In this document: positions 1 through 64,000 of the stretch, in pieces
Position numbering within the stretch: position 1 is the first letter of the stretch
Layout: the number at the start of each line of letters is the position of its first letter
DNA from: Dehalococcoidia bacterium
GTDB taxonomy: Bacteria > Chloroflexota > Dehalococcoidia > UBA6926
Length of the DNA stretch: 64,000 bases
NCBI GenBank assembly: GCA_965207895.1
Contig: CBDBNN010000002.1
Location: 92,498 to 156,497, forward strand
Reading direction: 5' to 3'
The notes under the pieces: model-generated
What the model was told of the DNA's origin: nothing
Seen by the model: only the letters and a program-made list of their open reading frames with translations
The model's database searches: none
Program-made: the position numbers and the translations under genes

Positions 1-1120
1 ATGCGGCGAGGGACATTCCCATCCCCCGCATCTGCTCATCCTGTTCCTGCAGAATGCGGTCAATCTCCAGCTCCACAACGATGGGCGGATACGTGACCGT
101 AGCGACCTCTGCGAACTTGTCGAGGACATTCTCCTCGTAGTCCGCGCGCGCCTGTGCGTTGATTCGCTCCGTCAGATCAGACTGAATCCGTTCCCTGAGG
201 GCTTCCACCGTCTCGAACTCATCGTCGCCGAAACCCTCGACCCCCTGCGCCCATTCATCATCAAGCTCAGGCAAATTCTGTTCCTTGACCTCACGGACCG
301 TGACCGTGAAATGAGCCTCTTTGCCGTTCAGATTGCGGACAGTGAAATCATCCGGCACGGAGATCGTGAACTCCTTGGTCTCCTCGGCATTCATGCCAAC
401 GAGTTGCTCCGGCACACCGGGCGCGGGATAGGTCACACCTTCCTGCACCATGTAACTGATACCTGTCTCTTCCACAAAGACGCGTCGGCCCGGCACCTCC
501 GACTCTCCCTCAGAATCATCGCCTTCATCGGATTCAGGCTCGGGATCGGCTTCGTCAGTCGCTTCCGTCTGCTCGTCGGATTCCGCGGCGTCCTCGGGAT
601 CCTCGTCCACGTATCCGCGCATGTCCACGGTCAACAGATCGCCAAGTTGGGCGGCCCGCTCCGCCGGCTCCCACGGCGAGCCCTGCCGACGCAGGTTGTT
701 CAGCACTTCCTCAACCTGCTCGTCCGCGACCTCCGGATCCTCCCAGTCGATGCGAATCGACCCGTAGTCACCGAGTTCTACCTCCGGGCGCAGAGAGACC
801 GTTGCGCGAAAGGTGATGGGGTCAAGCGATTCAATGTCCGTCACCTGTGGCTGCGCGATGGGCTCAAGCTCCTGCTGCAGCACGGCGTCCACTACAGACC
901 GCTCCAGGAGCCCCTCAATATCGTCCTGCATCAGCGTTTCCGTGCCGATATGCCGCTCAAGGATCGCGCGCGGCGTCTTGCCCTTCCGAAATCCCGGAAT
1001 CACGTAACGCTGCACAAGCCGGCGGTACGCCCGCTGCTTGTGATCCTCAATCTCCGGCTCTTCCAGCTCGATGAGCAGCCCAACCTGTCGGTCAGGCATA
1101 TCTTCAGTCGTTATCTTCAC
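1..1120 (-). CDS. tig: Trigger factor, 3' end runs off the window
   Basis: Manual minus-strand translation from GTG at 1120: MKITTEDMPDRQVGLLIELEEPEIEDHKQRAYRRLVQRYVIPGFRKGKTPR, with the GFRKGK ribosome-binding signature. It is absent from the ORF track because there is no stop in the window; ORF 311..1141(+) is its antisense shadow. Confidence 0.93.
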   Translation of the reverse strand, partial: MKITTEDMPDRQVGLLIELEEPEIEDHKQRAYRRLVQRYVIPGFRKGKTPRAILERHIGTETLMQDDIEGLLERSVVDAVLQQELEPIAQPQVTDIESLDPITFRATVSLRPEVELGDYGSIRIDWEDPEVADEQVEEVLNNLRRQGSPWEPAERAAQLGDLLTVDMRGYVDEDPEDAAESDEQTEATDEADPEPESDEGDDSEGESEVPGRRVFVEETGISYMVQEGVTYPAPGVPEQLVGMNAEETKEFTISVPDDFTVRNLNGKEAHFTVTVREVKEQNLPELDDEWAQGVEGFGDDEFETVEALRERIQSDLTERINAQARADYEENVLDKFAEVATVTYPPIVVELEIDRILQEQDEQMRGMGMSLAA

Positions 1121-1188
1121 GCGTGGAAACTCCGTCTTTAGATTGACTCGGAGGCAGGAACAACATTATACATCGGGGCGCCGAACAC

Positions 1189-3012
1189 TCAGTCAGAAGC
1201 CGCGATCTCCTGCGCAGCCTCTCGCAGCCGCAGATTGAGATCGATTAGCTGCTGCTCATCCACCGTTGACGGCGCGCTCATCATCAGGTCTTGCGCCGAC
1301 TGCGTCTTCGGGAACGGAATCACCTCACGGATATTCGGCTCCCCAGCTAACACCATCACCGTCCGGTCGATCCCCGGCGCGAACCCGCCATGCGGCGGTA
1401 CTCCGTACTCAAACGCCTCCAGCATGTGCCCGAACCGCTCCAGTATTTCATCCGGCGCATGCCCTAAGAGCGCGAATATCCTGTCCTGCAGTTCTCGATT
1501 ATGAATCCTGATTGAGCCTGATCCCAGCTCAATCCCGTTCACCACCAGGTCATACGCCCGTGAGCGCACAGCCGTCGGCGATTCCTCAAGCAGTCCGGCA
1601 TCCTCCGGCACGGGCGCTGTGAACGGGTGGTGCACTGAGAGCAGACTGCCCTCCTCGTCCCCCGCCTCGAACAGCGGGAACTCCGTCACAAACGCGAACG
1701 CGAGCTCATCCGGGTTCGCCAACTCCAGCCGTTCCCCCAGCGCCGTCCGCAGCGCGCTGAGCGATGCGCTCACCACATCCTCATGCGCCGCCACGATGAG
1801 CAGCAGATCACCCGTTGAAGCCCCCATCGCGTCCGCAATCGACCTCACCGTATCGATATCCAGATGCCGCGCCAACGCGGAGCGCACATTGTCGGCCTGC
1901 AGGTCAGAAATTGCTGTCCCCGACTCCGCGTCCAGCCCAATTGTCGCCAGCCCTCGCGCCCCCTGCCCGCGAACGATCTCCGTAAGATTCTCAAGCTCAC
2001 GGCGACTGTACCCCGCACACCCGGGCGCGACGATGCCGCGCACAGCGCCGCCAGACTCCGCAAGCGCGGACGTGAACACGCCCACGCCGCTGTCAGCGAC
2101 AATGATCGAAATATCCGTGATCTCCATCCCGAATCGCAGATCAGGCTTGTCCGAGCCGAAGCGCCGCATCGCTTCCGCATATGTCATACGTGGAAACGGC
2201 GAGGTCACACGCTTGTCCGGCGCAGTGGTTTGAGCAAGTCCTGTGTACAACTTTTCCATCAGGTCCAGCACGTCCGTCTCATCGACGAAGCTCATCTCCA
2301 GATCAAGTTGTGTGAACTCCGGCTGCCGATCCGCCCGTTGGTCTTCATCCCGGAAGCACCGCGCTATCTGGAAATATCGCTCCACCCCCGCCACCATTAA
2401 CAGCTGCTTCAACTGCTGCGGAGACTGCGGCAGCGCATAGAAATGGCCTGGGTGGACACGAGACGGCACAAGATAGTCCCGCGCGCCCTCCGGTGTGCTC
2501 TTCATCAGCATGGGCGTCTCGACTTCCAAAAAGCCGCGCCCATCAAGGAAATCGCGGATGTACTTCACGACGCGATGCCGCAACGCGAGATTCGCTGCCA
2601 TTCGTTCGCGCCGCAGATCGAGATACCGATACTGCAGCCGAAGTGATTCATCAACGTCCGAGTCCTCGTTGATATAGAAAGGCGGGGTTTTGGATGGATT
2701 CAGCACCGTCACGTCACTCACGTGGATCTCGATGCCTCCCGTCGCGATGCGCGGATTCTCCGTCCCCGCCGGACGAACTTGCACCTCACCTGTGATGGCC
2801 ACCACCCATTCATTCCGCAGAGCGTCCGCGGACTTGTACGCCGACTCCGCCGCCGACGGATCGACGACAACCTGCACCAGCCCGGTGCGGTCTCTTAGGT
2901 CAAGAAAAATCAACCCGCCGTGGTCGCGCCGGCGGTGAACCCACCCCGCCAAACGCACAACCTGCCCCGCCTCCCTAGGCGAAAGCTCTCCACAACTATG
3001 TGACTTCAACAT
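1189..3012 (-). CDS. aspS: Aspartate--tRNA ligase
   Basis: N-terminal OB fold (GWVHRRRDHGGLIFLDLRDRTG), motif 2 (FRDEDQRADRQPEFTQLD), GAD insert and motif 3 (PPHGGFAPGIDR). Confidence 0.97.
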   Translation of the reverse strand: MLKSHSCGELSPREAGQVVRLAGWVHRRRDHGGLIFLDLRDRTGLVQVVVDPSAAESAYKSADALRNEWVVAITGEVQVRPAGTENPRIATGGIEIHVSDVTVLNPSKTPPFYINEDSDVDESLRLQYRYLDLRRERMAANLALRHRVVKYIRDFLDGRGFLEVETPMLMKSTPEGARDYLVPSRVHPGHFYALPQSPQQLKQLLMVAGVERYFQIARCFRDEDQRADRQPEFTQLDLEMSFVDETDVLDLMEKLYTGLAQTTAPDKRVTSPFPRMTYAEAMRRFGSDKPDLRFGMEITDISIIVADSGVGVFTSALAESGGAVRGIVAPGCAGYSRRELENLTEIVRGQGARGLATIGLDAESGTAISDLQADNVRSALARHLDIDTVRSIADAMGASTGDLLLIVAAHEDVVSASLSALRTALGERLELANPDELAFAFVTEFPLFEAGDEEGSLLSVHHPFTAPVPEDAGLLEESPTAVRSRAYDLVVNGIELGSGSIRIHNRELQDRIFALLGHAPDEILERFGHMLEAFEYGVPPHGGFAPGIDRTVMVLAGEPNIREVIPFPKTQSAQDLMMSAPSTVDEQQLIDLNLRLREAAQEIAASD

Positions 3013-3170
3013 TGGATACGTAAATCAGGCGTTGCCAAAGTGGCATGTACGGCAGAACAAGCAGGGAAACTCCCGTCCCCTACACTCACCCACCAATCAT
3101 CATAGCACCCGCCGCCGGCCTACCCTGCGCGTAGTCGAAGGGAGCTCCCAAACGGGAAACTAACCTCCTC

Positions 3171-3261
3171 CATCATTCGGCGAAAGCATGTCCCGTGCTC
3201 CGACACGGGGCGGGAATCCAGAATCCCCTCCCCCTCGACGAGGAGGGCTAGGGTGTGGGTG
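3171..3261. repeat. Compound REP-like palindromic elements between higA and aspS
   Basis: CATCATTCGGCGAAAGC-(CCCGTG..CACGGG hairpin)-GGGAATCCAG followed by CCCCTCCCCCTCGACGAGGAGGGCTAGGGTGTGGGTG. These resemble CGTC-type REP and CCCTCTCCC-type repeats. Confidence 0.5.
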
Positions 3262-3264
3262 ATC

Positions 3265-3555
3265 CTACCGTCCAGCTACTGTCGGCAACTCCCGCACCTT
3301 CTCTCCTGTATGTTGTTCGGCAAGAGCCAGATCATACTGCGACTGTAGATTGAGCCAGAACTGCGGCTCCACACCAAACCAATGTCCGAATCGCAAGGCG
3401 GTGTCGCCGGTAATTGAACGCTTGCCCGCAATGATCTGGCTGACCCGATTCGGCGGCACGTCGATTTCCCGCGCAAACGCCGTCGGCGTAATCCCAATCT
3501 CCGCTAACTCCTCCTTCAGAATGCCACCCGGATGAACAACACGCCTAAACGTCAC
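3265..3555 (-). CDS. higA: HigA family addiction-module antitoxin (HTH XRE)
   Basis: VHPGGILKEEL...RVSQIIAGKRSITGDTALRFGHWFG..PQFWLNLQ is the typical HigA pattern; lies downstream of the toxin gene. Confidence 0.92.
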   Translation of the reverse strand: MTFRRVVHPGGILKEELAEIGITPTAFAREIDVPPNRVSQIIAGKRSITGDTALRFGHWFGVEPQFWLNLQSQYDLALAEQHTGEKVRELPTVAGR

Positions 3556-3570
3556 GGTTCCCTCCTTTCA

Positions 3571-3852
3571 CTAGTGATAATCCACAATCTCTACGTCAGT
3601 CGGCCCCGGTCCCTCAGGCCAGGAAAAGCAGATACGCCACTGGCGATTGATTCGGATCGAATACTGCCCCGCTCGGTCCCCTCGCAAGGCCTCCAACCGA
3701 TTTCCTGGCAACGCAGCCAACGTCCGCAATGACGGTGCCGCATTCAGAATCGCTAACCGCCTTTCCGCTTGCATCTCTATCGCCTGGAACTCTCGTACAA
3801 ACTCTCCGGCGGCAAAGCGTTCTGTTCGGCGGTCCCGATAACTCAGAATCAT
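3571..3852 (-). CDS. higB: HigB family toxin (RelE/ParE superfamily)
   Basis: MILSYRDRRTERF...PGNRLEALRGDRAGQYSIRINRQWRICF...VEIVDYH; toxin-first gene order. Confidence 0.92.
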   Translation of the reverse strand: MILSYRDRRTERFAAGEFVREFQAIEMQAERRLAILNAAPSLRTLAALPGNRLEALRGDRAGQYSIRINRQWRICFSWPEGPGPTDVEIVDYH

Positions 3853-3860
3853 GCTCAATC

Positions 3861-3889
3861 AGCCTATCGGGATATACGCTGTACGTCAA
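3861..3889 (-). promoter_or_regulatory. Sigma70-type promoter of higBA
   Basis: TTGACG (3889-3884)-N17-TAGGCT (3866-3861); ATG at 3852, so near-leaderless. Confidence 0.55.
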
Positions 3890-3940
3890 GCGTCATTCCC
3901 ACGAAGTTAAGCCGTAGCGCAGCTACTCCCAAAAACCATC

Positions 3941-3969
3941 GCGGGGCGGCCTTGCAAGGGCCGCCCCGC
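3941..3969. terminator. Intrinsic terminator downstream of the sigma factor gene (possibly bidirectional)
   Basis: GCGGGGCGGCC-N7-GGCCGCCCCGC, with an A-run on the left and a T-run on the right. Confidence 0.75.
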
Positions 3970-3994
3970 TTTTCTTGGCAATCAATCGTGGACG

Positions 3995-5098
3995 CTAATC
4001 CTCGATGTAGCTCTCCAGCTGTTGTCGATTGCGCTGCAGCCGCAGGTTCTTCATCGCGCCGGCCTGGATCTGCCGCACACGCTCCCGCGTCAGGCTCAGC
4101 ATGTCGCCAATCTCACGCAGCGTGTACTCCTTGCCGTCCATGATGCCGAACCGCAGCTCCAGCACCAGGCGCTCACGCGGCGACAGCGACGCAAGAACCG
4201 CCGCCATGCGCTCACGCAGCATTGTCTGCGCCGCCAAATCGATGGGCGACTCCGCCTCGTCCTGCGCCACAAAGTCCGCCAGCGTCGCGCCGTCCTCGCC
4301 GACGGGCGCGTCGATGGACGCGGGCTGCTGGGACAGGGAGATCAACTGCTCCACCTTCTCCAGCGGAATCTCCGTCTCTTTGGCCAGCTCCTCCGGCGTG
4401 GCCTCACGCCCGAACTGCTGGAGCAGGCGATGCCGCGCACGGTCCACCTTCGCGGACAACTCGCCCACGTGCACCGGCAGGCGGATGCTGCTCCCCTGCT
4501 CAGACACGCCCCGGGCGATGGCTTGGCGGATCCACCACGTGGCGTACGTCGAGAACCGGAACCCGCGACGATGGTCGAACCGGTCCACCGCCTTGAGCAG
4601 ACCGATGTTGCCCTCCTGGATCAGATCAAACAGGGACAGACCCCTGCCCTGATACCGTTTGGCGATGCTGACCACAAGGCGGAGGTTCGCCTCCGTCATG
4701 GACTTGCGGGCATCCTCGCCCGCCTTGACCGTCCTCAGCAGATCACGCCGCTCTGCGCCGCTCATCGTGTCAGCGCCGGCAAGACGCATGGACGCGCGGC
4801 GTCCCTCATCCATCAGGATGCCGAGATCTGTCTCTTGCTGAGGCGTCAACAGCTTGCGGCGGCCGATGTCCTGCAGATAGCCCCGCAGAGGATCGTTCAG
4901 GTTCTCCGTGGAGCCGCTGTCGAACTCATCAACCTCTGCCGCACCCGCAGAAGTCCTCACCTCATCCTGCGCATCGTCGAGGTCGAGGACATCCACGGAG
5001 GTCTCGTTCACCTCCACAGGGACATCTGCCGAACCCGGCGCGCGCCGGGCCTCGTCCTCCGCGATCACGGCTCTGGCCTCGTCCGTTATCGCCTTCAT
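3995..5098 (-). CDS. RpoD/SigA-family sigma-70 factor with no recognisable region 1.1
   Basis: Region 1.2 [11 protein letters not shown], region 2 [36 protein letters not shown], region 4 [15 protein letters not shown]; SD GGAGGT upstream. Confidence 0.93.
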
Positions 5099-5187
5099 CT
5101 GCGCACCTCCTTGTGTTGGTTTCGACCGATTACGCGCCTGTCAAAACCAGACACCCCCTCCCGGTTTCCCCAAAGGGATTGGCTAAC

Positions 5188-5215
5188 AGCATAGACCTGC
5201 TGGCACGCTTGTCAA
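5188..5215 (-). promoter_or_regulatory. Sigma70-type promoter for the sigma factor gene
   Basis: TTGACA (5215-5210)-N16-TATGCT (5193-5188). Confidence 0.5.
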
Positions 5216-5420
5216 TCTCTCGGTATCCGATGGTGCTTATGTCTCTCATAACTTCTTGCTGCCGTTCGTACACTTAATGTCCTTACTTGCTGTAACGCTT
5301 TTGGCGCCCAGCAGGAAAGCAGTCAGCCACTCGGAACGAGCGCCCGGACTGGTATGCGACAATTGTCCTTGCATGCATGGCATGCCGCGGAACTGAACAG
5401 GTATACGGAGCAGTTCACCC

Positions 5421-6557
5421 ATGCAGGACATCCCTCGCCCATTGGAAATACTGGAGACGCTCTGCAAGCAGCCCGCCACGTCATACTTCGAGGACAACGT
5501 CTCTCGCGAAGTCGAGCGTATGCTCGCGGACGCCGCAATCCCCTGGGAGCAGGACGAGTACGGCAACATCATCGCCCGGCTGACACGACGCGACGATTCG
5601 GAACCCATGCCGCGCCCCGTCGCCCTTGTCGCCCACATGGACCACCCGGGCTTCGAGGTGCTCGAGGTCAACGGCCAACGGCTGACCTTGCAGATGCTCG
5701 GCCGTGTCTCAGATGTCATCTACGAACAACAGGTGGATCTTGTCGTCCACTGTAACGACGGCTCATCATGTGCCGCCCGGACAACGGGCCAGGACGGCGA
5801 TATGGAGACGCGGATCCTCTACGCCGACTTGGCGGAACAGAACGAGCTGCCTTTGCCTGCTTTTGCGGTCTTTGACCTGGTAGATTGTGAATTTCGTAAC
5901 AATACCGTTTTTGCGCGTGCCCTCGACGATCTCGCCGGTTGCGCCGCCACGTTGAGCGTTATGGAAACTCTCGTCGCGGAAAATGAACCGGTCGACGTAA
6001 TCGGCGTATTCACACGTGCAGAGGAGAACGGCCTCATTGGAGCGCGCCTGCTCGCCGCCAATGCCTCTCTCCCAAAGGAAACGCTCGTCGTGTCCATAGA
6101 ATCGTCCAGAACGCTCCCCGGCGCAGAACAGGGCAAAGGCCCCGTCATCCGCGTCGGCGACGCGCTTTCCACTTTTTCACAATCCGCAGAAGAAATCCTC
6201 CAAACTGCGCGAGTGGCTCTTCAACGCAGAGAGCCACCGATTCCGGTTCAACGGCAACTCATGTCTGGCGGTGTCTGCGAAGCATCAGCTTTTATCGCGC
6301 ACGGCTATGAGTCCACGGGCGTCGCGTTCCCACTGGCCCATTATCACAACGGATTCGGCGAAGATTCCATTCAAGCCGAAAACATCGCCATCAGCGATTT
6401 TCTTGGAGGCGTAGCACTCCTGCTGGAAGCTACGCGTTCCATGCGCACCTCACAGCAGCAGGCATCCGGCGGTGCTCAATCGCTCTATGAGCGACTCCGC
6501 GCCGCGCCGGAAGAAGAAGGAAACAGGCTTCGTTCGATCGCCAAAAGAGCCGGATGA
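5421..6557 (+). CDS. M42/M28-like metallopeptidase (MH clan)
   Basis: Metal-ligand motifs VAHMDH, RALDD, FTRAEE, SIE, and a C-terminal HYH. Confidence 0.8.
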   Translation: MQDIPRPLEILETLCKQPATSYFEDNVSREVERMLADAAIPWEQDEYGNIIARLTRRDDSEPMPRPVALVAHMDHPGFEVLEVNGQRLTLQMLGRVSDVIYEQQVDLVVHCNDGSSCAARTTGQDGDMETRILYADLAEQNELPLPAFAVFDLVDCEFRNNTVFARALDDLAGCAATLSVMETLVAENEPVDVIGVFTRAEENGLIGARLLAANASLPKETLVVSIESSRTLPGAEQGKGPVIRVGDALSTFSQSAEEILQTARVALQRREPPIPVQRQLMSGGVCEASAFIAHGYESTGVAFPLAHYHNGFGEDSIQAENIAISDFLGGVALLLEATRSMRTSQQQASGGAQSLYERLRAAPEEEGNRLRSIAKRAG

Positions 6558-6641
6558 TAAGCAGCCTACGGGTGCGACCTTGTCGCAATCATACGTAGCA
6601 CATTACGCTTTCATACACTACGCTAGTGGCGGGAACCAAGC

Positions 6642-7682
6642 ATGCTAAGGCAAGTCTGGCTTTACGGGCGAATCCTCATTGGCGTAGCCCTTGGAGTAGG
6701 GGTTGCCTACATTATTGTCCGTGAAGTTCATTTCGACGAGTTACTGGAACAACTCTCCGCGTTCAATTGGTACCTGATGATTCCCGTTATGGGCGTCGTC
6801 GTTGCGAGCAATGCCATTCGGGCGGTCAGGTGGAGAATGCTCTTCCATGGCCGGGCGCCAACCGCCACGCTGTTGTTTTTTGTAGAGAACACCGGCCAGG
6901 GTCTAAACAATCTCGCCCCCATTCGCGTCGTCGCAGAACCCATTCAATTCGGGTACATCGCGCTGAGGGAGGGATATGAAAGGGGGTCCGTACTCGCATC
7001 GATAGTGTTGGGTCGCGTGTCGGACCTCGCAATCACACTCGGAAGCCTTGCAGTCGGTTTCGCGATATTCGCGCCGGGAGGCGCAGGATACCTTAGCGTA
7101 ATCATTTTTGTGCTGATCGGAATCCTTGTCGCTGTCGCGGTACTGTCGTTATATACGCACAAGATCACGTGGTTTGACCGATTCCCGATTGTGCGTACGT
7201 ATTCGGCAGCGTGGCAGGAGCTCATTGCTCAGCCGCGGAAACTGGCCTCAGTGATGGGTGTAACACTCGCAACGTGGATGACACTCGGACTGGCAGCCTA
7301 TCTGGTGGGACTGTCAAACGAGCTCGAGCCGAACAATTCACAGAACCCTATTGAAGTCTACGTCATCATCTATGTCGTGGTGCTGGGCACGATGACGTTG
7401 GGGTCAATCTTGCCGGGCTTACCCTCCGGCATCGGCCCGTTTGAGGCAGCCGCAGTTGCTTTCCTGGGATTCTACGGTGTAGACAAAGAAGTCGCGCTGG
7501 CTTTTGGCCTCATCATCCACGCTGCCTTCTTCATCCCGCCGATTATCATCGCCATTGGCACCCTGATCATGTTTGGTCCTCCATGGTCGACGCGGCATCG
7601 CGTGCGGCGTCTCCGCCGCGAGCGGCGCGAAGCTCGAACAGCTTCCGCAACCAGAAAGGTAGCGCAAGAAGGAGACCTATAA
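6642..7682 (+). CDS. Lysylphosphatidylglycerol synthase TM-region / flippase-like membrane protein (UPF0104)
   Basis: Multi-TM; RAVRWRMLF, NNLAPIRVVAE, LPGLPSGIGPFEA motifs typical of the family. Confidence 0.8.
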   Translation: MLRQVWLYGRILIGVALGVGVAYIIVREVHFDELLEQLSAFNWYLMIPVMGVVVASNAIRAVRWRMLFHGRAPTATLLFFVENTGQGLNNLAPIRVVAEPIQFGYIALREGYERGSVLASIVLGRVSDLAITLGSLAVGFAIFAPGGAGYLSVIIFVLIGILVAVAVLSLYTHKITWFDRFPIVRTYSAAWQELIAQPRKLASVMGVTLATWMTLGLAAYLVGLSNELEPNNSQNPIEVYVIIYVVVLGTMTLGSILPGLPSGIGPFEAAAVAFLGFYGVDKEVALAFGLIIHAAFFIPPIIIAIGTLIMFGPPWSTRHRVRRLRRERREARTASATRKVAQEGDL

Positions 7683-8235
7683 GCACCCCTCCGTACAGAT
7701 ACCCGGCATCATCCATCGCTATCAGCTCAGGCATCTGAACGTCCGTGAAAACTGACACCGTGGTTATGCCGAATGCAATGGCGATTGTCAGGCCGCCCGT
7801 CCATCCCATGTTCTTTGTCAGGAGCAGCATCGGGAAACCAACAAATCCGGCCACGACAGTCGGCCCAAGCATCATTCCGGCAACCCCGCCAAAAGCAGAC
7901 GCCAGTCCTGCACCGCCTCTGAACTTCAAATAGACGGAATATTGGTGGCCCCATAGAGCGCCGGCCGCGGCAATCACCGATCCCGTGGGACCAAGATCAA
8001 AGACGCGGTCGGCAATCAGGACTGGCAAGAGTCCTTTGAGTATGTCAACGACAGCAACGAAGACTCCTACGCGGGGATCAATCTCCCTGAACACATTGGC
8101 CGCCCCGGCATTCCCGGTTCCGAGCTCACGCACATCAACGCCGGCGACGAGCCGCGACATGATAACTGCCGTTGGAAGGGAGCCAACCAAATAAGCTCCC
8201 AAAAGGACGCCTGCCAGTCCAATCACCTCAACCAT
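7567..8235 (-). CDS. plsY: Glycerol-3-phosphate acyltransferase PlsY
   Basis: AYLVGSLP, DVRELGTGNAGAANVFR, DILKG, GHQYSVYLKFRGGAG motifs. Confidence 0.88.
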   Translation of the reverse strand: MVEVIGLAGVLLGAYLVGSLPTAVIMSRLVAGVDVRELGTGNAGAANVFREIDPRVGVFVAVVDILKGLLPVLIADRVFDLGPTGSVIAAAGALWGHQYSVYLKFRGGAGLASAFGGVAGMMLGPTVVAGFVGFPMLLLTKNMGWTGGLTIAIAFGITTVSVFTDVQMPELIAMDDAGYLYGGVLIGLLLALPFWLRKLFELRAARGGDAARDAASTMEDQT

Positions 8236-8319
8236 CGTTGTCTATTCCTCCAAGAATGTCAGTTGAACGTGCTTTGTTCGTTTGAAACAGACCGACCTTA
8301 AGAGTAGCGCACGATCCTG

Positions 8320-9723
8320 TTGGACGAATGGAGTAGAATCGCTATTGGAAGTGACGTAGGCTCGAACACCAATCCAGCACGGCAGCTCCGCCCTGCCGCC
8401 GAACCAGAAGCGGGCAGGTTGAGGCCAGGATCATTCGGGAATCGGGGCGAAGAATTGGGCAACAGCCTCTTGGGATCGGTTGGTCTGCGGCTGGCCATTG
8501 CCATTGTGACGCTGGCAGCCGGTGTTTACCTCATTCAGGGCATAACCAACCTGTTCAGCGTGCTCTTTGATGTCCTGATTCTCATATTCCTCGCATGGAT
8601 ACTGTCTGCCGCTGTGCGCCGCCTGGCGAATTTTGTTGAGGTCTACGTTCCGCGTCCGACGTGGGCAGCGGTCCCAATTGCGTACCTCTTGATATTGCTC
8701 CCCGTTGTCTCACTGATCGGACTCCTGGTTCCGCTTACCATATCCCAGACTGTCACCCTTTCCGAAGACCTGCCTGAATTTGCCGTCAGGCTTTCGAGTT
8801 TCACATCGTCAATCAATGAGTTCTTTAATTCGCTCCAAGTGGCAGGAGGCGGCGAAGAAACCGCCGCCACTGACCCTCTACTTGCCTTTAGCTCCACTGC
8901 GAGCGTATGGGTACAGGACAACGCGCTGGGAATCGTAGGCAGTACAACCAACATCGCTATTCAGACCATCTTCTGCATCTCATTGTCGTTCTATATGACC
9001 ATTGAGCGGGAGCAATTCCGAGCCTTGTTCTACAGGCTCCTGCCGGTGGAATACCACGAACGCGCTTCCGTGGTTCTAGCCCATCTCGACAGAACGTTCT
9101 TCTCGTACCTGAAAGGGATATCCATCGTTGTCGTGCTGTACTCCGTGGTTATCACGACGACCATGTTGGCTGCGGGATTACCCTTTGCGCTGCCGATTGG
9201 AATCACAGCGGGCCTCATTCAACTGATCCCAATCATCGGCGAAGTCGCCGCCATCGGCATTCCAATCACAATCGCATTGCTGACGGGATCGGTTACGACG
9301 GCAATCATGGTGGCAGTTGCCCTGATTTCGTGGAGCCTCTTCATGAACAATTTTGTTCTTCCACGTGTGTATGGCAGGGCTGTGCGAATGCCCGGCTTTT
9401 TTGTGCTGCTGGCAGTAGTGATAGGAATGCGATTCGCAGGCCCGTGGGGAGCCATGCTCGGAGTTCCCGTGGCCGGCTTCATCTACTCCCTGATCTTCGC
9501 GTGGGGAGAATTGAGACAAAACCACGACGCCGAAGCAGGCGAGTCCTCGGGAATGGAGGGGATGACAACTAACGAACAAACCGCTTCCGACGACGAGGTA
9601 GTCGAACCGTCAGGCGCGGCCGCTGGAATAGGAAACGACCCCGTCAGTACGAACGGTAATGAAACGAGGCTGCGAACACCAGAGCGGATCTTGGCCACCA
9701 TCCGCAGCATGATTTCCCGCTAG
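8320..9723 (+). CDS. AI-2E family transporter (start may lie further downstream)
   Basis: Multi-TM; LIPIIG and NNFVLPRVYGRAVRMPG..G..FAGPWGAMLGVP C-terminal signature. Confidence 0.85.
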   Translation: MDEWSRIAIGSDVGSNTNPARQLRPAAEPEAGRLRPGSFGNRGEELGNSLLGSVGLRLAIAIVTLAAGVYLIQGITNLFSVLFDVLILIFLAWILSAAVRRLANFVEVYVPRPTWAAVPIAYLLILLPVVSLIGLLVPLTISQTVTLSEDLPEFAVRLSSFTSSINEFFNSLQVAGGGEETAATDPLLAFSSTASVWVQDNALGIVGSTTNIAIQTIFCISLSFYMTIEREQFRALFYRLLPVEYHERASVVLAHLDRTFFSYLKGISIVVVLYSVVITTTMLAAGLPFALPIGITAGLIQLIPIIGEVAAIGIPITIALLTGSVTTAIMVAVALISWSLFMNNFVLPRVYGRAVRMPGFFVLLAVVIGMRFAGPWGAMLGVPVAGFIYSLIFAWGELRQNHDAEAGESSGMEGMTTNEQTASDDEVVEPSGAAAGIGNDPVSTNGNETRLRTPERILATIRSMISR

Positions 9724-9770
9724 CCCTTCAACGTTTGTCCCATGTTTGCATGGGGATAAAGTCTGTTCGC

Positions 9771-10514
9771 CTACGAGTCAAATCCCAGCCCCATTTCTTT
9801 CATGCTGACTACACGAGTTCGCTCGTTGTGGGCCACAACGATGTGGTCGAGCACCTTGATGTCCAGGGCGTTGCCCGCCTCGATGAGTTGGCGCGTGGTG
9901 CGTTCGTCATCCGGACTTGGGGTGGGGTCTCCTGAGGGATGGTTATGAACGATGATGATGCCGGGCTGGTTTCGCCGCACGGCTTCCCGAAACACTTCCG
10001 CGGTCCTCACGTGAGACGAGTTGACGGTTCCGCGATACAGGCTCTCTACATGGACAACGTGGTTCTTCGTGTCCAGCACGAGAACGCGCAACTCTTCATG
10101 ATCAAGGAAGACCATGTCCGAGCCGACCACGTTATAGACATCCTCCGGCCCAGAGATCACCGGGCGCTGCTCCGGCGACTCAACCTGGAGCCGTCTTCCG
10201 AGTTCCAGGGCAGCCTTAATCTGAGCGGTCTTGGCGACTGCCATACCGGGCTGACGAGCAAGCTCATCAAATGTCGCCTGATGGAGTCCCTTGAGTCCTC
10301 CAAACTCGCGCAGGAGTCGCGTTGACATGGTGACGACGCTCTCATTGCGCCTGCCAACACGGAGGAGGATTGCAAGAAGCTCGGAATTGCTCAGAGCCTG
10401 CGCGCCCCGGTCTCTCAGACGCTCACGCGGCCTTTCATCCTGCGGCACGTCTCGTATGAGAAAACTCGCGGAGTATTCAGAATGCCTCGCGTATTTCTGC
10501 TCGTCCCCAACCAT
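9771..10514 (-). CDS. radC: RadC-family JAB domain protein (UPF0758)
   Basis: ERPRERL, HhH region, HNHPSGDPTPSPDD, VLDHIVV. Confidence 0.93.
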   Translation of the reverse strand: MVGDEQKYARHSEYSASFLIRDVPQDERPRERLRDRGAQALSNSELLAILLRVGRRNESVVTMSTRLLREFGGLKGLHQATFDELARQPGMAVAKTAQIKAALELGRRLQVESPEQRPVISGPEDVYNVVGSDMVFLDHEELRVLVLDTKNHVVHVESLYRGTVNSSHVRTAEVFREAVRRNQPGIIIVHNHPSGDPTPSPDDERTTRQLIEAGNALDIKVLDHIVVAHNERTRVVSMKEMGLGFDS

Positions 10515-10562
10515 GATCCGACCCCCGACACGCCGGTCTCGACCGGCCAAAAGACAAGAAAC

Positions 10563-10591
10563 CGGCGGCCTGTCGTCGTAACAGGCCGCCG
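10563..10591 (-). terminator. Hairpin terminator after rplL
   Basis: CGGCGGCCTGT-N7-ACAGGCCGCCG; on the minus strand it is followed by TTTCTTGTCTTTT. Confidence 0.7.
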
Positions 10592-10646
10592 TATCTGTTC
10601 GACTGCGATTTTGTCCCGGTCCCGTGATCCGGGCTCAGGCGATACT

Positions 10647-11042
10647 CTAGGTGATGTCGACGGCTGCGCCGACGCCCTCAAGCTTGGTCCTGATGGTGTC
10701 GGACTCGTCTTTCGCGACGTTCTCCTTGATGGCCGCAGGAGCGGACTCCACCAGTTCCTTCGCTTCCTTCAGGCCAAGGCCGGGCACCAACTCACGCACC
10801 GCCTTAATGACCTCAATCTTGTTGGGGCCGATGTCTTGAAGAGTCACGGTGAACTCGAACTTCTCTTCCTCGGCGGGGGCCGCTGCGGCATCCCCACCAC
10901 CGCCCGCCGCCGGAGCAGCCGCAACGGCGACAGGCGCGGCGGCTGTCACACCGAGCCGCTCCTCAAGCTCCTTGACCAGGTCGGCAAGATCAAGGACGGA
11001 CATGCCCTCGATTGCCGCAACAATCTCATCCTTTGTCGCCAT
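10647..11042 (-). CDS. rplL: 50S ribosomal protein L7/L12
   Basis: [19 protein letters not shown]...[23 protein letters not shown]; start corrected to ATG 11042. Confidence 0.97.
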
Positions 11043-11046
11043 CGTG

Positions 11047-11577
11047 TTAGCTCCTCTCCTCCAGCTGTCTGCGTCTTTGATCCAGGACATTCACAATACT
11101 GCTCACATGAGTATGCAATACACTGACCAGCCGTTGGCTTACTCCGTTCATCGCGCCCATCACCTGCGCCAGCAGCACTTCTCGTGACGGGAGCGTCGCC
11201 AGACGTTCCAACTGCGGCGGGGCAATGACCCGATTCTCCAGCACTGCGTTCGTGATCCGCAACTGCATCCTATTCGTTCGGACGTACGTCGAGAGAGCCT
11301 GGATGACTGGAATCGGATCCTCTCGGGTGACAATCAAGCCGACGGAGCCATCCAGCAGGCTGCCGATTTCGTCCCGTTGCCCCAACGACTCAGCCGCTCT
11401 CAGGGCGAGCCGATTCTTGACGATGCGATAGCGCGTGTCATTGATCCGCAAGGCGCCGCGCAGCCCTTCCATCTCTTGCACAGAGAGCCCGGAGTGGCCC
11501 GCGCCAATGATTAGAGACGCTCCATCAAGGAACTCCGTGAGTTCCTGCACCTGTTCAATCTTCTTTGCTGATGGCAT
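11047..11577 (-). CDS. rplJ: 50S ribosomal protein L10
   Basis: [10 protein letters not shown]...IVKNRLA...[13 protein letters not shown]; position between rplA and rplL. Confidence 0.95.
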
Positions 11578-11601
11578 GGCGTCGTCTCTCGATTACATCA
11601 G

Positions 11602-12318
11602 TTAGTCAACAGGTTGGAGGGCGCTTGCCGCAATAGGATCGATGCGGACGCCGGGTCCCATGGAGCTGGAAACGCTGACACTGCGGATAAATTGCCCGCG
11701 CACCACCTCTGGGCGGGCCTGCGTAATCGCGCTCACCAGGGCGGCCATGTTCCCCATCAGGTTTTCCGGTTCAAAGCTCGCCTTTCCGATTGGACTGTGG
11801 ATGATGCCGGTCCGGTCAAGGCGAAACTCAACGCGTCCCTTGCGGGCCTCTTCAATGGCGCGCGGCAGATCCTGCGGCTGCACCACAGTGTTTCCTCGCG
11901 GGCTCGGCATGAGTCCCCGGCGTCCAAGAACACGCCCTAGCCGACCAATACGACCCATGATGTCCGGCGTTGCCAGCGCGACGTCAAAGTCCGTCCAGCC
12001 GCCCTCGATGCGTTCGATGAGGTCGTCGGAGCCCACAAAATCGGCGCCGGCTTCGGTGGCCAGCCGCTCACCCTCTCCTTGCGCGAACACGAGGACACGG
12101 ACTGCCTTGCCGAGTCCATGCGGGAGCAGAGCGACACCGCGCACCTGTTGGTCCGCCTGCCGGGGATCAACGTTGAGGCGTATATGCAGCTCAACGGTCT
12201 CATCGAATTTCGCGGTGGCGGAATCCTTGACAAGACCTATCGCGGCATCCGGCTCGTAGAACGTCAGATGCTCAATCGGGTCAGCGGCCTGATCGTATCG
12301 CTTGCTGTGCTTTGGCAT
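11602..12318 (-). CDS. rplA: 50S ribosomal protein L1
   Basis: AKFDETVELHIRL, QQVRG..LLPHGLGK, GRVLGRRGLMP, SMGPG. Confidence 0.97.
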   Translation of the reverse strand: MPKHSKRYDQAADPIEHLTFYEPDAAIGLVKDSATAKFDETVELHIRLNVDPRQADQQVRGVALLPHGLGKAVRVLVFAQGEGERLATEAGADFVGSDDLIERIEGGWTDFDVALATPDIMGRIGRLGRVLGRRGLMPSPRGNTVVQPQDLPRAIEEARKGRVEFRLDRTGIIHSPIGKASFEPENLMGNMAALVSAITQARPEVVRGQFIRSVSVSSSMGPGVRIDPIAASALQPVD

Positions 12319-12336
12319 TTGCTGATTATCCGTGGC

Positions 12337-12762
12337 TTAGTCGCTAATGTCGATGCCCATGCTGCGGGCTGAGCCCATCACCATCTGCATCGCTGCTTCA
12401 ACATTGTCTGTATTGAGATCCTCCAACTTCAGTTGGGCAATCTCTCGCACCTGGTCCCGCGTGACCGTCGCGACACGCTCAGTCCGTACGTCTGAACTGC
12501 CCTTTTCGATACCGGCGGCCTTGCGCAGGAGATCGGATGCAGGCGGCGTCTTCGTGACAAAGGTGAATGATCGATCCTCGTAGATTGTGATGTCAACAGG
12601 GATGATATTCCCGGTCTGGTCCGCCGTCCGCGCGTTGTACTCCTTGACGAATCCCATGATGTTCACGCCATGGGGGCCAAGGGCCGTGCCGACGGGTGGC
12701 GCGGGCGTCGCCTTGCCTGCCTGAATTTGCAGGCGCACTACCGACCGTACTTTTCGTGCCAT
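12337..12762 (-). CDS. rplK: 50S ribosomal protein L11
   Basis: [34 protein letters not shown]. Confidence 0.98.
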
Positions 12763-12822
12763 TTTTCTTCTCGGTTGTCCTGTTGGTTGATGTTCAGGGT
12801 AAGACAGCGATGATTACGTTAG

Positions 12823-13383
12823 CTAGAGTTTTTCTATCTGGAGGAAGTCCAGTTCAACGGGTGTCTCCCGGCCGAAGAACGAGACCATCACAACAACCTT
12901 GCCGCGATCCGGGCTGACTTCCTCAACCGTGCCGATGAAGTCCAGGAACGGGCCGTCCGTAATACGCACGCTCTGCCCCTTCTGATACCCCACGCGAACG
13001 CGCGGCGCTTCCTGCTCCATCTGATCCAGGATGGATCGCACTTCGTTCTCATCCAGTGGAACCGGCCGCGGAGGGTCACCGCTGCTCACGAAACCGGTGA
13101 CGCCGGGGGTTTCCCGCACCACGCGCCATGTTTCGTCGTCCATCATCATCTCAACCAGGATGTAGCCCGGGAATACTTTGCGGGTCACGGTGCGCTTCTG
13201 CCCGGACCGAATCTCGATTTCATCTTCGGTGGGCACAATGACGCGATAGACCCGATCCCTGACATCCAGCGAGTCGATACGGTTCTCCAGATTGCGTTGG
13301 ACACGATCCTCCTGTCCGGAGTACGTGTGAACCACATACCAATGAACCTGTGTTTCGAGAATCTCGCTCTGCTGGGAAGTCAT
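12823..13383 (-). CDS. nusG: Transcription termination/antitermination factor NusG
   Basis: [30 protein letters not shown] domain [16 protein letters not shown]. Confidence 0.97.
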
Positions 13384-13406
13384 GGTCTGCCTGTCCAAAC
13401 CAACGC

Positions 13407-13637
13407 CTAGACGCCCAGGATGAACTCGGTCATCAGGAAATTGAAGACGTAGTCCACACCGCCAAGGAACAGTCCGACTATCGTGGAAACAACCAGCACC
13501 ATGATGGTGAGGCGGACGGCCTCTTCACGAGACGGCCACGTCACACGCCGGAGTTCGGTGATGACCTCCCGCGGCAAGCGCGTCATGGAACCCGCGCCGG
13601 GGCGGCGTGTACTGGTGGTCGGGGTACGTGTGCTCAC
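13407..13637 (-). CDS. secE: Preprotein translocase subunit SecE
   Basis: ELRRVTWPSREE followed by one TM helix; GTG start at 13637 chosen because it lies just after the rpmG stop. Confidence 0.9.
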   Translation of the reverse strand: MSTRTPTTSTRRPGAGSMTRLPREVITELRRVTWPSREEAVRLTIMVLVVSTIVGLFLGGVDYVFNFLMTEFILGV

Positions 13638-13657
13638 AGAATCACCAAACGGTATGC

Positions 13658-13825
13658 CTACCGGACCTCGCGGTGAAGACGGCGCCCATGACAACGCGGG
13701 CAGAACTTATTGAGTTCCATCCGCTGCGTGTCATTACGACGGTTCTTCATGGAGGAATAGTTGCGCTCACGGCATTCCACGCATGCCATGGTGATAACGA
13801 TGCGGTTTCCCTGTTTCTTTGCCAT
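13658..13825 (-). CDS. rpmG: 50S ribosomal protein L33 (Zn-binding CxxC...CxxC form)
   Basis: Manual translation: [55 protein letters not shown]. Too short for the ORF track. Confidence 0.96.
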
Positions 13826-13869
13826 GGTTGCCTCGTTAGCCGTGAGCGCCTCTCCCCGGTTTGCGGTTT

Positions 13870-15069
13870 TTACTGGATGATGCCGGTAATCACGCCAGAG
13901 CCAACGGTTCGGCCGCCCTCACGGATGGCGAACCTGAGCCCCTCTTCCATCGCAACGGGCGTGATCAGCTCGATGCGCATTTCGACGTTATCCCCGGGCA
14001 TCACCATTTCCGTGCCTTCAGGAAGGTGCGCGGAGCCTGTGACATCCGTGGTGCGGATGTAGAACTGCGGCTTGTAGCCATCGAAGAATGGCGTATGTCG
14101 CCCGCCCTCATCTCGCGTCAGAACATACACTTGCGCCGCGGCCTGGGTGTGAGGCGTGATGGAACTCGGCCTGGAGACCACCTGCCCCCGCTCCACATCA
14201 TCGCGCTCAATACCCCGAAGAAGGAGACCGACTGCATCACCCGGCTCCGTCTCGTCGACGATCTTATGGAACATTTCAATACCTGTGACGACGGTCTTCC
14301 TCTGCTCGCCGAAGCCGACGATCTCGACCTCTTCGCCAACCTTCATGATGCCGCGCTCGACACGGCCGGTCACGACGGTGCCACGGCCCTTGATGCCAAA
14401 GACGTCCTCAATGGGCATCAGGAAAGCTTGATCGCGCGGGCGCTCCGGCTCCGGGATGTAAGAGTCAACCGCTTCCATCAACTGGAGGATGGAAGCATAT
14501 TCCGCCGCGCTCGCATCGCTCGCATCGCTCTCCAAGGCCTGCAGGGCGCTTCCGCGGATGAACGGGATGTCATCACCAGGGAAGTCGTACGTCGAAAGGA
14601 GTTCTCGGACCTCCATCTCGACCAGCTCAAGAAGCTCCTCGTCATCCATCATGTCAACCTTGTTGAGGTAGACGACGATGCGGGGAACTTCCACCTGCCG
14701 GGCGAGAAGGATGTGCTCTCGCGTTTGCGGCATGGGGCCATCAGGAGCGCTCACAACCAGGATGGCGCCGTCCATCTGCGCCGCGCCGGTGATCATGTTC
14801 TTGATGTAGTCGGCGTGACCCGGACAATCGACGTGCGCGTAGTGGCGAGTAGCCGTTTCATACTCGACGTGCGCGATGTTGATCGTCACGCCGCGAGCTC
14901 GCTCTTCGGGAGCGTTGTCGATGGAATCAAAGGGCCGAAAGTCGCTTGTGCCGGCGAGATTCAGCACCTTGGTAATCGCTGCGGTGAGCGAGGTCTTGCC
15001 ATGGTCAACGTGACCAATTGTCCCGACGTTGAGGTGCGGCTTGTTCCGCACAAACTTCTGCTTCGCCAT
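13870..15069 (-). CDS. tuf: Elongation factor Tu
   Basis: [33 protein letters not shown]. Confidence 0.99.
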
Positions 15070-15091
15070 TCCCTCCCGTCCTCCTTCGAGC

Positions 15092-15167
15092 TGGAGCCCA
15101 CAACCAGATTCGAACTGGTGACCTCGTTCTTACCAAGAACGTGCTCTACCGCCTGAGCTATGTGGGC
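15092..15167 (-). tRNA. tRNA-Thr(GGT)
   Basis: GCCCACATAGCTCAGGCGGTAGAGCACGTTCTTGGTAAGAACGAGGTCACCAGTTCGAATCTGGTTGTGGGCTCCA; full cloverleaf with encoded CCA. Confidence 0.96.
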
Positions 15168-15241
15168 CTCTCTCTCCTTTCCACTTTTTCTGCTTCCAAT
15201 TCGCCATTTCATCGTGCCTACGGGCGGCATACGTGTGATGC

Positions 15242-15317
15242 TGGAGCCCGAGAGGGGATTCGAACCCGCTAACCTGCCGATTACAAATCGGCTGCGCTAC
15301 CCTTGCGCCACTCGGGC
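15242..15317 (-). tRNA. tRNA-Thr(TGT)
   Basis: GCCCGAGTGGCGCAAGGGTAGCGCAGCCGATTTGTAATCGGCAGGTTAGCGGGTTCGAATCCCCTCTCGGGCTCCA. Confidence 0.96.
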
Positions 15318-15373
15318 CGGGCCCTTCTCCTTGACGGCACAACAAAAGGAGCTAGCGGTTGCTAGCCCAGTTC

Positions 15374-15402
15374 AGTATGAATTGCAGGCTATCAATCGTC
15401 AA
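15374..15402 (-). promoter_or_regulatory. Promoter of the tRNA-Thr/tuf cluster
   Basis: TTGACG (15402-15397)-N17-CATACT (15379-15374). Confidence 0.55.
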
Positions 15403-15416
15403 GTAGACGGCATGCG

Positions 15417-16628
15417 TCAGAGAAGGGAATCCTCCGCAGCCCGCCGCACGATGTCATACACACGACTCAGCGGCACGGAGGACTGTTCTGCCAGTTGGCG
15501 ACAGTCCTCATATTCAGGAGAAATGCCGACTATCTCGCCTCCTGCAGCCAGCCGTTTAATCTTGACGCCCGCCGGGCCGAGTGGAGTCTGAATCACGACC
15601 GACTCTCTGACCGCTTCATAGCGCGTCACGGAGGTGACGCGGACCCCAAGCGTGGTTGTTTCGCGGAGCAGCTCGCGGATGATTACGTCCTTCCCGGATT
15701 CCGGCGCGATTGCAGACACGATTACGCCCGGGCGGCCCTTCTTCATCTGGACGTTCTGCAGCCAGACATCTCGCGCGCCGGCCGCCATCAGACGCTCGCG
15801 AACGTAGTCATAGACCTCGGGATTCATATCGTCGATAGTGGTTTCGACCATGACCATTTGCCGAGTCTGAACCGGCTCTGCGTCTGCCTCTCCAACGACG
15901 AGGGTGACGATGTTTGCCCTGCCCTTTGGGTCTTTCGTTCCTGCGCCGTAGCCGACGGCGTGAACCGTGTTCATTGCAGGGGGAGGATCAAAGGAGGCAA
16001 GCGTTGTGACGATTGCCGCGCCGGTAGGAGTTACCAATTCGCTCGTTTGCTGACCTTCACCATTCATGGGTGGAGGCAATGCGGGTGCTCCGGCCAGTCG
16101 CATGATTTCCAGCACGCCGGGAGCCGGCACGGGGAGGATTCCATGATGAGTGGTCACACGGCCGGTTGCCAACGGGAGGCCGGTGGAATAAAGGGGTTCA
16201 ATTCCAAGCTCGCCCAATCCGACGAGCGTTCCAACAATGTCAACAAGTGTGTCGGCTGAACCGAGTTCCGCGAGTTCTACAGACTCAGCGCTGCCGCCGT
16301 GGACACGCGCTTCCGCCTCGCCAATGCGGTGCAGGATGGCGATTGATCGTTCAGTCACACGTGATGGAAGAGCGGCCCCCTCAACGCGGTCAACAAGGTC
16401 TCTAAGTGGCGTATGATCCGTAGCGCCATTGCCGCCCTGAACACTGATGTGCGTTGCGCGGATTCCGGCCCGAAAGGTTTCAGTTGGCGCAAGCCGGATC
16501 TGCTCGTCGGGGAATACACAATCGATTGCCGCGTTCATCACATCCACCGGAGCGCCGGCGTCCACAAGCGCTCCCAACAGCATGTCACCGCTGACACCGT
16601 TCGCGCATTGCAGCCACGCGATTCGCAT
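15417..16628 (-). CDS. larC: Nickel-pincer cofactor nickel insertase LarC (single uninterrupted ORF)
   Basis: GVSGDMLLGALVD, DTLVDIVG, ELVTPTGAAI, ETTIDDMNPE, MKKGRPG, ETTTLGVR, PEYEDC. Confidence 0.93.
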   Translation of the reverse strand: MRIAWLQCANGVSGDMLLGALVDAGAPVDVMNAAIDCVFPDEQIRLAPTETFRAGIRATHISVQGGNGATDHTPLRDLVDRVEGAALPSRVTERSIAILHRIGEAEARVHGGSAESVELAELGSADTLVDIVGTLVGLGELGIEPLYSTGLPLATGRVTTHHGILPVPAPGVLEIMRLAGAPALPPPMNGEGQQTSELVTPTGAAIVTTLASFDPPPAMNTVHAVGYGAGTKDPKGRANIVTLVVGEADAEPVQTRQMVMVETTIDDMNPEVYDYVRERLMAAGARDVWLQNVQMKKGRPGVIVSAIAPESGKDVIIRELLRETTTLGVRVTSVTRYEAVRESVVIQTPLGPAGVKIKRLAAGGEIVGISPEYEDCRQLAEQSSVPLSRVYDIVRRAAEDSLL

Positions 16629-16639
16629 GCGGCCTAACC

Positions 16640-17521
16640 CTACCCGCTCTGTTTGGGGAGCGTCGCCGAGCCGTTCTGGCTTGAGGAGATTGCAGCCTTA
16701 CGTGTGTTCAGGCTGCCAGTCTTGTATCCGGCGAGATCCAGTGTGACGAATAGATAGCCCAGCTCACGGATGTGGTTGATCAGGTCCTCGCGCAGATCCT
16801 CAGCGATCAGGCGATGCATATCCTCGGACGGAACCTCGATCCTGGCAATCGCGCCGTGATGGCGCACACGAACCTGCCTGAAGTTCTGCTCATGGAGATA
16901 TTTCTCGGCGCGTGCGATCTTGTCGAGAAGCTCGAACGAGACTGGCGTACCCAATGGAATACGGGAGGCGAGGCACGACTCAGCTGGCTTATCCCAGTTG
17001 GGCAAACCGCGCTCGCGGGCCATAAGGCGTACTTCGTCCTTGGTCAGGCCGACCTCCACGAATGGGCTGCGGACACCTTGCTCGTCCTTCGCCTTAAGAC
17101 CGGGGCGCACGTCTCCCAGGTCATCCATGAGAGTGCCGTCAATGATCCACGGAATCCCATGTTCCTCGGCAATCGTGTGCAGCTGCGAGAACAGATCAAC
17201 GCGGCAGAAGTAACAGCGGCGACCATCATTCGCTGCAAAGCCCTCCATATCCAGTTGGTCAGTGTAGAAGAACTCGTGGCGGGCATTTAGAAATGCAGCG
17301 ATGTCCCGGGCTTCTTCGGCCTCGGAATCAGCGAACGTGGGGGAGAGCGCGGTTACCGCAAGGGCATCCTGCTTCAAGACGTCAACCGCCTCAGCGAGAA
17401 GGAGGCTGGAGTCGACGCCTCCCGAAAAGGAAACGACAATTGAACCCATTTCCCTGAGCAGAGCACGCAGTTGCTCACGCTTCTGCGCAGTATCAGGCAC
17501 CGGAGCGAGACTGCTATTCAA
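16640..17521 (-). CDS. larE: NPN-cofactor sulfur transferase LarE
   Basis: PP-loop SFSGGVDS, RCYFC, RPGLKA, DKPAESCLASR, QVRVRHH, FVTLDLAGY. Confidence 0.93.
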   Translation of the reverse strand: MNSSLAPVPDTAQKREQLRALLREMGSIVVSFSGGVDSSLLLAEAVDVLKQDALAVTALSPTFADSEAEEARDIAAFLNARHEFFYTDQLDMEGFAANDGRRCYFCRVDLFSQLHTIAEEHGIPWIIDGTLMDDLGDVRPGLKAKDEQGVRSPFVEVGLTKDEVRLMARERGLPNWDKPAESCLASRIPLGTPVSFELLDKIARAEKYLHEQNFRQVRVRHHGAIARIEVPSEDMHRLIAEDLREDLINHIRELGYLFVTLDLAGYKTGSLNTRKAAISSSQNGSATLPKQSG

Positions 17522-18930
17522 GTTGACCTCCTCCCGGAAAAGCGGGCTTCCGGCTCGCTTGCCTGTGGATATTCGGAAAGGGTTAGCTCAACGGCCTCCT
17601 GGAGGGTTGTGGCAGGAACAACTTCGATTGGTGTTTCAAGCGCGGGAACAGCATCAGGAGGCGCAATAATGCGGCGGTAGCCGCGGCGGGCAGCCTCGTT
17701 GATACGGCGTTGGAGTTGGGGGACACGGCGAATGTCGCCGGTAAGGCCAATCTCTCCGACTGCGGCAAACTCCGGAGAAGCAGGAACATCACGAAGACTT
17801 GAGACAATAGCGAGCGCGATTGCAAGGTCGGCGGACGGGCTTGTGATGCGGAGACCTCCGATGGCATTGACGATAATATCGTGCTTTCCGAGCGGCAGCC
17901 GCAGGCGTCGTGAGAGAACAGCGCATATGAGCAGAAGTCGGTTCAGGTCAACGCCCGTCGCCATGCGCCGCGGGTCTGCCCCGCCGGACGGAGCAACAAG
18001 GGCTTGTACTTCGACCAGCAAGGGGCGGGTTCCCTCAACGATGGGGGTGACGATGGAACCGGGCGCGGTGGATGTTCGTTCCTGCGTGAGTGCGGCGGAG
18101 GGATCATCCACCTCACGCAGGCCGCTGTCAGTCATTTCAAGGACGGCAATTTCATCCGTGGAACCGAAACGATTCTTCACACACCGGGCGACACGATACG
18201 GGCCGAGACCCTCGCCCTCCAGGTAGAGCACAACGTCGACGGCGTGCTCAAGCACGCGCGGGCCTGCGATTGCGCCGTCCTTCGTCACGTGGCCAGTCAT
18301 GATGACAGACACGCCCCGTCGGCGACCCCACTCAACAAGCCGAGCGCCGCACTCTCGCACCTGCGCAACAGTTCCCGCTGATGCCGATGCGTCAGTCCTG
18401 AGCGTTTGAATGGAATCCACAAGCAGCAAGTTTGGCGGGCTATCGCTGAGCGCCTGCAAGAGTGCGTCGATGTTCGTCTCGGACAGCAGCGTTATGCCGT
18501 CGCCCGCAAGGGAGAGACGGGCGGCGCGGAGGGCAATCTGCTCCGGTGATTCCTCTCCGGCCACGTACACCACACCTGCTCCTGTCTTCCCCAGCACCGA
18601 GGCGATCTGCAACAGCAGGGTTGACTTACCGATGCCGGGCTCGCCTCCGAGTAGGGTCACGCTGCCGGGCACGATACCGCCTCCAAGGACGGTCATAAGT
18701 TCCGGCATGTTGGCTACTGCAATCCGTGAGGGTTGTGCCGCAGCCTTTTCTATGAGGGCTGTCAAAGCGGCAGGAGGAGCGGCCTCCGGGACACCGACCG
18801 CTCGCTCCTTGATCTGGACCTCTATCTCGACAAGCGAACCCCACGATTCACAGCGTGGGCAACGTCCCTCCCAGCGGGACAATTCCGCCCCACAAGCCGT
18901 GCAGCTATACGCAACGCGCGGTCGTGGCAT
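17518..18930 (-). CDS. radA: DNA repair protein RadA (Sms)
   Basis: Zn finger CxxC...CxxC, Walker A GEPGIGKST, KNRFG, Lon-like C-terminal domain. Confidence 0.97.
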   Translation of the reverse strand: MPRPRVAYSCTACGAELSRWEGRCPRCESWGSLVEIEVQIKERAVGVPEAAPPAALTALIEKAAAQPSRIAVANMPELMTVLGGGIVPGSVTLLGGEPGIGKSTLLLQIASVLGKTGAGVVYVAGEESPEQIALRAARLSLAGDGITLLSETNIDALLQALSDSPPNLLLVDSIQTLRTDASASAGTVAQVRECGARLVEWGRRRGVSVIMTGHVTKDGAIAGPRVLEHAVDVVLYLEGEGLGPYRVARCVKNRFGSTDEIAVLEMTDSGLREVDDPSAALTQERTSTAPGSIVTPIVEGTRPLLVEVQALVAPSGGADPRRMATGVDLNRLLLICAVLSRRLRLPLGKHDIIVNAIGGLRITSPSADLAIALAIVSSLRDVPASPEFAAVGEIGLTGDIRRVPQLQRRINEAARRGYRRIIAPPDAVPALETPIEVVPATTLQEAVELTLSEYPQASEPEARFSGRRST

Positions 18931-18951
18931 CGTGCCAGACCTAACCGTCAG

Positions 18952-21477
<2,526 letters not shown>

Positions 21478-21531
21478 TGTTTTCTCCGCTCACCCTTTTA
21501 TGTGGGATTCGCGCCCGCGCCTTCCAAAATC

Positions 21532-22674
21532 CTATGCATCTACCTGGCGTAGGCTGAGACCCAGCCTGCGCCGCTCCGGTTCAATCCGGAGCACTTTCAC
21601 CCGCCTCGTATCTCCCTCCTTGATGACCTCTCGCGGGTGATTGATGTGGTGATCCGCCATTTCCGAGATGTGGATAAGGCCCTCTATATTACTTTGCTCC
21701 AAACGTGCAAAAGCGCCAAATACGGCAAGACGGGTCACAGTCGCATCGACAATCTGACCCTCCTGATAAGCCTCCACCTCCGCAAGCCACGGATCCGGCT
21801 GTGTGCGGCGCAGGCTAAGGGAGATGCGGCCCGTCTCGTGGTCGACCTTGAGGACGTGCACCTCGAGTTCCTGTCCCGTCTGCACAATCTCCGAGGGATG
21901 CGTAACGGGTTCCCACGCAAGCTCAGACACGTGGATGAGGCCGTCAGCGCCGCCAAGGTCAACGAACGCGCCGAAATCGCGCACCCCTGTCACCCGGCCC
22001 TTGCGGACTGTTCCCTCCTGCAGTTCAGCAAGCAAGGCTTGCCGCTGCTCAATGCGCATGTCCTGGGACGCTGCACGCTCTGAGAGGATGGCACGCTGGC
22101 GGCGACGATTAACCTCGATGACCTTGAACTGGAATTCCTGGCCGACAAGCGTATCGAGCGCCTGTAGCTGGTCATCGCCCTCGCCGGACGCAAGTTCACG
22201 GTGCTCAGGCGACAACTGCGACAGCGGCACAAACGCCTGGACGCCTCGCGTTTCGACAAGGATGCCACCGCGATTGTGGCCGATGACCTTGCCAGTTATA
22301 AGTTCGTCGGAATCCTTTTCCTTTTCGAGTTGGCGCCACCCACGCTCGGCCTGCGCGCGGTCATACGAGAGCATGTATTGGCCGGCCTCATCGGTTCGTA
22401 CGAGAGTTGCAACGATGGAATCTCCGGCCTTGAGGGCTTTAGCCTCATCCTCAGGGAGACTCCGCATTTCGCGATAAGGTATAACCCCTTCGCTCTTTGC
22501 ACCGATGTTTACAAGAAGCCCCTCTTCGTCAACGTGGACGATGGTGCCCTCCACGGCCTCACCGCGGCGGAGGACGGGCATATTTTGGCCTTCAGCCTCC
22601 AAAAGGCGAGCCATCTCGCTATCTTCTGGCCGTTGCGATTCCTGTTGACTACCCTCAACGGGCTCCTGGAGCAT
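21532..22674 (-). CDS. rpsA: 30S ribosomal protein S1 (four S1 domains)
   Basis: Repeated S1 motifs (FGAFVDLGGADGLIHVSEL; FGAFARL..IEGLIHISEM). Start set to ATG 22674 with a GGGGA SD. Confidence 0.88.
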   Translation of the reverse strand: MLQEPVEGSQQESQRPEDSEMARLLEAEGQNMPVLRRGEAVEGTIVHVDEEGLLVNIGAKSEGVIPYREMRSLPEDEAKALKAGDSIVATLVRTDEAGQYMLSYDRAQAERGWRQLEKEKDSDELITGKVIGHNRGGILVETRGVQAFVPLSQLSPEHRELASGEGDDQLQALDTLVGQEFQFKVIEVNRRRQRAILSERAASQDMRIEQRQALLAELQEGTVRKGRVTGVRDFGAFVDLGGADGLIHVSELAWEPVTHPSEIVQTGQELEVHVLKVDHETGRISLSLRRTQPDPWLAEVEAYQEGQIVDATVTRLAVFGAFARLEQSNIEGLIHISEMADHHINHPREVIKEGDTRRVKVLRIEPERRRLGLSLRQVDA

Positions 22675-22780
22675 CGAGTCCCCTGACGTTGCGCTTGAGC
22701 GCACAGTGATGTTGCAAGTATACACCGCAACGGCGATGCAACGCATTTGATTTCCTGTATTTGACGGTATCGTGATGAGC

Positions 22781-23530
22781 ATGGGTGAAGAATGGCGTTT
22801 GGTTCCGGACGCGAGATCAACCGGGCAGGAAAACATGGCTCTGGATGAAGAGCTTGCCGTGGAGGTGGCTGAGGGGAAATCCGCGTCGGTTGTACGGATC
22901 TATGCATGGCCCTGCCCTACGGTGACACTGGGACGCTATCAGAAAGGTGAGCCGCTGCTTGACGTTCAACGGTGTGAGCAGTTTGGCATCGAGATCGTGC
23001 GGCGCCCAACCGGAGGCAAGGCAATCCTGCACTCTGTTGGAGACGTGACCTACAGCGTTATCGCGCCTATCAACGAGGAGCCATTCTCGTACGACGTGCT
23101 GAGGAGCTACGCAGCAGTCAACGAAGGGTTGGTGGCCGGACTGAAAATGTTAGGTGTCCGTGCCACCGTGCGTGACCCTGCTCCAATCTGGCCGGAAATC
23201 GGTATTGATTTCGGCTGCTTCGAGACGCCGGGGCGGCATGAGGTGTACTGGGCCGGGCGAAAGATGGTGGCCAGCGCGCAGCGCCGCACGGGAGGAGTGG
23301 TCCTCCAGCACGGGACGATTCCACTTGCGGAGACAGGCTCGGGTCTGGCTGACCTCTTGCATCTCGACCCCGGGAGCCGGGAGAGACTTCGGCGGGACTT
23401 GAATGACCGGACAGGAACGCTGGCAAAAGCTTTGGATAGTACTCCCGGCTTTCGAGAGGTAGAGCGGGCGCTGAGCGAGGGTTTCAAGCAAGCATGGAGC
23501 CTGTCATTCCGAACGGAGTGGGGAATCTAA
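22781..23530 (+). CDS. Lipoate--protein ligase / LipM-like octanoyltransferase (BPL_LplA_LipB family)
   Basis: NMALDEEL, RRPTGGKAILH, GRKMVASAQ, VLQHGTI. Confidence 0.88.
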   Translation: MGEEWRLVPDARSTGQENMALDEELAVEVAEGKSASVVRIYAWPCPTVTLGRYQKGEPLLDVQRCEQFGIEIVRRPTGGKAILHSVGDVTYSVIAPINEEPFSYDVLRSYAAVNEGLVAGLKMLGVRATVRDPAPIWPEIGIDFGCFETPGRHEVYWAGRKMVASAQRRTGGVVLQHGTIPLAETGSGLADLLHLDPGSRERLRRDLNDRTGTLAKALDSTPGFREVERALSEGFKQAWSLSFRTEWGI

Positions 23531-23586
23531 AAGCCTCGGCTGTGCAACCGGCATGTCTGTGGATTCTTCGCTGCGTTCAGAATGAC
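23503..23586. repeat. REP/MITE-like element with 25-nt imperfect terminal inverted repeats
   Basis: GTCATTCCGAACGGAGTGGGGAATC ... GATTCTTCGCTGCGTTCAGAATGAC; 20 of 25 positions match when one end is reverse-complemented. Confidence 0.7.
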
Positions 23587-23621
23587 GGACAGGGCGGGGC
23601 GCCAAGGTATACGCTTTCTGA

Positions 23622-25172
23622 ATGACGCTCGGGCAGAGACTTCGTTCAGGCCCTAAGTACAAGTGGCTGGTGCTTGTGACGGTTGGGCTTGGGATTCTAA
23701 CGAGCACAGTTGACGGCTCCATCACGAACATTGCCCTGCCTGAGCTTGCCGATGTTTTCGGCGTTGACGCGAGTGTCATTCTCTGGGTCAGCGTGGCGTA
23801 TCTGCTGGCGAGCATTGGATTGATGCTGACGCTGGGGAGCCTAGGCGACGCCATCGGACGCAAGCAGGTTTTTCTGACGGGATTCCTCGTCTTCGGCATC
23901 GGGTTGGTGATCACTCCGTTGAGCACGACACTGCCGATGCTGCTGTTTGGACGAGTCGTGCAGGGCATAGGGCAGGCAATGATCCTCGCCAACGGCAACG
24001 CGCTTGTCGTTGACGCGTTTCCTGATACGGAACGCGGGCGCGCGATTGGAATGGAGAACGCTTTCGTCGGAGTGGGCCTGGCAAGTGGTCCGCCGCTTGG
24101 CGGGTTCCTGCTCGACATCTGGGGATGGCAATCGCTGTTCTGGACGCGGGCACCGTTCATGGCGGCCTTCTTCGTGATGGGGCTGCTGTTCCTGAGAAAT
24201 GACCGGCAGGAAGGCAACCACGTTCGATTCGACATTCTCGGTGCGGTGGCGCTATTTGGGTTCATATCAGCATTCCTGTTGGCGCTGAACCGTGGGCCGA
24301 AGCTGGGCTGGACGGAGCCGACAATCATCGGGCTGGGAGCGCTCGCGCTGGTGACGTTCATCGGGTTCCTGTATGTGGAATCACGGCAGCGTATGCCAAT
24401 CTTCGAGATTCACATGCGGGGCGTCCGGTTCCTGCGAGATCACTTACCTGTGCTGGAACTAAACCTCTTTCGCAACCGCATGTTCTCGTTCGCGAACGCC
24501 ACGAATGCGCTCCAGTTCTTGAGCCAGGGCGCAATAGTCATTCTGCTGCCGTTCTTCCTGCTTGAGGGACGTGGATTCACGGCGACGGAAGCGGGTCTAA
24601 TACTCATCACGCTGCCCGTGGTGCGGCTGGGCGTCGCGCCGGCGGCGGGGTGGGCGGCGGACAAGTGGCCATCACGAATTGTATCCACGTTCGGATTGCT
24701 CGTGATGACGGGCGCATACTTTGGACTCCGGAGCGTAGGCATCGACACGCCCGTGGCACTTCTTGTGACGCTGCTGCTGCTGGAGGGGACGGGCAGTTCG
24801 ATCTTCGGGCCTGGAAACAACAGCGCGATCATGGGCTCCGTGCCACCCTCTCACCTCGGCACAGCATCCGGGATGATCGGCACGGTGCGGCAGGTGAGCA
24901 TGGCAACAGGTATCGCAGTGGCAGGCACGCTCTATGCCGTGATCCAGAGCGATGAGGAGTCGCGGCTTCTTGCGGCTGGGCTATCGGCAGAAGAGGCAAT
25001 GAGTCAATCGGTCACGACCGGATTCCAGGATGTATTGACAATCATGCTTGTGACACTTGTTGCAGCCATCTTCGTATCAATACTACGGGGCAAGGATCCG
25101 CCTCATCGCGATGTGCCACGCGGCGGGCGCGGGGCGGGAGCACCCGCAGCCCAACGGCGAGGATCGGCATAG
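23622..25172 (+). CDS. MFS efflux transporter, DHA2/EmrB-QacA-like (copy 1)
   Basis: About 14 TM segments; GSLGDAIGRK motif A, RVVQGIG motif B, GPPLGGFL motif C. Confidence 0.9.
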   Translation: MTLGQRLRSGPKYKWLVLVTVGLGILTSTVDGSITNIALPELADVFGVDASVILWVSVAYLLASIGLMLTLGSLGDAIGRKQVFLTGFLVFGIGLVITPLSTTLPMLLFGRVVQGIGQAMILANGNALVVDAFPDTERGRAIGMENAFVGVGLASGPPLGGFLLDIWGWQSLFWTRAPFMAAFFVMGLLFLRNDRQEGNHVRFDILGAVALFGFISAFLLALNRGPKLGWTEPTIIGLGALALVTFIGFLYVESRQRMPIFEIHMRGVRFLRDHLPVLELNLFRNRMFSFANATNALQFLSQGAIVILLPFFLLEGRGFTATEAGLILITLPVVRLGVAPAAGWAADKWPSRIVSTFGLLVMTGAYFGLRSVGIDTPVALLVTLLLLEGTGSSIFGPGNNSAIMGSVPPSHLGTASGMIGTVRQVSMATGIAVAGTLYAVIQSDEESRLLAAGLSAEEAMSQSVTTGFQDVLTIMLVTLVAAIFVSILRGKDPPHRDVPRGGRGAGAPAAQRRGSA

Positions 25173-25184
25173 GCCTTTCAGCTG

Positions 25185-26690
25185 TTGAGACAACTGACGG
25201 AAAGGCTGCGAACGGCCGGCTATTACAAATGGCTCGTGCTTCTCACGGTTGGCGTGAGCATCCTCACAAGCGCCTTCGACGTGGGAATAACGAACATAGC
25301 GTTGCCCGAGCTTGGGCGAGAGTTCGACGTCGAACCGGATGTCATTCTCTGGGTAAGCGTCATTTATTTGCTGGCAAGCCTCGGGTTGAGCCTGACGTTT
25401 GGCAGCCTGGGCGACGCGATTGGCCGCAAACAGGTCTTTCTAAGCGGTTTCCTTGTCTTTGGGCTTGGGCTGGTCATTGCCACCTTGAGCACGACGCTCC
25501 CAATGCTGTTGGTTGCCCGGGTGATTCAGGGCATCGGGCTGGCGCTCTTCATTTCCAACAGTGATGCCATCGTAGTCGGGGCCTTTCCCGAAGCCGAACG
25601 GGCACGGGCAATCGGGCTGGAAAACGTCTTCGTAGGAATCGGCCTCTCGATCGGCCCGCTGCTGGGGGGATTCCTCCTGGACACGCTCGGATGGCAGGCG
25701 CTCTTCTACACCCGCATTCCATTTATTCTGCTTTTCTTTGTGATGGGGCTCGTCATTCTGCGGAACGACCGTACAGAGGGCCGTCATGTCCGGTTCGACT
25801 TCTTTGGGGCAGTCCTTCTCTTCGGCTTCATGACGGCGTTCCTGTTGGTGCTCAACCGGGGGCCAATTCTCGGCTGGTCCGAGCCTCTCATCATTGGACT
25901 CGCAGCGGCTGCACTCGTCTCGTTCGCCGTGTTCATGTACATACAGTCGCGACCGGACATGATTGTTCTTCAAATTCGCAGGAGCGGAGTCCAGTTCCTG
26001 CGCGAGCGTCTCCCCATCCTGGAGTTGAGCCTGTTCTTAATCCGGCAGTTCTCCGCATCAAATGCCACCAACACGCTCCAATTCATCACGCAAGGGGCGC
26101 TCATCATTCTCCTGCCGTTCTTCCTGCTGGACGGGCGTGGTTTGACACCGACTGAGGCGGGCCTGATCCTGGTCACGCTGCCGATCGTGCGGCTTTTCGT
26201 TGCTCCCTCCGCCGGATGGGTTGCGGACAAAGTCTCGGCGCGTGTTCTTGCGACATTGGGCCTAATGGTGATGACCGTCGCCTACTATGCGTTGACCTAT
26301 ATCGGTGTTGACACGCACATCGCCATCTTTGTGGCCGTGCTGCTCTCGCTGGGAACGGGCATCTCCATCTTTGAGCCGGGCAATAACACTGCGCTTGTGA
26401 GTTCAGTGCCGCCTCATCGCCTCGGAACAGCTTCAGCCATGATCGCCACCGTGCGGCAGGTCAGCCAGGCGACTGGTATCGCCATCGCCGGGACGTTGTT
26501 TGCCGTTATCCAGCGCGATGAGGAGGCACGGCTCCTGGGCACCGGACTAGACGCTGGAACGGCAATGGCCCAGTCAGTCACGACAGGCTACCAGGACGTC
26601 ATTGCATACCTGACCGTCTTGCTTTTGGTGGCGATATTTGTGTCGGCTCTCAGAGGGCGGGACCCGGTGCGCGTGAGTGCGGCTCCCTGA
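25185..26690 (+). CDS. MFS efflux transporter, DHA2/EmrB-QacA-like (copy 2, tandem paralogue)
   Basis: Same motifs as copy 1 and visibly collinear with it along the whole length. Confidence 0.9.
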   Translation: MRQLTERLRTAGYYKWLVLLTVGVSILTSAFDVGITNIALPELGREFDVEPDVILWVSVIYLLASLGLSLTFGSLGDAIGRKQVFLSGFLVFGLGLVIATLSTTLPMLLVARVIQGIGLALFISNSDAIVVGAFPEAERARAIGLENVFVGIGLSIGPLLGGFLLDTLGWQALFYTRIPFILLFFVMGLVILRNDRTEGRHVRFDFFGAVLLFGFMTAFLLVLNRGPILGWSEPLIIGLAAAALVSFAVFMYIQSRPDMIVLQIRRSGVQFLRERLPILELSLFLIRQFSASNATNTLQFITQGALIILLPFFLLDGRGLTPTEAGLILVTLPIVRLFVAPSAGWVADKVSARVLATLGLMVMTVAYYALTYIGVDTHIAIFVAVLLSLGTGISIFEPGNNTALVSSVPPHRLGTASAMIATVRQVSQATGIAIAGTLFAVIQRDEEARLLGTGLDAGTAMAQSVTTGYQDVIAYLTVLLLVAIFVSALRGRDPVRVSAAP

Positions 26691-26727
26691 CCCTCCACAG
26701 AGGGATTAAGGCGCAAAATACGCATCA

Positions 26728-26754
26728 GATTCTGGCCGTGCGGCCAGAATGACG
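26728..26754. repeat. CGTC-type REP palindrome between the convergent MFS2 and prx genes
   Basis: GATTCTGGCCG-TG-CGGCCAGAATGACG; shares the GAATGACG end with the element at 23503-23586. Confidence 0.65.
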
Positions 26755-26769
26755 ATGTAAGGTGGCTAG

Positions 26770-27228
26770 CTAGGAACCAAGGCCGCGTACAGCTTCGAGA
26801 GCCTCGTTGGCATGACGTTCCATGTCGCCGGGGTCATCGATGACGTGACGGAGGACGCCGTCCTTGTCGATGACGTAGGTGACGCGCCGAATCATGCTTC
26901 GCTCTTCGTTCCACGCGCCGAGCGTCTTGGCGGCCTCGTGGTTCGGATAGCCGCTGACGAGCCGGTAACTCAGCCCGCAATGCTGCGCAAACGCCGCCTG
27001 GCTTGGAATCAGATCAACACTTGAACCCCAGACCTGGGTGTTTAGCTTTTGGAATTCGTCGTGCAGACGCTCGAACTCCCTTAGCTCTCGCTCTCAACCG
27101 CCTGTAAACGCGGCAGCATAAAACGCAATGACAAGGTTTTCCTCGCCCTTGAGGTCTGCGGTGCTAATCGTCTCACGAAATCCGGATGTAAAGGTCAGAT
27201 CCGGCAACTGTTGTCCAACTTCCGGCAT
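26770..27228 (-). CDS. Selenocysteine-containing peroxiredoxin (AhpC/TSA, BCP/AhpE-like); in-frame TGA at 27096-27094
   Basis: Manual translation: MPEVGQQLPDLTFTSGFRETISTADLKGEENLVIAFYAAAFTGG-U-ERELREFERLHDEFQKLNTQVWGSSVD...RRVTYVIDKDGVLRH...GS* (152 aa). TGA falls at the peroxidatic Cys of TxxC. Absent from the ORF track. Confidence 0.88.
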
Positions 27229-27312
27229 GGTCATGGTTTGTTCAATCCCCCGTTTACAGCGGCCAAGTCATGTATGCCGCGCTGCCATCGTATCGTGTTG
27301 ACGAGTTTTCTG

Positions 27313-27795
27313 TCAGCCGGGCAGAACGCCCCTTCTTTCCTTAGGCTCATGGCAATACCACACCCGGCCCGCAATGGCAGAGCGCTCGACAGGGCCAAAT
27401 GCGCGGCTGTCCCTGCTGTCACCGCGATTGTCGCCGAGTAGGAAGAACTGTTCCTCGCCCATCGCCCATTCGTGGCCATCTCCGGGATTCGGCCTCGACG
27501 GCGCGCGTGAGACATACGCCTCCGAGAGCGGCTCGCCGTTCACATAGATAGCTCCATCTACCATTGCGACGCGTTCATTCGGCAGACCGCAAACCCGCTT
27601 CATGGATACCCCTCCGGATTCGGGCTCCCTGAAAGCCACGACATCACCCCTTCGCGGTGTTCCACCGGGGAAACGCCGCGATACAAGGACCATGTCGTCC
27701 TCCAGTAAGTATGGTTCCATGCTGTGGCCGGCCACGCGGAACCGGAGAGAGCTAAACAGGTCCAGCAGGCGGGAGGGATGCAGCCACCAGGGCAT
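27313..27795 (-). CDS. sodX: S26-family peptidase; NiSOD maturation protease (SodX/SppX-like)
   Basis: GHSMEP (Ser), SMKRV (Lys), LLGDNRGDSRDSRAFGPV; divergent from sodN. Confidence 0.8.
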   Translation of the reverse strand: MPWWLHPSRLLDLFSSLRFRVAGHSMEPYLLEDDMVLVSRRFPGGTPRRGDVVAFREPESGGVSMKRVCGLPNERVAMVDGAIYVNGEPLSEAYVSRAPSRPNPGDGHEWAMGEEQFFLLGDNRGDSRDSRAFGPVERSAIAGRVWYCHEPKERRGVLPG

Positions 27796-27914
27796 CAGAG
27801 GTCCCTTACTATGCCTGCGGCATTCCTTGCCCTATGAGTGGGGGCTACCGTACAATCTTTCACGTTTGAATCCGCTTGAGCCAACTTGAAAATTGGGGAC
27901 GATAGGAGGAAGAA

Positions 27915-28409
27915 ATGTCCGCACTTAGTATAGCCCTGCGAGCTGTCGAAAAGCTCTCTCCCGCCCGCACTGCCAACGCGCACTGTGATATTCCGTGTGG
28001 TATCTATGATCCGCACGCAGCCCAGATCGCGGCGCACACGGTTGTGCGGATGGTGAATTTGATTGAGGACCTGGGCGAGGTCTCAGACGCCGAGTCGCGC
28101 AACAAGCTCATACGCTACATCGCCGTCAAGGAAGAGCATGCTGAGCTTGCCAAGAAAGAGCTGCGCATCCTGTGGGGCGACTATTTCCGCCCCGAGCACC
28201 TGGAGCAGCACCCGAATCTGCACAACCTGTTCTTCACCGCGATGAAGCAGGGTTCCGCCGCGCGGCAGAGCGTCAGTATGGACAACGCTCAAGCGCTTGT
28301 GTCGACGGTGCAGGAGATCGCCGAGATTTTCTGGGCGACCAAGGGCGCGGAGACATCCCGACAGCCGTCTCGTCAGACGTCCGGCGGGGAGATCGTGTAT
28401 CCGGCGTAG
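27915..28409 (+). CDS. sodN: Nickel superoxide dismutase precursor
   Basis: 22-aa leader followed by the Ni-hook HCDIPCGIYDP; KEEHAE...ILWGDYF. Confidence 0.96.
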   Translation: MSALSIALRAVEKLSPARTANAHCDIPCGIYDPHAAQIAAHTVVRMVNLIEDLGEVSDAESRNKLIRYIAVKEEHAELAKKELRILWGDYFRPEHLEQHPNLHNLFFTAMKQGSAARQSVSMDNAQALVSTVQEIAEIFWATKGAETSRQPSRQTSGGEIVYPA

Positions 28410-28418
28410 ACTATTCCT

Positions 28419-28775
28419 ATGGGATTCGTTAGCAGCACTCTCCGTCTGGCCAACCTCAACGGAGGTTCTTGGGCGGAAGTCAAAGCAACTGTCGATACGG
28501 GCGCGACGTATACCGTCGCGCCCGGTCGATTGCTGAGAGAGTTGGGTATTGAGCCGCTACGGACATCAAAAGTAGAGCTTGCTGACGGATCCGTCAGGGA
28601 ATATCAGCGCGGAGAGGCTCGCGTTACTATCGACGGCAGTTCGGCAGTAACGCCAGTTATCTTTGGGGAAGACGATGCGGAGCCTCTAATCGGTGTCGTC
28701 ACACTCGAAGAGTTGGAATTAGCGATTGATCCGATTGGTGAACGCCTCGTTCCCGTTCAGTTCATTCGCATGTAA
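28419..28775 (+). CDS. Clan AA (retroviral-like) aspartyl protease
   Basis: VDTGATYT catalytic motif; PLIGVVTLEELELAIDP. Confidence 0.85.
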   Translation: MGFVSSTLRLANLNGGSWAEVKATVDTGATYTVAPGRLLRELGIEPLRTSKVELADGSVREYQRGEARVTIDGSSAVTPVIFGEDDAEPLIGVVTLEELELAIDPIGERLVPVQFIRM

Positions 28776-28783
28776 CGTTCTCT

Positions 28784-29245
28784 TCACGGGTATCCTATCT
28801 CGCTGTCAAAAGACGGCTCTGAAGCAACCTGTCCGCTGGCGTCCAGGTACCAGCCGTAGTTTCCGCTCGGCGCGTTTGTCGCGCCGACGTTCAGCGTAGT
28901 CTCGGCGGATGTGATGTCGGCAGTGGATTCCAGGCCGCCGTGCTCTGCAAGCAGCTCAAAGGCGAGCCAGGAGCAGATTTCCCCTCCGTCTGAGCCATCG
29001 CATTGGTAGCCTGCCGCATTTCCCTCGCGCGGCACGCCGATCTCGCCGGAGAGTGTCGGCCATTCCTGTTGAGGAAAAACCCGCGCCTCCTGATAGATAG
29101 GGATGACGTCTTGCAGCAGCGCGCGGTCGGCATTATGAGCGCGCTCGCCGAGGACGCCACGAATGGCAGGAGCAAGCAGGATTGCAAGTGCAACCAGAAC
29201 GATGATGATGACGAGGGCGGATAGTTTCCTAGTGAACCGTCGCAC
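28784..29245 (-). CDS. Hypothetical protein with N-terminal TM helix, degenerate pilin-like
   Basis: Basic N-terminus, hydrophobic helix, then an amphipathic helix ending WPT. Lacks the canonical G|FxxxE prepilin motif. Confidence 0.6.
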   Translation of the reverse strand: MRRFTRKLSALVIIIVLVALAILLAPAIRGVLGERAHNADRALLQDVIPIYQEARVFPQQEWPTLSGEIGVPREGNAAGYQCDGSDGGEICSWLAFELLAEHGGLESTADITSAETTLNVGATNAPSGNYGWYLDASGQVASEPSFDSEIGYP

Positions 29246-29272
29246 GATGGGGCCTTATTGGGCCGCCGACGC

Positions 29273-29503
29273 TCAGGAGGCTTCGCGCTTGATTTCCAGG
29301 CTCTCGCCGGGGGCGAGCGCAACGCGCTTGACGGTGAGATTCATCTTGAGGAGCCAGTACCAGAGTGTGCCCTTGCTGATGCCGAGTTCCTCAGACATGC
29401 CGGGCAATCCAAGTTCGTTGTACATTTCAGGCAAAAGCCGCTCCAAGGGGCGCCCATAGCGCTCCTCAACCTGCTTCATCAGCTTGGTTTTTCCGCGTGC
29501 CAT
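29273..29503 (-). CDS. Small putative HTH DNA-binding protein
   Basis: 76 aa with GLPGMSEELGISKGTLWYWL (HTH-like); SD GGAGG and its own promoter. Confidence 0.7.
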   Translation of the reverse strand: MARGKTKLMKQVEERYGRPLERLLPEMYNELGLPGMSEELGISKGTLWYWLLKMNLTVKRVALAPGESLEIKREAS

Positions 29504-29523
29504 ACTGCCTCCGGAGCGTGGTC

Positions 29524-29619
29524 AGTCTATTCGCGCAGGAGCGGAAATGTCAAGTATTCCAAGACCAGTTTCAAACCCGGTCTAAAGACTTGACAGATTC
29601 GATATGACGTCAGTACGAT
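29524..29619. promoter_or_regulatory. Back-to-back sigma70 promoters for the HTH gene (-) and the aroF leader (+)
   Basis: Plus strand: TTGACA 29590-29595-N18-TACGAT 29614-29619. Minus strand: TTGACA 29553-29548-N18-TAGACT 29529-29524. Confidence 0.6.
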
Positions 29620-29628
29620 TTTGGCGTG

Positions 29629-29703
29629 ATGTTTGGCGCCGGCTATCGCTATTACGACTTTAGCTACCCCCTGCGGGGTGGGTCGCCGGCTTCGCTCGTC
29701 TGA
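29629..29703 (+). CDS. Tyr/Phe-rich leader peptide of the aroF attenuator
   Basis: MFGAGYRYYDFSYPLRGGSPASLV* contains 4 Tyr and 2 Phe in the first 13 codons. Confidence 0.75.
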   Translation: MFGAGYRYYDFSYPLRGGSPASLV

Positions 29704-29729
29704 TTGACGCGCATAGTAAGGAACAAGGC

Positions 29730-29759
29730 AAAGCCCCCCCGCATTAGTGGGGGGGCTTT
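29730..29759 (+). terminator. Attenuator terminator hairpin upstream of aroF
   Basis: AAAGCCCCCCCGC-ATTA-GTGGGGGGGCTTT followed by CCGTTATT. Confidence 0.8.
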
Positions 29760-29817
29760 CCGTTATTGGGAACGGTGAAGAGGGCATTGGCCGCGTGGCC
29801 GGAGGAAAGCACACGCA

Positions 29818-30840
29818 ATGATCGTCGTAATGCGAACTGACGCAACACAAGAAAACGTGGACGGCGTTGTCGAAAAGATCCAGGAACTTGGCTATCGGGC
29901 GGACGTGGAGCCCGGCGAGTTCACCAGTGTTGTTGCCGTCATCGGTGACACGACAGCAGGTGGCGACGACGTCCTGAGAATCCTGCCGGGTGTGGATCAC
30001 GTGGTCCGCATCATGAAGCCGTACAAGCATGTGAGCCGCGATTTTCGAAAGAGGGATACCGTTATCGATTTGCCAAATGGCGTGAAAATCGGCCCGAACG
30101 CGCCGGTGGCCATGATGGTAGGGCCGTGCGCAGTGGAGTCCGAGGAGCAGGTACGGCAGGTTGCCGAGATGGATCAGAAACTCGGCTTCAGCATTCTTCG
30201 CGGCGGCGCTTTCAAGCCACGCACCTCGCCGTACACATTCCAGGGGCTGGGCCTTGAGGGGCTGCGCATCCTGAGAAGCGTCGCCGATGAGTACGGTCTG
30301 ATGGTCATCACCGAAGTGATGTCCGAGATGGACGTGGAAATGTGCGAGGAGTACTCGGACATCCTCCAGATTGGCGCTCGCACCATGCACGCGTTCCGGC
30401 TGCTGAAGACCGTCGGACAAACGCGCAAGCCTGTATTGCTGAAGCGCGGATTCCACGCCACGATCCGCGAGTGGCTCCTGAGCGCTGAGTACATCATCAG
30501 CGAGGGCAATTGGAACGTCATCATGTGTGAGCGCGGCATCCGCAGCTTTGACGATGAGTTCTCACGGAACGTCCTTGACCTGACTGCCGTGCAAATCCTT
30601 AAGAGGGAGAGCCACCTGCCAGTTGTTGTTGATCCCAGCCACGGCACGGGTGAACGTGACTTGGTAATGCCGATGGCAAAGGCTGCCATCGCAGCAGGGG
30701 CGGACGGGCTTATCATCGAAGCACACCCGGACCCCACGACGGCGCTTTCTGACGGAGCACAGTCGCTGCCAGTGGATTGGCTGCCGGAATTGCAGAAACA
30801 GGTCAACGATATTGCCAAGGCAATCGGACGGGAGGTCTAG
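29818..30840 (+). CDS. aroF: DAHP synthase, class I-beta with N-terminal ferredoxin-like regulatory domain
   Basis: GPCAVES, RGGAFKPRTSPYTFQG, QIGARTM, PVLLKRG, CERGIRSF, DPSHGTG, EAHPDP..ALSDG. Confidence 0.95.
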   Translation: MIVVMRTDATQENVDGVVEKIQELGYRADVEPGEFTSVVAVIGDTTAGGDDVLRILPGVDHVVRIMKPYKHVSRDFRKRDTVIDLPNGVKIGPNAPVAMMVGPCAVESEEQVRQVAEMDQKLGFSILRGGAFKPRTSPYTFQGLGLEGLRILRSVADEYGLMVITEVMSEMDVEMCEEYSDILQIGARTMHAFRLLKTVGQTRKPVLLKRGFHATIREWLLSAEYIISEGNWNVIMCERGIRSFDDEFSRNVLDLTAVQILKRESHLPVVVDPSHGTGERDLVMPMAKAAIAAGADGLIIEAHPDPTTALSDGAQSLPVDWLPELQKQVNDIAKAIGREV

Positions 30841-30933
30841 GGCCACGGAGTCTCAGCATTCTTCCCTGCGCCTGCAATGACACGGCACAGGACATGACGC
30901 GAGAAGGCAGTGGTCAGTAGAATGCGTAGCAAC

Positions 30934-31020
30934 GGCAGGATGGCGGAGTGGACAAACGCACCAGGCTGTAAACTTGGCGCCCTAAGGGCTACGGGGGTTC
31001 GAATCCCTCTCCTGCCACCA
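30934..31020 (+). tRNA. tRNA-Tyr(GTA)
   Basis: GGCAGGATGGCGGAGTGGACAAACGCACCAGGCTGTAAACTTGGCGCCCTAAGGGCTACGGGGGTTCGAATCCCTCTCCTGCCACCA; long variable arm, encoded CCA. Confidence 0.95.
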
Positions 31021-31055
31021 CTCCGCCTTTACCTCAGAACGCCCGCGAGGCGCGT

Positions 31056-33098
31056 GTGATGTTGTTTGAACTTTCAAACGACCTGCTGACGCGGCAACCC
31101 ACGTCTGTTGTGGGAGTCGTATTCGTACATGACACGGCCGCGCCTTCCCCTGAGAACGTCGGCGCACTCCAACGCGCCCTACACGAAGCAGCACAGGCTG
31201 TGCCGTGGAAGCTTGGCGGAACCGGGCTGCACGGCCATCAGGCAATTGCCCGGTGGGAGCAGGCTTTCGAGGCGGAGGGCATCAACCCCCGGACTCATAT
31301 GCCGTCGGTCGCGGCCCTCGCCCAGCGATGCTTGCGCGGCGACTATGTTCGCTCAATCAACCCCGCAGCTGACATTGCCAACCTCATCTCCATGAGACAC
31401 CTCGTGCCGGTCGGCGCGCATGACGTAGATCGACTACCCGGAGACATCACCGTGCGGCTGAGCCGCGAGGGAGACACGTTCACCGGTCACCCCGGTGATG
31501 AAACGGAAAAACTGCCGACCGGTGAGCCGGTGTATGCGACAGGCAGCGATATTCGAACCCGTCGCTGGGTCTGGCGGCAGGCCGAAACGGCTATGACAAC
31601 ACCGGAGAGCCGGACAATCGTCTTTCCTGTGGACGGGTTCACGGACGCGACTGCTGAGCGCGTAGAGGCGGCGACGCAGGAATTGGCACTTTTGGCCAAA
31701 GCGGTGCTTGGCGGAGATGTTTGCTACGGCTATGTGAGCGCCGACAAGCCTTCACTTTCTGAGGATGATGTCTCGCTGACCCAAGTGGATGACAGCGAGG
31801 CAGCCACTGCCCCGCTGTTGTCTCTCGACACAACTGACGAGAGGGCTGGAACCTACCCGTCCCCACCGGACGATGAGGCGCTCGCCAAATGGTCGTTGTC
31901 AGACCTGCTCCGTCGGGGGATTTTGGACGGCGTGATCGTCGAGGAGGAGCTGCAAGAGGCGCTGGACTCCGGGCGGCGACTAACCATCTACGAGGGGTTT
32001 GATCCGACAAGCACAAGTCTCCATATCGGCCACTATCTTTCCTTGAGGGTCTTGCGATGGTTCCAGTTGAACGGGCATCGCGTCATCATGTTGTTCGGCG
32101 ACTTCACCGCTCGTATCGGTGATCCAACAGGCCAGTCAGCGGAACGCCAACAGCTCACACAAGATGAGGTGCTCGCCAACGCCCAGGAGTGGCGGGCACA
32201 GGTTTCGCGCGTGCTTGATCTGGGTGGAGACAATCCCGTCGAAATCAAATGGAATGGCGAGTGGCTGGATAGCCTCACGCTTCGGGACATGATTGAGATT
32301 GCCGCGAACGTGACGGTGCAGCAGCTTATTGAACGGGACATGTTCCAGGAACGCCTCTCGCAGCAAAGGCCCCTCCATTTACATGAGACGCTCTATCCGC
32401 TGCTGCAGGGCTATGACTCTGTGGCGATGAGCGTGGACGCGGAGCTTGGCGGCCGTGACCAGATGTTCAATATGATGGTCGGGCGAGACCTTGTGCGGAA
32501 TTACAACGGCAAGACGAAGCACGTGCTGATGACGCCGCTCATCCCGGGCCTGGATGGGCGCAAGATGAGCAAGTCATATGGGAACACCGTCGATCTCACT
32601 GAGAATCCCGTCGATATGTTCTTCAAACTGACGCAAGTGAGTGATGAGCTGTTGCCAATGTTCATGAGCGTTCTCACGGACACGCCGGACGAGGAAATCG
32701 ACGAAGTTCGGCACCGCCTGTCCTCTGAGTCCAACCTGCAGGATGCTCGTGAGCGATTCGCGTGGGCGGTGACAGAGCGCCTGCACGGCGCCGATGAGGC
32801 GCAACGGGCTCAGGCAGAGTTCACACGTGTGGTCGATGAAGGAAGCATGCGGCAGGACGTGGAGGAGGTTTTCCTGAAGCCTGCGACAGAGCCCCTGACG
32901 ATTCTTGACGTTGCGGTGGCAACGGGCCTGACGACGAGCCGCGGCGACGCGCGCCGCCTGATCCAGCAGGGCGGTCTTGAGATCAACGACCATCGCCATA
33001 CTGAGCCCACGCTGCAGCTCTCGCCGGAAGACGTGGAGGGAGCAATCATCAAGATGGGCAAACGCGGATTCGTGCGGATGAAGGTGAAACGCGCATGA
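31056..33098 (+). CDS. tyrS: Tyrosine--tRNA ligase with an N-terminal B3/4 (PheT-like editing) domain
   Basis: C-terminal part: YEGFDPTSTSLHIGH, YPLLQGYDS, ELGGRDQMFN, KMSKS, S4 domain SRGDARRLIQQGG. N-terminal ~230 aa: PSVAAL..R...INPAADIANLISMRHLVPVGAHDVD and RRWVWRQAE..T, typical of B3/4 proteins. Confidence 0.92.
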   Translation: MMLFELSNDLLTRQPTSVVGVVFVHDTAAPSPENVGALQRALHEAAQAVPWKLGGTGLHGHQAIARWEQAFEAEGINPRTHMPSVAALAQRCLRGDYVRSINPAADIANLISMRHLVPVGAHDVDRLPGDITVRLSREGDTFTGHPGDETEKLPTGEPVYATGSDIRTRRWVWRQAETAMTTPESRTIVFPVDGFTDATAERVEAATQELALLAKAVLGGDVCYGYVSADKPSLSEDDVSLTQVDDSEAATAPLLSLDTTDERAGTYPSPPDDEALAKWSLSDLLRRGILDGVIVEEELQEALDSGRRLTIYEGFDPTSTSLHIGHYLSLRVLRWFQLNGHRVIMLFGDFTARIGDPTGQSAERQQLTQDEVLANAQEWRAQVSRVLDLGGDNPVEIKWNGEWLDSLTLRDMIEIAANVTVQQLIERDMFQERLSQQRPLHLHETLYPLLQGYDSVAMSVDAELGGRDQMFNMMVGRDLVRNYNGKTKHVLMTPLIPGLDGRKMSKSYGNTVDLTENPVDMFFKLTQVSDELLPMFMSVLTDTPDEEIDEVRHRLSSESNLQDARERFAWAVTERLHGADEAQRAQAEFTRVVDEGSMRQDVEEVFLKPATEPLTILDVAVATGLTTSRGDARRLIQQGGLEINDHRHTEPTLQLSPEDVEGAIIKMGKRGFVRMKVKRA

Positions 33099-33976
33099 GC
33101 TTCGATAGACCCACCGTCGGATTCCTCCAACCGGAGGCCACCTTCACCCATCTGGCGGCCATCGCCCACTTTGGCCGGGATGCCACCTTTGAACCAATGG
33201 AGTCGGAGGCAATCTGCCAGGCCGTTCAGCGGGGTGAGATTGAATACGGCGTTCTGCCCATTGAGAACCTCCTTGAAGGAACCGTGGGAGCGACCCTGGA
33301 CTTCGTGACGGCGACAGAGGGCATCAATGTGGTAGCCGAAGTCTTCTTGCCCATTCACCACCACCTGTTAACCAAGACATCGCTGGAACAGGTGACGCGC
33401 ATCTACTCGCATCCGCAGGCGCTGAGCCAATGCCGGCGGAGCATCCGGCGCCTATCTGAAGAATTGGGTCGGGAAATTGAGGTTATCGACGAATCGAGCA
33501 CAGCGCGTGGAGCAGAGATAGCCGCGGCATCCGAAGACCCCGGGGCTGCCGCATTGGCCACAGCTGTTGCAGCAATGTACTACAGGCTGAAGGTTGTGCG
33601 GGAAAACATGGAGGATGGGGCGGAGAATTCGACCCGCTTCTGGGTGCTGAGCAAAGACTTTTCCCCCGAGGCGACGGGCGGAGACAAGACGACGATCCTG
33701 TTTGACCTCGAGAATCAGCCCGGCGCGTTGGTCAAGGTTCTCAATCTATTCTCATCGCGGGGGCTGAACGCAACGATGTTGCAGTCCCGGCCATCCCGAC
33801 TTGATCCAGGAGAGGGCCTGTGGGAATACACGTTCATCGTGGAGTATTTGGGGCATATACGTGACGCGGGGCTGGCAGAGGCTTACGCTGAAGTTGAGGC
33901 CGGGCTGGGAACACTCTGTAAGCGAATCCGTTTGTTGGGTTCATATCCGCGGAGTTCTATGGTTGAGAACGACTAA
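33095..33976 (+). CDS. pheA: Prephenate dehydratase (PDT + ACT, no chorismate mutase domain)
   Basis: GVLPIENLLEGTV, YSHPQALSQC, NSTRF, PGALVKVL, LQSRPS, LGSYP; 4-nt overlap with tyrS. Confidence 0.92.
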   Translation: MSFDRPTVGFLQPEATFTHLAAIAHFGRDATFEPMESEAICQAVQRGEIEYGVLPIENLLEGTVGATLDFVTATEGINVVAEVFLPIHHHLLTKTSLEQVTRIYSHPQALSQCRRSIRRLSEELGREIEVIDESSTARGAEIAAASEDPGAAALATAVAAMYYRLKVVRENMEDGAENSTRFWVLSKDFSPEATGGDKTTILFDLENQPGALVKVLNLFSSRGLNATMLQSRPSRLDPGEGLWEYTFIVEYLGHIRDAGLAEAYAEVEAGLGTLCKRIRLLGSYPRSSMVEND

Positions 33977-34033
33977 ACACGTACAATTGAATTGGCCGGT
34001 TCACGGTCGTTGAATAATGCGCGGGGGAGAATT

Positions 34034-35497
34034 GTGACATCATCAGTCGGCAAGGCTGTCCATGCCGGAAAGGTCCTGGAAGTCGAGGTGCCGCCTCGGT
34101 CCCTTGATCTTTTGGCTCCGTTCGTCAACAAGCAGCGTCGATCTGCGATTGCGGAGGCGGCGCAGACGGTTGGCCACGCCCTTCAGGGCCGCACCGTCAT
34201 CAACATAAACTCCACGGCCAGGGGCGGCGGCGTGGCAGAGCTCGTGCAGGGGCTATGCGGTTACGCGAAGGGCGCAGGCGTCGATTCGCGATGGCTTGTC
34301 ATTGAGGGCGACAGTGAGTTCTTCCGCATAACCAAGCGCATCCACAACAACCTGCACGGAGAGGCGGGCGACGGAGGCCCGCTTGGCGAGGCAGAGCGCG
34401 CGCACTATGAGCGAGTGCTGGCTGAGAACGCAGACGCCATCACCACGCAGGTGCGGACCGGAGACATCGTCATCCTGCATGATCCCCAGACTGCAGGCTT
34501 GGCCGAGACAATACTTCAAGCAGGCGCGCGTGTCATCTGGCGGTCTCACATCGGTCATGAAGAGCATGATGCGCTTGTGACCGGGGCGTGGGAGTTTCTC
34601 CGTCCGTACGTGCAGCAAGCGGACTTGTGCATTTTCAGCTTGCCTGAATACGCGCCGGCATGGCTTGATCCGGCTGCTATCCGCATCATCAATCCATCCA
34701 TCGATCCGGCGAGTTCAAAGAATACGGACATCAGCGCTACAGCAGCAGACATTCTTGTGAGTGTCGGCCTCCTCGACGGCCCACCTCCCTCCACACCACC
34801 TCAGTTCTTGCGAGACAACGGCACATTCGGGACAATTGCCCGTCGTATCGAGGCCGTGACAGAGGGCACCCTGCCCCGCCCCGAGGATCCGGTCGTTGCC
34901 CAGATTGCTCGCTGGGACAAGCTCAAGGACATGGCAGGCGTGATGCGCTCGTTCGCGCAGATGGCGGACGCGCCGCCCAACGCCCACCTCTGGCTCGTTG
35001 GACCGGCGGTGAGTGGTGTCGCGGACGATCCGGAGGCGCAGCGCGTGTTCGAGGACTGCTCTGCTGAGTGGCGGGCGCTGCCGGACGATATTCGGCGGCG
35101 AATTCACCTTGTGAACGTGCCGATGGATGACCGCGAGGAAAATGCTGCCGTCATCAACGCCATTCAGAGCCACGCCGCGATAATCGTTCAAAAAAGTCTT
35201 GCAGAGGGCTTTGGCTTAACGGTCACAGAGGCGATGTGGAAGGGAAAGGCCGTCGTCGCGAGCGCTGTTGGCGGTATCCGCCAACAGATCATCGACGGCC
35301 AGTCGGGCATCCTCCTGCCCAACCCCTCGGATGAAGTCGCATGCGCCCAAGCGATAAGGAACCTTCTGGCCGATTCTGCATGGGCGGCCGAATTGGGCGC
35401 TGCGGCTAGAGAACGGACCCGGGATCTATTCCTGCCGGACCGGCACCTACTCCAATACGCCGAACTCATACTCGACACGATGCCGGAGGCGGCGTAA
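34034..35497 (+). CDS. GT4 glycosyltransferase, TreT-like trehalose synthase
   Basis: NSTARGGGVAE, FFRITKRIHNNLHG, HDPQ, IWRSHI, ARWDKLKD, QKSLAEGFGLTVTEAMWK. Confidence 0.85.
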   Translation: MTSSVGKAVHAGKVLEVEVPPRSLDLLAPFVNKQRRSAIAEAAQTVGHALQGRTVININSTARGGGVAELVQGLCGYAKGAGVDSRWLVIEGDSEFFRITKRIHNNLHGEAGDGGPLGEAERAHYERVLAENADAITTQVRTGDIVILHDPQTAGLAETILQAGARVIWRSHIGHEEHDALVTGAWEFLRPYVQQADLCIFSLPEYAPAWLDPAAIRIINPSIDPASSKNTDISATAADILVSVGLLDGPPPSTPPQFLRDNGTFGTIARRIEAVTEGTLPRPEDPVVAQIARWDKLKDMAGVMRSFAQMADAPPNAHLWLVGPAVSGVADDPEAQRVFEDCSAEWRALPDDIRRRIHLVNVPMDDREENAAVINAIQSHAAIIVQKSLAEGFGLTVTEAMWKGKAVVASAVGGIRQQIIDGQSGILLPNPSDEVACAQAIRNLLADSAWAAELGAAARERTRDLFLPDRHLLQYAELILDTMPEAA

Positions 35498-35581
35498 GCT
35501 TTGGCCGTTGCGGTGTCCGCACAACGATGACCAACTTAAAATGAGCTTGCGCCAAGAATAACCTACGCATAGGCTAACCGC

Positions 35582-35866
35582 ATGAATATTGAACTGAGTG
35601 ACGCCATATGCGCGCGTATCCAGGAACTCGTAGAGTCCGGAACCTTTAGTTCTGCCGATCAGGTGGTTGACACTGCCCTCTCCTTTCTGCATCCACGTGA
35701 CAACTACGACGAGTTCAACGACCTTGACGAGAACGAGATCACTGAAATCCGGGAGCGTGCGCAACGAGGAGCGGCGCAAGCGGATCGTGGCGAAACTATT
35801 CCAGCGGACATCGTATTTGAGTGGCTGCTGAATCGTAACGAGGGTTGGGCAAACCGCCAGGAATGA
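35582..35866 (+). CDS. ParD-like ribbon-helix-helix antitoxin
   Basis: MNIELSD..CARIQELVESGTFSSADQVV..AL with acidic C-terminus; ATGA overlap with the toxin gene. Confidence 0.8.
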   Translation: MNIELSDAICARIQELVESGTFSSADQVVDTALSFLHPRDNYDEFNDLDENEITEIRERAQRGAAQADRGETIPADIVFEWLLNRNEGWANRQE

Positions 35867-36147
35867 GCCGCTGTGAGTTCTCTTCTGAGGCCAACGCCGA
35901 TCTCGAACAGATTCACGACTTTATTGCGGCGGACAGCGTAGCCGCCGCTAGGCGCATAATCATCAACATCCGACAGGTATGTAAGATTCTCGCGGACTTT
36001 CCTGGGCTTGGAATTGAACGACCCCAGCTGGGAGATGGCTTCCGATCATTCCCTGTACGGCGGACGCCCTACCTCATAATCTATCGACCGGTCACGGACG
36101 GTGTTGAAATTCTGCACATCCACCATGGACGACGCACTCTTGTTTGA
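35863..36147 (+). CDS. RelE/ParE family toxin
   Basis: FSSEANADLEQI..FIAADS..AA...FPGLG..R...RSFPV...YLIIYR...VEILHIHHGRR. Confidence 0.85.
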   Translation: MSRCEFSSEANADLEQIHDFIAADSVAAARRIIINIRQVCKILADFPGLGIERPQLGDGFRSFPVRRTPYLIIYRPVTDGVEILHIHHGRRTLV

Positions 36148-36172
36148 GTAACGGCCTCGAAACTCAATCCCG

Positions 36173-37183
36173 TCACCCTGAGAGTATTCTCGCCAGTTCG
36201 TCGCGTGGAAAGCGCGGGACGTTGACCCCTTGGGAACTCGGCACTGCGCGCCCGATTACGGCTGCGTGAATCGCCGACTCGCCAAGAGCAGCAACGATTG
36301 TTGATGCATCTTCAGGGGCGGCCGCAATCAAGAGCCCTCCTGAGGCTATGAGCCCCACGGGGTTGACTCTGAGGGCACGACAGATTTCCACAGTCTCGGG
36401 AAGGGTCATCGCTTTGAGCGTGTCACCATCGACCTCAAGGCCAACATTTGACGAGTCCGCCATCTCGTGCAGTGCTGTCGCAATGCCGCCCTCCGTTGGG
36501 TCGTGCATGGCGTGGATGGAAGCCACTCCAAGAGCAACGTGGGCATCACGAACGACGCTGATGCCGGGGTTATACAGGAAATCAGCGCTGCGCCGGATGA
36601 TCTCAACTGAAACCCATGCGGCACGCAGCCGATCCGCACGCTCAATGGCAAGGATGGAGGTGCCCTCGATACCGACGCCCTTGGTGAGGATGATGGCATC
36701 ACCCTCCTGAACAGCGGATGTTGGCATTTCCTCGCTCTTTCGAACTTCGCCGATCATCGTGCCGATGGCGATTGGACGGTCAATGCCATTCGTCACCTCG
36801 GTATGGCCTCCCACAAGCGCGACCCCAATCTCCGCGCATGCGTCCACTGTCTGCCGCATGATGTCTCTGGCGAGTTGCGGACGCGAGCCGTCCGGCAGGA
36901 TGACCGTCATGACCATCCATCTCGGCGTGCCTCCTGTTGCCGCGATGTCATTAGCGTTGACGTGCACGGCATACCAACCCAGCTGTTCCGCTGCGAACGT
37001 GATGGGGTCTGAACTAACGACGAGGTAGTTGTCTCCTCCGTTATCAATGAGGGCCGCGTCTTCCCCCATGCGAGGGCCAAGGATGACGCTCGGGTCCTCG
37101 ATGTTGGCCTGTTCAAGCAGTTCAGCAAGAAGGTCAGGTGGAAGCTTACCAACACGAAGAGGAGCGTTCTGTGCGTTCGTCAT
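36173..37183 (-). CDS. AIR synthase-related (PurM/HypE/SelD superfamily) protein
   Basis: VGKLPPDLL, GEDAALI, SSDPIT, HVNANDIA..G, LVGGHTE, MHDPTEGG. Confidence 0.85.
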   Translation of the reverse strand: MTNAQNAPLRVGKLPPDLLAELLEQANIEDPSVILGPRMGEDAALIDNGGDNYLVVSSDPITFAAEQLGWYAVHVNANDIAATGGTPRWMVMTVILPDGSRPQLARDIMRQTVDACAEIGVALVGGHTEVTNGIDRPIAIGTMIGEVRKSEEMPTSAVQEGDAIILTKGVGIEGTSILAIERADRLRAAWVSVEIIRRSADFLYNPGISVVRDAHVALGVASIHAMHDPTEGGIATALHEMADSSNVGLEVDGDTLKAMTLPETVEICRALRVNPVGLIASGGLLIAAAPEDASTIVAALGESAIHAAVIGRAVPSSQGVNVPRFPRDELARILSG

Positions 37184-37238
37184 GTCGCCATTATCCCTGC
37201 TTGGGACGCGGCAGCGACAAATGAATCGTCCAGAATTC

Positions 37239-37886
37239 CTAGGTCTCGTGAGCCAGGGTCAGCGCGTACACATTTCTCGCTCCACCTCGTCGGAGGGCAC
37301 GCGCGGCTTCCCTAAGCGTCGCGCCTGTTGTCAAGACATCGTCGATTAGGAGGATATTGGCACTCCGGATTTGTGCCGGATCTGGAACGTGGAACGCGCC
37401 GCGGACGTTGGCGGCCCGTACGGCTGCGCTCATCGCCCGCGCTTGAACGGCCGTCTCCCGCAGCCGTACAAGAGCAGCTACTGCCGCTACGCCCATCGTG
37501 CGAGAAAGCTCGCGCGCCAGGAGTTCGGATTGGTCAAATCCTCGTTCGCGCAGTCGCGCCGGATGGACGGGTATGTGGACGATCAGGTCAATTGCCGGGC
37601 TCCAGTCATACAGCACGTTGCTCATCTCCAGCGCCAGAACCGGGGCGAGGGAGCGGAGGCCGTTGTACTTGTAGCGTCTGACAATCTCGTGGACATGGCC
37701 TTCATACGGCCATACGGCGCGTGCGGCGCGGATGCCGGCTGGCTTGGGAATGGCGTCCGGTTCAAGGCGTAGTGGAAAGGAACGACCACACGGTTCACAG
37801 ATGAGGTCGCCCTCCCGTCCACAGAGAACGCAGCGGGACGGAAACAGAAGTCGCAGGGCGGAATCGGCAAAGGCGCGCAGTCTCAT
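37239..37886 (-). CDS. comF: ComF family protein (Zn ribbon + phosphoribosyltransferase)
   Basis: FPSRCVLCG..ICEPC, VHIPVH..RLRERGFDQ, LLIDDVLTTGATL. Confidence 0.88.
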   Translation of the reverse strand: MRLRAFADSALRLLFPSRCVLCGREGDLICEPCGRSFPLRLEPDAIPKPAGIRAARAVWPYEGHVHEIVRRYKYNGLRSLAPVLALEMSNVLYDWSPAIDLIVHIPVHPARLRERGFDQSELLARELSRTMGVAAVAALVRLRETAVQARAMSAAVRAANVRGAFHVPDPAQIRSANILLIDDVLTTGATLREAARALRRGGARNVYALTLAHET

Positions 37887-37952
37887 CTCTAACAGCAGTG
37901 GCGAGCGGTCTGGGTGAAGGGGAGGCTCAATAGGCTTCCAATAGGAATCATG

Positions 37953-37981
37953 TTGACACCCACAGGTAGGAATGGCAAAAT
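37953..37981 (+). promoter_or_regulatory. Promoter of the ilv-leu operon
   Basis: TTGACA 37953-37958-N17-CAAAAT 37976-37981. Confidence 0.6.
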
Positions 37982-37994
37982 CGACACTGCTACG

Positions 37995-38240
37995 AAGGGG
38001 AGTAGTAGCGCAAGTCTAGCGGAAAGCGAGCCGGGGATGGTGGAAGCCCGGTCGTGATGACCCGTGAACTCGCCCCGGAGCATCCGAAACGCGGTCTCCG
38101 TCGGCAGGATGGAGACAATTGCGTTTTGGCGGGGTCGCGCCCGAACAAACGTTATTGAGAGACTCGGCCAAGACGCCGGGTAAGGAGGGTGGTACCGCGG
38201 GATCGCGAAAGCTCCCGTCCCTTCACGGGACGGGTTTTTT
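37995..38240 (+). ncRNA. T-box riboswitch with Leu (CUC) specifier
   Basis: Stem I AG/GNUG boxes (GCGGAAAG..GATGGTGGAAG), specifier GAA-CTC at 38069-38071, T-box AAGGAGGGTGGTACCGCG 38182-38199, terminator CCCGTCCC-TTCAC-GGGACGGG-T6 38214-38240. Confidence 0.9.
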
Positions 38241-38350
38241 GTTGGAATTGCGCAAGCGGTTTTAGGGAAAACATCCATCCAGACCGTCCCCTGCACAAGG
38301 GGGGATAAGAAGAGAGCGTACAACGAGCCGGTAAGAGAGTAGCGAGGAGA

Positions 38351-40075
38351 ATGATGTCAGGCAGGATGCTGGCGGGCGGAGAGTTTGTATGCGAGTCGCT
38401 GCAAGCGGAGGGCGTCGACCTCGTTTTCGGCGTTCCCGGCGGCGCGATTCTGCCGCTCTACGACCACATACTGAAGTACCCGTCCATTCACCATGTCCTG
38501 ACACGCCATGAGCAGGGCGCGGCGCACGCGGCGGACGGCTATGCCCGGGCCACGGGCAAGGTGGGCGTCTGCATTGCAACGTCCGGCCCCGGCGCAATCA
38601 ATCTCGCCGTCGGGCTTGGAACATCGTTCATGGACTCCACGCCCATCGTGGCGATCACGGGGCAGGTGACGCGGCCCGCCATCGGCAAGGACGCCTTCCA
38701 GGAGACGGACGTGACGGGCGTGACGATTCCCGTCACCAAGCACAATTACCTGGTTCTCAGCGCAACCGATATTCCGCGCGTGATGAAAGAAGCGTTCCAT
38801 ATCGCGCGGTCGGCGCGCCCGGGTCCCGTGCTCGTGGATCTGCCGCGCGACGTGCTGCAGGAGTTCGGTGAGTTCATCGGCTATCCGGAGACCGTCGACG
38901 ACCTGCCCGGATTCAGGCCGATCACCCACCCGGACCCGATACAAGTAGAGGCTGCTGCCGAGCTAATCAACTCGGCAAAGAGGCCGGTGATTCTTGCGGG
39001 GCGGGGCGTGTTGGTAGCCCAGGCTGAGAAGGAGCTGCAGGAACTGGCCGAGAAGGCGCAGATCCCCGTCATCCCTACCCTGCTCGGCATTGGCTCGTTC
39101 CCGGGCAATCACTACCTGTACCTGAGCCTCATGGGGATGCACGGGTCTGCATTTGCCAACCTCGTGGTGGACGAGTGCGACCTGTTGGTCAACGTGGGGT
39201 CGCGGTTTGACGACCGCATCATCGGGCGGGTGGCGGACTTTGCGCCGAACGCGAAGATCGTGCACCTGAACATTGACCGCTCCGCGATCCATCAGAACGT
39301 TTTCGCGGATGCGCCCGTGATCGGTGACGCGAAGAATTCGCTCAAGGCGTTGCTGCCGCAAGTTGACAAGCAGACAAGAACGGAATGGCTCTCGCGCGTA
39401 GACGACCTGCGCCGCGAGCATCCGCTAGTCGTTCGAGATTTCGACGGCAAGCCGTCGACGCAATACGTCATCAAGCGCATCCATGAGCTGACAGACGGCA
39501 AGGCCTTCATCGTGACCGGCGTCGGCCAGCACCAGATGTGGGCGGCGCAGCACTATGTCACGGACAGGCCAAACAGTTTCATCACGTCCGGCGGCCTTGG
39601 CACGATGGGCTACGAAGTTCCCGCCGCGATGGGCGCTCAAATGGGCATGCCGAATGAGCAGGTGTGGTCGATCTGCGGCGACGCCGGTTTCCAGATGACG
39701 CTGCAGGAACTCGCGACAATCCGTGACGAGAAGGCACCCGTCAAGTTCGCGATTATGAACAACTTCCACCATGGCATGGTGAGGCAATGGCAGACGCTGT
39801 TTTACGACAAGCGTTACAGCCAGATCGATACAACAGGACCGGACTTCGTCAAGCTGGCGGAGGCGTACGGGATGCTTGGCATCCGTGTCGAGGACATCAA
39901 GGACGTGGACTCCGCCATCAAGCGGGCGCAGGATCATGACGGCCCGGTCATCGTCGATTTCCTTGTCGAGATTGATGAGTTGGTGTACCCGATGATTCCG
40001 GCCGGTCAGTCCGTGAACGAGATGGTGGAGGATCCGTGGACGCAGCAGCAGCCATTGGGGACGGTGGCGCGATGA
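38351..40075 (+). CDS. ilvB: Acetolactate synthase large subunit
   Basis: FGVPGGAILP, TRHEQGAAHAADGYAR, FQETD, SGGLGTMG, GDAGFQM...NNFHHGMVRQWQ. Confidence 0.97.
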   Translation: MMSGRMLAGGEFVCESLQAEGVDLVFGVPGGAILPLYDHILKYPSIHHVLTRHEQGAAHAADGYARATGKVGVCIATSGPGAINLAVGLGTSFMDSTPIVAITGQVTRPAIGKDAFQETDVTGVTIPVTKHNYLVLSATDIPRVMKEAFHIARSARPGPVLVDLPRDVLQEFGEFIGYPETVDDLPGFRPITHPDPIQVEAAAELINSAKRPVILAGRGVLVAQAEKELQELAEKAQIPVIPTLLGIGSFPGNHYLYLSLMGMHGSAFANLVVDECDLLVNVGSRFDDRIIGRVADFAPNAKIVHLNIDRSAIHQNVFADAPVIGDAKNSLKALLPQVDKQTRTEWLSRVDDLRREHPLVVRDFDGKPSTQYVIKRIHELTDGKAFIVTGVGQHQMWAAQHYVTDRPNSFITSGGLGTMGYEVPAAMGAQMGMPNEQVWSICGDAGFQMTLQELATIRDEKAPVKFAIMNNFHHGMVRQWQTLFYDKRYSQIDTTGPDFVKLAEAYGMLGIRVEDIKDVDSAIKRAQDHDGPVIVDFLVEIDELVYPMIPAGQSVNEMVEDPWTQQQPLGTVAR

Positions 40076-40623
40076 CGATGCGCCGCGTCATTTCCGCGCT
40101 GGTGCATGACCGGCCGGGTGTGCTCAACCGCGTGGCGAGCATGTTCCGGCGGCGCGGATTCAACATCGCCAGCCTGGCGGTGGGGCATTCGGAGAGGGCT
40201 GATTTCTCGCGCATGACCATCGTTGTGGACAACGTGCCCGAGTCAGCGCTATGGCAGGTGACCTCGCAGTTGTGGAACGTGGTGGACGTCGTTGAAGTGA
40301 TGGACATCACGGACGAGGACTACGTGTCACGCGAGACTGCGCTGATCAAGGTGCGGGCGGACCAGGAGAACCGCGGCCACATTGTCGAGATTCTTGACCT
40401 TTTCCGCGGCGCGGAGGTTGTGAGCGTCTCACCGAGCACGGTCATCATCGAGATAACAGGGCCCACGGAACAGGTTGAGAGCTTGCTGGCCTTGCTTGAG
40501 CCTTACGGGATTCTCGAACTGATGCGCACGGGCCTTGTCGCTCTCACGAAAGACGAAGAGGTTCCGCAGGACGGCGAGTTTCGCGGCCCGGCGCTGGTGG
40601 GCGTGCCGTCACAACGGAGGTAG
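40072..40623 (+). CDS. ilvN: Acetolactate synthase small subunit
   Basis: DRPGVLNRVASMFRRRGFNIASL ACT domain; ELMRTGLVAL. Confidence 0.96.
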   Translation: MTMRRVISALVHDRPGVLNRVASMFRRRGFNIASLAVGHSERADFSRMTIVVDNVPESALWQVTSQLWNVVDVVEVMDITDEDYVSRETALIKVRADQENRGHIVEILDLFRGAEVVSVSPSTVIIEITGPTEQVESLLALLEPYGILELMRTGLVALTKDEEVPQDGEFRGPALVGVPSQRR

Positions 40624-40670
40624 AACCGACGACGGCTGCCGCTTAGAAGAACACAAGGCAGGAAGGTGCG

Positions 40671-41669
40671 ATGGCGGATATCTATTACGACAACGACGCG
40701 AATCTTGATCACATCAAGGATGAGGTGATCGGTGTTATCGGCTATGGCAGTCAGGGGCATGCGCACGCCTTGAATCTCAAGGACAGCGGCGCGAACGTCA
40801 TGGTCGGCCTGTATCGCGGCAGCAAGTCGTGGGCACAGGCGGAGTCCGACGGCCTTGAGGTCGGCACCGTTGAAGAGGTCGCGCAGCGCGCCAGCATCAT
40901 AATGATGCTGATCCCGGACACGCGGCAGAAGCAGGTCTATGAGGAGTCCATCGCGCCCCTTCTGGACGATGGTAAGACGCTGATGTTCGCGCACGGCTTC
41001 AATATCCATTACAGCCAGATCGTGCCGCCGCCCGGCGTGGACGTGACCATGATCGCTCCAAAGGCGCCGGGACATCGCGTGCGGCAGCTCTTTGAAAAGG
41101 GCGTCGGAACCCCTGCCCTGCTGGCGATTCATCAGGACGTGACTGAGGGCGCACGTGCGCGTGCGCTGGGCTACGCAAAGGGCATCGGCGCGACCAAAGC
41201 GGGCGTCATCGAGACGACGTTCGCCGAGGAAACAATCACCGATCTGTTCGGCGAGCAAGCCGTCCTCTGCGGCGGAATCACCAGCCTGGTCAAGGCCGGG
41301 TTTGAGACGCTGGTCAAGGCGGGCTATCAGCCTGAGATCGCGTATTTCGAGTGCCTGCATGAGATGAAGCTCATCGTTGACCTCATCTACCAGGGCGGGC
41401 TGGAGTACATGCGGTATTCCGTGAGCGATACCGCCGAGTACGGCGACTATGTGTCCGGGCCTCGGCTCATTGACGACGGCGCGAAAGAGCGCATGCAGCA
41501 GATTCTTGAAGAGGTCCAGGACGGGACGTTCGCCCGTCAGTGGATCCTGGAAAACCAGGCCGGTCGCCCAAGCTTCAACGCGCTCAAGGCGGCGGACACG
41601 ACACACCTGATCGAAGTTGTGGGGCGCGATCTGCGTGCAATGATGCCCTGGCTCAAGGACACGGTCTAA
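40671..41669 (+). CDS. ilvC: Ketol-acid reductoisomerase
   Basis: [46 protein letters not shown]. Confidence 0.97.
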
Positions 41670-41862
41670 GCGGACATTATTCCAATGACTGCGATGTCAC
41701 ATACCGACTCATCCCGGCGCGTATTGGGCGCCGGATGCGGCGGCAACCTCTACCTTACAGGCGCGCTCATGCTGCGGGGACGCTAGCAGGTGGGCGCGCG
41801 CAAACAGGGAAGAGGCGCGGCCTGACAGGCCGCGGAACACCTACAGATAAAGGACATCAGTC

Positions 41863-43407
41863 ATGGCTGAGCAGGAACGAATAACAATCTTTGATACCAC
41901 GCTCCGTGACGGGGAGCAGGCGGCGGGCGCAGGCCTCAATTGGGAGGAGAAGCTGGAAATAGCCCGCCAGCTGGAGCGTCTTGGAGTAGACGTTATTGAG
42001 GCGGGATTCCCCGCCTCATCCCCGGGTAATCTTGAAACCGTGCAGCGCATCGCGCGAGAAGTGCGTGAGCCGGTCATTGCTGGACTCGCCCGCTGTGTGC
42101 CCGGGGACATCGACGCCGCATGGGAGGCCGTGCAAGTCGCGGACAAGCCGCGCATCCACGTCTTCATCTCCAGTTCCGATATTCACCTGACGCACCAACT
42201 CCGCAAGAGCCCCGAAGAAGTGATGGAGCAAGCCATCACGTCTGTCGAGCGGGCGAAGAGCTACTGTGACAATGTCGAGTTCTCTCCGATGGACGCCACC
42301 CGAACGGACTGGGATTTCATCTATCGCCTCGTGACCGAAGCGATCAAGGCCGGCGCGACGACAATCAACATCCCGGACACGGTCGGCTACGCCATTCCTG
42401 ACGAATTCGGACGGCTCATCGCCAGCGTGTTTGAGAACGTCAAGAACATCAGCAATGCGACGGTCAGCGTGCATTGCCACAACGATTTGGGACTCGCGTC
42501 AGCCAATTCCATCGCAGCCGTCCAGAACGGCGCGCGGCAAGTTGAGGTTTGCGTGAACGGCATCGGCGAGCGCGCGGGCAACGCATCGCTGGAAGAAGTC
42601 GTCATGGCCATCCACACCCGAGAAGACCTGCTCGGTTTTACGACTGGTGTCGACACAAGCCAGATTTACCGTGCCAGCCGAATGGTCAGCGACTACACCG
42701 GCTTCGCGGTGCAGCCCAACAAGGCCATCGTCGGACTCAACGCCTTCCGACATGAGTCCGGCATCCACCAGGACGCCATGCTCAAGGCGCCAATCACGTT
42801 TGAGATCATGACCCCGCAGTCCGTCGGCGTGCCTGGCACAGCGCTCGTGCTGGGCCGCCAGAGCGGCAGCCATGCACTGGAAGCCCGCCTGCATGACCTG
42901 GGCTATGACGTGTCCAAGGAGGACCTCGGGCGCGTCTACGTTGCCTTCAAGGATCTCGCTGATAAGAAGGAGAGCGTGACGGATCGCGACCTCGAGACCC
43001 TGATGGGCGAGGATCGCCGGTCGACCGGCGACGACATCTACATACTGGAACATGTGCAGGCATTGAGCGGCTCGCCCGCCGTGCCCACCGCCACCGTGCG
43101 GATAATTGACCCGGAGGGAGAGGCACAGACGGCAAGCGCCGTCGGCACGGGCCCCGTGGACGCCGTCTACCAGGCCATCACGCAAATCGTTGGAGTAAAC
43201 AATCACCTTGTTGAGTACCGCGTGGAGGCGGTTACGGAGGGGCTGGATTCCATCGCCGACGTAACGCTAAGAATTGAGCATGAAGGAACGAATTACATCG
43301 GGCGCGGCGCGGACACGGATATTGTCGTTGCCAGCGCGCGAGCGTATGTCGATTCGCTTAACCGCCTGCTCGCATCCAGGCAGCGCGCGACAAGCGTGAT
43401 GGCATAA
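41863..43407 (+). CDS. leuA: 2-isopropylmalate synthase
   Basis: [40 protein letters not shown]-terminal regulatory domain. Confidence 0.96.
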
Positions 43408-43435
43408 CTCACACACGAAGGAGTTTGCACCGAAC

Positions 43436-44872
43436 ATGACATCGCAAGGGGATAGGGGAATGCAACCACGGACGATGTTCGAGAAGATCTGGGACGCCCA
43501 TCTCGTCCGCGAGCAGGCGGGCGAGCCATCTCTAATTTACGTTGATCTTCATCTGGTGCATGAGGTGACGTCGCCGCAGGCATATGAGGGACTGCGGCTG
43601 GCCGGGCGCAAGGTGCGGCGGCCTGATCTCACCATTGCGACGGTCGATCACAACGTGCCAACTACCGATCGTTCGCTGCCCATCGAGGACCCCATCTCCA
43701 AACAGCAGATCGAAACCCTGGCTCAGAACACCAAAGACTTCGGCATCACGTACTACGACATGCACGATGAGAACCAGGGCATCGTCCACGTGATCGGGCC
43801 GCAGTTGGGACACACACAACCCGGCAAGGTCATTGTGTGCGGCGACAGCCACACAGCGACGCACGGCGCGTTTGGCGCGTTCGCGCTGGGCATCGGCACG
43901 TCTGAGGTTGAGCACGTGCTGGCCACACAAACACTACGGCAGTTCAAGCCCAAGACGATGGAGGTTCGAGTCGACGGCGAACTGCCTCCGGGCGTGACGG
44001 CAAAGGACATCATCCTCGGCATCATCGGCAAGATTGGCACGTCCGGAGGCGCGGGTTACGTCATTGAATACACAGGCGAGGCCATCCGCGCGTTGCCGAT
44101 GGAAGGCCGCATGACGGTCTGCAATATGTCCATCGAGGGAGGCGCGCGCGCCGGCATGATCGCGCCCGATGAGACTACTTTTGATTGGTTGCGTGGCCGC
44201 AAGTTCGTTCCGCAGGGCGAGGAATACGACGAGGCGATTGAACGCTGGAAGGAACTGGCCACCGATGAGGGCGCAGAGTACGACGTTGTCGTGGAATTGG
44301 ACGCCAGTGAACTCCGCCCACACGTGACGTGGGGTACGAATCCCGAGCAGGTCGTCACCATCGAGGACTCCGTGCCCAACCCGGCAGAGCTGCCGGAGGA
44401 CAAGCGTGAGGCGGCAGAACGCGCCCTCGCGTATATGGGCCTCGAAGCGGGAACGAGCATCAAGGACATCGAGATTGACCGCGTCTTTATCGGCTCTTGC
44501 ACGAACTCACGCCTTGCCGACCTGCGGGCCGCGGCGGACATGGTGCGTGGACGGCAGGTGCATCCGAACGTGAACGCGATGGTGGTTCCCGGCTCCGCGC
44601 TAGTCAAGTGGCAGGCGGAGAAAGAGGGGCTGGACGCCGTGTTCACGGAGGCGGGATTTGAGTGGCGCGCCGCGGGATGCTCCATGTGCCTCGGCATGAA
44701 TCCTGACATCTTGATGCCGCAGGAGCGATGCGCGTCTACGTCCAACCGCAACTTTGAGGGCCGTCAAGGCAAGGATGGCCGCACGCATCTGGTCAGCCCG
44801 CAGATGGCGGCGGCGGCGGCCATTGCGGGTCGATTCGTCGATATTCGCGAGTGGGAAGCAACGTCGGCGTAG
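43436..44872 (+). CDS. leuC: 3-isopropylmalate dehydratase large subunit (alternative start 43460)
   Basis: [44 protein letters not shown]. Confidence 0.97.
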
Positions 44873-44894
44873 GGCCAATAGACGGGAGCAAAAC

Positions 44895-45494
44895 ATGGAG
44901 AAGTTTGTTTCGCATACTGGGGCGACAGCGCCGATGGATCGGTCCAACGTGGACACGGACTCGATCATTCCCAAGCAGTTCCTCAAGCGCGTTGAGCGAA
45001 CGGGCTACGGGCCGTTTCTGTTCTTTGATTGGCGCTACACGCCGGACGGCGGTGAGAACCCGGAGTTCGTGCTGAACAAGCCCGGCTACCGCGAAGCTAC
45101 GATCCTCGTGGCAGGACCGAATTTTGGCAGCGGATCCAGCCGTGAGCACGCCCCGTGGGCGCTGCAGCAGTTCGGATTCCAGGCGGTCATCTCATCAACA
45201 TTCGCGGACATCTTCTACAACAACTGCTTCGAGAACGGCCTGCTGCCAGTACAGCTGCCTGAAGAAGTCGTACGGCAAATCCTGGACCGCATCCGCCCCG
45301 GCTATGAACTGACTGTCGATCTCGAGAAGCAGCTCGTCTACGACCGCGAGGGGTTCGAGGCGTATTTCGAGATCGATCCGTTCCGCAAGTACTGTCTGCT
45401 AAACGGGCTGGACAGCATCGGCCTCACCATGCAGCACGAGGACGACATCTCCGCTTATGAGGAGCGCGCGGGCCTTGAGCCCGTTGCCTCATAA
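44895..45494 (+). CDS. leuD: 3-isopropylmalate dehydratase small subunit
   Basis: [38 protein letters not shown]; ATG at 44895 with a GGGAG SD. Confidence 0.96.
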
Positions 45495-45499
45495 GCCTG

Positions 45500-46645
45500 G
45501 TGAATTATTCGATTGCGCTGATGCCGGGGGACGGCATCGGCCCTGAAGTCACCGCGCAGGCCGTGCGGATGCTTGCAGCCGTCGGCGAGCGGTTCGGCCA
45601 TTCCTTTGAGTATCAGAAGGCGCTTGTTGGCGGCGCGGCTATCGACGCCACAGGCAGCGCCCTGCCGGATGAATCGCTAAACATCGCGATACAGTCCGAC
45701 TCCATCCTGTTCGGCGCGGTCGGCGGCCCCAAGTGGGACGATCCGCGCGCTGCCACCCGTCCAGAAGCAGGGCTGCTCGCGCTACGACGCGGCATGGGAC
45801 TATTCGCTAACCTGCGGCCCGTCAAGGTCGTACCGGAGTTGCTCGGAGCCTCGCCCATCAAGAGCACAGTCATCGACGGAGTCGACCTGATTGTTGTCAG
45901 AGAACTAACGGGCGGGCTGTATTTCGCAGAGCCGAAGAAACGTTGGGACGATTCACAGGGCCGCAAGGCAGTGGACACGCTCAAGTACACGGAGAAGGAG
46001 ATCCGGCGCGTCCTGCAGGTGGGATTTGACCTTGCTCGTGGACGGCGCGGACGGCTGGCATCCGTAGACAAGGCGAACGTGCTGGCATCGTCACGTCTGT
46101 GGCGCGAGGTGGCGCAGGAAATGGCGGAGGAGAACCCGGATGTGTCCGTCAGCCACATCCTCGTCGACGCCTGCGCCATGATGCTCATCCAGCGACCGGC
46201 CGAGTTCGACGTTATCGTCACAGAGAACATGTTCGGCGATATCCTGACGGACGAGGCGTCCGTGTTGGCGGGCTCGATGGGTATGCTGCCGTCGGCCAGC
46301 CTCGGCACAAAGAAGATTCGCAAACGTGGCGGCGGATTGTACGGCATGTACGAGCCGATACACGGCTCCGCGCCGGATATCGCCGGACAGGGAATTGCGA
46401 ATCCGCTGGCGGCAATCTCAAGCGCCGCCATGATGCTGCGACTCTCATTCGGGCTGAACGAGGAGGCCGACGCCGTTGAGGCGGCAGTCGATGCAACGTT
46501 GGCAGCGGGTTACCGCACGGCGGACGTGGCAGGCGTTGGCGTTGCAGATTCAAACACGCAGGTGGTCAAGACCACGCAGATGGCGGACGCAGTCATTGAG
46601 AGAATCGAGAATCCTGAGCGCGCGCGGGTACCTCGGCCGCTATAG
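45500..46645 (+). CDS. leuB: 3-isopropylmalate dehydrogenase
   Basis: [46 protein letters not shown]. Confidence 0.97.
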
Positions 46646-46685
46646 CCTATAGTTGTTGCATAGGGACAAGGCAGAGGACAGCGTC

Positions 46686-48311
<1,626 letters not shown>

Positions 48312-48312
48312 T

Positions 48313-49185
48313 ATGGCCCCGCCCAGCAAGTTTTTTGAACAGGGCGACAATGGCGTCGCCCGTTTCATCAAAGACGGCGATGAGGTCGTCATGGCCGGCG
48401 TCAACCGCATGCACTTCTATCGCCTCACGGGCACGACACCGGAAGAGGCGACAGATGAGCAAGTAGAAAAGTTCTTTGAACTGCGGTCACAGGAGGACGA
48501 GACCGGCGAGCGCGTGACGGATAAGCTCCCCACCGAGTCCGCGACGGACATGGTGACGCGCGAACTCAAGATCTTGAATCTGCCGCAGGTCATGAATCCC
48601 AGTGACCCCCTTGAAGAAGAGCTCAACCAGCCGCCAATGGCCGCGCCGCCGGTTAGTCAGGGAATGGACCCGCAACCGAGGCAGGCTACACGACCACTTG
48701 ACCGTCCGGTGCCACCGCCAAGCACAAGCCCGCTCGGTGCGCCCCCGCGCTACCAGCCGGGCGGCGGTCTGCCGCCTGCGCCGCGTTACTCGCCAACCGA
48801 AAGTGGTGCTCCACCCTCTGCCCCACCACAGACTCAGCCAAGTGCCGTCAGCACGCCGCAAAGCCGCTATGTCCGCGCCGACGGCAGCGTGTTGTGGATC
48901 CAGACGCCGGAGGGTGAAGAGGAGCGGGTGACGCAGTACATGCGAACACATTTCCTGCGTTTGATCGAGAAGGACATCGAGCACGCCGACGACGCGGATA
49001 TCGAGCTGTGGTGGAAATCGCAGGGCAGCCTCGATGCCGGCACAACGATGCAAGAGGCCCAGTCCCAAAACATGCTCGCAGAGGCCCTTAAGGCGGCCGG
49101 GAAACTCAAGGTGCAGGAACTGGAACTGCTTCGGCAGATCGTGGACTCATGGCTCACATCCCGCCGCAGTGAGAGCGGGGATTAG
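48313..49185 (+). CDS. Hypothetical protein: two homologous domains joined by a Pro-rich linker
   Basis: Starts 1 nt after the cimA stop; repeats RMHFYRL...ATDEQVE and RTHFLRL...ADDADIE flank a P-rich segment. Confidence 0.75.
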   Translation: MAPPSKFFEQGDNGVARFIKDGDEVVMAGVNRMHFYRLTGTTPEEATDEQVEKFFELRSQEDETGERVTDKLPTESATDMVTRELKILNLPQVMNPSDPLEEELNQPPMAAPPVSQGMDPQPRQATRPLDRPVPPPSTSPLGAPPRYQPGGGLPPAPRYSPTESGAPPSAPPQTQPSAVSTPQSRYVRADGSVLWIQTPEGEEERVTQYMRTHFLRLIEKDIEHADDADIELWWKSQGSLDAGTTMQEAQSQNMLAEALKAAGKLKVQELELLRQIVDSWLTSRRSESGD

Positions 49186-49215
49186 ATTCCTGGGATACTA
49201 CCTTAGCTTTTCAGC

Positions 49216-49578
49216 TTATTGACTCTGCTGTCGCTCCCACGGCTTGTCCGCCGGCATCGCCGCTGCGAGCGTTGAAATCAGAAAGCCGGGGATGATGAGC
49301 ACTCCTACCCTCGTCAAATCGCTGAAGATGATAACAACGAGGGCGAACGACGCGATGATCATTACGACTAGCCCGTCCGCCTTGCCTTGTGTCCGCCGCA
49401 TAGCTCCCACGAGCACTCCCAGAAACGACACCGCGCCCACCGTCACGATTGCCGCAAACGGCAGCACGCTATCACCGATGAACAACTCCGGAACAACGAC
49501 AGCCCGATACCAGACGACCGTGGCGGCCAGTGTGATCCAGCCCACGCCCGCGGCGATGGCAGCGACAATCAGGCACAT
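49216..49578 (-). CDS. Small four-TM hypothetical membrane protein
   Basis: Four hydrophobic segments; 1-nt TGATG overlap with the upstream JAB gene. Confidence 0.65.
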   Translation of the reverse strand: MCLIVAAIAAGVGWITLAATVVWYRAVVVPELFIGDSVLPFAAIVTVGAVSFLGVLVGAMRRTQGKADGLVVMIIASFALVVIIFSDLTRVGVLIIPGFLISTLAAAMPADKPWERQQSQ

Positions 49579-50063
49579 CAGGCGGAGTTGGGAACCGGAC
49601 TCTCTATGACGCGAAGCTCGTGCTCCTCAACAAGGAAATCACCGTCTGTGTCAGTATTTGGTGGTGAGATAGAGTAGGCCCGCACAACCGGCTCGTCCTT
49701 ATTTTCGAGGGAGACCAGCAGGTAATAGGAGTCCGGCCAGATTGGATCCTTCGTCCCCGGCCAAAACGCCAGGTTCTGATCCGTCTTGGACGGATACGCC
49801 TGCGACCGCGTATGGGAGTGGTAGAAACCCCACAGCGTCCAACCGTTTGCGGAGCATTCTTCGTCGATGGAGGCATATTCCAGCGGGGCCATCTGGTAAC
49901 GGAATGGCTTGTTCTTCTCGTCAACGATGTTCGTCACACGACGCGTGCCAATGACCGCCCCATTCTCGCCGATCAGGATGCCGCAGCACTCGTTCGGGTC
50001 ATCTTCCTGTGCGTGGGCGATCATCTCATCGACAAATTGTCGAGGTATCTCTAGGGAGGCCAT
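49578..50063 (-). CDS. Mov34/MPN/JAB metalloprotease (Mec / CysO-Cys peptidase-like, M67)
   Basis: AHAQEDDPNECCGIL and FYHSHTRSQAYPSKTD match the JAMM motif E..HxHx7Sx2D. Confidence 0.88.
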   Translation of the reverse strand: MASLEIPRQFVDEMIAHAQEDDPNECCGILIGENGAVIGTRRVTNIVDEKNKPFRYQMAPLEYASIDEECSANGWTLWGFYHSHTRSQAYPSKTDQNLAFWPGTKDPIWPDSYYLLVSLENKDEPVVRAYSISPPNTDTDGDFLVEEHELRVIESPVPNSA

Positions 50064-50076
50064 GAATTAACTCTCC

Positions 50077-51117
50077 TCAGGGGTGGACATGTAGTTCTTG
50101 TTGTTCGGTGATATGTCCAATCACGGCACCGCTGGTGCTGCGGGATTCGAGGGCCTTTAGCAGCGCATCGCGCTTGTCAGCGGACACGGCGATGAGCAGA
50201 CCCCCCGATGTCTGCGCGTCCATCAGCATGATTCTGGCCGCCTCACTCACGTCCGGATGCCAAGTGACGTTTTTCTCAATCCACATGCGATTGCGGCCTG
50301 TTCCGCCGGGAACAAAGCCTCGATCGATCATTTCCCATGCGGCGGGAATCGTCGGTATGTCTGACACGGATAGAGTCGCGCCGACCTTGCTGCCATCAAG
50401 CATTCCCTTGAGGTGTCCCAGTAGGCCGAATCCCGTTATGTCCGTGCAGGCATTCACGCCCACCTCAATCATCGCCTCCGACGCATCGCGGTTCAGTTGA
50501 GCCATAACGGCAACAACCTCGGCGAGCGTGTCAGCGTCAAGCGCGCCGTTCTTGTGTGCAGTCGTGAGCACGCCGGAGCCAAGTGGTTTTGTCAGTATGA
50601 GAGCGTCACCGGGCTGTGCACCCACATTCGCCACTTGGTGGCCGGGCTGCACGATGCCGGTGACAGAGAGACCGTACTTTGGCTCAGGATCCTCAATGGT
50701 GTGGCCGCCAGCGATGAGCGTGCCAGCCTCAGCCGCCTTATCTCCACCGCCCTTCAGAATCCGGCCAAGGATTTCCTTATCAAGCGCGTCCGGAAACGCA
50801 GCAACGTTGAGGGCGATGACGGGATGGCCGCCCATGGCATACACATCACTGAGTGCGTTGGCCGCGGCAATCGCCCCGTAGTCATACGGGTCATCAACGA
50901 CGGGCGGAAAGAAATCGATGGTCTGGATAAGCGCAATGTCATCCGTCAGACGATAGACAGCAGCATCGTCACCGGTCGAAATTCCGACCAGCAAATTGGG
51001 GTCGGTGACGGGTGGCAGATTGCGCAGGACCTGCGCAAGCTCGGCGGGGCCGAGTTTAGCCGCTCAACCGGCGCAGTGGGACAGGCTTGTGAGCCTCACC
51101 TGTTCCGAAGTCGACAT
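50077..51117 (-). CDS. selD: Selenide, water dikinase with in-frame Sec (TGA 51066-51064)
   Basis: MSTSEQVRLTSLSHCAG-U-AAKLGPAELAQVL continues in frame into the tracked ORF 50077..50994 (GDDAAV, TIDFFPPVVDDP, NALSDVYAMG, GGHT, TDITGFGLLGH, DAQTSGGLL). 346 aa in total; SD GGAGG. Confidence 0.95.
51020..51038 (-). promoter_or_regulatory. Candidate SECIS hairpin of selD
   Basis: TTGCGCAG-GTC-CTGCGCAA, with the loop 33 nt after UGA; resembles the E. coli fdhF apical GCAGGUCUGC hairpin. Confidence 0.7.
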
Positions 51118-51203
51118 GTGAATCCCTATCCTCCGTTGCGCCGCATGAAGGCGGCAGTGCTTCAAGTATAGCGGGCGCCTTCGTCATGTAGAGTAGAGGA
51201 GTC

Positions 51204-52007
51204 ATGCCACATGTGAACCTTGGTGGGGAGTCCGTTTACTACGATTCCTCTCATGAGCTTGGCGGGGCCTCACCGGGCGCGCGCATCCTCTTCATACACG
51301 GCCCGGGGGCGGATCATCGCCTGTTCGCAGATCAGATGAGATTCTTTGGGCCGTCCCAGACGCCAGTCGCCCTGGATCTGCTGGGGCACGGGCAGTCAAG
51401 CGGTGAGGCGCTGGAGGACGTACCGGACTGGGCATCATTCCTTGAAGAGTTCATCGACAAACTTCGACTCGCTCCCGTCGTGCTCGTCGGACATTCTTTG
51501 GGCGGAGCAATCGCCATAGAGTACGCGAGTCGGCATCCACGGCTGGTTGAGGGCCTGGTGCTGATCGGAACGGGAATCACGTTCCCGTGGGCGGCGGACA
51601 CGGCGGCAGACCTATTGGAAGACCCCGAAGGTTTTCTCAAAAACCACGCGTTGCGCGGCCTGCGAGAGCCGCATATGCCCTTGTCAGCTGAGGCCCTGAC
51701 GGCCGCGCGCGCGGAGCAGCGACCCATGTCTACGATTCGAGATTTCGTCGCAGCGGCAAAGTGGGACGCCACCTCACGGCTTGAGTCCATTCAGACACCG
51801 ACGCTTATCATCTACGGCGAGGATGATCCGCTTGTTTCGCAGGCGAGGCAAATGCTGGGGGCGATCCAGCATGCTTCATTCGATACGATTCCCCTGTCAC
51901 GCCATTTCCCGCACCTTGAGATGCCGGACATCCTCAACGATTCGCTGAATCGTTTCGTGACAATAGTGCCGGATCTCACATACGTGGCGGGCGGAACAGA
52001 ACCTTAA
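51204..52007 (+). CDS. Alpha/beta fold hydrolase
   Basis: LFIHGPG, DLLGHGQS, VGHSLGG (GxSxG), IYGEDD, RHFPHLE. Confidence 0.88.
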   Translation: MPHVNLGGESVYYDSSHELGGASPGARILFIHGPGADHRLFADQMRFFGPSQTPVALDLLGHGQSSGEALEDVPDWASFLEEFIDKLRLAPVVLVGHSLGGAIAIEYASRHPRLVEGLVLIGTGITFPWAADTAADLLEDPEGFLKNHALRGLREPHMPLSAEALTAARAEQRPMSTIRDFVAAAKWDATSRLESIQTPTLIIYGEDDPLVSQARQMLGAIQHASFDTIPLSRHFPHLEMPDILNDSLNRFVTIVPDLTYVAGGTEP

Positions 52008-52810
52008 TCCTTGCCCCTGCGGTTGACACGCCGGGCGATGGTGGCCGCCATCACGCCGGCGGCAATGCCGTTGTCAATGTTGACGACGGCAAGTCCAAGC
52101 GAGCAGGACTGCAGCATAGTTGAAAGAGCGCCGATGCCCTCACCGCCGTAGCCTGTCCCGGTTGACGTGGGTACCGCAATGATAGGTAGCTCAAGGAGTC
52201 CTGCAGCGACAGGCGCAAGTCCACCCTCCTGCCCCGCAATCACAACGACAACTTCCGGGTCAAACTCAACGACTTCCTTCAGCGCCGGGAAAAGCCGGTG
52301 CAGGCCGGATACGCCAACGTCTGAATGCAGTGCGGTTTCCACGCCCAGCATCTCCGCAATCAATTGGGTCTGCAGGGCGATGGGCATGTCTGACGTTCCC
52401 GCAGTGATGATGGCGGCCCTGCCGATTCGTTCCGGTTCCGGCTTGTCCGTGTTGCGGGCAATGAGGATGCCGGCCGACGGTTCAAAACGAATCAGGGCAT
52501 CGGGACGGGCGGCACGAATAGCTGCTTCATGGTCCGGCGTCGCGCTTGAAAGGGCAACGATGCCGGGCTCTTCAAGGAACGGAAGGGCCAACTCGATAGC
52601 CTGGTCGACGCTCTTTCCTGCGCAGCGAACAATCTCCGGCTTGCCGGTGCGGGCAAGACGGCCAAGATCGAGGTTAGCGAGGTCGCCAACCTCCTTGATT
52701 GCATGAAGTTTGAGGCGGCGCTGTGCCTCTTCCGTGGTTATCTCGCCGTTGGCGAGGGCCTGAAGGATATCGCGCACGTTGTTGTTCGAGCCTCGGAGGG
52801 CAGTTGCCAA
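52004..52810 (-). CDS. larB: NPN-cofactor carboxylase/hydrolase LarB
   Basis: ANLDLGR..RTGKPEIV...K, ITAGTSDMPIA, DVGVSGLHRL, AGQEGGLAPVAAGL, PTSTGTGYG, ML.SCS.GLAVVNIDNG. Confidence 0.9.
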   Translation of the reverse strand: MATALRGSNNNVRDILQALANGEITTEEAQRRLKLHAIKEVGDLANLDLGRLARTGKPEIVRCAGKSVDQAIELALPFLEEPGIVALSSATPDHEAAIRAARPDALIRFEPSAGILIARNTDKPEPERIGRAAIITAGTSDMPIALQTQLIAEMLGVETALHSDVGVSGLHRLFPALKEVVEFDPEVVVVIAGQEGGLAPVAAGLLELPIIAVPTSTGTGYGGEGIGALSTMLQSCSLGLAVVNIDNGIAAGVMAATIARRVNRRGKD

Positions 52811-52822
52811 TCGCTCAGAGGT

Positions 52823-54691
52823 CTATATGGCTGGAACTGGAACAGGATCAGGATCAGAAGGCGCAGGGTCGATGGGCTCATCATTCAGGAGCTTCTGCAG
52901 ATCGTCTCCCTCCAGGGTCTCTTCAGCGATGAGGTATTCGGCGAGCCGGTCAAGAATGTGCCGGTTCTCATTGATGATGCGCTTCGCCTCATCATAGGAG
53001 CCGAAGACGATGTCGTTGACCTCCTGGTCGATCACATCAGCTACACGCTCGCCGTAGTTGCGCTGTTCCGAGATTTCACGCCCGAGGAAAATCATCTCCT
53101 CACGCTTGCCGAGTGTAAGGGGGCCTAGTTTGTCGCTCATTCCATAGGTTGTGATCATGGCGCGCGCAATACGCGTTACCTGCTCAATGTCGTTGGAGGC
53201 GCCGGTGGAAACATCACCAAACACGATTTCCTCCGCAGCCCGTCCGCCGAGCGCAGCCTTGATGGAATCCACCAACTGGGAGCGAGTACGCAGCATCGAC
53301 TCTTCCTTGGGCAGGAATCGCGTGTAGCCGCCCATCATCCCGCGAGAGACGATGGTGACCTTCTGAACAGGATCTGCATTTGGAGCGAAGTGTCCCACAA
53401 CGGCGTGCCCGGCCTCGTGGAAAGCTGTGGTTCGCTTCTCACGCTCCGTAATGAGGCGGCTCCTGCGCTCCGGTCCGGCAAAGACCCGGTCAACGGCCTC
53501 GGCGAGCTCGTCATACATCACGAGTTTCTTGTTGCGTCGAGCCGCGAGAATCGCCGCCTCGTTGATGAGATTGGCAAGATCCGCGCCGCTGAAACCGGGG
53601 GTCTGCTTGGCTACGACCTCCATGTCGATCTCGGGATCGAGAGGCTTGCCGCGCGCATGGACGTCAAGTATGGCCATGCGCCCTCGAACGTCCGGCAGAT
53701 CGATGGTGACGCGTCGGTCAAAGCGACCGGGGCGCAGAAGGGCCGGATCGAGAATATCGGGACGGTTGGTGGCGGCAATCACGATAACGTTGGTGGAACT
53801 GTCAAAGCCGTCCATCTCAACGAGAATCTGGTTGAGCGTCTGCTCTCGCTCATCATGCCCACCACCGAGTCCTGCGCCGCGGTGACGTCCGACGGCGTCG
53901 ATCTCATCAACAAACACGATGGCCGGCGCGTTGCGCTTTGCCTGGTCAAACAGATCACGGACGCGGCTTGCGCCAACGCCGACAAACATCTCAACAAATT
54001 CAGAACCACTGATGGAGAAGAACGGCGTGCCCGCCTCACCGGCCACCGCGCGGGCCAGAAGTGTCTTACCGCCGCCGGGCGGGCCGACGAGAAGGACACC
54101 ACGAGGGATGCGCGCGCCGAGGCTGGCGAATTTCTCCGGATACTTGAGGAACTCAACAACCTCTTCAAGTTCAATCTTGGCCTCTTCAACACCTGCCACG
54201 TCCGAGAACGAGACGGCAGGACGATTGCCCATGAACATACGGGCACGACTGCGCCCAAAGTTGAGGGCCTGGCTGTTGCCGCCCTGCGCCTGCCGCATGA
54301 AGAAGATCAGGATTGCGCCGAAGAAGATGAGCGGCAGGAAGTTGATGAACAAGCCAAACAGGCTGCCCAAGCCGCTGCTGCCACGAGGCCGTAGGTCCAC
54401 CTGGCCGGCGCCTTCGCCAACTTCTACGCCGCTCGCCGTCAGCATTTCAAAGACGGAAATGTCCGGTTCCTTGTTGACGGTGACCTCTCGGTTGTCCACC
54501 GTCATCACCTTCAATGAGTCGTTAGAGACCTCAATTGACGTGACGTTGCCGCCCCGCGCCTGTTCAATCAGCCAGCCCAACGACTGATTTCCCTGTCCTC
54601 CGGAGCTCTGAAGGAGCGTAAAGAGAATGGCAACGAGGGCGACGGCAACCAGCACCCAAATAAAACTATTCCGAAAGATCCGGGGATTCAT
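52823..54691 (-). CDS. ftsH: ATP-dependent zinc metalloprotease FtsH
   Basis: Two TM segments, Walker [18 protein letters not shown] motif [16 protein letters not shown]. Confidence 0.98.
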
Positions 54692-54869
54692 TCGATGCTC
54701 GCGCCTGATTTCATCACTTTGTGCTGTGTTTCTACTATTATCAATGTCAGGGTCTTGCCGCTCTCCCTCCGGCCTTTCAAAGACTCCAACGGACGAAGTG
54801 CGCAGCGTCCCCCAACCTTGAGCCTAGTATACTCCGATAGGGCGCGCGCTGTGACAGACACGAACGCCC

Positions 54870-56453
54870 TTGAAAGGAATCGCTGACACCAAAGCCGTGT
54901 CATTTTCATTCGACCGCAACCGATTATTCATTGTTGCCGCCATCGTCGGCACGTTCCCTGCTATCGTTCTCTTCGTTCTGGGCCGCACGCAAGACCTGCA
55001 TCTCGTCCCGCTCCTCAACTCCCTCATCTATGGTCTCGGCATTCTCAGCGCTGCATTCCTCCTCTCGTGGGCCGCAGAGGCGTTCGAACACGATATTTCC
55101 CATGGACTCGCGCTCGCGCTTGTAGCGATCATCACCGTGCTGCCGGAGTACGCCGTCGACTTCAGCCTGGTGTGGAAGGCCGGCACCGACCCTGAATACG
55201 CCGGCTACGCCGTCGCGAACATGACGGGCGCGAATCGCTTGCTGATCGGCCTTGCATGGCCACTCATTGTGGGAGTCGTCTGGTTCAAGGGACTGCGCAG
55301 GATGCGAGGGCAGACGAGCGGCAGCACATTTCGCCCGCCGGGGATTGTCGCGCGCCTTGCGAGCCATGTTCCCGGTGTCGGAACCATTGAAGATCGTCAT
55401 GGCCGTGTCCAGCTCTACAAGAGTCAGACGATTGAACTGTCATTCCTGACTGCGGCGACAATCTACGCGTTCACGATTCCGTTCAAAGGACAAATCGACC
55501 TCCTGGACGCGGTGGTTCTCATCGGGCTGTTTGGACTCTACATGTGGTTCAGTTCACGAGCAGCAGTGGTGGTGCCGCAGCTGGTGGGCCCGGCGGCCGT
55601 GATTGGCAACCTGGAGCCGTCCCGCCGGCGCATGGTGGTGCTGGTGTCATTCTTTTTCTCAGCGGCTGTGATCTTCATGTCGGCTGAGCCGTTTGCCGAG
55701 GGGATGATCGAGACGGGAAAGAACATCGGCATTGATGAGTTTCTGTTGATCCAGTGGGTTGCGCCGCTGGCTTCGGAAGCCCCGGAGATAGTCGTCGCAT
55801 GCATCTTTGCGATACGGGGCGATGCCTCCTCCGCACTCGGTTTGCTGGTCTCCGCAAAGGTGAACCAGTGGTCTCTGCTGGTAGGCAGCCTGCCGATTGT
55901 GTATTCGGCGTCAGTTGGGAGCCCGGCTGCGCTGCCACTTGATGACCGTCAGGCACAAGAGGTGTTGCTGACTGCGGCACAATCACTGTTTGCCGTCGTT
56001 CTCCTCGCGTCGCTGCATCTCGGGCCACGCGGCGCAATTGCCCTGTTTGCGCTCTTCACAACGCAGCTGATACTTCCTGCGCTGGAAGCGCCCGTGAATG
56101 CCATATCTGGCACTGATGTCTCGCTACAGGAAGGACGCTTATGGTTCTCCTACATCTACTTTGTCGCCATCGCGTTTATGCTCGCGCTTAGCGGAGAGAC
56201 GAGGCGCGCGCTATATGCCCTGCCGCGCCGGGCCTACCGGGAGGCATACAAGATAACGCACCACGAGGGGGGCGGCGATCGGCCAACATCAGGGAGGCGC
56301 GGCCGCGGATTCCGCTCCATGGACTCGCATCATGTCACGAGTGTTGGAGCGAGCGACGGCACGGAGGACGGCGGCATACATATGCGAGGGACGGCTGCCA
56401 CCGACCCGAGGCGCCTCAATAACCGCATGAGGCTTTGGGGTTGGAGCGAGTAA
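54870..56453 (+). CDS. CaCA-family Na+/Ca2+ antiporter-like membrane protein
   Basis: Alpha-repeat motifs ITVLPEYAVD...ANMTGANRLLIG and PLASEAPE...SAKVNQWSLL. Exact start uncertain. Confidence 0.82.
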   Translation: MKGIADTKAVSFSFDRNRLFIVAAIVGTFPAIVLFVLGRTQDLHLVPLLNSLIYGLGILSAAFLLSWAAEAFEHDISHGLALALVAIITVLPEYAVDFSLVWKAGTDPEYAGYAVANMTGANRLLIGLAWPLIVGVVWFKGLRRMRGQTSGSTFRPPGIVARLASHVPGVGTIEDRHGRVQLYKSQTIELSFLTAATIYAFTIPFKGQIDLLDAVVLIGLFGLYMWFSSRAAVVVPQLVGPAAVIGNLEPSRRRMVVLVSFFFSAAVIFMSAEPFAEGMIETGKNIGIDEFLLIQWVAPLASEAPEIVVACIFAIRGDASSALGLLVSAKVNQWSLLVGSLPIVYSASVGSPAALPLDDRQAQEVLLTAAQSLFAVVLLASLHLGPRGAIALFALFTTQLILPALEAPVNAISGTDVSLQEGRLWFSYIYFVAIAFMLALSGETRRALYALPRRAYREAYKITHHEGGGDRPTSGRRGRGFRSMDSHHVTSVGASDGTEDGGIHMRGTAATDPRRLNNRMRLWGWSE

Positions 56454-56957
56454 GCCCCACAACGGCGGCAGCTGATTGCGGCGGACAGCCTTGCCGGGAA
56501 CCATCAAGTAGTTGTAATCCGCCACGCGGATGAACCTGGGATCGTGGAACTTGGTACTCAGCCGCCCCGCTCGTTCCTTGAGCCTGGTGGACCTGTGAGA
56601 GAGCATCTCGACGTCAAGCGTCGCCTGCGCGGCGGAATCGTCATCATGCGTGCCCTCCAGAATCTCCTGCGTCAGCGAAGCCATACGGTCGTTGGCCTCC
56701 TCTTCCTTGCGCAGCCGCTCCTGATCCCGCGAATCGTTGTCGTCGCGGCGGAAATCAGCCAGTGAGGACTTGACCTCAACAACGTACAGCGCCTTGTCTT
56801 TGCTGACGCCCGCCACGTCCACGATGCGGCCACCCGGGCCCTCAAATGCAACTTCAAAGCCGATTACCCGGCAGTGCGCGACGTTATATAGCCATTCCCA
56901 CGCCGCCCACTTGAGCGAGTAGGTGAGGTCAGTTTCGTTGTTGCGCTTGAAAGTCAT
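56289..56957 (-). CDS. PD-(D/E)xK nuclease-like protein (MmcB-like) with a coiled-coil insert
   Basis: GRIVDVAGV..K..LYVVEVKSSLADFRRD...YNYLMVP; start set to ATG 56957. Confidence 0.6.
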   Translation of the reverse strand: MTFKRNNETDLTYSLKWAAWEWLYNVAHCRVIGFEVAFEGPGGRIVDVAGVSKDKALYVVEVKSSLADFRRDDNDSRDQERLRKEEEANDRMASLTQEILEGTHDDDSAAQATLDVEMLSHRSTRLKERAGRLSTKFHDPRFIRVADYNYLMVPGKAVRRNQLPPLWGLLAPTPKPHAVIEAPRVGGSRPSHMYAAVLRAVARSNTRDMMRVHGAESAAAPP

Positions 56958-57121
56958 TTGCGGACATGCGTTCGTCTTGGTGGCGGCATCGTACCTCAGT
57001 AGGATAGGGATGACAAGGGGAGCGGATTGACAGCGGCGCGGATTGACGCGCACTATACGCATAAGCGGATATGTCGAGCAATGCCGCGTACTGTGGGTGT
57101 AGCGTGATCGAGGAGTAGAAA

Positions 57122-58288
57122 ATGAGTATTCGAGGCAAAGCTGCCATCGTAGGCTTTAGTGAACTCCCGCATCGTCGTTCCTATGCCGGCCGCCACTTCA
57201 TGGGGATGTACGCGGAGGCAACGGCCATGGCGATTGCAGACGCGGGCATTCGCAAAGAGGACATCAACGGCATCATCGCCGAGCCACCGTTTGGCCTGCC
57301 GAGTCTCGGATTCGCGTACGACTTTGCCGAGTACATTGGCCTGCAACCCCATTTCGCAACAGCGCTGAACGAAAACGCCGCCACCTTCATTTCCGTGGCC
57401 GCCGCAGCCATCAACGCGGGCTACGCGGACACGGTGCTTTGCATCAACGGAGCGGGACCTGTTTCAAACGTTCCAGGGATGTATGCTCCCGCGCCGGATC
57501 ACGTGGATCCACAGTTCGTTGAGCCCTACGGCCCGGTTGTCGCGGCCAACGGATGGTATGCGCAGATTGCGCGGCGGCACACATGGGAATACGGCACAAC
57601 CGATTTCCAGCGAGCACGAGTAGCGGCAGATCAGCGATTTAACGCCCAGGGCAATGAGAACGCGTTCTTCAACGGCCAGCCCGCCAACGAGGAAGATATC
57701 TTGAACTCGCGGCTCGTCGCAGACCCGCTCCACCTGTTGGAGTGCGTGATGCCGGCGCAGGGCGCAGCGGCAACCATTGTCACGACACCGGAGCGAGCCC
57801 GGACCCTTCGCAACCCGCCTGTTTATCTTCTGGGCGCGGGACACCACAATCTCCGCGCCGAGCACGGCGTTGATTGGGTTGACCGCATCACCACGTCTCC
57901 TGCCGTCGTATCCGCCAAGAAGGCATTCCAGATGGCAGGGCTAGGGCCAGACGACATGGACATGGCCCAGATCTACGACTGCTACACCATCACAGTCATG
58001 ATCACGCTGGAGGACTCCGGATTCTTCCCCAAAGGCGAATCCGGCCCGTTCTACGCGCAGCATGATACGAAGTGGAGCGGTGATTTTCCCGTCAATACCG
58101 GCGGCGGACAGCTTTCAAATGGGCAGTCAACAGCCGGAACAACACAGGTTGTCGAGGCGGTGCGACAGCTGATGGGGCGCGCTGAGAATCACCAGGTCCC
58201 GAACCACGACCTTTGCTTCGTGAACACTTGACGGGGATATATAAGCGACATGTCGTCGCTTGTGCTTGCGACGGAAATCCCGTCGTAG
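57122..58288 (+). CDS. Thiolase-family (SCP2/non-canonical) protein with in-frame TGA at 58229-58231; candidate selenoprotein
   Basis: AAIVGFSE, ADAGIRKEDING, DPLHLLEC, QIYDCYTITV...LED.GF, VNTGGGQLS, VEAVRQL. The ORF track stops at VNT*, but read-through adds U-RGYISDMSSLVLATEIPS*, completing the final beta-hairpin (388 aa). The thiolase call is firm; the Sec call is inferred. Confidence 0.8.
58229..58285 (+). promoter_or_regulatory. Candidate SECIS stem-loop of the thiolase gene
   Basis: Upper stem ATAAGCGAC (58241-58249)/GTCGCTTGT (58255-58263) with loop ATGTC 18 nt after UGA; lower stem TGACGGG(G)AT with ATCCCGTCG (58277-58285). Confidence 0.6.
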
Positions 58289-58306
58289 ACCCCGGTTGGG
58301 GCGATC

Positions 58307-58350
58307 AGTGCCCCGCCGACCGTTTGGTCGGCGGGGCACTTTCATTTTTT
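58307..58350 (+). terminator. Intrinsic terminator after the thiolase gene
   Basis: Perfect 15-bp stem AGTGCCCCGCCGACC-GTTT-GGTCGGCGGGGCACT plus T-tract; lies just after the read-through TAG at 58288. Confidence 0.88.
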
Positions 58351-58492
58351 GGCCTGAATGTGACGTTTTTGAAGCGCATTCCAACCTGAATGTAGCAATG
58401 TTGTAGTCGGATGCGCATACGCGTCAGGGCGACTGTAGTTGTGGGTTCGGCAGCGGCCGGGCCTGAGGCAACAGACGCAGGAGGCGCTCGTC

Positions 58493-60304
58493 ATGCGTAC
58501 ACAAGACAGCAGGCTCACCACAAAGCCCGGGGGCACAACTCCCGGTGGATTCTTCGGGGGAGTTGGATGGACAACAGCCCTGGCACTCATCGCCATCGTC
58601 GCCATGATTGCGATGGCGGCCGGCTGTGCAGCCTCGGAAGAAGACTACGACCGCAGCTATCGATCCACACCCGCAATGGCGGAACCCACCGCCACGGCTG
58701 TCACCATCACCGCATCTTCTCCAACCACAGCCCCACGGTATGAAGAGGCGATGGATGATAGCGCTGCGGGCTCGTCGTACTCATCGAGTCGATCGCGGCG
58801 GGCTACGCCGGTTCCGGCACGACCAACTCCATCCTATGAGAGAACAACGATCGTTCCCGGCGGCCCAATAACATTCGATGACTACGTGCAGTCGGGATGG
58901 GTCTGGGCAGACCAGGACAACATGTCCACGTTCAGCCTGGACACGGACCGCACGTCGTTCGCGCTCGCACTGAACTGGGCGCAGTCGGGGTACGAGATCG
59001 ACCCGGATTCCGTGCGCGCGGAGGAGTGGATCAACGCGTTCAATTATGATTATCCGCAGCCGTCTCACGACGACTCCTTCGGCATCACAACAGACGTGTT
59101 CGAACATCCGCTGGACAGCGCGTTCCAGATGGTGCGTCTTGGATTCCAGGCACCCCGGGTTGAGGACAACATTCCGGTCAACGTGACGCTCGTGCTGGAT
59201 GCGTCCGGCTCCATGGCAGACGGAAATCGTGTTGAAATCGCCCGAGAGGCAGCAGAGGCGATTCGCAACAGCCTGGGCAGCAGGGACCGCATGGCCGTCG
59301 TCCATTTCTCATCGGATGTCATCGACAACCTGACTGTCGAGCACTCGAATCCGGATGACCGTGACGTGCGTCGCTCCATCGACCGACTGACGCCGAGTGC
59401 CAGCACGAACGTGCAGGCCGGGCTGAACGAGGGCGTATGGCTTGCAGACCGGGCTCGGCGCGACAGGCCGAACGCATACAACTACATCATCCTGATGTCG
59501 GACGGCGTGGCCAACGTAGATGCGACAGACCCGTTCGCCATCCTTGAGAGCACCTATGACCGGAACGCCCTAAATCCGCTCCGGCTGATCACCATAGGCG
59601 TGGGCATCAGCAACTACAACGACGTGCTCCTTGAGCAGCTGGCACAGCATGGCAACGGATGGTATCGCTACCTGAACGACACCGAGCACGCACGGCAGAC
59701 CTTCGAGCGCGACAACTGGCTGGCCATCTCGAAGCCCTTCGCCGATCAGACGCGGGCACAGGTGAGGTGGAACCCGGACGTTGTGGACTCGTGGCGCATG
59801 GTCGGCTACGAGAACCGTGTCACCTCCGATGCGTCGTTCACCGAGAACCGCAAGGAATTCGCGGAGATCCCGGCCGGCACGGCGACAACAGTGTTCTTCG
59901 AGGTGCGGCTAAGGGATGAGATGCGCTCCCGGCTGAACAGCGTGGCTGACCTCGGCACCGTGGATCTGCGCTGGGTTGATCCTGTCACGGGCCAGTCCCT
60001 TCAGCAGTCTGAATGGATGGACGTGCGGCTGGACCGGCGACTTGGCAGAGGCGACGACGCATACGTGGAGTTCGGCGCGATTGTGGCGCTGTCCGCAGAT
60101 CGCTATGCCAGCCTACCCAACACGGACTCGTATGGAGCGGAAATCGTGCAGCATGAGTTGGCTGTGCTGTCGGATCGACTCGAGTCCCTTGACGGAGAGC
60201 TTGGACGGCTGGAATCCTTCAAGGATTTCCGTTATGTGCTGGGCCACATGATGCACGACCTGCCTCAAGCCCCGGCAAGGCCGTCATCCGGGTACAGCAA
60301 CTAG
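58493..60304 (+). CDS. YfbK-like vWA-domain lipoprotein
   Basis: SD GGAGG before ATG 58493, hydrophobic signal ending AMAAGC (lipobox), FSLDTDRTS, VRAEEWINAF, MIDAS DASGS/STN/SDG, GYENR. Confidence 0.85.
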   Translation: MRTQDSRLTTKPGGTTPGGFFGGVGWTTALALIAIVAMIAMAAGCAASEEDYDRSYRSTPAMAEPTATAVTITASSPTTAPRYEEAMDDSAAGSSYSSSRSRRATPVPARPTPSYERTTIVPGGPITFDDYVQSGWVWADQDNMSTFSLDTDRTSFALALNWAQSGYEIDPDSVRAEEWINAFNYDYPQPSHDDSFGITTDVFEHPLDSAFQMVRLGFQAPRVEDNIPVNVTLVLDASGSMADGNRVEIAREAAEAIRNSLGSRDRMAVVHFSSDVIDNLTVEHSNPDDRDVRRSIDRLTPSASTNVQAGLNEGVWLADRARRDRPNAYNYIILMSDGVANVDATDPFAILESTYDRNALNPLRLITIGVGISNYNDVLLEQLAQHGNGWYRYLNDTEHARQTFERDNWLAISKPFADQTRAQVRWNPDVVDSWRMVGYENRVTSDASFTENRKEFAEIPAGTATTVFFEVRLRDEMRSRLNSVADLGTVDLRWVDPVTGQSLQQSEWMDVRLDRRLGRGDDAYVEFGAIVALSADRYASLPNTDSYGAEIVQHELAVLSDRLESLDGELGRLESFKDFRYVLGHMMHDLPQAPARPSSGYSN

Positions 60305-60339
60305 TTAGCTATTCACCCCACACCACGGGGGAGGGAGAG

Positions 60340-60370
60340 GCCCGCCCTGCCGTACGGCAGGGCGGGTTTT
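60340..60370 (+). terminator. Terminator after vWA gene 1
   Basis: GCCCGCCCTGCCG-TA-CGGCAGGGCGGGT followed by TTTT. Confidence 0.8.
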
Positions 60371-60584
60371 CTTGACCTCACGCTCAACGTGGCTACCTGA
60401 AGGCGACAGTTCTCCGCGTTTCGGAATCGACTGCTCAATTGAGGTTTTAGATTCTCTTGCCCTCAGGCTCAACGTGATTGCCCAAAGTCGATGGTCTTTT
60501 GGAAGCGAAGGGAACGATTTGGGTCATTGAGCGCGTAGTATCTGACGGACTGGAGAATCGGGCAGAGGCCCAAGGGAACAGCCC

Positions 60585-61112
60585 ATGCAGGACAACCAAG
60601 CGGTGGAGAGATGCCAGGGCGGCGATCGGGACGCCTTTCGCCACCTTGTAGATCGCTATCACGGCGTACTTTTCGGCACAGCCATCCTGATGACGGGCAA
60701 TCGCGCCGTCGCCGAAGAAGCTGTGCAGGAGGCATTTCTCTCTGCGTGGAAAGGCATCCGTAAATTCAGAATTGGCCGCCCGTTCAAGCCGTGGGTGACG
60801 CGAATCCTCGTCAATGAGGTATTGAGCGGCAAGAGACGGCGGTCGATACGGACAGATCCGATACCGGAGCCTGATGAAACTGGCGCGCCGTCCGCTTCAC
60901 ACAATCCTGACGCACTTGCGGATCGGGTTGCCGTCAGGGATGCGATTGCCGAGTTGGATTCAGATCATCAGCAGGTGATTGTTCTGCGCTACTTCACGGA
61001 CCTGACCGTGCCGGAGATCGCCAACTCAATAGGAATACCGGAGGGAACGGTCAAATCGCGGCTCAGTCGGGCCATTGCCCGCCTGAGAGAACACCTGGAC
61101 GAGGCCGGGTGA
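60585..61112 (+). CDS. ECF RNA polymerase sigma factor
   Basis: AFRHLVDRYH, AEEAVQEAFL, FKPWVTRI, region 4 EIANSIGIPEGTVKSRLSRA. Confidence 0.93.
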   Translation: MQDNQAVERCQGGDRDAFRHLVDRYHGVLFGTAILMTGNRAVAEEAVQEAFLSAWKGIRKFRIGRPFKPWVTRILVNEVLSGKRRRSIRTDPIPEPDETGAPSASHNPDALADRVAVRDAIAELDSDHQQVIVLRYFTDLTVPEIANSIGIPEGTVKSRLSRAIARLREHLDEAG

Positions 61113-61121
61113 GGGAGGCCC

Positions 61122-63134
61122 ATGATGGATAGAAGGGATCTATCCGACGAGAACATCGAGGACATCCTGCGTGAGCATTTGCAGGCAGAGCTTGAATCAA
61201 TGCCGCCCGCGGCAAACCCGTGGGAGTGGATTCAGAGTCGGCTGCCACGGCAGCGAAGCAGATTCCTCGGATTCCTTGACCTGTCCGTCGGCTCCGCGCT
61301 CCGCCCGGCGCTGGCCGCGACTGCTCTCCTTGCGCTTGTGATCGGGGTGACTACGTGGCAGGTGTCGGGTTTTAGGGAAACTACTCTCTTGGTGACACCG
61401 CAGGACTTATCGTCAGATGGTCAAACCCGATTTGAGTCGCTAGAGTCGGCTGATTTTGAGTCCGTCCCCCTGATGGACTCCGACAGGGCGTTCCCAACGG
61501 CCTTGGCAATCGTGACCTCAGCAGCAACTACCACTCCTCAATCATTGTCAAACATGCCTCAACCAACGCCGCAGCCATGGGCAACACCGGCTCCTCAAGC
61601 AACAGGCTGGCCCGGGTCACAGAGCAGAGCGCTTCCGACTGCCACGCCTCGACCGGCTACACTGCCCAGCCACAGTGGTTCGACAGACACACCCCCAGAC
61701 GCACGCTTCCGGGATCTTGTGCAGTCCGGCTGGGTCTACGCGCATGAGGATAACCTTTCCACGTTCAGCCTGGATACAGACCGTACCTCATTCTCACTTG
61801 CGCTGAACTGGGCACAGAACGGGTACAAGATTGAGCCAAACTCGGTGCGCGCAGAAGAATGGATCAACGCGTTCAACTACGAGTATCCGCAGCCCGCGCA
61901 TGACGACACGTTTGGAATTACAACGGACGTTTTTGCGCATCCACTGTACAGCGATTTCCACATGGTACGGTTGGGCTTCCAGGCGCCCTATGTCATGGAT
62001 GAGAAGCCGCTCAATGTCACCCTGGTTCTTGACGCATCCGGCTCCATGGCCGACGGCAATCGCGTGGACATTGCACGGGCGGCGGCAGAAGCCATCAGGG
62101 AGAGCCTGAGCAGGGATGACCGCATCGCAGTGGTGCACTTCACGGATAACGTGATATCCGACTACACCGTTCGCCACTCGCGAGCCGATGCCAGAGATGT
62201 CAGAGAGTCCATAAGAAAGCTGGCTCCGCACAGCAGCACCAATGTACAAGCGGGGCTCAATGAAGGAGTGCGTCTTGCGGATCGGGCCCGGCGTCAAAGG
62301 CCGGATGCGCACAACTACATCATCCTGATGTCAGACGGTGTCGCCAACGTGGATGCGACTGACCCCTTCGCAATCCTCGAAAGTGCCTACGATCGCGATG
62401 AGGGTAACCCGCTCAGGCTCATCACCATCGGCGTGGGAATCAGCAACTACAATGATGTACTCCTCGAGCAGTTGGCCCAGTACGGCAACGGCTGGTATCG
62501 GTACCTGAACGACGTTGACCATGCGCGTGCGACGTTTGATCGCGACAACTGGCTGGCCATTTCTACGCCGTTCGCCGACCAGACACGTGCGCAGGTGGAG
62601 TGGAACTCAGATGTGGTCGAATCATGGCGCATGATCGGGTACGAGAACCGACTCACCTCTGACCAATCGTTCACGGAGAATCGAAAGGAATTTGCAGAGA
62701 TACCGTCCGGCGCGGCAACAACCGTCTTCTTTGAAGTTCGACTAACGGGCGGGACGCTATCACGTCGTTTTGAGTCAGCCAACTTGGGCACTGTCGCGTT
62801 GCGCTGGGTCGATCCTGGCAGTGGCATTTCGAATCGACAGGCGACGGAACTGAATTCACGACTGGATCATACACTGGGCCGCAGTGGTGACGCCCTGCTG
62901 GAGTTTGGAGCAGTCGTCGCGCTCGCGGCAGATAGGTACGCAAGCCTGCCATACACCGATGACCTTGACGGCACAGCAGCGCGCGGCGAACTTGAATCCC
63001 TGCAGTCACGAACGGAAAGGCTCGCCTCACGATTGGGCAATCTCAATGCATACCATGACTTTTTGCTTGTGCTAGATCGGATGCTAGATGCGATGCCACA
63101 AACATCGGAAAGGTCATCGGGCTACAGCAATTAG
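61122..63134 (+). CDS. Putative anti-sigma factor fused to a YfbK-like vWA domain
   Basis: Short cytoplasmic N-terminus (..PWEWIQSRL), one TM (ALAATALLALVIGVTTW), P/T-rich linker, then a vWA module collinear with 58493..60304; 9 nt after the ECF stop. Confidence 0.82.
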   Translation: MMDRRDLSDENIEDILREHLQAELESMPPAANPWEWIQSRLPRQRSRFLGFLDLSVGSALRPALAATALLALVIGVTTWQVSGFRETTLLVTPQDLSSDGQTRFESLESADFESVPLMDSDRAFPTALAIVTSAATTTPQSLSNMPQPTPQPWATPAPQATGWPGSQSRALPTATPRPATLPSHSGSTDTPPDARFRDLVQSGWVYAHEDNLSTFSLDTDRTSFSLALNWAQNGYKIEPNSVRAEEWINAFNYEYPQPAHDDTFGITTDVFAHPLYSDFHMVRLGFQAPYVMDEKPLNVTLVLDASGSMADGNRVDIARAAAEAIRESLSRDDRIAVVHFTDNVISDYTVRHSRADARDVRESIRKLAPHSSTNVQAGLNEGVRLADRARRQRPDAHNYIILMSDGVANVDATDPFAILESAYDRDEGNPLRLITIGVGISNYNDVLLEQLAQYGNGWYRYLNDVDHARATFDRDNWLAISTPFADQTRAQVEWNSDVVESWRMIGYENRLTSDQSFTENRKEFAEIPSGAATTVFFEVRLTGGTLSRRFESANLGTVALRWVDPGSGISNRQATELNSRLDHTLGRSGDALLEFGAVVALAADRYASLPYTDDLDGTAARGELESLQSRTERLASRLGNLNAYHDFLLVLDRMLDAMPQTSERSSGYSN

Positions 63135-63165
63135 GGGTGTTTTTCTCCTCGCCCCATTTCAGCAT

Positions 63166-63198
63166 GCCCGCCCTGCCGGACGGCAGGGCGGGCTTTTT
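63166..63198 (+). terminator. Terminator after vWA gene 2, near-identical to the one at 60340
   Basis: GCCCGCCCTGCCG-GA-CGGCAGGGCGGGC followed by TTTTT. Confidence 0.8.
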
Positions 63199-63304
63199 CT
63201 CGGTTCGCGTTCACCGACTATGCCCGGAGTCGTCGTTCTCCCGCGTTCAGTCTTGCTCTCCTCCCGCTCATGACTTCCGACGATCTCAGCGTGAGCAGGA
63301 GCCG

Positions 63305-64000
63305 TTAGCAGGATGGGCGGCCGGGAATGACCGGCAGTGGCCGGAATTCGAGTAGGTCCCACATCTCTGCCTCACCGCGCGACGTTGCGATGGGGGCATG
63401 AAGCATCTCGGCGGCATCCAGGAGGGCCGTGTAGCACGCCTGCCCTCTCAGTGACTCGACCCACATGACATAGTCAGCAAGATCGCGCTCCGCATCATCA
63501 GCAAGACCGAGCATTGCGTTAGCCAGCGAGCGGGAGTAAAGCGCCTTGTCATACCCGCTCTGCACTGCCGCCTGACAGTAGCTGAGCGCGGAGGCAGCAT
63601 CACCCGCAACCGTCAGCGCCCGGCAGGCGGAATCCTGGTAACGGAGTTCCCGCGGCGCGAACTCTGCCGCTTTTTCCAGATCAGCGGCTGCTTCCGGGAG
63701 AGAGGCGAGTGCCGAGTTGGCAAGGCCTCGGTGGAACCACGCATCTGGCAAGTCGGGCGCTAATTCGATGGCCTGGGTATATTCAGCGATACTGCGGCGT
63801 ACTTCTACCCGGCCACCGTGTGCCACAAACAGCAGGCCGGCAGTGACGAAGGCTTCTGACAGGCTCGGCTCCAGCTCCAGCGCGCGATTGAGGTCAGTTC
63901 GGGCAAGCGTCAAGTCCGATTCCTGGCCGCGGGCGATGTACGCCCCGGCACGGTCGACATAGGCAATTCCGTCGTCAGGGACAAGTTCAATAGCCCTTGA
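63305..64000 (-). CDS. TPR-repeat protein, 5' end beyond the window
   Basis: The frame stays open to base 64000 (SRAIELVPDDGIAYVDRA...); repeated A(I/L)EL.P...A(W/F)..RG motifs. Confidence 0.8.
   Translation of the reverse strand, partial: SRAIELVPDDGIAYVDRAGAYIARGQESDLTLARTDLNRALELEPSLSEAFVTAGLLFVAHGGRVEVRRSIAEYTQAIELAPDLPDAWFHRGLANSALASLPEAAADLEKAAEFAPRELRYQDSACRALTVAGDAASALSYCQAAVQSGYDKALYSRSLANAMLGLADDAERDLADYVMWVESLRGQACYTALLDAAEMLHAPIATSRGEAEMWDLLEFRPLPVIPGRPSC

Follow-up and report, generated by a model that had tools for sequence, protein, structure and literature searches.

The region directly upstream of aroF, the DAHP synthase gene, is very probably a ribosome-mediated (leader-peptide) transcription attenuator, for which the transcription start site, the translation of a short ORF and the response to Tyr and Phe are predicted from the sequence. 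It lies in a window of 64,000 nucleotides (the whole stretch of DNA that was analyzed) from a genome of the class Dehalococcoidia. The original prediction of such an attenuator before aroF gained support from conservation of the leader in relatives, from synonymous changes in its Tyr codons and from a switch of the RNA fold when a stalled ribosome was represented by a mask. The features discussed below are as follows, with positions counted in the window.

29590–29619, + strand: sigma-70-type promoter TTGACA-N18-TACGAT (promoter scan, 10/12 consensus matches)
29626–29703, + strand: leader ORF, GTG 29626 or ATG 29629 to TGA 29701–29703, encoding (M)MFGAGYRYYDFSYPLRGGSPASLV (ORF translation; predicted, probably leaderless, no Shine-Dalgarno sequence)
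29635–29693, + strand: predicted anti-antiterminator (P0 plus P1), which would sequester the G-rich strand (consensus fold, pair counts)
29644–29667, + strand: putative regulatory codon cluster Y6-R-Y8-Y9-D-F11-S-Y13 (codon table of 20 distinct genus ORFs)
29672–29683, + strand: G-rich switch strand UGCGGGGUGGGU, predicted antiterminator 5΄ strand (folding, pair counts)
29694–29712, + strand: small hairpin GCUCGUC / GACGCGC with the leader stop codon in its loop (consensus fold)
29730–29767, + strand: predicted intrinsic terminator AAAGCCCCCCCGC-ATTA-GTGGGGGGGCTTT with tail CCGTTATT (folding, consensus fold)
29733–29743, + strand: predicted antiterminator 3΄ strand GCCCCCCCGCA, overlapping the terminator 5΄ arm (folding, pair counts)
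29818–30840, + strand: aroF, type I-beta DAHP synthase with an N-terminal ferredoxin-like regulatory domain, the candidate regulated gene (Pfam DAHP_synth_1 and DAHP_snth_FXD)

Promoter, leader ORF and terminator before aroF

We compared the 1500 nt upstream of aroF in 24 genomes from the family to which the window belongs, which fall into three genus-level groups, and in three more family-level genomes (27 in total). The relatives retrieved are metagenome-assembled genomes of Dehalococcoidia (Chloroflexota), and to judge from their isolate names (SB0661_bin, APA_bin and Plut, for example), several of them may come from sponges or corals. No cultured representative was found among the relatives retrieved, so that the regulatory signals are readable from sequence only. 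The aroF identity within the family is 74–98% over full-length matches. A promoter, a mini-ORF lacking a Shine-Dalgarno sequence and a terminator precede aroF in all 27 family-level genomes.

The predicted promoter was present, with the –35 hexamer TTGACA at positions 29590–29595, an 18-nt spacer and the –10 box TACGAT at positions 29614–29619; it is near-consensus, and the scan found three such sites in 3 kb, compared with 0.8 expected. TTGACA is kept in 26 of the 27 family-level relatives (L055 has TTGACG), and the –10 box in the genus of the window (g1) is TA[CG]GAT. The GTG at 29626 lies 6 nt past the end of the –10 box and the ATG at 29629 lies 9 nt past it, with no Shine-Dalgarno sequence between the –10 box and either codon. 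The spacing from the –10 box to the ATG is 4–10 nt across all three genera. Because the first in-frame start codon, (G/A)TG, is found 7 nt past the –10 box in the genus of the window, the leader transcript is probably exactly leaderless there. Leaderless initiation would, however, be favoured less by a GUG 5΄ end or a 3-nt leader, which a transcript starting at GTG 29626 would have, than by a 5΄ AUG.

The leader has as its upstream neighbour a small gene that is divergently transcribed from its own back-to-back promoter. This gene (positions 29273–29503) encodes 76 amino acids without a Pfam match and does not adjoin aroF in the other two genera; the –35 element of its minus-strand promoter occupies 29548–29553, back to back with the leader –35 element at 29590. 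A conserved inverted repeat, GGTTTCAAACC, is located between the two promoters within AGACC..GGTCT (approximately 29563–29584), and may be an operator.

The ORF that had been described from ATG 29629 to TGA 29701–29703 was found in full; it comprises 24 codons and encodes MFGAGYRYYDFSYPLRGGSPASLV, with a GTG in frame at 29626. Tyr or Phe is specified by six of the 24 codons, five of which lie within eight codons, and these two amino acids account for 5.5% of the residues in the long ORFs of the genome. At this composition, the binomial probability of at least six Tyr or Phe codons in 24 is 0.0015, and that of at least five in eight is 2e-5. We also assembled 6087 ATG-started ORFs of 18–32 amino acids from all six frames genome-wide, and only two of them, the aroF leader included, reached at least five Tyr and Phe per eight-residue segment. 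A second Tyr/Phe-rich mini-ORF (C1:8795) was rejected as spurious, being antisense to a 664-aa ORF and beside a poly-G run.

Codon usage was tabulated for the 20 distinct 24-codon leader ORFs in the genus of the window. Position 6 is Tyr in all of them (TAT 16, TAC 4) and position 11 is invariably Phe (20/20), while position 9 is Tyr in 19 (TAC 14, TAT 5) and position 8 is Tyr in 18 and Phe in one more. Position 13, Tyr in 15 of the 20, is the least conserved of the cluster, and position 10 is replaced by Tyr in three. The Tyr codons show only synonymous TAT/TAC changes, and the peptide beyond the Tyr/Phe core varies freely. Of 21 distinct genus sequences, 20 have their stop codon at the same position, codon 25, with varying identity (TGA 16, TAA 3, TAG 1). 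Codons 6–12 do not belong to the consensus helices and lie mostly inside the P0/P1 fold described below, although the edges of this stretch are paired in a single-sequence fold. Their conservation is therefore not readily accounted for by base pairing. As far as the compared ORFs can tell, the synonymous Tyr changes and the fixed frame and stop position show that the leader ORF is selected at the codon level, and we infer that it is translated. Sensing in the genus of the window would be Tyr-dominant (Y6, Y8 and Y9 plus F11), which refines the dual Tyr and Phe sensing proposed before; the amino-acid response itself is predicted from these codons.

Between the leader ORF and aroF lies the predicted intrinsic terminator, and no promoter-like site was found by the scan in the 58 nt that separate it from aroF (29760–29817). 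The hairpin had been placed at 29730–29759 and was recovered there with a T-rich tail; its arms, AAAGCCCCCCCGC (29730–29742) and GTGGGGGGGCTTT (29747–29759), flank the loop ATTA and form 13 bp with a folding energy of approximately –29 kcal/mol. The helix is 97% paired across the genus. Because the upstream neighbour is divergently transcribed from its own promoter, this hairpin cannot be its terminator. In the window, the T-run of the tail is interrupted (CTTTCCGTTATT); genera g2 and g3 have tails of T6–T7. Perfect GC-rich hairpins with tails comparable to that of the window (TCTTTATT, CTTTCATT, TTTCGTTT) follow 88 long ORFs of this genome, 10–80 nt past the stop codon, and gene-end hairpins of the same kind, of the type AAAGCCCC..GGGGCTTT, also occur in other Dehalococcoidia families.

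Along its full length, the aroF product matches the Thermotoga maritima DAHP synthase (1RZM/3PG9; E = 4e-103). A search of the 92%-complete genome for DAHP synthases gave this single type I-beta copy and none of type II. The gene itself starts from a clear GGAGG Shine-Dalgarno sequence (29801–29805), and the distance from this sequence to the ATG is 12 nt in the genus of the window, which is unusually long. A palindromic hairpin, GGCC-GCGT-GGCC (29789–29805), abuts the Shine-Dalgarno sequence; the form GGCC-N3-4-GGCC, with variable loops, occurs in most genus members and is absent in L008 and L009.

Alternative RNA structures and their conservation

We computed a consensus fold with RNAalifold from 22 genus sequences (alignment A1), and obtained P0, P1, the stop-codon hairpin and the terminator. 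The outer helix P0 pairs positions 29635–29647, corresponding to codons 3–7 of the ORF, with positions 29681–29693, and the inner hairpin P1 pairs 29665–29670 with 29675–29680. The hairpin originally described, ACCCC-CTGC-GGGGT at 29666–29679, exists, and is refined here as the inner part of this longer anti-antiterminator. The 5΄ strand of P0 is inside the leader ORF and the 5΄ arm of P1 begins 4 nt after the F11 codon, so that the 5΄ strand of the predicted anti-antiterminator would be covered by a ribosome that stalls at these codons. The three helices (two in P0 and one in P1) are 91–100% paired over 21 distinct sequences, and four pairs have changed on both sides. Divergent members also have the stop-codon hairpin, but its sequence differs there (L020, for example, has CCGG-UUAA-CCGG). 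The fold of the whole leader had a z-score of –3.4 and was better than those of all 200 shuffled sequences.

In the terminator state, standard pairs accounted for 95.9% of the cells in the helices, compared with 43–55% when the partners were slid by 1–3 columns. Double changes were found in five pairs (eight cells), and none of 500 shuffles reached the covariation score or the percentage of paired cells. The antiterminator that had been proposed is formed by UGCGGGGUGGGU and GCCCCCCCGCA over 11 bp with one bulge, UGCGGGG(U)GGGU with GCCC-CCCCGCA, and is mutually exclusive with the terminator. The pairing holds across the genus, with 93.9% of cells paired over the 11 pairs compared with 50–67% for the slid controls, which remain this high because G- and C-runs pair promiscuously. 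One of the pairs (64/135) appears as G-C (14), G-U (2) and A-U (1). However, covariation specific to the antiterminator was weak, with double changes in two pairs and the observed values reached by 29–51 of 500 shuffles, because most stem positions are invariant G-C within the genus.

To represent a stalled ribosome, we hid the RNA from the 5΄ end to 11 nt past the Tyr or Phe codon in the A site, and cut the RNA before the terminator 3΄ arm. With the mask at any codon from Y6 to F11, the antiterminator formed in all 22 genus sequences and in representatives of both other genera. A mask at Y13 covers part of the G-rich strand, and weakened the antiterminator from –34 to –17 kcal/mol, which fits Y13 being the least conserved Tyr. 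Within this folding model, the switch between terminator and antiterminator is shown to be thermodynamically feasible.

The check proposed earlier, on conservation of Tyr/Phe codons upstream of aroF orthologues, had a clear outcome: a Tyr/Phe cluster in a short upstream ORF is kept in 27 of 27 family-level relatives. Most leader peptides in the genus of the window have the form M[IF]GAGYRYYDFSYPLRGG.., and its deeper branches have MASRGYRYYAFRRPPWGG.., MTTGALQYPGYYAFRRPERGG.. and MVARDYRDYSFRRPRRGG..; another example from the family is MRLYDFKEYFIYYCRESAGVVVV. The low-GC genus has M[RK][LV]YD[FL]KEYFIYY[CR]RES.., and the third genus has ..DAYPDFAFIYARSIGV.. and ..TGFAFIYPRFVGV... The strands of the switch have diverged along with the peptides: P1 of the low-GC genus is UUACUACUGCAGA/UCUGCGGGAGUGG and its antiterminator pairs CGGGAG(U)GGU with ACC-CUCCCG, and the third genus pairs GGGGUGGG with CCCGCCCC. 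In each of the three genera, the last Tyr codon (UAC) marks the start of the P1 5΄ arm. Despite divergent sequence and length, the distance between promoter and ATG, the Tyr/Phe cluster, the G-rich strand with its two C-rich partners and the terminator are kept. The relation between genera rests on this common architecture and on short motifs (TTTA[GT][CT]TAC and GGGGTGGG), not on a full alignment.

A covariance model of the leader (R1) was searched over 301 Dehalococcoidia genomes. Strong matches (95–176 bits) were confined to the genus of the window, where each genome had one, always at aroF; accordingly, the leader is not a dispersed repeat. Matches of 20–32 bits in other families were ordinary gene-end terminators of the AAAGCCCC..GGGGCTTT type and were rejected as attenuators.

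Proposed mechanism and alternative explanations

We propose a transcription start that coincides with the leader start codon or is at most 3 nt away from it. A ribosome would thus need no Shine-Dalgarno sequence to load on the 5΄ end, and could load once this end emerges. When charged Tyr-tRNA and Phe-tRNA are ample, the ribosome would cross the 24 codons to the stop codon at 29701, and the G-rich strand (29672–29683) would re-pair behind it with the C-rich strands of the ORF, forming P1, and then P0 after the ribosome leaves. With the G-rich strand captured, the terminator (29730–29759) would form and RNA polymerase would stop before aroF. When either charged tRNA is scarce, the ribosome would stall at codons 6–11 (29644–29661), and its footprint would cover the 5΄ strands of P0 and P1 and leave the G-rich strand free. 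Because the stalled ribosome would hold the C-rich partners of the G-rich strand, that strand could pair with positions 29733–43 once they are transcribed, and polymerase would read into aroF. If no ribosome loads at all, P0 and P1 would form, and termination would be the default.

The same terminator/antiterminator switch might be run instead by an RNA-binding protein, an uncharged tRNA or a small ligand, with the Tyr/Phe codons being incidental. Alternative RNA structures alone would permit such control, and tRNA-sensing T-boxes precede trpE and ilvB in the same genome. However, no Rfam family was detected at the aroF leader at the gathering level, a search for the T-box (RF00230) between 29400 and 29900 gave no match at E ≤ 10, and the leader has neither a specifier loop nor conserved T-box sequence. 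What is conserved between the helices is codon identity with synonymous variation and a fixed frame and stop codon, a pattern that an RNA-only ligand site would not yield, and the Tyr/Phe richness has outlived sequence divergence in three genera. We regard control of this kind as quite unlikely. Matches to rnk_pseudo, Phe_leader and Thr_leader (RF00506) were also rejected, because they scored 15–30 bits against a threshold of 55 and were centred on the terminator hairpin, on either strand.

It is very unlikely that control acts through translation or mRNA stability, that is, that leader translation alters access to the aroF ribosome binding site or the half-life of the mRNA and that the predicted terminator hairpin is a stabiliser. 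The GGCC-N4-GGCC hairpin abutting the aroF Shine-Dalgarno sequence is conserved, and the tail of the predicted terminator in the genus of the window is not a clean U-run, both of which would be in keeping with such control. Yet hairpins of the same type with a broken T tail end ordinary genes in this genome, and the tails of the other two genera, g2 and g3, are runs of T6–T7. Nor is there a conserved pairing between the leader and the Shine-Dalgarno sequence: we dropped a pairing of the terminator tail (GCUUUCC) with the Shine-Dalgarno region (GGAAAGC), since the CUUUCC/GGAAAG complementarity is lost in relatives.

The leader is least of all expected to be an independent small gene for a small protein or sRNA, with aroF expressed from a separate unrecognised promoter or by constitutive read-through: its promoter, ORF and terminator do make a complete short transcription unit, and trans-acting attenuator RNAs and leader peptides (rnTrpL/peTrpL) are known from Sinorhizobium (PMC7298713), but the 58 nt before aroF hold no promoter-like site, the element adjoins aroF on its 5΄ side in every case, also where the gene before it is a different one, the peptide is free to vary beyond its Tyr/Phe core, and a stable product would leave unexplained both the overlap of antiterminator and terminator and the location of Tyr/Phe codons one ribosome footprint before the switch strand.

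Gene context and relation to known systems

We examined the leader-peptide attenuator proposed here in the context of the neighbouring genes. Downstream of aroF are tRNA-Tyr(GTA), a B3/4-domain-TyrRS fusion and pheA. A promoter-like sequence, ATGACG-N18-TAGAAT (30894–30923), is located just upstream of tRNA-Tyr (30934–31020), so that the part comprising tRNA-Tyr, tyrS and pheA may have its own promoter in addition to read-through from aroF. In six other Dehalococcoidia families, a chorismate-mutase-like ORF directly precedes aroF (identified as CM_1 by Pfam in three, with trpA upstream in two), and no Tyr/Phe leader was found directly before aroF in these six families. Genomes L025, L026 and L028 are examples in which aroF comes right after an aroH-type chorismate mutase. 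In the genome of the window, trpA and aroH are together on contig C1:166089–167289 without aroF.

These arrangements raise the possibility, to which we assign about an even chance, that this family has rewired how entry into the shikimate pathway is controlled. The sole aroF would have left a trpA-aroH-aroF arrangement for a Tyr/Phe block (aroF, tRNA-Tyr, tyrS with an editing-type domain and pheA) and gained a leaderless Tyr/Phe leader, and trpE would have kept a T-box. Thermotoga-type DAHP synthases are feedback-inhibited by Tyr and Phe via the N-terminal domain. If this inhibition holds here, the enzyme and its mRNA would answer to the same two amino acids, and the trpE T-box would sense the Trp branch. 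If the rewiring reading is true, the sole DAHP synthase would be tuned twice by Tyr and Phe, allosterically and transcriptionally, and Trp would be sensed only at its own branch.

In total, two T-boxes are present in the genome. One of them, at 37983–38225 in the window and upstream of ilvB (38351–40075) and ilvN, confirms the side claim of a T-box for ilv-leu in this genome; it scored 89 bits, just below the Rfam gathering score of 93, and is for that reason missing from the gathering-level scan. The other precedes trpE (C3:701633–701926, 106 bits), and its promoter, TTGACA-N17-TAGGAT-TTTGG, shares the form of the aroF leader promoter. Like the trpE and ilvB T-boxes, which have this promoter form in common with it, the aroF leader would sense the supply of aminoacyl-tRNA and choose between terminator and antiterminator. 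In contrast, T-boxes read uncharged tRNA directly and need no translation, and the aroF leader is without T-box features. This small genome thus combines T-boxes with a predicted leaderless leader peptide.

In function and layout, the known system that comes closest is the aroR-aroF attenuator of Corynebacterium glutamicum. According to the summary of Neshat et al. 2014 given in PMC11802643, aroR encodes a Phe-Tyr-Phe leader peptide upstream of the aroF operon, and aroF transcription rises under Phe limitation, with Tyr availability being without effect. Because the C. glutamicum element responds to Phe and not Tyr limitation, dual sensing cannot be assumed here. Leader peptides for trpE, leuA, ilvB and aroF of C. 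glutamicum were detected by RNA-seq (PMC3890552). The two systems are alike in having a short Phe/Tyr leader peptide directly upstream of the DAHP synthase gene, and the logic by which ribosome stalling raises downstream transcription in C. glutamicum is also that proposed for the Dehalococcoidia leader. However, C. glutamicum belongs to the Actinomycetota and its peptide has Phe-Tyr-Phe, whereas the leader described here, from the class Dehalococcoidia of the Chloroflexota, has a Tyr-dominant Y-x-Y-Y-x-F-x-Y. The Dehalococcoidia enzyme also differs in being a Thermotoga-type I-beta DAHP synthase with a ferredoxin-like regulatory domain and the sole DAHP synthase in the genome. The likeness is known in function and layout only, and the Dehalococcoidia leader likely originated independently of aroR. 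Actinobacterial leader peptides of the aroR type are often encoded on leaderless transcripts.

The proposed 1:2, 2:3 and 3:4 hairpins, the codons one footprint before the switch strand and the intrinsic terminator resemble those of the enterobacterial pheL-pheA and trpL-trpE attenuators. The enterobacterial family itself, however, is not a match, since the Rfam Phe_leader model (RF01859), whose gathering score is 55, reached 20 bits, and this on the opposite strand. Enterobacterial leaders start from a Shine-Dalgarno sequence, whereas the aroF leader is predicted to be leaderless; the anti-antiterminator predicted for aroF consists, unlike theirs, of two helical parts, P0 and P1, that enclose the regulatory codons; and their targets are in terminal branches, whereas the Dehalococcoidia target is the entry enzyme of the pathway.

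We found no report linking Dehalococcoidia with leader-peptide attenuation in the searchable literature, and one leader-gene paper names Chloroflexi only as a group with too few genomes for analysis. The mechanism is a textbook one and the combination of gene and codons is already known from C. glutamicum; what the aroF leader adds is a clear and comparatively well-supported predicted leader-peptide attenuator for the Chloroflexota (Dehalococcoidia), with a defined uORF of the kind that annotation pipelines miss.

A scan of the whole genome for units consisting of a leaderless promoter, a mini-ORF and a terminator revealed no amino-acid attenuator besides the aroF leader. Just one further unit had a strong terminator immediately before a gene; it has an 8-codon ORF and precedes an rpoB-like gene. 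This unit, outside the window at C2:264768 (+ strand), has TTGACG-N17-TAGTAT followed after 6 nt by the ATG of an ORF encoding MLGWTSTR, and a terminator of –25 kcal/mol with tail TTTTTCTG. It lies 30 nt before the gene, and because the product of that gene, which starts MVATMRESIKNYSRVDEILAPPNLIQIQVDSF, is RpoB-like, the unit may be an rpoB leader or attenuator.

Follow-up and report, generated by a model that had tools for sequence, protein, structure and literature searches.

A tyrosyl-tRNA synthetase with an N-terminal CtdA-like B3/B4-fold domain in a Dehalococcoidia bacterium

Tyrosyl-tRNA synthetase (TyrRS) is the textbook case of a synthetase that is accurate without an editing domain. 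Cis-editing of an aromatic amino acid after transfer has a precedent in the B3/B4 domain of PheRS-beta, which acts on Tyr or m-Tyr carried by tRNA-Phe. An editing module placed N-terminal to the catalytic core via a linker, as in the protein described here, is found in ThrRS, whose N2 domain differs in fold from B3/4, and in the B3_4-ArgRS and B3_4-LysRS fusions detected in this analysis. CtdA (CtdA-1; 9f7e, 9mkl) is a free-standing canavanyl-tRNA-Arg deacylase with the essential residues Y104, N105, E118 and E191 (bioRxiv 10.1101/2024.11.30.626143), of which E118 binds the cationic canavanine (bioRxiv 10.1101/2024.11.30.626143, PMC12449066), and the specificity residues G116, C166 and Q173 (PMC12449066). 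Maldonado et al. (2025, PMC12449066) also delineated CtdA-2, a group of uncharacterised free-standing B3/4 proteins of Chloroflexi, Bacillota and archaea that are about 20% identical to CtdA-1, keep N105 and G116 and lack C166, and proposed an ancestral B3/B4-like Tyr/m-Tyr-tRNA hydrolase. In the portion of the AARS Online domain-superfamily table consulted, TyrRS appears without an editing domain (PMC11580382).

In the window, i.e. the whole stretch of 64,000 nucleotides that was analysed, a B3/4-type domain and TyrRS are encoded in one frame, with the following parts:

31056..33098, + strand: B3/4-TyrRS fusion ORF, a single intact frame of 680 aa from GTG 31056
31056..31760, + strand: N-terminal CtdA-like B3/B4-fold domain (aa 1-235), from Pfam B3_4, AlphaFold2 and Foldseek
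31761..31910, + strand: acidic linker of ~50 aa (about aa 236-285), with pLDDT 62-66 over aa 250-270 in the full-length AlphaFold2 model
31911..32840, + strand: TyrRS class Ic catalytic domain (about aa 286-595), from Pfam, TIGR00234 and structure alignment
32022-32033, + strand: HIGH sequence motif, aa 323-326
32562-32576, + strand: KMSKS sequence motif, aa 503-507
32883..33095, + strand: C-terminal S4-like tRNA-binding domain (aa 610-680), from Pfam SYY_C-terminal (30.1 bits) and S4, matched at aa 610-672

The preliminary description of this DNA had read it as one 680-aa ORF comprising a B3/4-like domain, an acidic linker and a complete TyrRS, a reading that the ORF analysis, Pfam and TIGR00234 bear out. 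The Pfam scan that it had proposed placed B3_4 (PF03483) over aa 67-206 with 76.9 bits, above the gathering cut-off of 29.3 (E 1.9e-21), and tRNA-synt_1b over aa 306-591 (E 3.4e-66), followed by SYY_C-terminal/S4 at the C terminus; between B3_4 and tRNA-synt_1b, the stretch from aa 229 to 290 holds 14 Asp+Glu against 5 Lys+Arg. The true start is likely ATG 31059 rather than GTG 31056, because GAGG lies 8 nt upstream of this ATG and databases likewise call the resulting 679 aa. The NCBIfam tyrS model TIGR00234 aligns over positions 8-405 of 406 (335 bits; cut-off 113.8), and the best solved relative of the TyrRS half is T. thermophilus TyrRS (1h3e), with whose counterpart the C-terminal domain also aligns. 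Alignment with solved TyrRS structures locates the Tyr-binding residues at Y312, D356, Y447, Q451, D454 and Q469, none of which varies among 62 fused sequences. By its full-length profile match, HIGH and KMSKS motifs, Tyr-binding residues and S4-like C terminus, this half belongs by sequence to the bacterial TyrRS, and as its active site is canonical there is no hint of relaxed discrimination against Phe.

A merger of two adjacent genes through an error in assembly or sequencing, or through chimerism of the contig, is so improbable as to be negligible. Separate B3_4 and TyrRS gene calls (P0121 and P0048) do exist at one locus, L087, the only "split" relative found; this proved to be a fused gene with two frameshifts on a contig of 6x coverage, to which the window protein aligns in frames 1, 3 and 1. 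In Logan, four sequencing runs of a single sample yield contigs that span 30800-33300 with zero substitutions and zero indels relative to the window, and more than 100 fused homologues come from independent sources (ENA, NCBI, JGI and Logan assemblies). Thus neither of the outcomes that the preliminary description had named as fatal, separate genes in relatives with a stop or frameshift error here, or an N-terminal region unlike B3/4, was encountered: the four-run contigs are identical, homologues keep the fusion, and PF03483 matches as given above. As to how widespread the architecture is, a question raised there as well, B3_4+TyrRS is present in 97 of the 120 best database matches, down to 39% identity. 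The fusion is real and old. Among the matches listed in a scan of genome contigs, at least two are fused loci (L005, L006), most are unrelated TyrRS, and no genome occurs twice. Twelve contigs of 1.1-2.5 Mb bear a fused gene, and among the listed database matches, all at 53% identity or above, no unfused TyrRS lies on a contig of equal length to any of these, an indirect sign with regard to a second tyrS. The fused enzyme is probably the housekeeping TyrRS. Two Dehalococcoidia TyrRS (L004, L007) with the same tRNA-Tyr synteny are without the B3/4 domain, which is therefore dispensable in some lineages.

The fusion gene stands behind a gene for its own tRNA and between two genes of aromatic amino acid biosynthesis:

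29818..30840, + strand: upstream neighbour, DAHP synthase with N-terminal ferredoxin-like regulatory domain (Pfam), also in L001
30894..30923, + strand: sigma-70-like promoter match upstream of tRNA-Tyr (consensus scan, 9/12 matches)
30934..31020, + strand: tRNA-Tyr, anticodon GTA, 87 nt, with long variable arm, G1-C72 and encoded CCA (ARAGORN; Rfam, 57.9 bits)
33095..33976, + strand: downstream neighbour, prephenate dehydratase with ACT domain (Pfam), also in L001 and L087

The tRNA-Tyr gene ends 36 nt before the fusion ORF, and the same adjacency is found in the fused relatives L001, L003, L005 and L087 and in the unfused L004 and L007. With the promoter match ahead of tRNA-Tyr and no terminator-like site detected between it and the ORF, tRNA-Tyr and tyrS may perhaps be co-transcribed. 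A search for a T-box or other regulatory RNA upstream of tyrS, using Rfam at the gathering threshold, matched the tRNA-Tyr gene only. The ATG of prephenate dehydratase overlaps the stop codon of tyrS (ATGA). In relatives at about 42% identity this aromatic-operon context is gone and the B3/4-TyrRS fusion is retained.

The N-terminal domain is nearer to the free-standing CtdA-type deacylases than to PheRS-beta, both by sequence and in its predicted structure. An AlphaFold2 model of the domain (pLDDT 94.8) gave CtdA 9f7e and 9mkl as the best Foldseek matches (TMq 0.80, TMt 0.87, rmsd 2.7 Å; for 9f7e, E 7e-17 over 231 columns), against a TMq of about 0.52 and E of about 1e-8 for PheRS-beta. Likewise, a sequence search of the PDB returned E 9e-13 for CtdA and 3e-4 for PheRS-beta, and the NCBIfam pheT profile scores the fusion protein at 21-23 bits only, against a cut-off of 402. 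The similarity to CtdA extends over the whole protein and takes in the CtdA-specific long helical insert, which stands in place of the PheRS-type indels; shared sequence features are the catalytic Asn, the PVGG glycine, an equivalent of E157 and the RRWxWRQ motif. Identity to CtdA is only about 22%, and CtdA is free-standing whereas the window domain is covalently joined to TyrRS. With PheRS-beta the domain shares a homologous fold and the catalytic Asn (N254, here N109); it has no PheRS-beta context, H265 and G318 of the PheRS editing site are replaced by Gly120 and Gln175, and R244 of E. coli PheT aligns with R99, where the family consensus is Pro. A PheT-like pocket is thus ruled out at the H265 and G318 positions. 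The editing-type B3/4 homology seen in the preliminary description stands, with the correction that the pocket is not PheT-like; the cis-editing that it had suggested, with Phe, m-Tyr or DOPA as candidate substrates, is putative. The paradox it had raised, of a TyrRS carrying PheT-like Tyr specificity, does not follow from the homology, since the domain groups with CtdA-type proteins and has Gly and Gln at the PheRS specificity positions as CtdA does.

Within this family, the domain probably belongs to the CtdA-2 clade. This placement follows the published description of that clade, with which it agrees in taxonomic range, in ~20% identity to CtdA-1, in keeping N105 and G116 and in the loss of C166; it differs in lying inside a TyrRS polypeptide, and fusions go unmentioned in PMC12449066. 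Its closest relatives, at 37-45% identity and with the same pocket, stand alone as proteins of 235-240 aa and bear the labels Chloroflexia, Bacillota or Firmicutes. The predicted catalytic and pocket elements are as follows:

31371..31382, + strand: D106-I-A-N109, where N109 is the catalytic Asn (CtdA N105, E. coli PheT N254) and A108 replaces CtdA Y104
31407..31424, + strand: P118-V-G120-A-H122-D123 pocket motif, where G120 is CtdA G116 and H122 replaces CtdA E118
31557..31580, + strand: T168-R-R-W-V-W-R-Q175 (CtdA CRRWNWRQ), where T168 replaces C166 and Q175 is Q173
31623..31637, + strand: F190-P-V-D193-G, where D193 is CtdA E191 at the pocket bottom and V189/P191 replace W187/I189

Measured against CtdA-1, the domain retains N109, G120 and Q175 and has Ala108 for Y104, His122 for E118, Thr168 for C166 and Asp193 for E191. 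The canavanine-binding residues of CtdA are thereby exchanged, W187 among them (Val/Phe; Val in the window domain). The catalytic Asn is present in 106/107 TyrRS-fused and 142/150 free-standing relatives; in the 107 fused sequences G120 is invariant, and E157, R169, W171, R174 and D193 are each found in 106. The HTQP signature occurs in 71 fused and 88 free-standing sequences, and since this pocket is common to both the domain is not a decaying appendage. From its sequence, the domain looks like a complete and catalytically competent aminoacyl-tRNA deacylase module, and its conservation argues that it is functional. Domains appended to aminoacyl-tRNA synthetases are often tRNA-binding or regulatory modules, and this one could be a non-catalytic module that binds the acceptor end or the amino acid, aids capture of tRNA-Tyr, or regulates TyrRS or the aromatic operon. 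The fusion of other relatives of the domain to tRNA_bind and GNAT domains would agree with such a role, as would the replacement of two residues essential in CtdA, Y104 and E118. However, conservation of the catalytic Asn and of the entire pocket wall is as strict as in the free-standing proteins, and the replacements are themselves conserved (His at position 122 in 93 of the 107 fused sequences; Ala/Ser/Gly at 108) and co-vary with the partner, a pattern of changed specificity rather than decay. We consider a non-catalytic role distinctly unlikely.

In the aligned sequences, the pocket residues co-vary with the synthetase partner: the relatives fused to ArgRS (P0171) or LysRS (P0238 and the neighbouring ORF) belong to the same domain family and keep Glu at position 122, like CtdA E118, in an acidic CtdA-1-like pocket, whereas in TyrRS-fused domains this position is His or Asp and the residues at the CtdA Y104 and W187 sites are smaller. 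The ArgRS and LysRS fusions, one cluster each among the top 150 relatives, look rare in this set, and 12 of the 13 relatives longer than 500 aa in the same top 150 are or appear to be TyrRS fusions, some of the 13 having been domain-scanned. A canavanine or Arg-like substrate is unlikely for the window domain, given the replacement of E118 and Y104 where the ArgRS- and LysRS-fused relatives retain the acidic type. In one complete gene (P0204), an HTQP-type domain is joined solely to a TyrRS-type S4 tRNA-binding domain, a pairing that points to tRNA-Tyr as the target. This pairing bears on a further proposal, that the domain keeps an ancestral PheRS-like activity and hydrolyses Tyr- or m-Tyr-tRNA-Phe in trans, with the TyrRS fusion serving co-expression or Tyr sensing. 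The ancestral hydrolase of Maldonado et al. (PMC12449066) would suit this, and so would the position of the gene between DAHP synthase and prephenate dehydratase (Phe branch) and the PVGAHD motif, which is nearer to PMHAFD of E. coli PheT than to PVGGEN of CtdA-1. Set against it are the CtdA-like Gly and Gln at the H265 and G318 sites, the tRNA-Tyr-type binding domain of P0204, the danger that a tethered Tyr-tRNA hydrolase would pose to Tyr-tRNA-Tyr, and the loss of the aromatic-operon context at about 42% identity where the fusion is kept; we regard the proposal as quite improbable.

We infer, with moderate confidence, that the fusion protein is a TyrRS with a tethered deacylase that works after transfer, on tRNA-Tyr bearing a non-cognate amino acid similar to Tyr; its hydrolytic activity, its action on tRNA-Tyr and the identity of its substrate are putative. 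In such an enzyme, a canonical bacterial TyrRS would have gained an N-terminal CtdA/B3-B4-fold module on a flexible acidic linker of about 50 aa. TyrRS would bind and charge tRNA-Tyr, and a 3' end bearing a Tyr-like non-cognate residue would reach the tethered domain, where the conserved Asn109/Gly120 region would position the ester for hydrolysis and a deep pocket (His122, Asp123, Asp193, Tyr160, Trp171, Trp173) would select the side chain. Candidate substrates may be D-Tyr, L-DOPA and other ring-modified tyrosines. In support of a tethered deacylase are the real and old fusion, the CtdA-like fold, the near-invariant pocket, its covariation with the partner, P0204, the intact TyrRS site and the adjacent tRNA-Tyr. 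Against it, TyrRS discriminates Phe very well, so a need for editing is not obvious, and the His/Asp pocket could equally bind L-Tyr, which would lead to futile cycling if the product is left unprotected. The lineages of L004 and L007, moreover, do without the domain. The full-length AlphaFold2 model (pTM 0.67) does not place the domains confidently relative to each other, and the reach of the CCA end to the pocket is hence conjectural. The members of CtdA-2 are also uncharacterised (PMC12449066).

One specific form of this activity would be the hydrolysis of D-Tyr-tRNA-Tyr: the domain would proofread chirality, as DTD does, from a place on the very synthetase at fault. TyrRS is well known to accept D-Tyr readily, and the standard substrate of DTD is D-Tyr-tRNA-Tyr. 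TyrRS is also by far the most frequent fusion partner in the counts above, and the Tyr side chain would fit a His/Asp pocket that suits a phenolic OH. On the other hand, we know of no B3/B4-fold enzyme that discriminates chirality, and free-standing homologues occur in Bacillota and archaea, groups that generally have DTD. Among the scanned ORFs of the 64-kb window, no dtd was found. On balance we regard strict D-Tyr specificity as unlikely; background on D-Tyr-tRNA-Tyr and DTD is given elsewhere (PMC6765224).

Returning to a TyrRS-tethered deacylase of broader description, it is possible, though short of probable, that this is the first natural editing TyrRS, with a widespread Chloroflexota lineage proofreading tRNA-Tyr by means of a cis-acting CtdA-2-type deacylase. 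A limited literature search that included the CtdA papers, in which absence is not proof, returned no account of a TyrRS fused to a B3/4 domain. Conservation of a deacylase domain on TyrRS would imply either an unrecognised fidelity problem of tRNA-Tyr, for which D-Tyr, oxidised or halogenated tyrosines and other analogues are possible threats, or a new use of the fold. If the proposal is true, the B3/B4-CtdA module would be an editing cassette that can be moved between enzymes, taken up independently by TyrRS, ArgRS and LysRS, its pocket re-tuned for each partner. The partner-linked covariation offers a specificity code that is open to direct test, and might help in engineering orthogonal TyrRS/tRNA pairs that have proofreading built in. 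The fusion serves as a "Rosetta stone" for CtdA-2 proteins of the free-standing kind, with about 2000 representative clusters at 50% identity; if the proposal is true, this large uncharacterised family would gain a function in clearing Tyr-like or D-Tyr aminoacyl-tRNA. The surroundings of free-standing homologues, which indicate no substrate, recurrently include a HAD hydrolase, an aldehyde:ferredoxin oxidoreductase and an M20 peptidase.

In the preliminary description, a B3/4-like domain, an acidic linker and a complete TyrRS were read as one ORF at 31056-33098, and all three were found there by Pfam, NCBIfam, motif and composition analysis:

31056..33098, + strand: B3/4-TyrRS fusion ORF, an uninterrupted frame of 680 codons
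aa 67-206 of the fusion protein: B3_4 domain (Pfam, E 1.9e-21)
aa 306-591: tRNA-synt_1b domain (Pfam, E 3.4e-66)
aa 323-326: HIGH motif
aa 503-507: KMSKS motif
aa 610-672: TyrRS C-terminal S4-like domain (Pfam)

The ORF opens with a GTG-ATG tandem, with GAGG located 8 nt 5' of the ATG at 31059; this ATG is the likely start codon, as the same protein is 679 aa in length in database entries. The protein scores 335 bits against the NCBIfam tyrS equivalog (cut-off 113.8), and its interdomain stretch is acidic, with 14 Asp+Glu versus 5 Lys+Arg over 62 residues. The closest solved match of the TyrRS half is T. thermophilus TyrRS (1h3e, E 6e-78). Residues Y312, D356, Y447, Q451, D454 and Q469, which we take to bind tyrosine and ATP from their roles in G. 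stearothermophilus TyrRS, are invariant in 62 fused sequences, and no sign of relaxed specificity was seen at the binding residues of this set.

The preliminary description had left room for an artefact, with two separate genes in relatives and a stop or frameshift error in the reads. Neither was borne out. Logan contigs from four sequencing runs of one sample cover 30800-33300 with zero differences and zero gaps, and the sole relative in which B3_4 and TyrRS were called as separate genes (locus L087, 2185-4227) carries a fused gene disrupted by two frameshifts on a contig of 6x coverage, to which the window protein aligns in frames 1, 3 and 1. This is a close relative, its TyrRS part being 87% identical to that of the window. 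Among the best 120 database matches, 97 have the B3_4+TyrRS architecture, at identities ranging from 90% to 39%; these were drawn from assemblies of ENA, NCBI, JGI and Logan, where several lie on contigs 1.1-2.5 Mb long; the named ones are Dehalococcoidia or Chloroflexota MAGs. The identical four-run contigs, the 97 of 120 fused matches and the frameshifts explaining L087 rule out an artefact, to which we assign a negligible probability. The public annotation of these homologues is plain "tyrosine--tRNA ligase".

The best solved sequence relatives of the N-terminal domain are structures of CtdA, the canavanyl-tRNA-Arg deacylase (9f7e, E 9e-13; 9mkl, E 3e-12), whereas matches to PheRS-beta chains are much weaker (E 3e-4 or worse). 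An AlphaFold2 model of the domain, built from an alignment of 49 sequences (pLDDT 94.8), fits CtdA along its entire length (TMq 0.80, TMt 0.87, rmsd 2.7 A), compared to a TMq of ~0.52 for PheRS-beta. Retention of a PheRS-like hydrolysis of Tyr- or m-Tyr-tRNA-Phe is considered improbable. An exhaustive HMMER search returned 1978 representative clusters at E < 1e-3; the 150 best of these include 97 free-standing proteins with lengths of 200-260 aa, and another 13 that exceed 500 aa. The closest free-standing relatives (37-45% identity) are labelled Chloroflexia, Bacillota or Firmicutes. The uncharacterised CtdA-2 clade is found in Chloroflexi, Bacillota and archaea, and shares ~20% identity with CtdA-1, keeping N105 and G116 without C166 (Maldonado et al., PMC12449066). 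The fused domain fits the clade's description and probably belongs to it.

Residues Y104, N105, E118 and E191 (bioRxiv 10.1101/2024.11.30.626143) and G116, C166 and Q173 (PMC12449066) are experimentally important in CtdA; they correspond to A108, N109, H122 and D193, and to G120, T168 and Q175, respectively, in the window protein. Across 107 TyrRS-fused sequences, G120 is present in all, N109, E157, R169, W171, R174 and D193 in 106 each, and W173 in 105; H122 and T168 each occur in 93, replaced by Asp in 13 and by Cys in 14, respectively. The signature HTQP (positions 122, 168, 175 and 191) is common to 71 fused and 88 free-standing proteins. These counts argue for enzyme-like rather than relic-like conservation, and a non-catalytic tRNA- or ligand-binding appendage is accordingly rated as unlikely, though slightly less so than the PheRS-like activity. 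With respect to CtdA-1, a His takes the place of one acidic residue of the pair at the pocket bottom, and smaller residues stand at three bulky wall positions: Ala for Y104, Tyr for W158 and Val or Phe for W187. The pocket is predicted to be wider and less anionic than that of CtdA-1, and could hydrogen-bond a phenolic OH.

B3_4 domains are also joined to other synthetases. The 1,124 aa protein P0171 (L085, 1259-4633), found on five contigs, carries a tandem pair of B3_4 domains N-terminal to a complete ArgRS; with Glu at position 122, Tyr108, a GGE(N/D) motif and Trp160, its pockets resemble those of CtdA-1, a type suited to cationic side chains, which makes it a candidate for an ArgRS that edits canavanine-like analogues in cis. 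P0238 (L094, 4001-6149; 390 aa) joins B3_4 to the LysRS anticodon-binding OB fold and has Glu at 122, 175 and 193; the adjacent ORF, overlapping it by 11 nt, encodes a 328-aa LysRS catalytic part (lysS model positions 133-456), and the two are probably a single gene split by a frameshift. P0204 (L084, 359-1420), an intact gene of 353 aa, combines an HTQP-type B3_4 with a single part of TyrRS, its S4-like C-terminal domain, and looks like a free-standing deacylase bearing a tRNA-Tyr-type binding module. As judged from sequence, pocket type follows the synthetase partner, since the ArgRS and LysRS fusions keep Glu122 and P0204 pairs HTQP with a TyrRS-type S4 domain. Of all the evidence gathered here, this speaks most strongly for the fused domain working on the tRNA and amino-acid analogues of its partner. 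We infer, with somewhat better than even confidence, an activity, an action in cis and a substrate: the TyrRS-tethered domain would be a post-transfer deacylase whose target is tRNA-Tyr bearing a Tyr-like non-cognate residue. A dedicated D-Tyr proofreader is also unlikely, but is the least unlikely of the alternatives. In a full-text search of the literature, that on CtdA included, we came across no B3/4-TyrRS fusion. Cis-editing by the B3/B4 fold is already known from PheRS, as is CtdA as a free-standing protein; TyrRS as the partner, the altered pocket and modular recruitment by several synthetases were new to the literature searched.

In the evolutionary trees, which are rough neighbour-joining trees only, the majority of fused N-terminal domains form one clade adjoining the free-standing HTQP proteins. 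Thirteen others, which have a DCQN pocket (Asp122, Cys168, Gln175, Asn191) and comprise members in L003 and L005 (P0097, P0080) and 11 more, branch apart from it at a basal position in the N-domain tree as well as the TyrRS tree, and two groups of unfused Dehalococcoidia TyrRS are nested within the fused clade. This pattern suggests an old fusion followed by domain losses; repeated fusions with TyrRS may have occurred. One DCQN-type member lies in a MAG labelled Blastocatellia (Acidobacteriota), suggesting mis-binning or horizontal transfer. Two genes downstream of the DCQN-type fused tyrS, L003 encodes a 690-aa alanine dehydrogenase/PNT and YbaK-type tRNA_edit protein (10447-12519).

The fused gene is flanked by the following:

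29818-30840: DAHP synthase with a ferredoxin-like regulatory domain, upstream
30934-31020: bacterial-type tRNA-Tyr(GTA), 36 nt upstream, with G1-C72, a long variable arm and encoded CCA
33095-33976: prephenate dehydratase with an ACT domain, downstream, its start overlapping the tyrS stop (ATGA)

A weak promoter-like site precedes the tRNA gene, and no terminator-like site was found between it and tyrS. The tRNA-Tyr-tyrS pair is present in fused relatives (L001, L003, L005, L087) and in unfused Dehalococcoidia (L004, L007), in which the TyrRS core lies only ~100 nt from the tRNA; therefore the synteny does not depend on the fusion, and the synthetase and its cognate tRNA form a conserved pair. 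By the ATGA overlap, tyrS is translationally coupled to the Phe branch. The DAHP synthase/prephenate dehydratase frame is retained in L001 (55% identity) and gone at ~42% identity (L002, L003); L087 retains prephenate dehydratase, with a SNF2 helicase rather than DAHP synthase upstream of tRNA-Tyr. A TreT-type trehalose synthase (GT4; 33992-35497) lies directly downstream of the aromatic cluster and is not conserved in L001. Near the free-standing HTQP homologues (L088-L093), a HAD-family hydrolase comes directly after the homologue in two unrelated contexts, both with an aldehyde:ferredoxin oxidoreductase nearby, and M20 peptidases are a recurrent feature in the vicinity of L092, L088 and the fused locus L002. 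Elsewhere, the window carries ordinary core-chromosome genes (AspRS, RpoD, EF-Tu, NusG, L1, Clp ATPase, S1, ilv/leu, FtsH). A nickel superoxide dismutase gene is divergent to an S26 signal-peptidase-like gene at 27313-28409 (a sodN/sodX-type pair), and 58439-63134 encodes a pair of vWF_A/VWA/YfbK_C paralogues (621 and 670 aa) that flank an ECF-type sigma factor gene (60585-61112).

Follow-up and report, generated by a model that had tools for sequence, protein, structure and literature searches.

An in-frame TGA in a thiolase-fold gene

Does the TGA at positions 58229-58231 of this DNA end a gene, or is it a selenocysteine (Sec) codon within it? In the window, by which we mean the whole stretch of 64,000 nucleotides (64 kb) that was analysed, a forward-strand gene starts with an ATG at 57122, 6 nt downstream of a Shine-Dalgarno-like GAGGAG read directly from the sequence (57110-57115). 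According to the sequence and the ORF list, the TGA closes its annotated 369-codon ORF (57122-58231), which is the call made by every annotation pipeline. Codons 1-369 (57122-58228), ending in ...HDLCFVNT, encode a thiolase-fold protein, as supported by the ORF list, Pfam and the PDB. Reading through the TGA adds an 18-residue tail, RGYISDMSSLVLATEIPS, before a TAG at 58286-58288 (tail and stop, 58232-58288), giving a product of 388 residues. Residues 255-383 of this product match the Pfam domain Thiolase_C_1 (PF22691) from profile position 14 to 143 of 144 (E 2e-42). Since the match runs to profile position 143 of 144, the tail is the missing end of the domain. An earlier note on this sequence had claimed that the ORF ends at HDLCFVNT-TGA with a tail that completes the fold, and that an intrinsic terminator lies past the TAG. 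Both claims held: the terminator (58307-58350) has a 15-bp G+C-rich stem (58307-58340) with a T-run next to it, TTCATTTTTT. Truncation at the TGA would leave the protein without its oxyanion-hole Gly and last beta-strand.

If the UGA is read as Sec, a Sec-bearing peptide AENHQVPNHDLCFVNTUR is expected, and the C-terminal peptide GYISDMSSLVLATEIPS would exist only after read-through. The neighbours of the gene in the window are MmcB-like, vWA and ECF sigma genes. Neither a DUF35 partner nor a hydratase gene lies next to it, and tblastn against the window returned no paralogue of the protein.

The TGA and the tail that follows it are conserved among relatives

We compared the gene with 79 related loci from species-representative genomes, which makes 80 genes with that of the window. 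A TGA was found exactly at column 370 in 39 of the 79 loci (36 species-level assemblies), that is 40/80 counting the window, and the other 40 loci encode Asn (36) or Ser (4) at this column. The gene in OZ242203.1 is 96% identical to that of the window, and the genome hits number roughly 600 in all. The earlier note had asked whether orthologues carry TGA or Cys here; the answer is TGA, Asn or Ser, with the downstream frame conserved. Neither TAA nor TAG occurs at column 370 in any of the 80 homologues, and the restriction to TGA holds in 40/40 TGA-type genes spanning 46-96% identity. A sequencing or assembly error behind the TGA could be rejected, as 4 runs gave contigs without any difference between 58100 and 58360 and relatives share the TGA, among them four close ones (L001-L004).

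The in-frame tail, 16-21 residues long, is conserved in all TGA-type genes (GGxxSxMxxLxLG; for example GGTASEMCSLVLGSEDTL among the relatives). These tails are homologous to the C-terminal tails of full-length Asn-type proteins and to the terminal strand of solved structures. The genuine stop of the TGA-type genes is TAG or TAA in 40/40 cases, while 25/40 of the non-TGA-type genes use TGA. The two types also differ elsewhere, in statistics of co-variation that are not corrected for phylogeny. Cys is present at position 365, five residues before Sec (58214-58216 in the window gene), in 26/40 TGA-type genes against 1/40 of the others, and further columns near the active site (208, 311, 316, 333 and 340-341) are remodelled in the TGA type. 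In 20/40 TGA-type loci and 31/40 of the others, the next gene downstream is a DUF35 gene.

No Cys was found at column 370 in the 79 related loci, and a targeted search recovered just two rare forms, P0128 (TGT) and P0254. Both lack the Cys of the YDCY loop described below, P0128 reading FCDFYT and P0254 YDATT. Because these rare column-370-Cys homologues are without the YDCY Cys, the two sites look functionally interchangeable, which we infer as likely from sequence alone. P0254 was also considered as a bona fide thiolase bridging the families and was rejected, given that its N-terminal Cys lies at nucleophile+3 and not at the nucleophile position. In the wider superfamily, column 370 accommodates many different residues. 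The non-Sec homologues have Asn, Ser or Thr there and hardly ever Cys, a pattern not typical of selenoproteins; given this lack of Cys, the position is not universally catalytic.

A SECIS-like hairpin follows the UGA

Downstream of the UGA, we found a SECIS-like hairpin (58240-58264) whose 10-bp stem, G-U pairs included, is formed by 58240-58249 and 58255-58264 and closed by an apical loop AUGUC (58250-58254). The stem starts 8 nt and the loop 18 nt past the UGA. The 9-bp hairpin that the earlier note placed 18 nt after the UGA is therefore real, with 10 bp and with its loop, not its stem, at that distance. A lower stem pairing across the UGA, also put forward there, was not confirmed as meaningful: it is a small local helix present in one fold only, for which no conservation was found. 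Counting from the U of UGA, the loop shows G24-U25, and its AUG is the codon of Met377.

Across TGA-type genes, the hairpin is located 11-15 nt after the UGA and is more stable than at the same place in Asn/Ser-type genes (MFE -12.2 versus -7.7 kcal/mol, p 4e-7). Paired cells amounted to 85.5% and 81.5%, compared to 13-56% for slid registers. Compensatory double changes were observed at 5 and 4 pairs, with a covariation score equalled in 0/500 shuffles (likewise uncorrected for phylogeny). The hairpin is specific to the TGA type, and A22-U23-G24 of its AUG(U) loop is invariant. Since this invariant AUG encodes residue 377, Met377 is nearly fixed in TGA-type genes (39/40), while Gln occupies the position in 37/40 of the others. 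The geometry and the GU loop fit bacterial SECIS elements.

A second hairpin with a 9-bp stem and an AAAUC loop spans the TAG (58266-58288), and we assign no role to it. In many relatives a GGUC-loop hairpin lies at a similar distance, and two differing hairpins follow the UGA, of which the SelB-bound one could not be distinguished. Rfam at gathering thresholds detected no SECIS family in the window, but three tRNAs only.

A second TGA occurs at the YDCY cysteine in half of the TGA-type genes

The relatives revealed a feature that could not be visible to the earlier note. In 21/40 TGA-type genes, the Cys codon of the YDCY loop is itself replaced by an in-frame TGA, the rest having TGC or TGT, whereas none of the 40 Asn/Ser-type genes has this second TGA (Fisher p 3e-8, uncorrected for phylogeny). 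The second TGA is accompanied by its own hairpin (p 2e-4). TGA and Cys codons at the YDCY site very likely represent a canonical Sec/Cys pair, as far as can be inferred from sequence alone. Within one family, the residues at columns 370/287 are found in the states U/C, U/U, N/C, S/S and C/F, and the locus L035 has the N/A form.

The organism very likely decodes UGA as Sec

About 7 kb from the gene, on the minus strand, the window encodes the selenophosphate synthetase SelD (50077-51117; AIRS and AIRS_C domains), which has an in-frame TGA of its own at 51066-51064 (SHCAG-U-AAKLGPAEL) immediately followed by a hairpin with a GU loop. This bears out the claim that a Sec-containing SelD is encoded in the same window, and we infer from this in-frame TGA that the organism very likely decodes UGA as Sec. 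Scanning the window for other TGA-joined open frames, we found only the 57122 gene and selD as plausible cases. We detected no selA, selB or tRNA-Sec gene (selC) in the 64-kb window with ARAGORN and with Pfam on the ten largest other ORFs, which were housekeeping only; ARAGORN found no tRNA-Sec in 36 related loci either. Dehalococcoidia are described as having very large selenoproteomes (PMC13326102). A reassigned genetic code was ruled out, because TGA terminates 18 of the 51 long frames of the window as an ordinary stop.

Sec probably lies beside the catalytic cysteine of an aldolase-like active site

By sequence, the protein belongs to the SCP2-thiolase-like/DUF35-associated branch with a Pfam Thiolase_C_1 domain. 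PDB matches were 9myr (E 1.6e-78, full length), 4u4e, 6ok1, 7yvy and 6esq, and all NCBIfam matches were far below curated cut-offs. The closest characterised relatives are not thiolases but the steroid side-chain retro-aldolases Sal and Ltp2. CtSal is the bile-acid C5 side-chain retro-aldolase of Comamonas testosteroni (PDB 9MYR; PMC12329534), and mapping through 9MYR aligned the Sec370 column with its Thr389 and Gly372 with its oxyanion-hole Gly391.

The catalytic set of Sal is kept. Tyr285 and Cys287 (CtSal Tyr302 and Cys304) lie in the catalytic loop Y285-D-C287-Y (57974-57985), Cys287 being encoded by the TGC at 57980-57982; Gln330 and Gln335 correspond to Gln347 and Gln352, both hydrogen-bonded to the Cys, and Gly372 completes the set. 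Tyr285, Gln330 and Gln335 are invariant in our alignment and Gly372 is conserved. The nucleophile Cys of thiolases is absent, since its loop is NENAAT here, GASGA in relatives, and has Gly where the Cys would be, as CtSal does. The GHP His is missing as well, the region reading NTGGGQLS. Both observations had been made in the earlier note and held. Because there is neither a CxS nucleophile Cys nor a GHP His, a canonical thiolase cycle is not possible for this protein. The absence of the nucleophile Cys together with the retained Sal-aldolase set makes a Sec-bearing acyl-CoA aldolase-like enzyme the best reading, which is likely, the chemistry being inferred and the substrate unassigned.

Where would Sec lie? 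Classical thiolases have their acid/base Cys at Gly-2 of the CxG loop, with the Gly at Cys+2 forming the oxyanion hole. The match proposed between U-R-G and the classical C378-x-G380 motif held, as the Gly two residues on corresponds to CtSal Gly391. By two-step homology, Sec370 (58229-58231; placed by homologue alignment and structure mapping) is thus likely in the Cbeta4-Cbeta5 CxG loop, at the position of that acid/base Cys. The proposal that Sec occupies the catalytic site held only in part: in the SCP2-like branch the catalytic Cys is not at the CxG position but at Cys287, and Sec sits beside it. This adjacency is probable, resting on homology and co-variation with no measured distance.

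The likeness to CtSal extends to the fold and to the pairing of relatives of the 57122 gene with a DUF35 protein, as for Sal. The differences are Sec370 instead of Thr389, the second oxyanion-hole Gln161 replaced by Ala142 (the adjoining Asn143 is conserved), no adjacent DUF35 or hydratase gene in the window, and the divergence of the TGA-type subfamily at several active-site-proximal columns. TcLtp2 (PDB 6OK1) and TbSLP (PDB 5AB4-7), SCP2-thiolase-like proteins that are aldolases or aldolase candidates, share the Thiolase_C_1 architecture and, as in the window, hold catalytic residues in an xDxF/Y loop. However, they lack Sec and are less identical to the 57122 protein, and Ltp2 has YDHF and a second Tyr. 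Classical and SCP2-type thiolases (CxS, NEAF/HDCF, GHP, CxGGGxG) have the same fold, Sec falls at their CxG acid/base Cys, and the HDCF Cys of SCP2-thiolase corresponds to the YDCY Cys; in contrast, their CxS nucleophile Cys and GHP His are absent here (NTGGGQ).

Proposed explanation and its rivals

Taking these observations together, we propose that the UGA at 58229-58231 would be decoded as Sec370 by SelB and tRNA-Sec, recruited by the hairpin at 58240-58264 presenting G24-U25. The ribosome would then read 18 codons to the TAG, adding the last beta-strand of the thiolase fold. In the enzyme, Sec370 and Cys287 would form a two-chalcogen catalytic dyad (Sec and Sec in half of the relatives) that makes or breaks a C-C bond of an acyl-CoA substrate through a retro-aldol or thiolase-like reaction. 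The selenol/selenolate may act as proton shuttle or nucleophile, and a reversible Se-S bond could close with Cys287 or Cys365. That the gene genuinely decodes Sec is very likely on comparative evidence, in the absence of data on selenium incorporation or full-length protein. The proposal as a whole, that of a 388-residue selenoprotein, is likely. Whether the dyad is catalytic and not purely protective or regulatory can only be inferred, and we would not favour one side over the other. The earlier suggestion of a new selenoprotein family using an in-frame SECIS-like hairpin is supported by the 39 loci, the tail, the covarying TGA-specific hairpin and SelD.

It remains possible that Sec is real and non-catalytic, and that its reversible selenenylsulfide with either Cys287 or Cys365 shields or redox-gates the catalytic Cys of an otherwise ordinary Sal-like aldolase, which would be useful to aerobic or sponge-associated Dehalococcoidia. 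In favour of this view, Asn-, Thr- and Ser-type homologues, including active CtSal (Thr389), function without a chalcogen at a column that varies across the superfamily, and the TGA-type-specific Cys at -5 resembles a resolving cysteine. Against it, the replacement of the catalytic Cys itself by Sec in 21/40 TGA-type genes points to selection on catalysis and not on protection alone, and the active site of this type is remodelled at the columns given above. More doubtful is a regained thiolase chemistry on beta-ketoacyl-CoA, with Sec370 as the acyl-accepting nucleophile in place of Cys89 and Cys287 or Sec287 as acid/base. Sec performs very well both as nucleophile and as leaving group; two active-site chalcogens are found as in thiolases, aldolase-type relatives having one, and the missing nucleophile Cys would require another nucleophile. 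However, within the thiolase pocket CxG belongs to the acid/base side and not to that of the nucleophile, the invariant Sal-type Tyr285 fits aldolase chemistry, and no biochemical data support this unlikely scheme.

The alternatives without Sec fare worse. Reading of the UGA as a standard residue (e.g. Trp or Cys, brought in through a near-cognate tRNA), or through an altered code of the lineage, could account for Asn instead of Cys in the homologues, for the database protein P0125, which is translated with Trp at both TGAs, and for selA, selB and selC not being seen in the window. Yet the Trp of P0125 stems from the code that a gene caller chose and has no biological meaning, TGA serves as an ordinary stop in the window, the same genes place TGA at a catalytic Cys codon (a Sec/Cys pair), the SelD of the window uses the same device, and the hairpin matches bacterial SECIS elements in geometry and GU loop, so that we regard this reading as very unlikely. 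Finally, the UGA could be a true stop of a pseudogene or a short 369-residue form, the tail being an RNA element that, for instance, couples translation of DUF35. The unanimous call of the annotation pipelines and the DUF35 gene directly downstream in 20/40 TGA-type loci speak for it. It is all but excluded by the exclusive use of TGA in 40/40 genes over 46-96% identity, by a tail that is conserved as protein sequence and has its homologue in the terminal strand of full-length relatives and solved structures, by the loss of the oxyanion-hole Gly and last beta-strand that truncation would entail, and by the window gene, which has the tail and the hairpin yet no DUF35 gene downstream.

Relation to known selenoproteins and significance

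FdhA, SelD and similar proteins share with our Sec-decoding gene a UGA immediately followed by a hairpin with a GU apical loop, and selenenylsulfides of the thioredoxin-reductase type share a nearby Cys or Sec partner. Unlike known Sec proteins, the host here is a C-C bond lyase/transferase fold and not an oxidoreductase, non-Sec homologues have Asn, Ser or Thr in place of the primary Sec where Cys would be usual, and an active site can hold as many as two Sec. We found no thiolase, aldolase or DUF35 selenoprotein in the 2022 and 2026 reviews, deep-Sep, the GOS survey or the BSepDB main text, nor a thiolase-like selenoprotein in NCBIfam, and no Sec in a classical thiolase is known in the literature searched.

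If true, this would be a large new bacterial selenoprotein family, with Sec seen for the first time in this superfamily and used outside oxidoreductases, half of the members having two Sec. It would bring selenium to a fold and a reaction class, C-C cleavage on CoA thioesters, where it has not yet been seen. With a little more confidence than doubt, we extend this to a widespread, unrecognised selenoenzyme family, centred on Dehalococcoidia and SAR202 and reaching into other MAG lineages, with one or two active-site Sec in a DUF35-associated thiolase fold that cleaves C-C bonds of acyl-CoA. The family may bear on the degradation of recalcitrant alicyclic or sterol-like matter by Dehalococcoidia/SAR202, including sponge symbionts, and on their selenium demand.

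Current discovery methods assume Sec/Cys homologue pairs (PMC12013277, PMC13188914). The alternation of Sec with Asn would explain why the family escaped pipelines based on such pairs, curated databases and gene callers, and selenoprotein discovery would prove to have a blind spot here. The genes come out of gene callers truncated or split, as pieces of about 280, 80 and 369 residues, and a systematic mis-annotation would be corrected for hundreds of database entries that end in ...VNG or are fragments of about 80 residues. With CtSal as a solved scaffold, the family would also offer a natural experiment on what Sec does when it neighbours or replaces a catalytic acid/base cysteine.

The frame of a thiolase-fold gene continues through an in-frame TGA

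From its ATG at 57122 (+), preceded by GAGGAG at 57110-57115, the thiolase-fold gene runs for 369 codons to ...HDLCFVNT, where it meets a TGA (58229-58231, +), past which the frame continues as RGYISDMSSLVLATEIPS up to a TAG (58286-58288, +). By querying Pfam with the 388-residue product carrying a placeholder at the UGA, we found that residues 255-383 match Thiolase_C_1 (PF22691) at profile positions 14-143 of 144 (E 2e-42). Since the match reaches position 143, it is the tail that completes the domain. A stem of 15 bp (58307-58340) followed by a T-run forms a strong intrinsic terminator 3' of the TAG and not of the TGA, and the segment 58100-58360 is identical, with zero differences, in Logan contigs of four runs.

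A protein search yielded 3545 homologues, and some 100 of the top 120, at identities between 95% and ~46%, end at the same column (...VNG or ...VNT), and full-length homologues read VNG-N-GGIMSEQCSLVLG across it. We then read the DNA of 79 loci from species-representative genomes and found TGA at this column in 39 of them (40 with the window), Asn codons (AAC or AAT) in 36 and Ser codons in 4; TAA or TAG occurred in none of the 79 loci nor in the window, and no Cys codon was present among the 79 loci. In all 40 TGA-type genes the TGA is followed by a conserved in-frame tail resembling GGTASEMCSLVLGSEDTL, which ends at a real stop and has 18 residues in 35 of them (full range 16-21 codons). This real stop is always TAG or TAA and never TGA (40/40 and 0/40), whereas it is TGA in 25 of the 40 Asn/Ser-type genes (Fisher p 2e-10). 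The 39 TGA loci come from 36 assemblies, mostly Dehalococcoidia, SAR202 or other Chloroflexota, of sponge, marine, groundwater and lake origin. Two near-identical genes with TGA at both sites described below sit in bins of different phyla, L012 being labelled Actinomycetota and L071 Entotheonellaceae, which might be explained by faulty binning or by recent transfer.

A pseudogene or a sequencing error is ruled out by the TGA-only column and the conserved tail pattern across loci. A reassigned UGA was rejected as well, given that TGA is an ordinary stop elsewhere in the window: it ends 18 of the 51 open frames with 250 codons or more, selD itself among them, and therefore the genetic code is not reassigned.

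Selenium decoding is indicated by the window's selD (50077-51117, -; AIRS and AIRS_C domains), which has its own in-frame TGA at 51066-51064 (...SLSHCAG-U-AAKLGPAEL...) with a hairpin UUGCGCAG-GUC-CUGCGCAA at +29 to +47. Judging from its sequence, this SelD is very likely itself a selenoprotein. Annotation pipelines call only its downstream part of 305-313 residues. Neither tRNA-Sec nor selA or selB was found within the 64-kb window. The earlier note had proposed a Sec-decoding thiolase-fold protein, and this overall finding stands, on stronger grounds than its author knew, selenium incorporation being inferred without direct proof; its description of the ORF, read-through, hairpin and terminator also held, bar small details.

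A hairpin 3' of the UGA covaries and constrains the protein

With RNAfold, a 10-bp hairpin with the loop AUGUC is predicted at 58240-58264 (hairpin 1), followed by a second one at 58266-58288 that overlaps the true TAG stop (9-bp stem, UGCGACGG.AAAUC.CCGUCGUA) and whose function is not known. TGA-type genes carry a 7-10-bp hairpin starting 11-15 nt past the U of UGA, with the apical loop at +20 to +26, and the mean fold energy of the segment +7 to +42 is -12.2 kcal/mol in these genes versus -7.7 in Asn/Ser-type ones (Mann-Whitney p 4e-7). As to finer claims of the earlier note, a hairpin start 18 nt after the UGA holds only in part, the loop and not the stem starting there, and a lower stem pairing across the UGA failed as a convincing feature.

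Because TGA-type genes use two hairpin registers, each was tested on its own gap-free alignment. Standard pairs filled 85.5% of cells in the window's register and 81.5% in the other, the values being 13-56% and 18-53%, respectively, when the 3' partner was slid by 1-3 columns. Compensatory double changes were found in 5 of 10 and 4 of 9 pairs, and in either register 0 of 500 shuffles attained the covariation score. Between the window's clade (AAGCGAC/GUCGCUU) and the L012 clade (GAGCGUG/CACGCUC), for example, C-G is swapped for G-C, A-U for U-A and A-U for G-C. Loop bases A22-U23-G24 are invariant in TGA-type genes, as is U25 in the window's group, and the AUG is codon 377, which is Met in 39/40 TGA-type genes versus Gln in 37/40 others. 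Thus, the RNA element sets an amino acid, as an in-frame bacterial SECIS should. In E. coli fdhF, the loop bases contacting SelB are G23 and U24 by the same counting, a geometry almost equal to that of hairpin 1. Many relatives have an additional hairpin near +41 with the loop GGUC; in those with two, SelB could bind either one. Of the two hairpins in the window's gene, hairpin 1 alone carries GU in its loop.

Sec370 probably lies beside the working cysteine of a Sal-like active site

The best solved homologue of the window's protein is 9MYR (E 1.6e-78), that is CtSal, a bile-acid side-chain retro-aldolase from Comamonas testosteroni (PMC12329534). CtSal has Gly in place of the nucleophilic Cys; catalysis relies on Tyr302 and Cys304 of Y302-D-C304-Y, with C304A, C304S and C304H all inactive, the Cys is hydrogen-bonded by Gln347 and Gln352, and the oxyanion hole is formed by the Gly391 backbone NH and Gln161 (PMC12329534). 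After correcting for the 24-residue tag in the 9MYR chain (offset verified as Y302 and C304 = chain residues 326 and 328), Y285, C287, Q330 and Q335 of the window's protein correspond to Tyr302, Cys304, Gln347 and Gln352, U370 to Thr389 and G372 to Gly391, whereas Gln161 is replaced by Ala142. The Sal catalytic set is thus kept, in a protein with a thiolase fold that belongs to the SCP2-like branch of Thiolase_C_1. A canonical thiolase is ruled out, as neither the CxS Cys nor the GHP His is present and every NCBIfam match stays far under its cut-off.

The CxG (CxGGGxG) loop of canonical thiolases provides the acid/base Cys, and the Gly at Cys +2 contributes its backbone N to oxyanion hole 2 (Cys413 and Gly415 in human T2; PMC6790690). 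Combined with the CtSal mapping, this geometry identifies U-R-G in the window's protein as the old C-x-G, an equivalence that the earlier note had proposed and that held. SCP2-type thiolases have lost the CxG Cys and use the HDCF-loop Cys in its place (PMC7682436), the latter being reportedly spatially equivalent to the former (Harijan et al. 2013). By homology, the working cysteine of this branch is likely the YDCY one, with Sec370 inferred to sit beside it. Two rare proteins with Cys at the Sec370 column, P0128 (codon TGT; FCDFYT ... VNG-C-GG) and P0254 (YDATT ... VHT-C-GG), are without the YDCY cysteine, a pattern consistent with two equivalent sites; both positions are filled only in Sec-type enzymes. 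Among 50% cluster representatives of the wider superfamily the Sec370 column varies between N, T, S, Q, V, A and H, so that Sec is a lineage-specific recruitment and not the swap of a universally conserved residue.

A second in-frame TGA is present in half of the TGA-type genes

When whole genes were translated, the Cys codon of the YD-C-Y loop proved to be a further in-frame TGA in 21 of the 40 TGA-type genes (L007-L009, L012-L016, L020, L023-L026, L029, L030, L041-L043, L046, L052 and L071) versus none of the 40 Asn/Ser-type genes (Fisher p 3e-8, without phylogenetic correction). The window has TGC here (Cys287, 57980-57982, +), and the alternation of TGA with TGC or TGT at this site is the classical Sec/Cys one. 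The second site has its own downstream hairpin, with a loop CGUG(A/U) at +21 to +25 and an MFE of -11.9 versus -9.0 kcal/mol (p 2e-4). Written as residue at the Sec370 column/residue at the Cys287 column (U for Sec), the joint states are U/C 19, U/U 21, N/C 34, N/A 1 and S/S 4. In addition, a Cys at Sec -5 (C-x-V-N-G-U; Cys365 in the window, 58214-58216, +) is present in 26/40 TGA-type genes versus 1/40 others and could serve as a resolving cysteine.

In a quick NJ tree, U/C and U/U genes are intermingled within large TGA-type clades, and three Asn-type genes (L033, L035, L075) are nested inside these. Nested in a U/U clade, L035 (OZ244736.1, match 6001-7146) has both Sec codons changed to non-Cys codons, AAC (Asn) and GCA (Ala), and retains a tail of the Sec type, with the equivalent of Met377, along with a residual hairpin. 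Its lineage may have lost Sec decoding, and its enzyme is perhaps inactive.

Gene callers split U/U genes, and many database 'hypothetical proteins' of 78-81 residues (among P0126-P0240) are the stretch between their first and second TGA. The database protein P0125 is translated with Trp at both sites, apparently since a gene caller changed the genetic code for that contig. Another one, P0007, is near-identical to the window's clade over its N-terminal ~200 residues and resembles the Binatia Asn-type clade in its C-terminal half; it might be a chimera made in assembly, or paralogues might have recombined.

Proposed chemistry and genomic context

TGA-type and Asn-type proteins differ systematically at columns 208 (C or S vs I), 311, 316, 333 (G, A or N vs F) and 340-341 (FR vs MS), all active-site-proximal, which likely points to a separate subfamily with a remodelled pocket. 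We propose that the full-length selenoprotein would be an acyl-CoA C-C lyase, retro-aldolase or thiolase-like; this is inferred, without assay data on substrate or activity. Sec370 and Cys287 (Sec/Sec in relatives) would form a two-chalcogen dyad, in which the low-pKa selenol may act as proton shuttle or nucleophile and could pair with Cys287 or Cys365 through a reversible Se-S bond. We hold such a catalytic role, whose chemistry is inferred, to be slightly less likely than not. That Sec370 is mainly protective or redox-gating is a rival we favour less, while a 're-invented thiolase' with Sec370 as acyl acceptor is improbable.

The SCP2-like branch of Thiolase_C_1 is usually partnered with a DUF35 Zn-ribbon protein (CxxC...FFYPRExCPxC), the gene for which lies directly downstream in half of the relatives of the TGA type and in most of those of the Asn type. 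No adjacent DUF35 gene exists in the window's own clade. The window's gene is flanked by an MmcB-like gene upstream and by vWA, ECF sigma and vWA genes downstream. Its closest relative (L081 / L082, 14602-20058) has two tandem pairs of DUF35 (zf-ChsH2) and a 429-residue Thiolase_C_1 protein 3-9 kb downstream of the orthologue where the window has this array, so local gene order varies between close relatives.

No thiolase-, aldolase-, SCP2- or DUF35-type selenoprotein was mentioned in the open-access literature searched (the 2022 and 2026 prokaryotic selenoproteome reviews, the deep-Sep paper, the GOS survey and the main text, not the family table, of BSepDB) or in NCBIfam release 20. As the two reviews and the deep-Sep paper emphasise, discovery depends on Sec/Cys pairs, a requirement that would exclude a family with Asn in its non-Sec members. 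The mechanism of Sec insertion is ordinary; what is new is the family that hosts Sec, its alternation with Asn, the active sites with two Sec and the wide distribution.

The two vWA proteins (58439-63134, +) are paralogous and YfbK-like, with 621 and 670 residues. Between them is the ECF sigma factor gene (60585-61112), which ends with a TGA at 61110, just 5' of the second vWA ORF start (61122). Elsewhere in the window, directly 3' of a tRNA-Tyr (30934-31020), a 680-residue ORF (31056-33098, +) joins an N-terminal B3/4 domain to a class I TyrRS catalytic domain and a SYY C-terminal domain, an unusual fusion.
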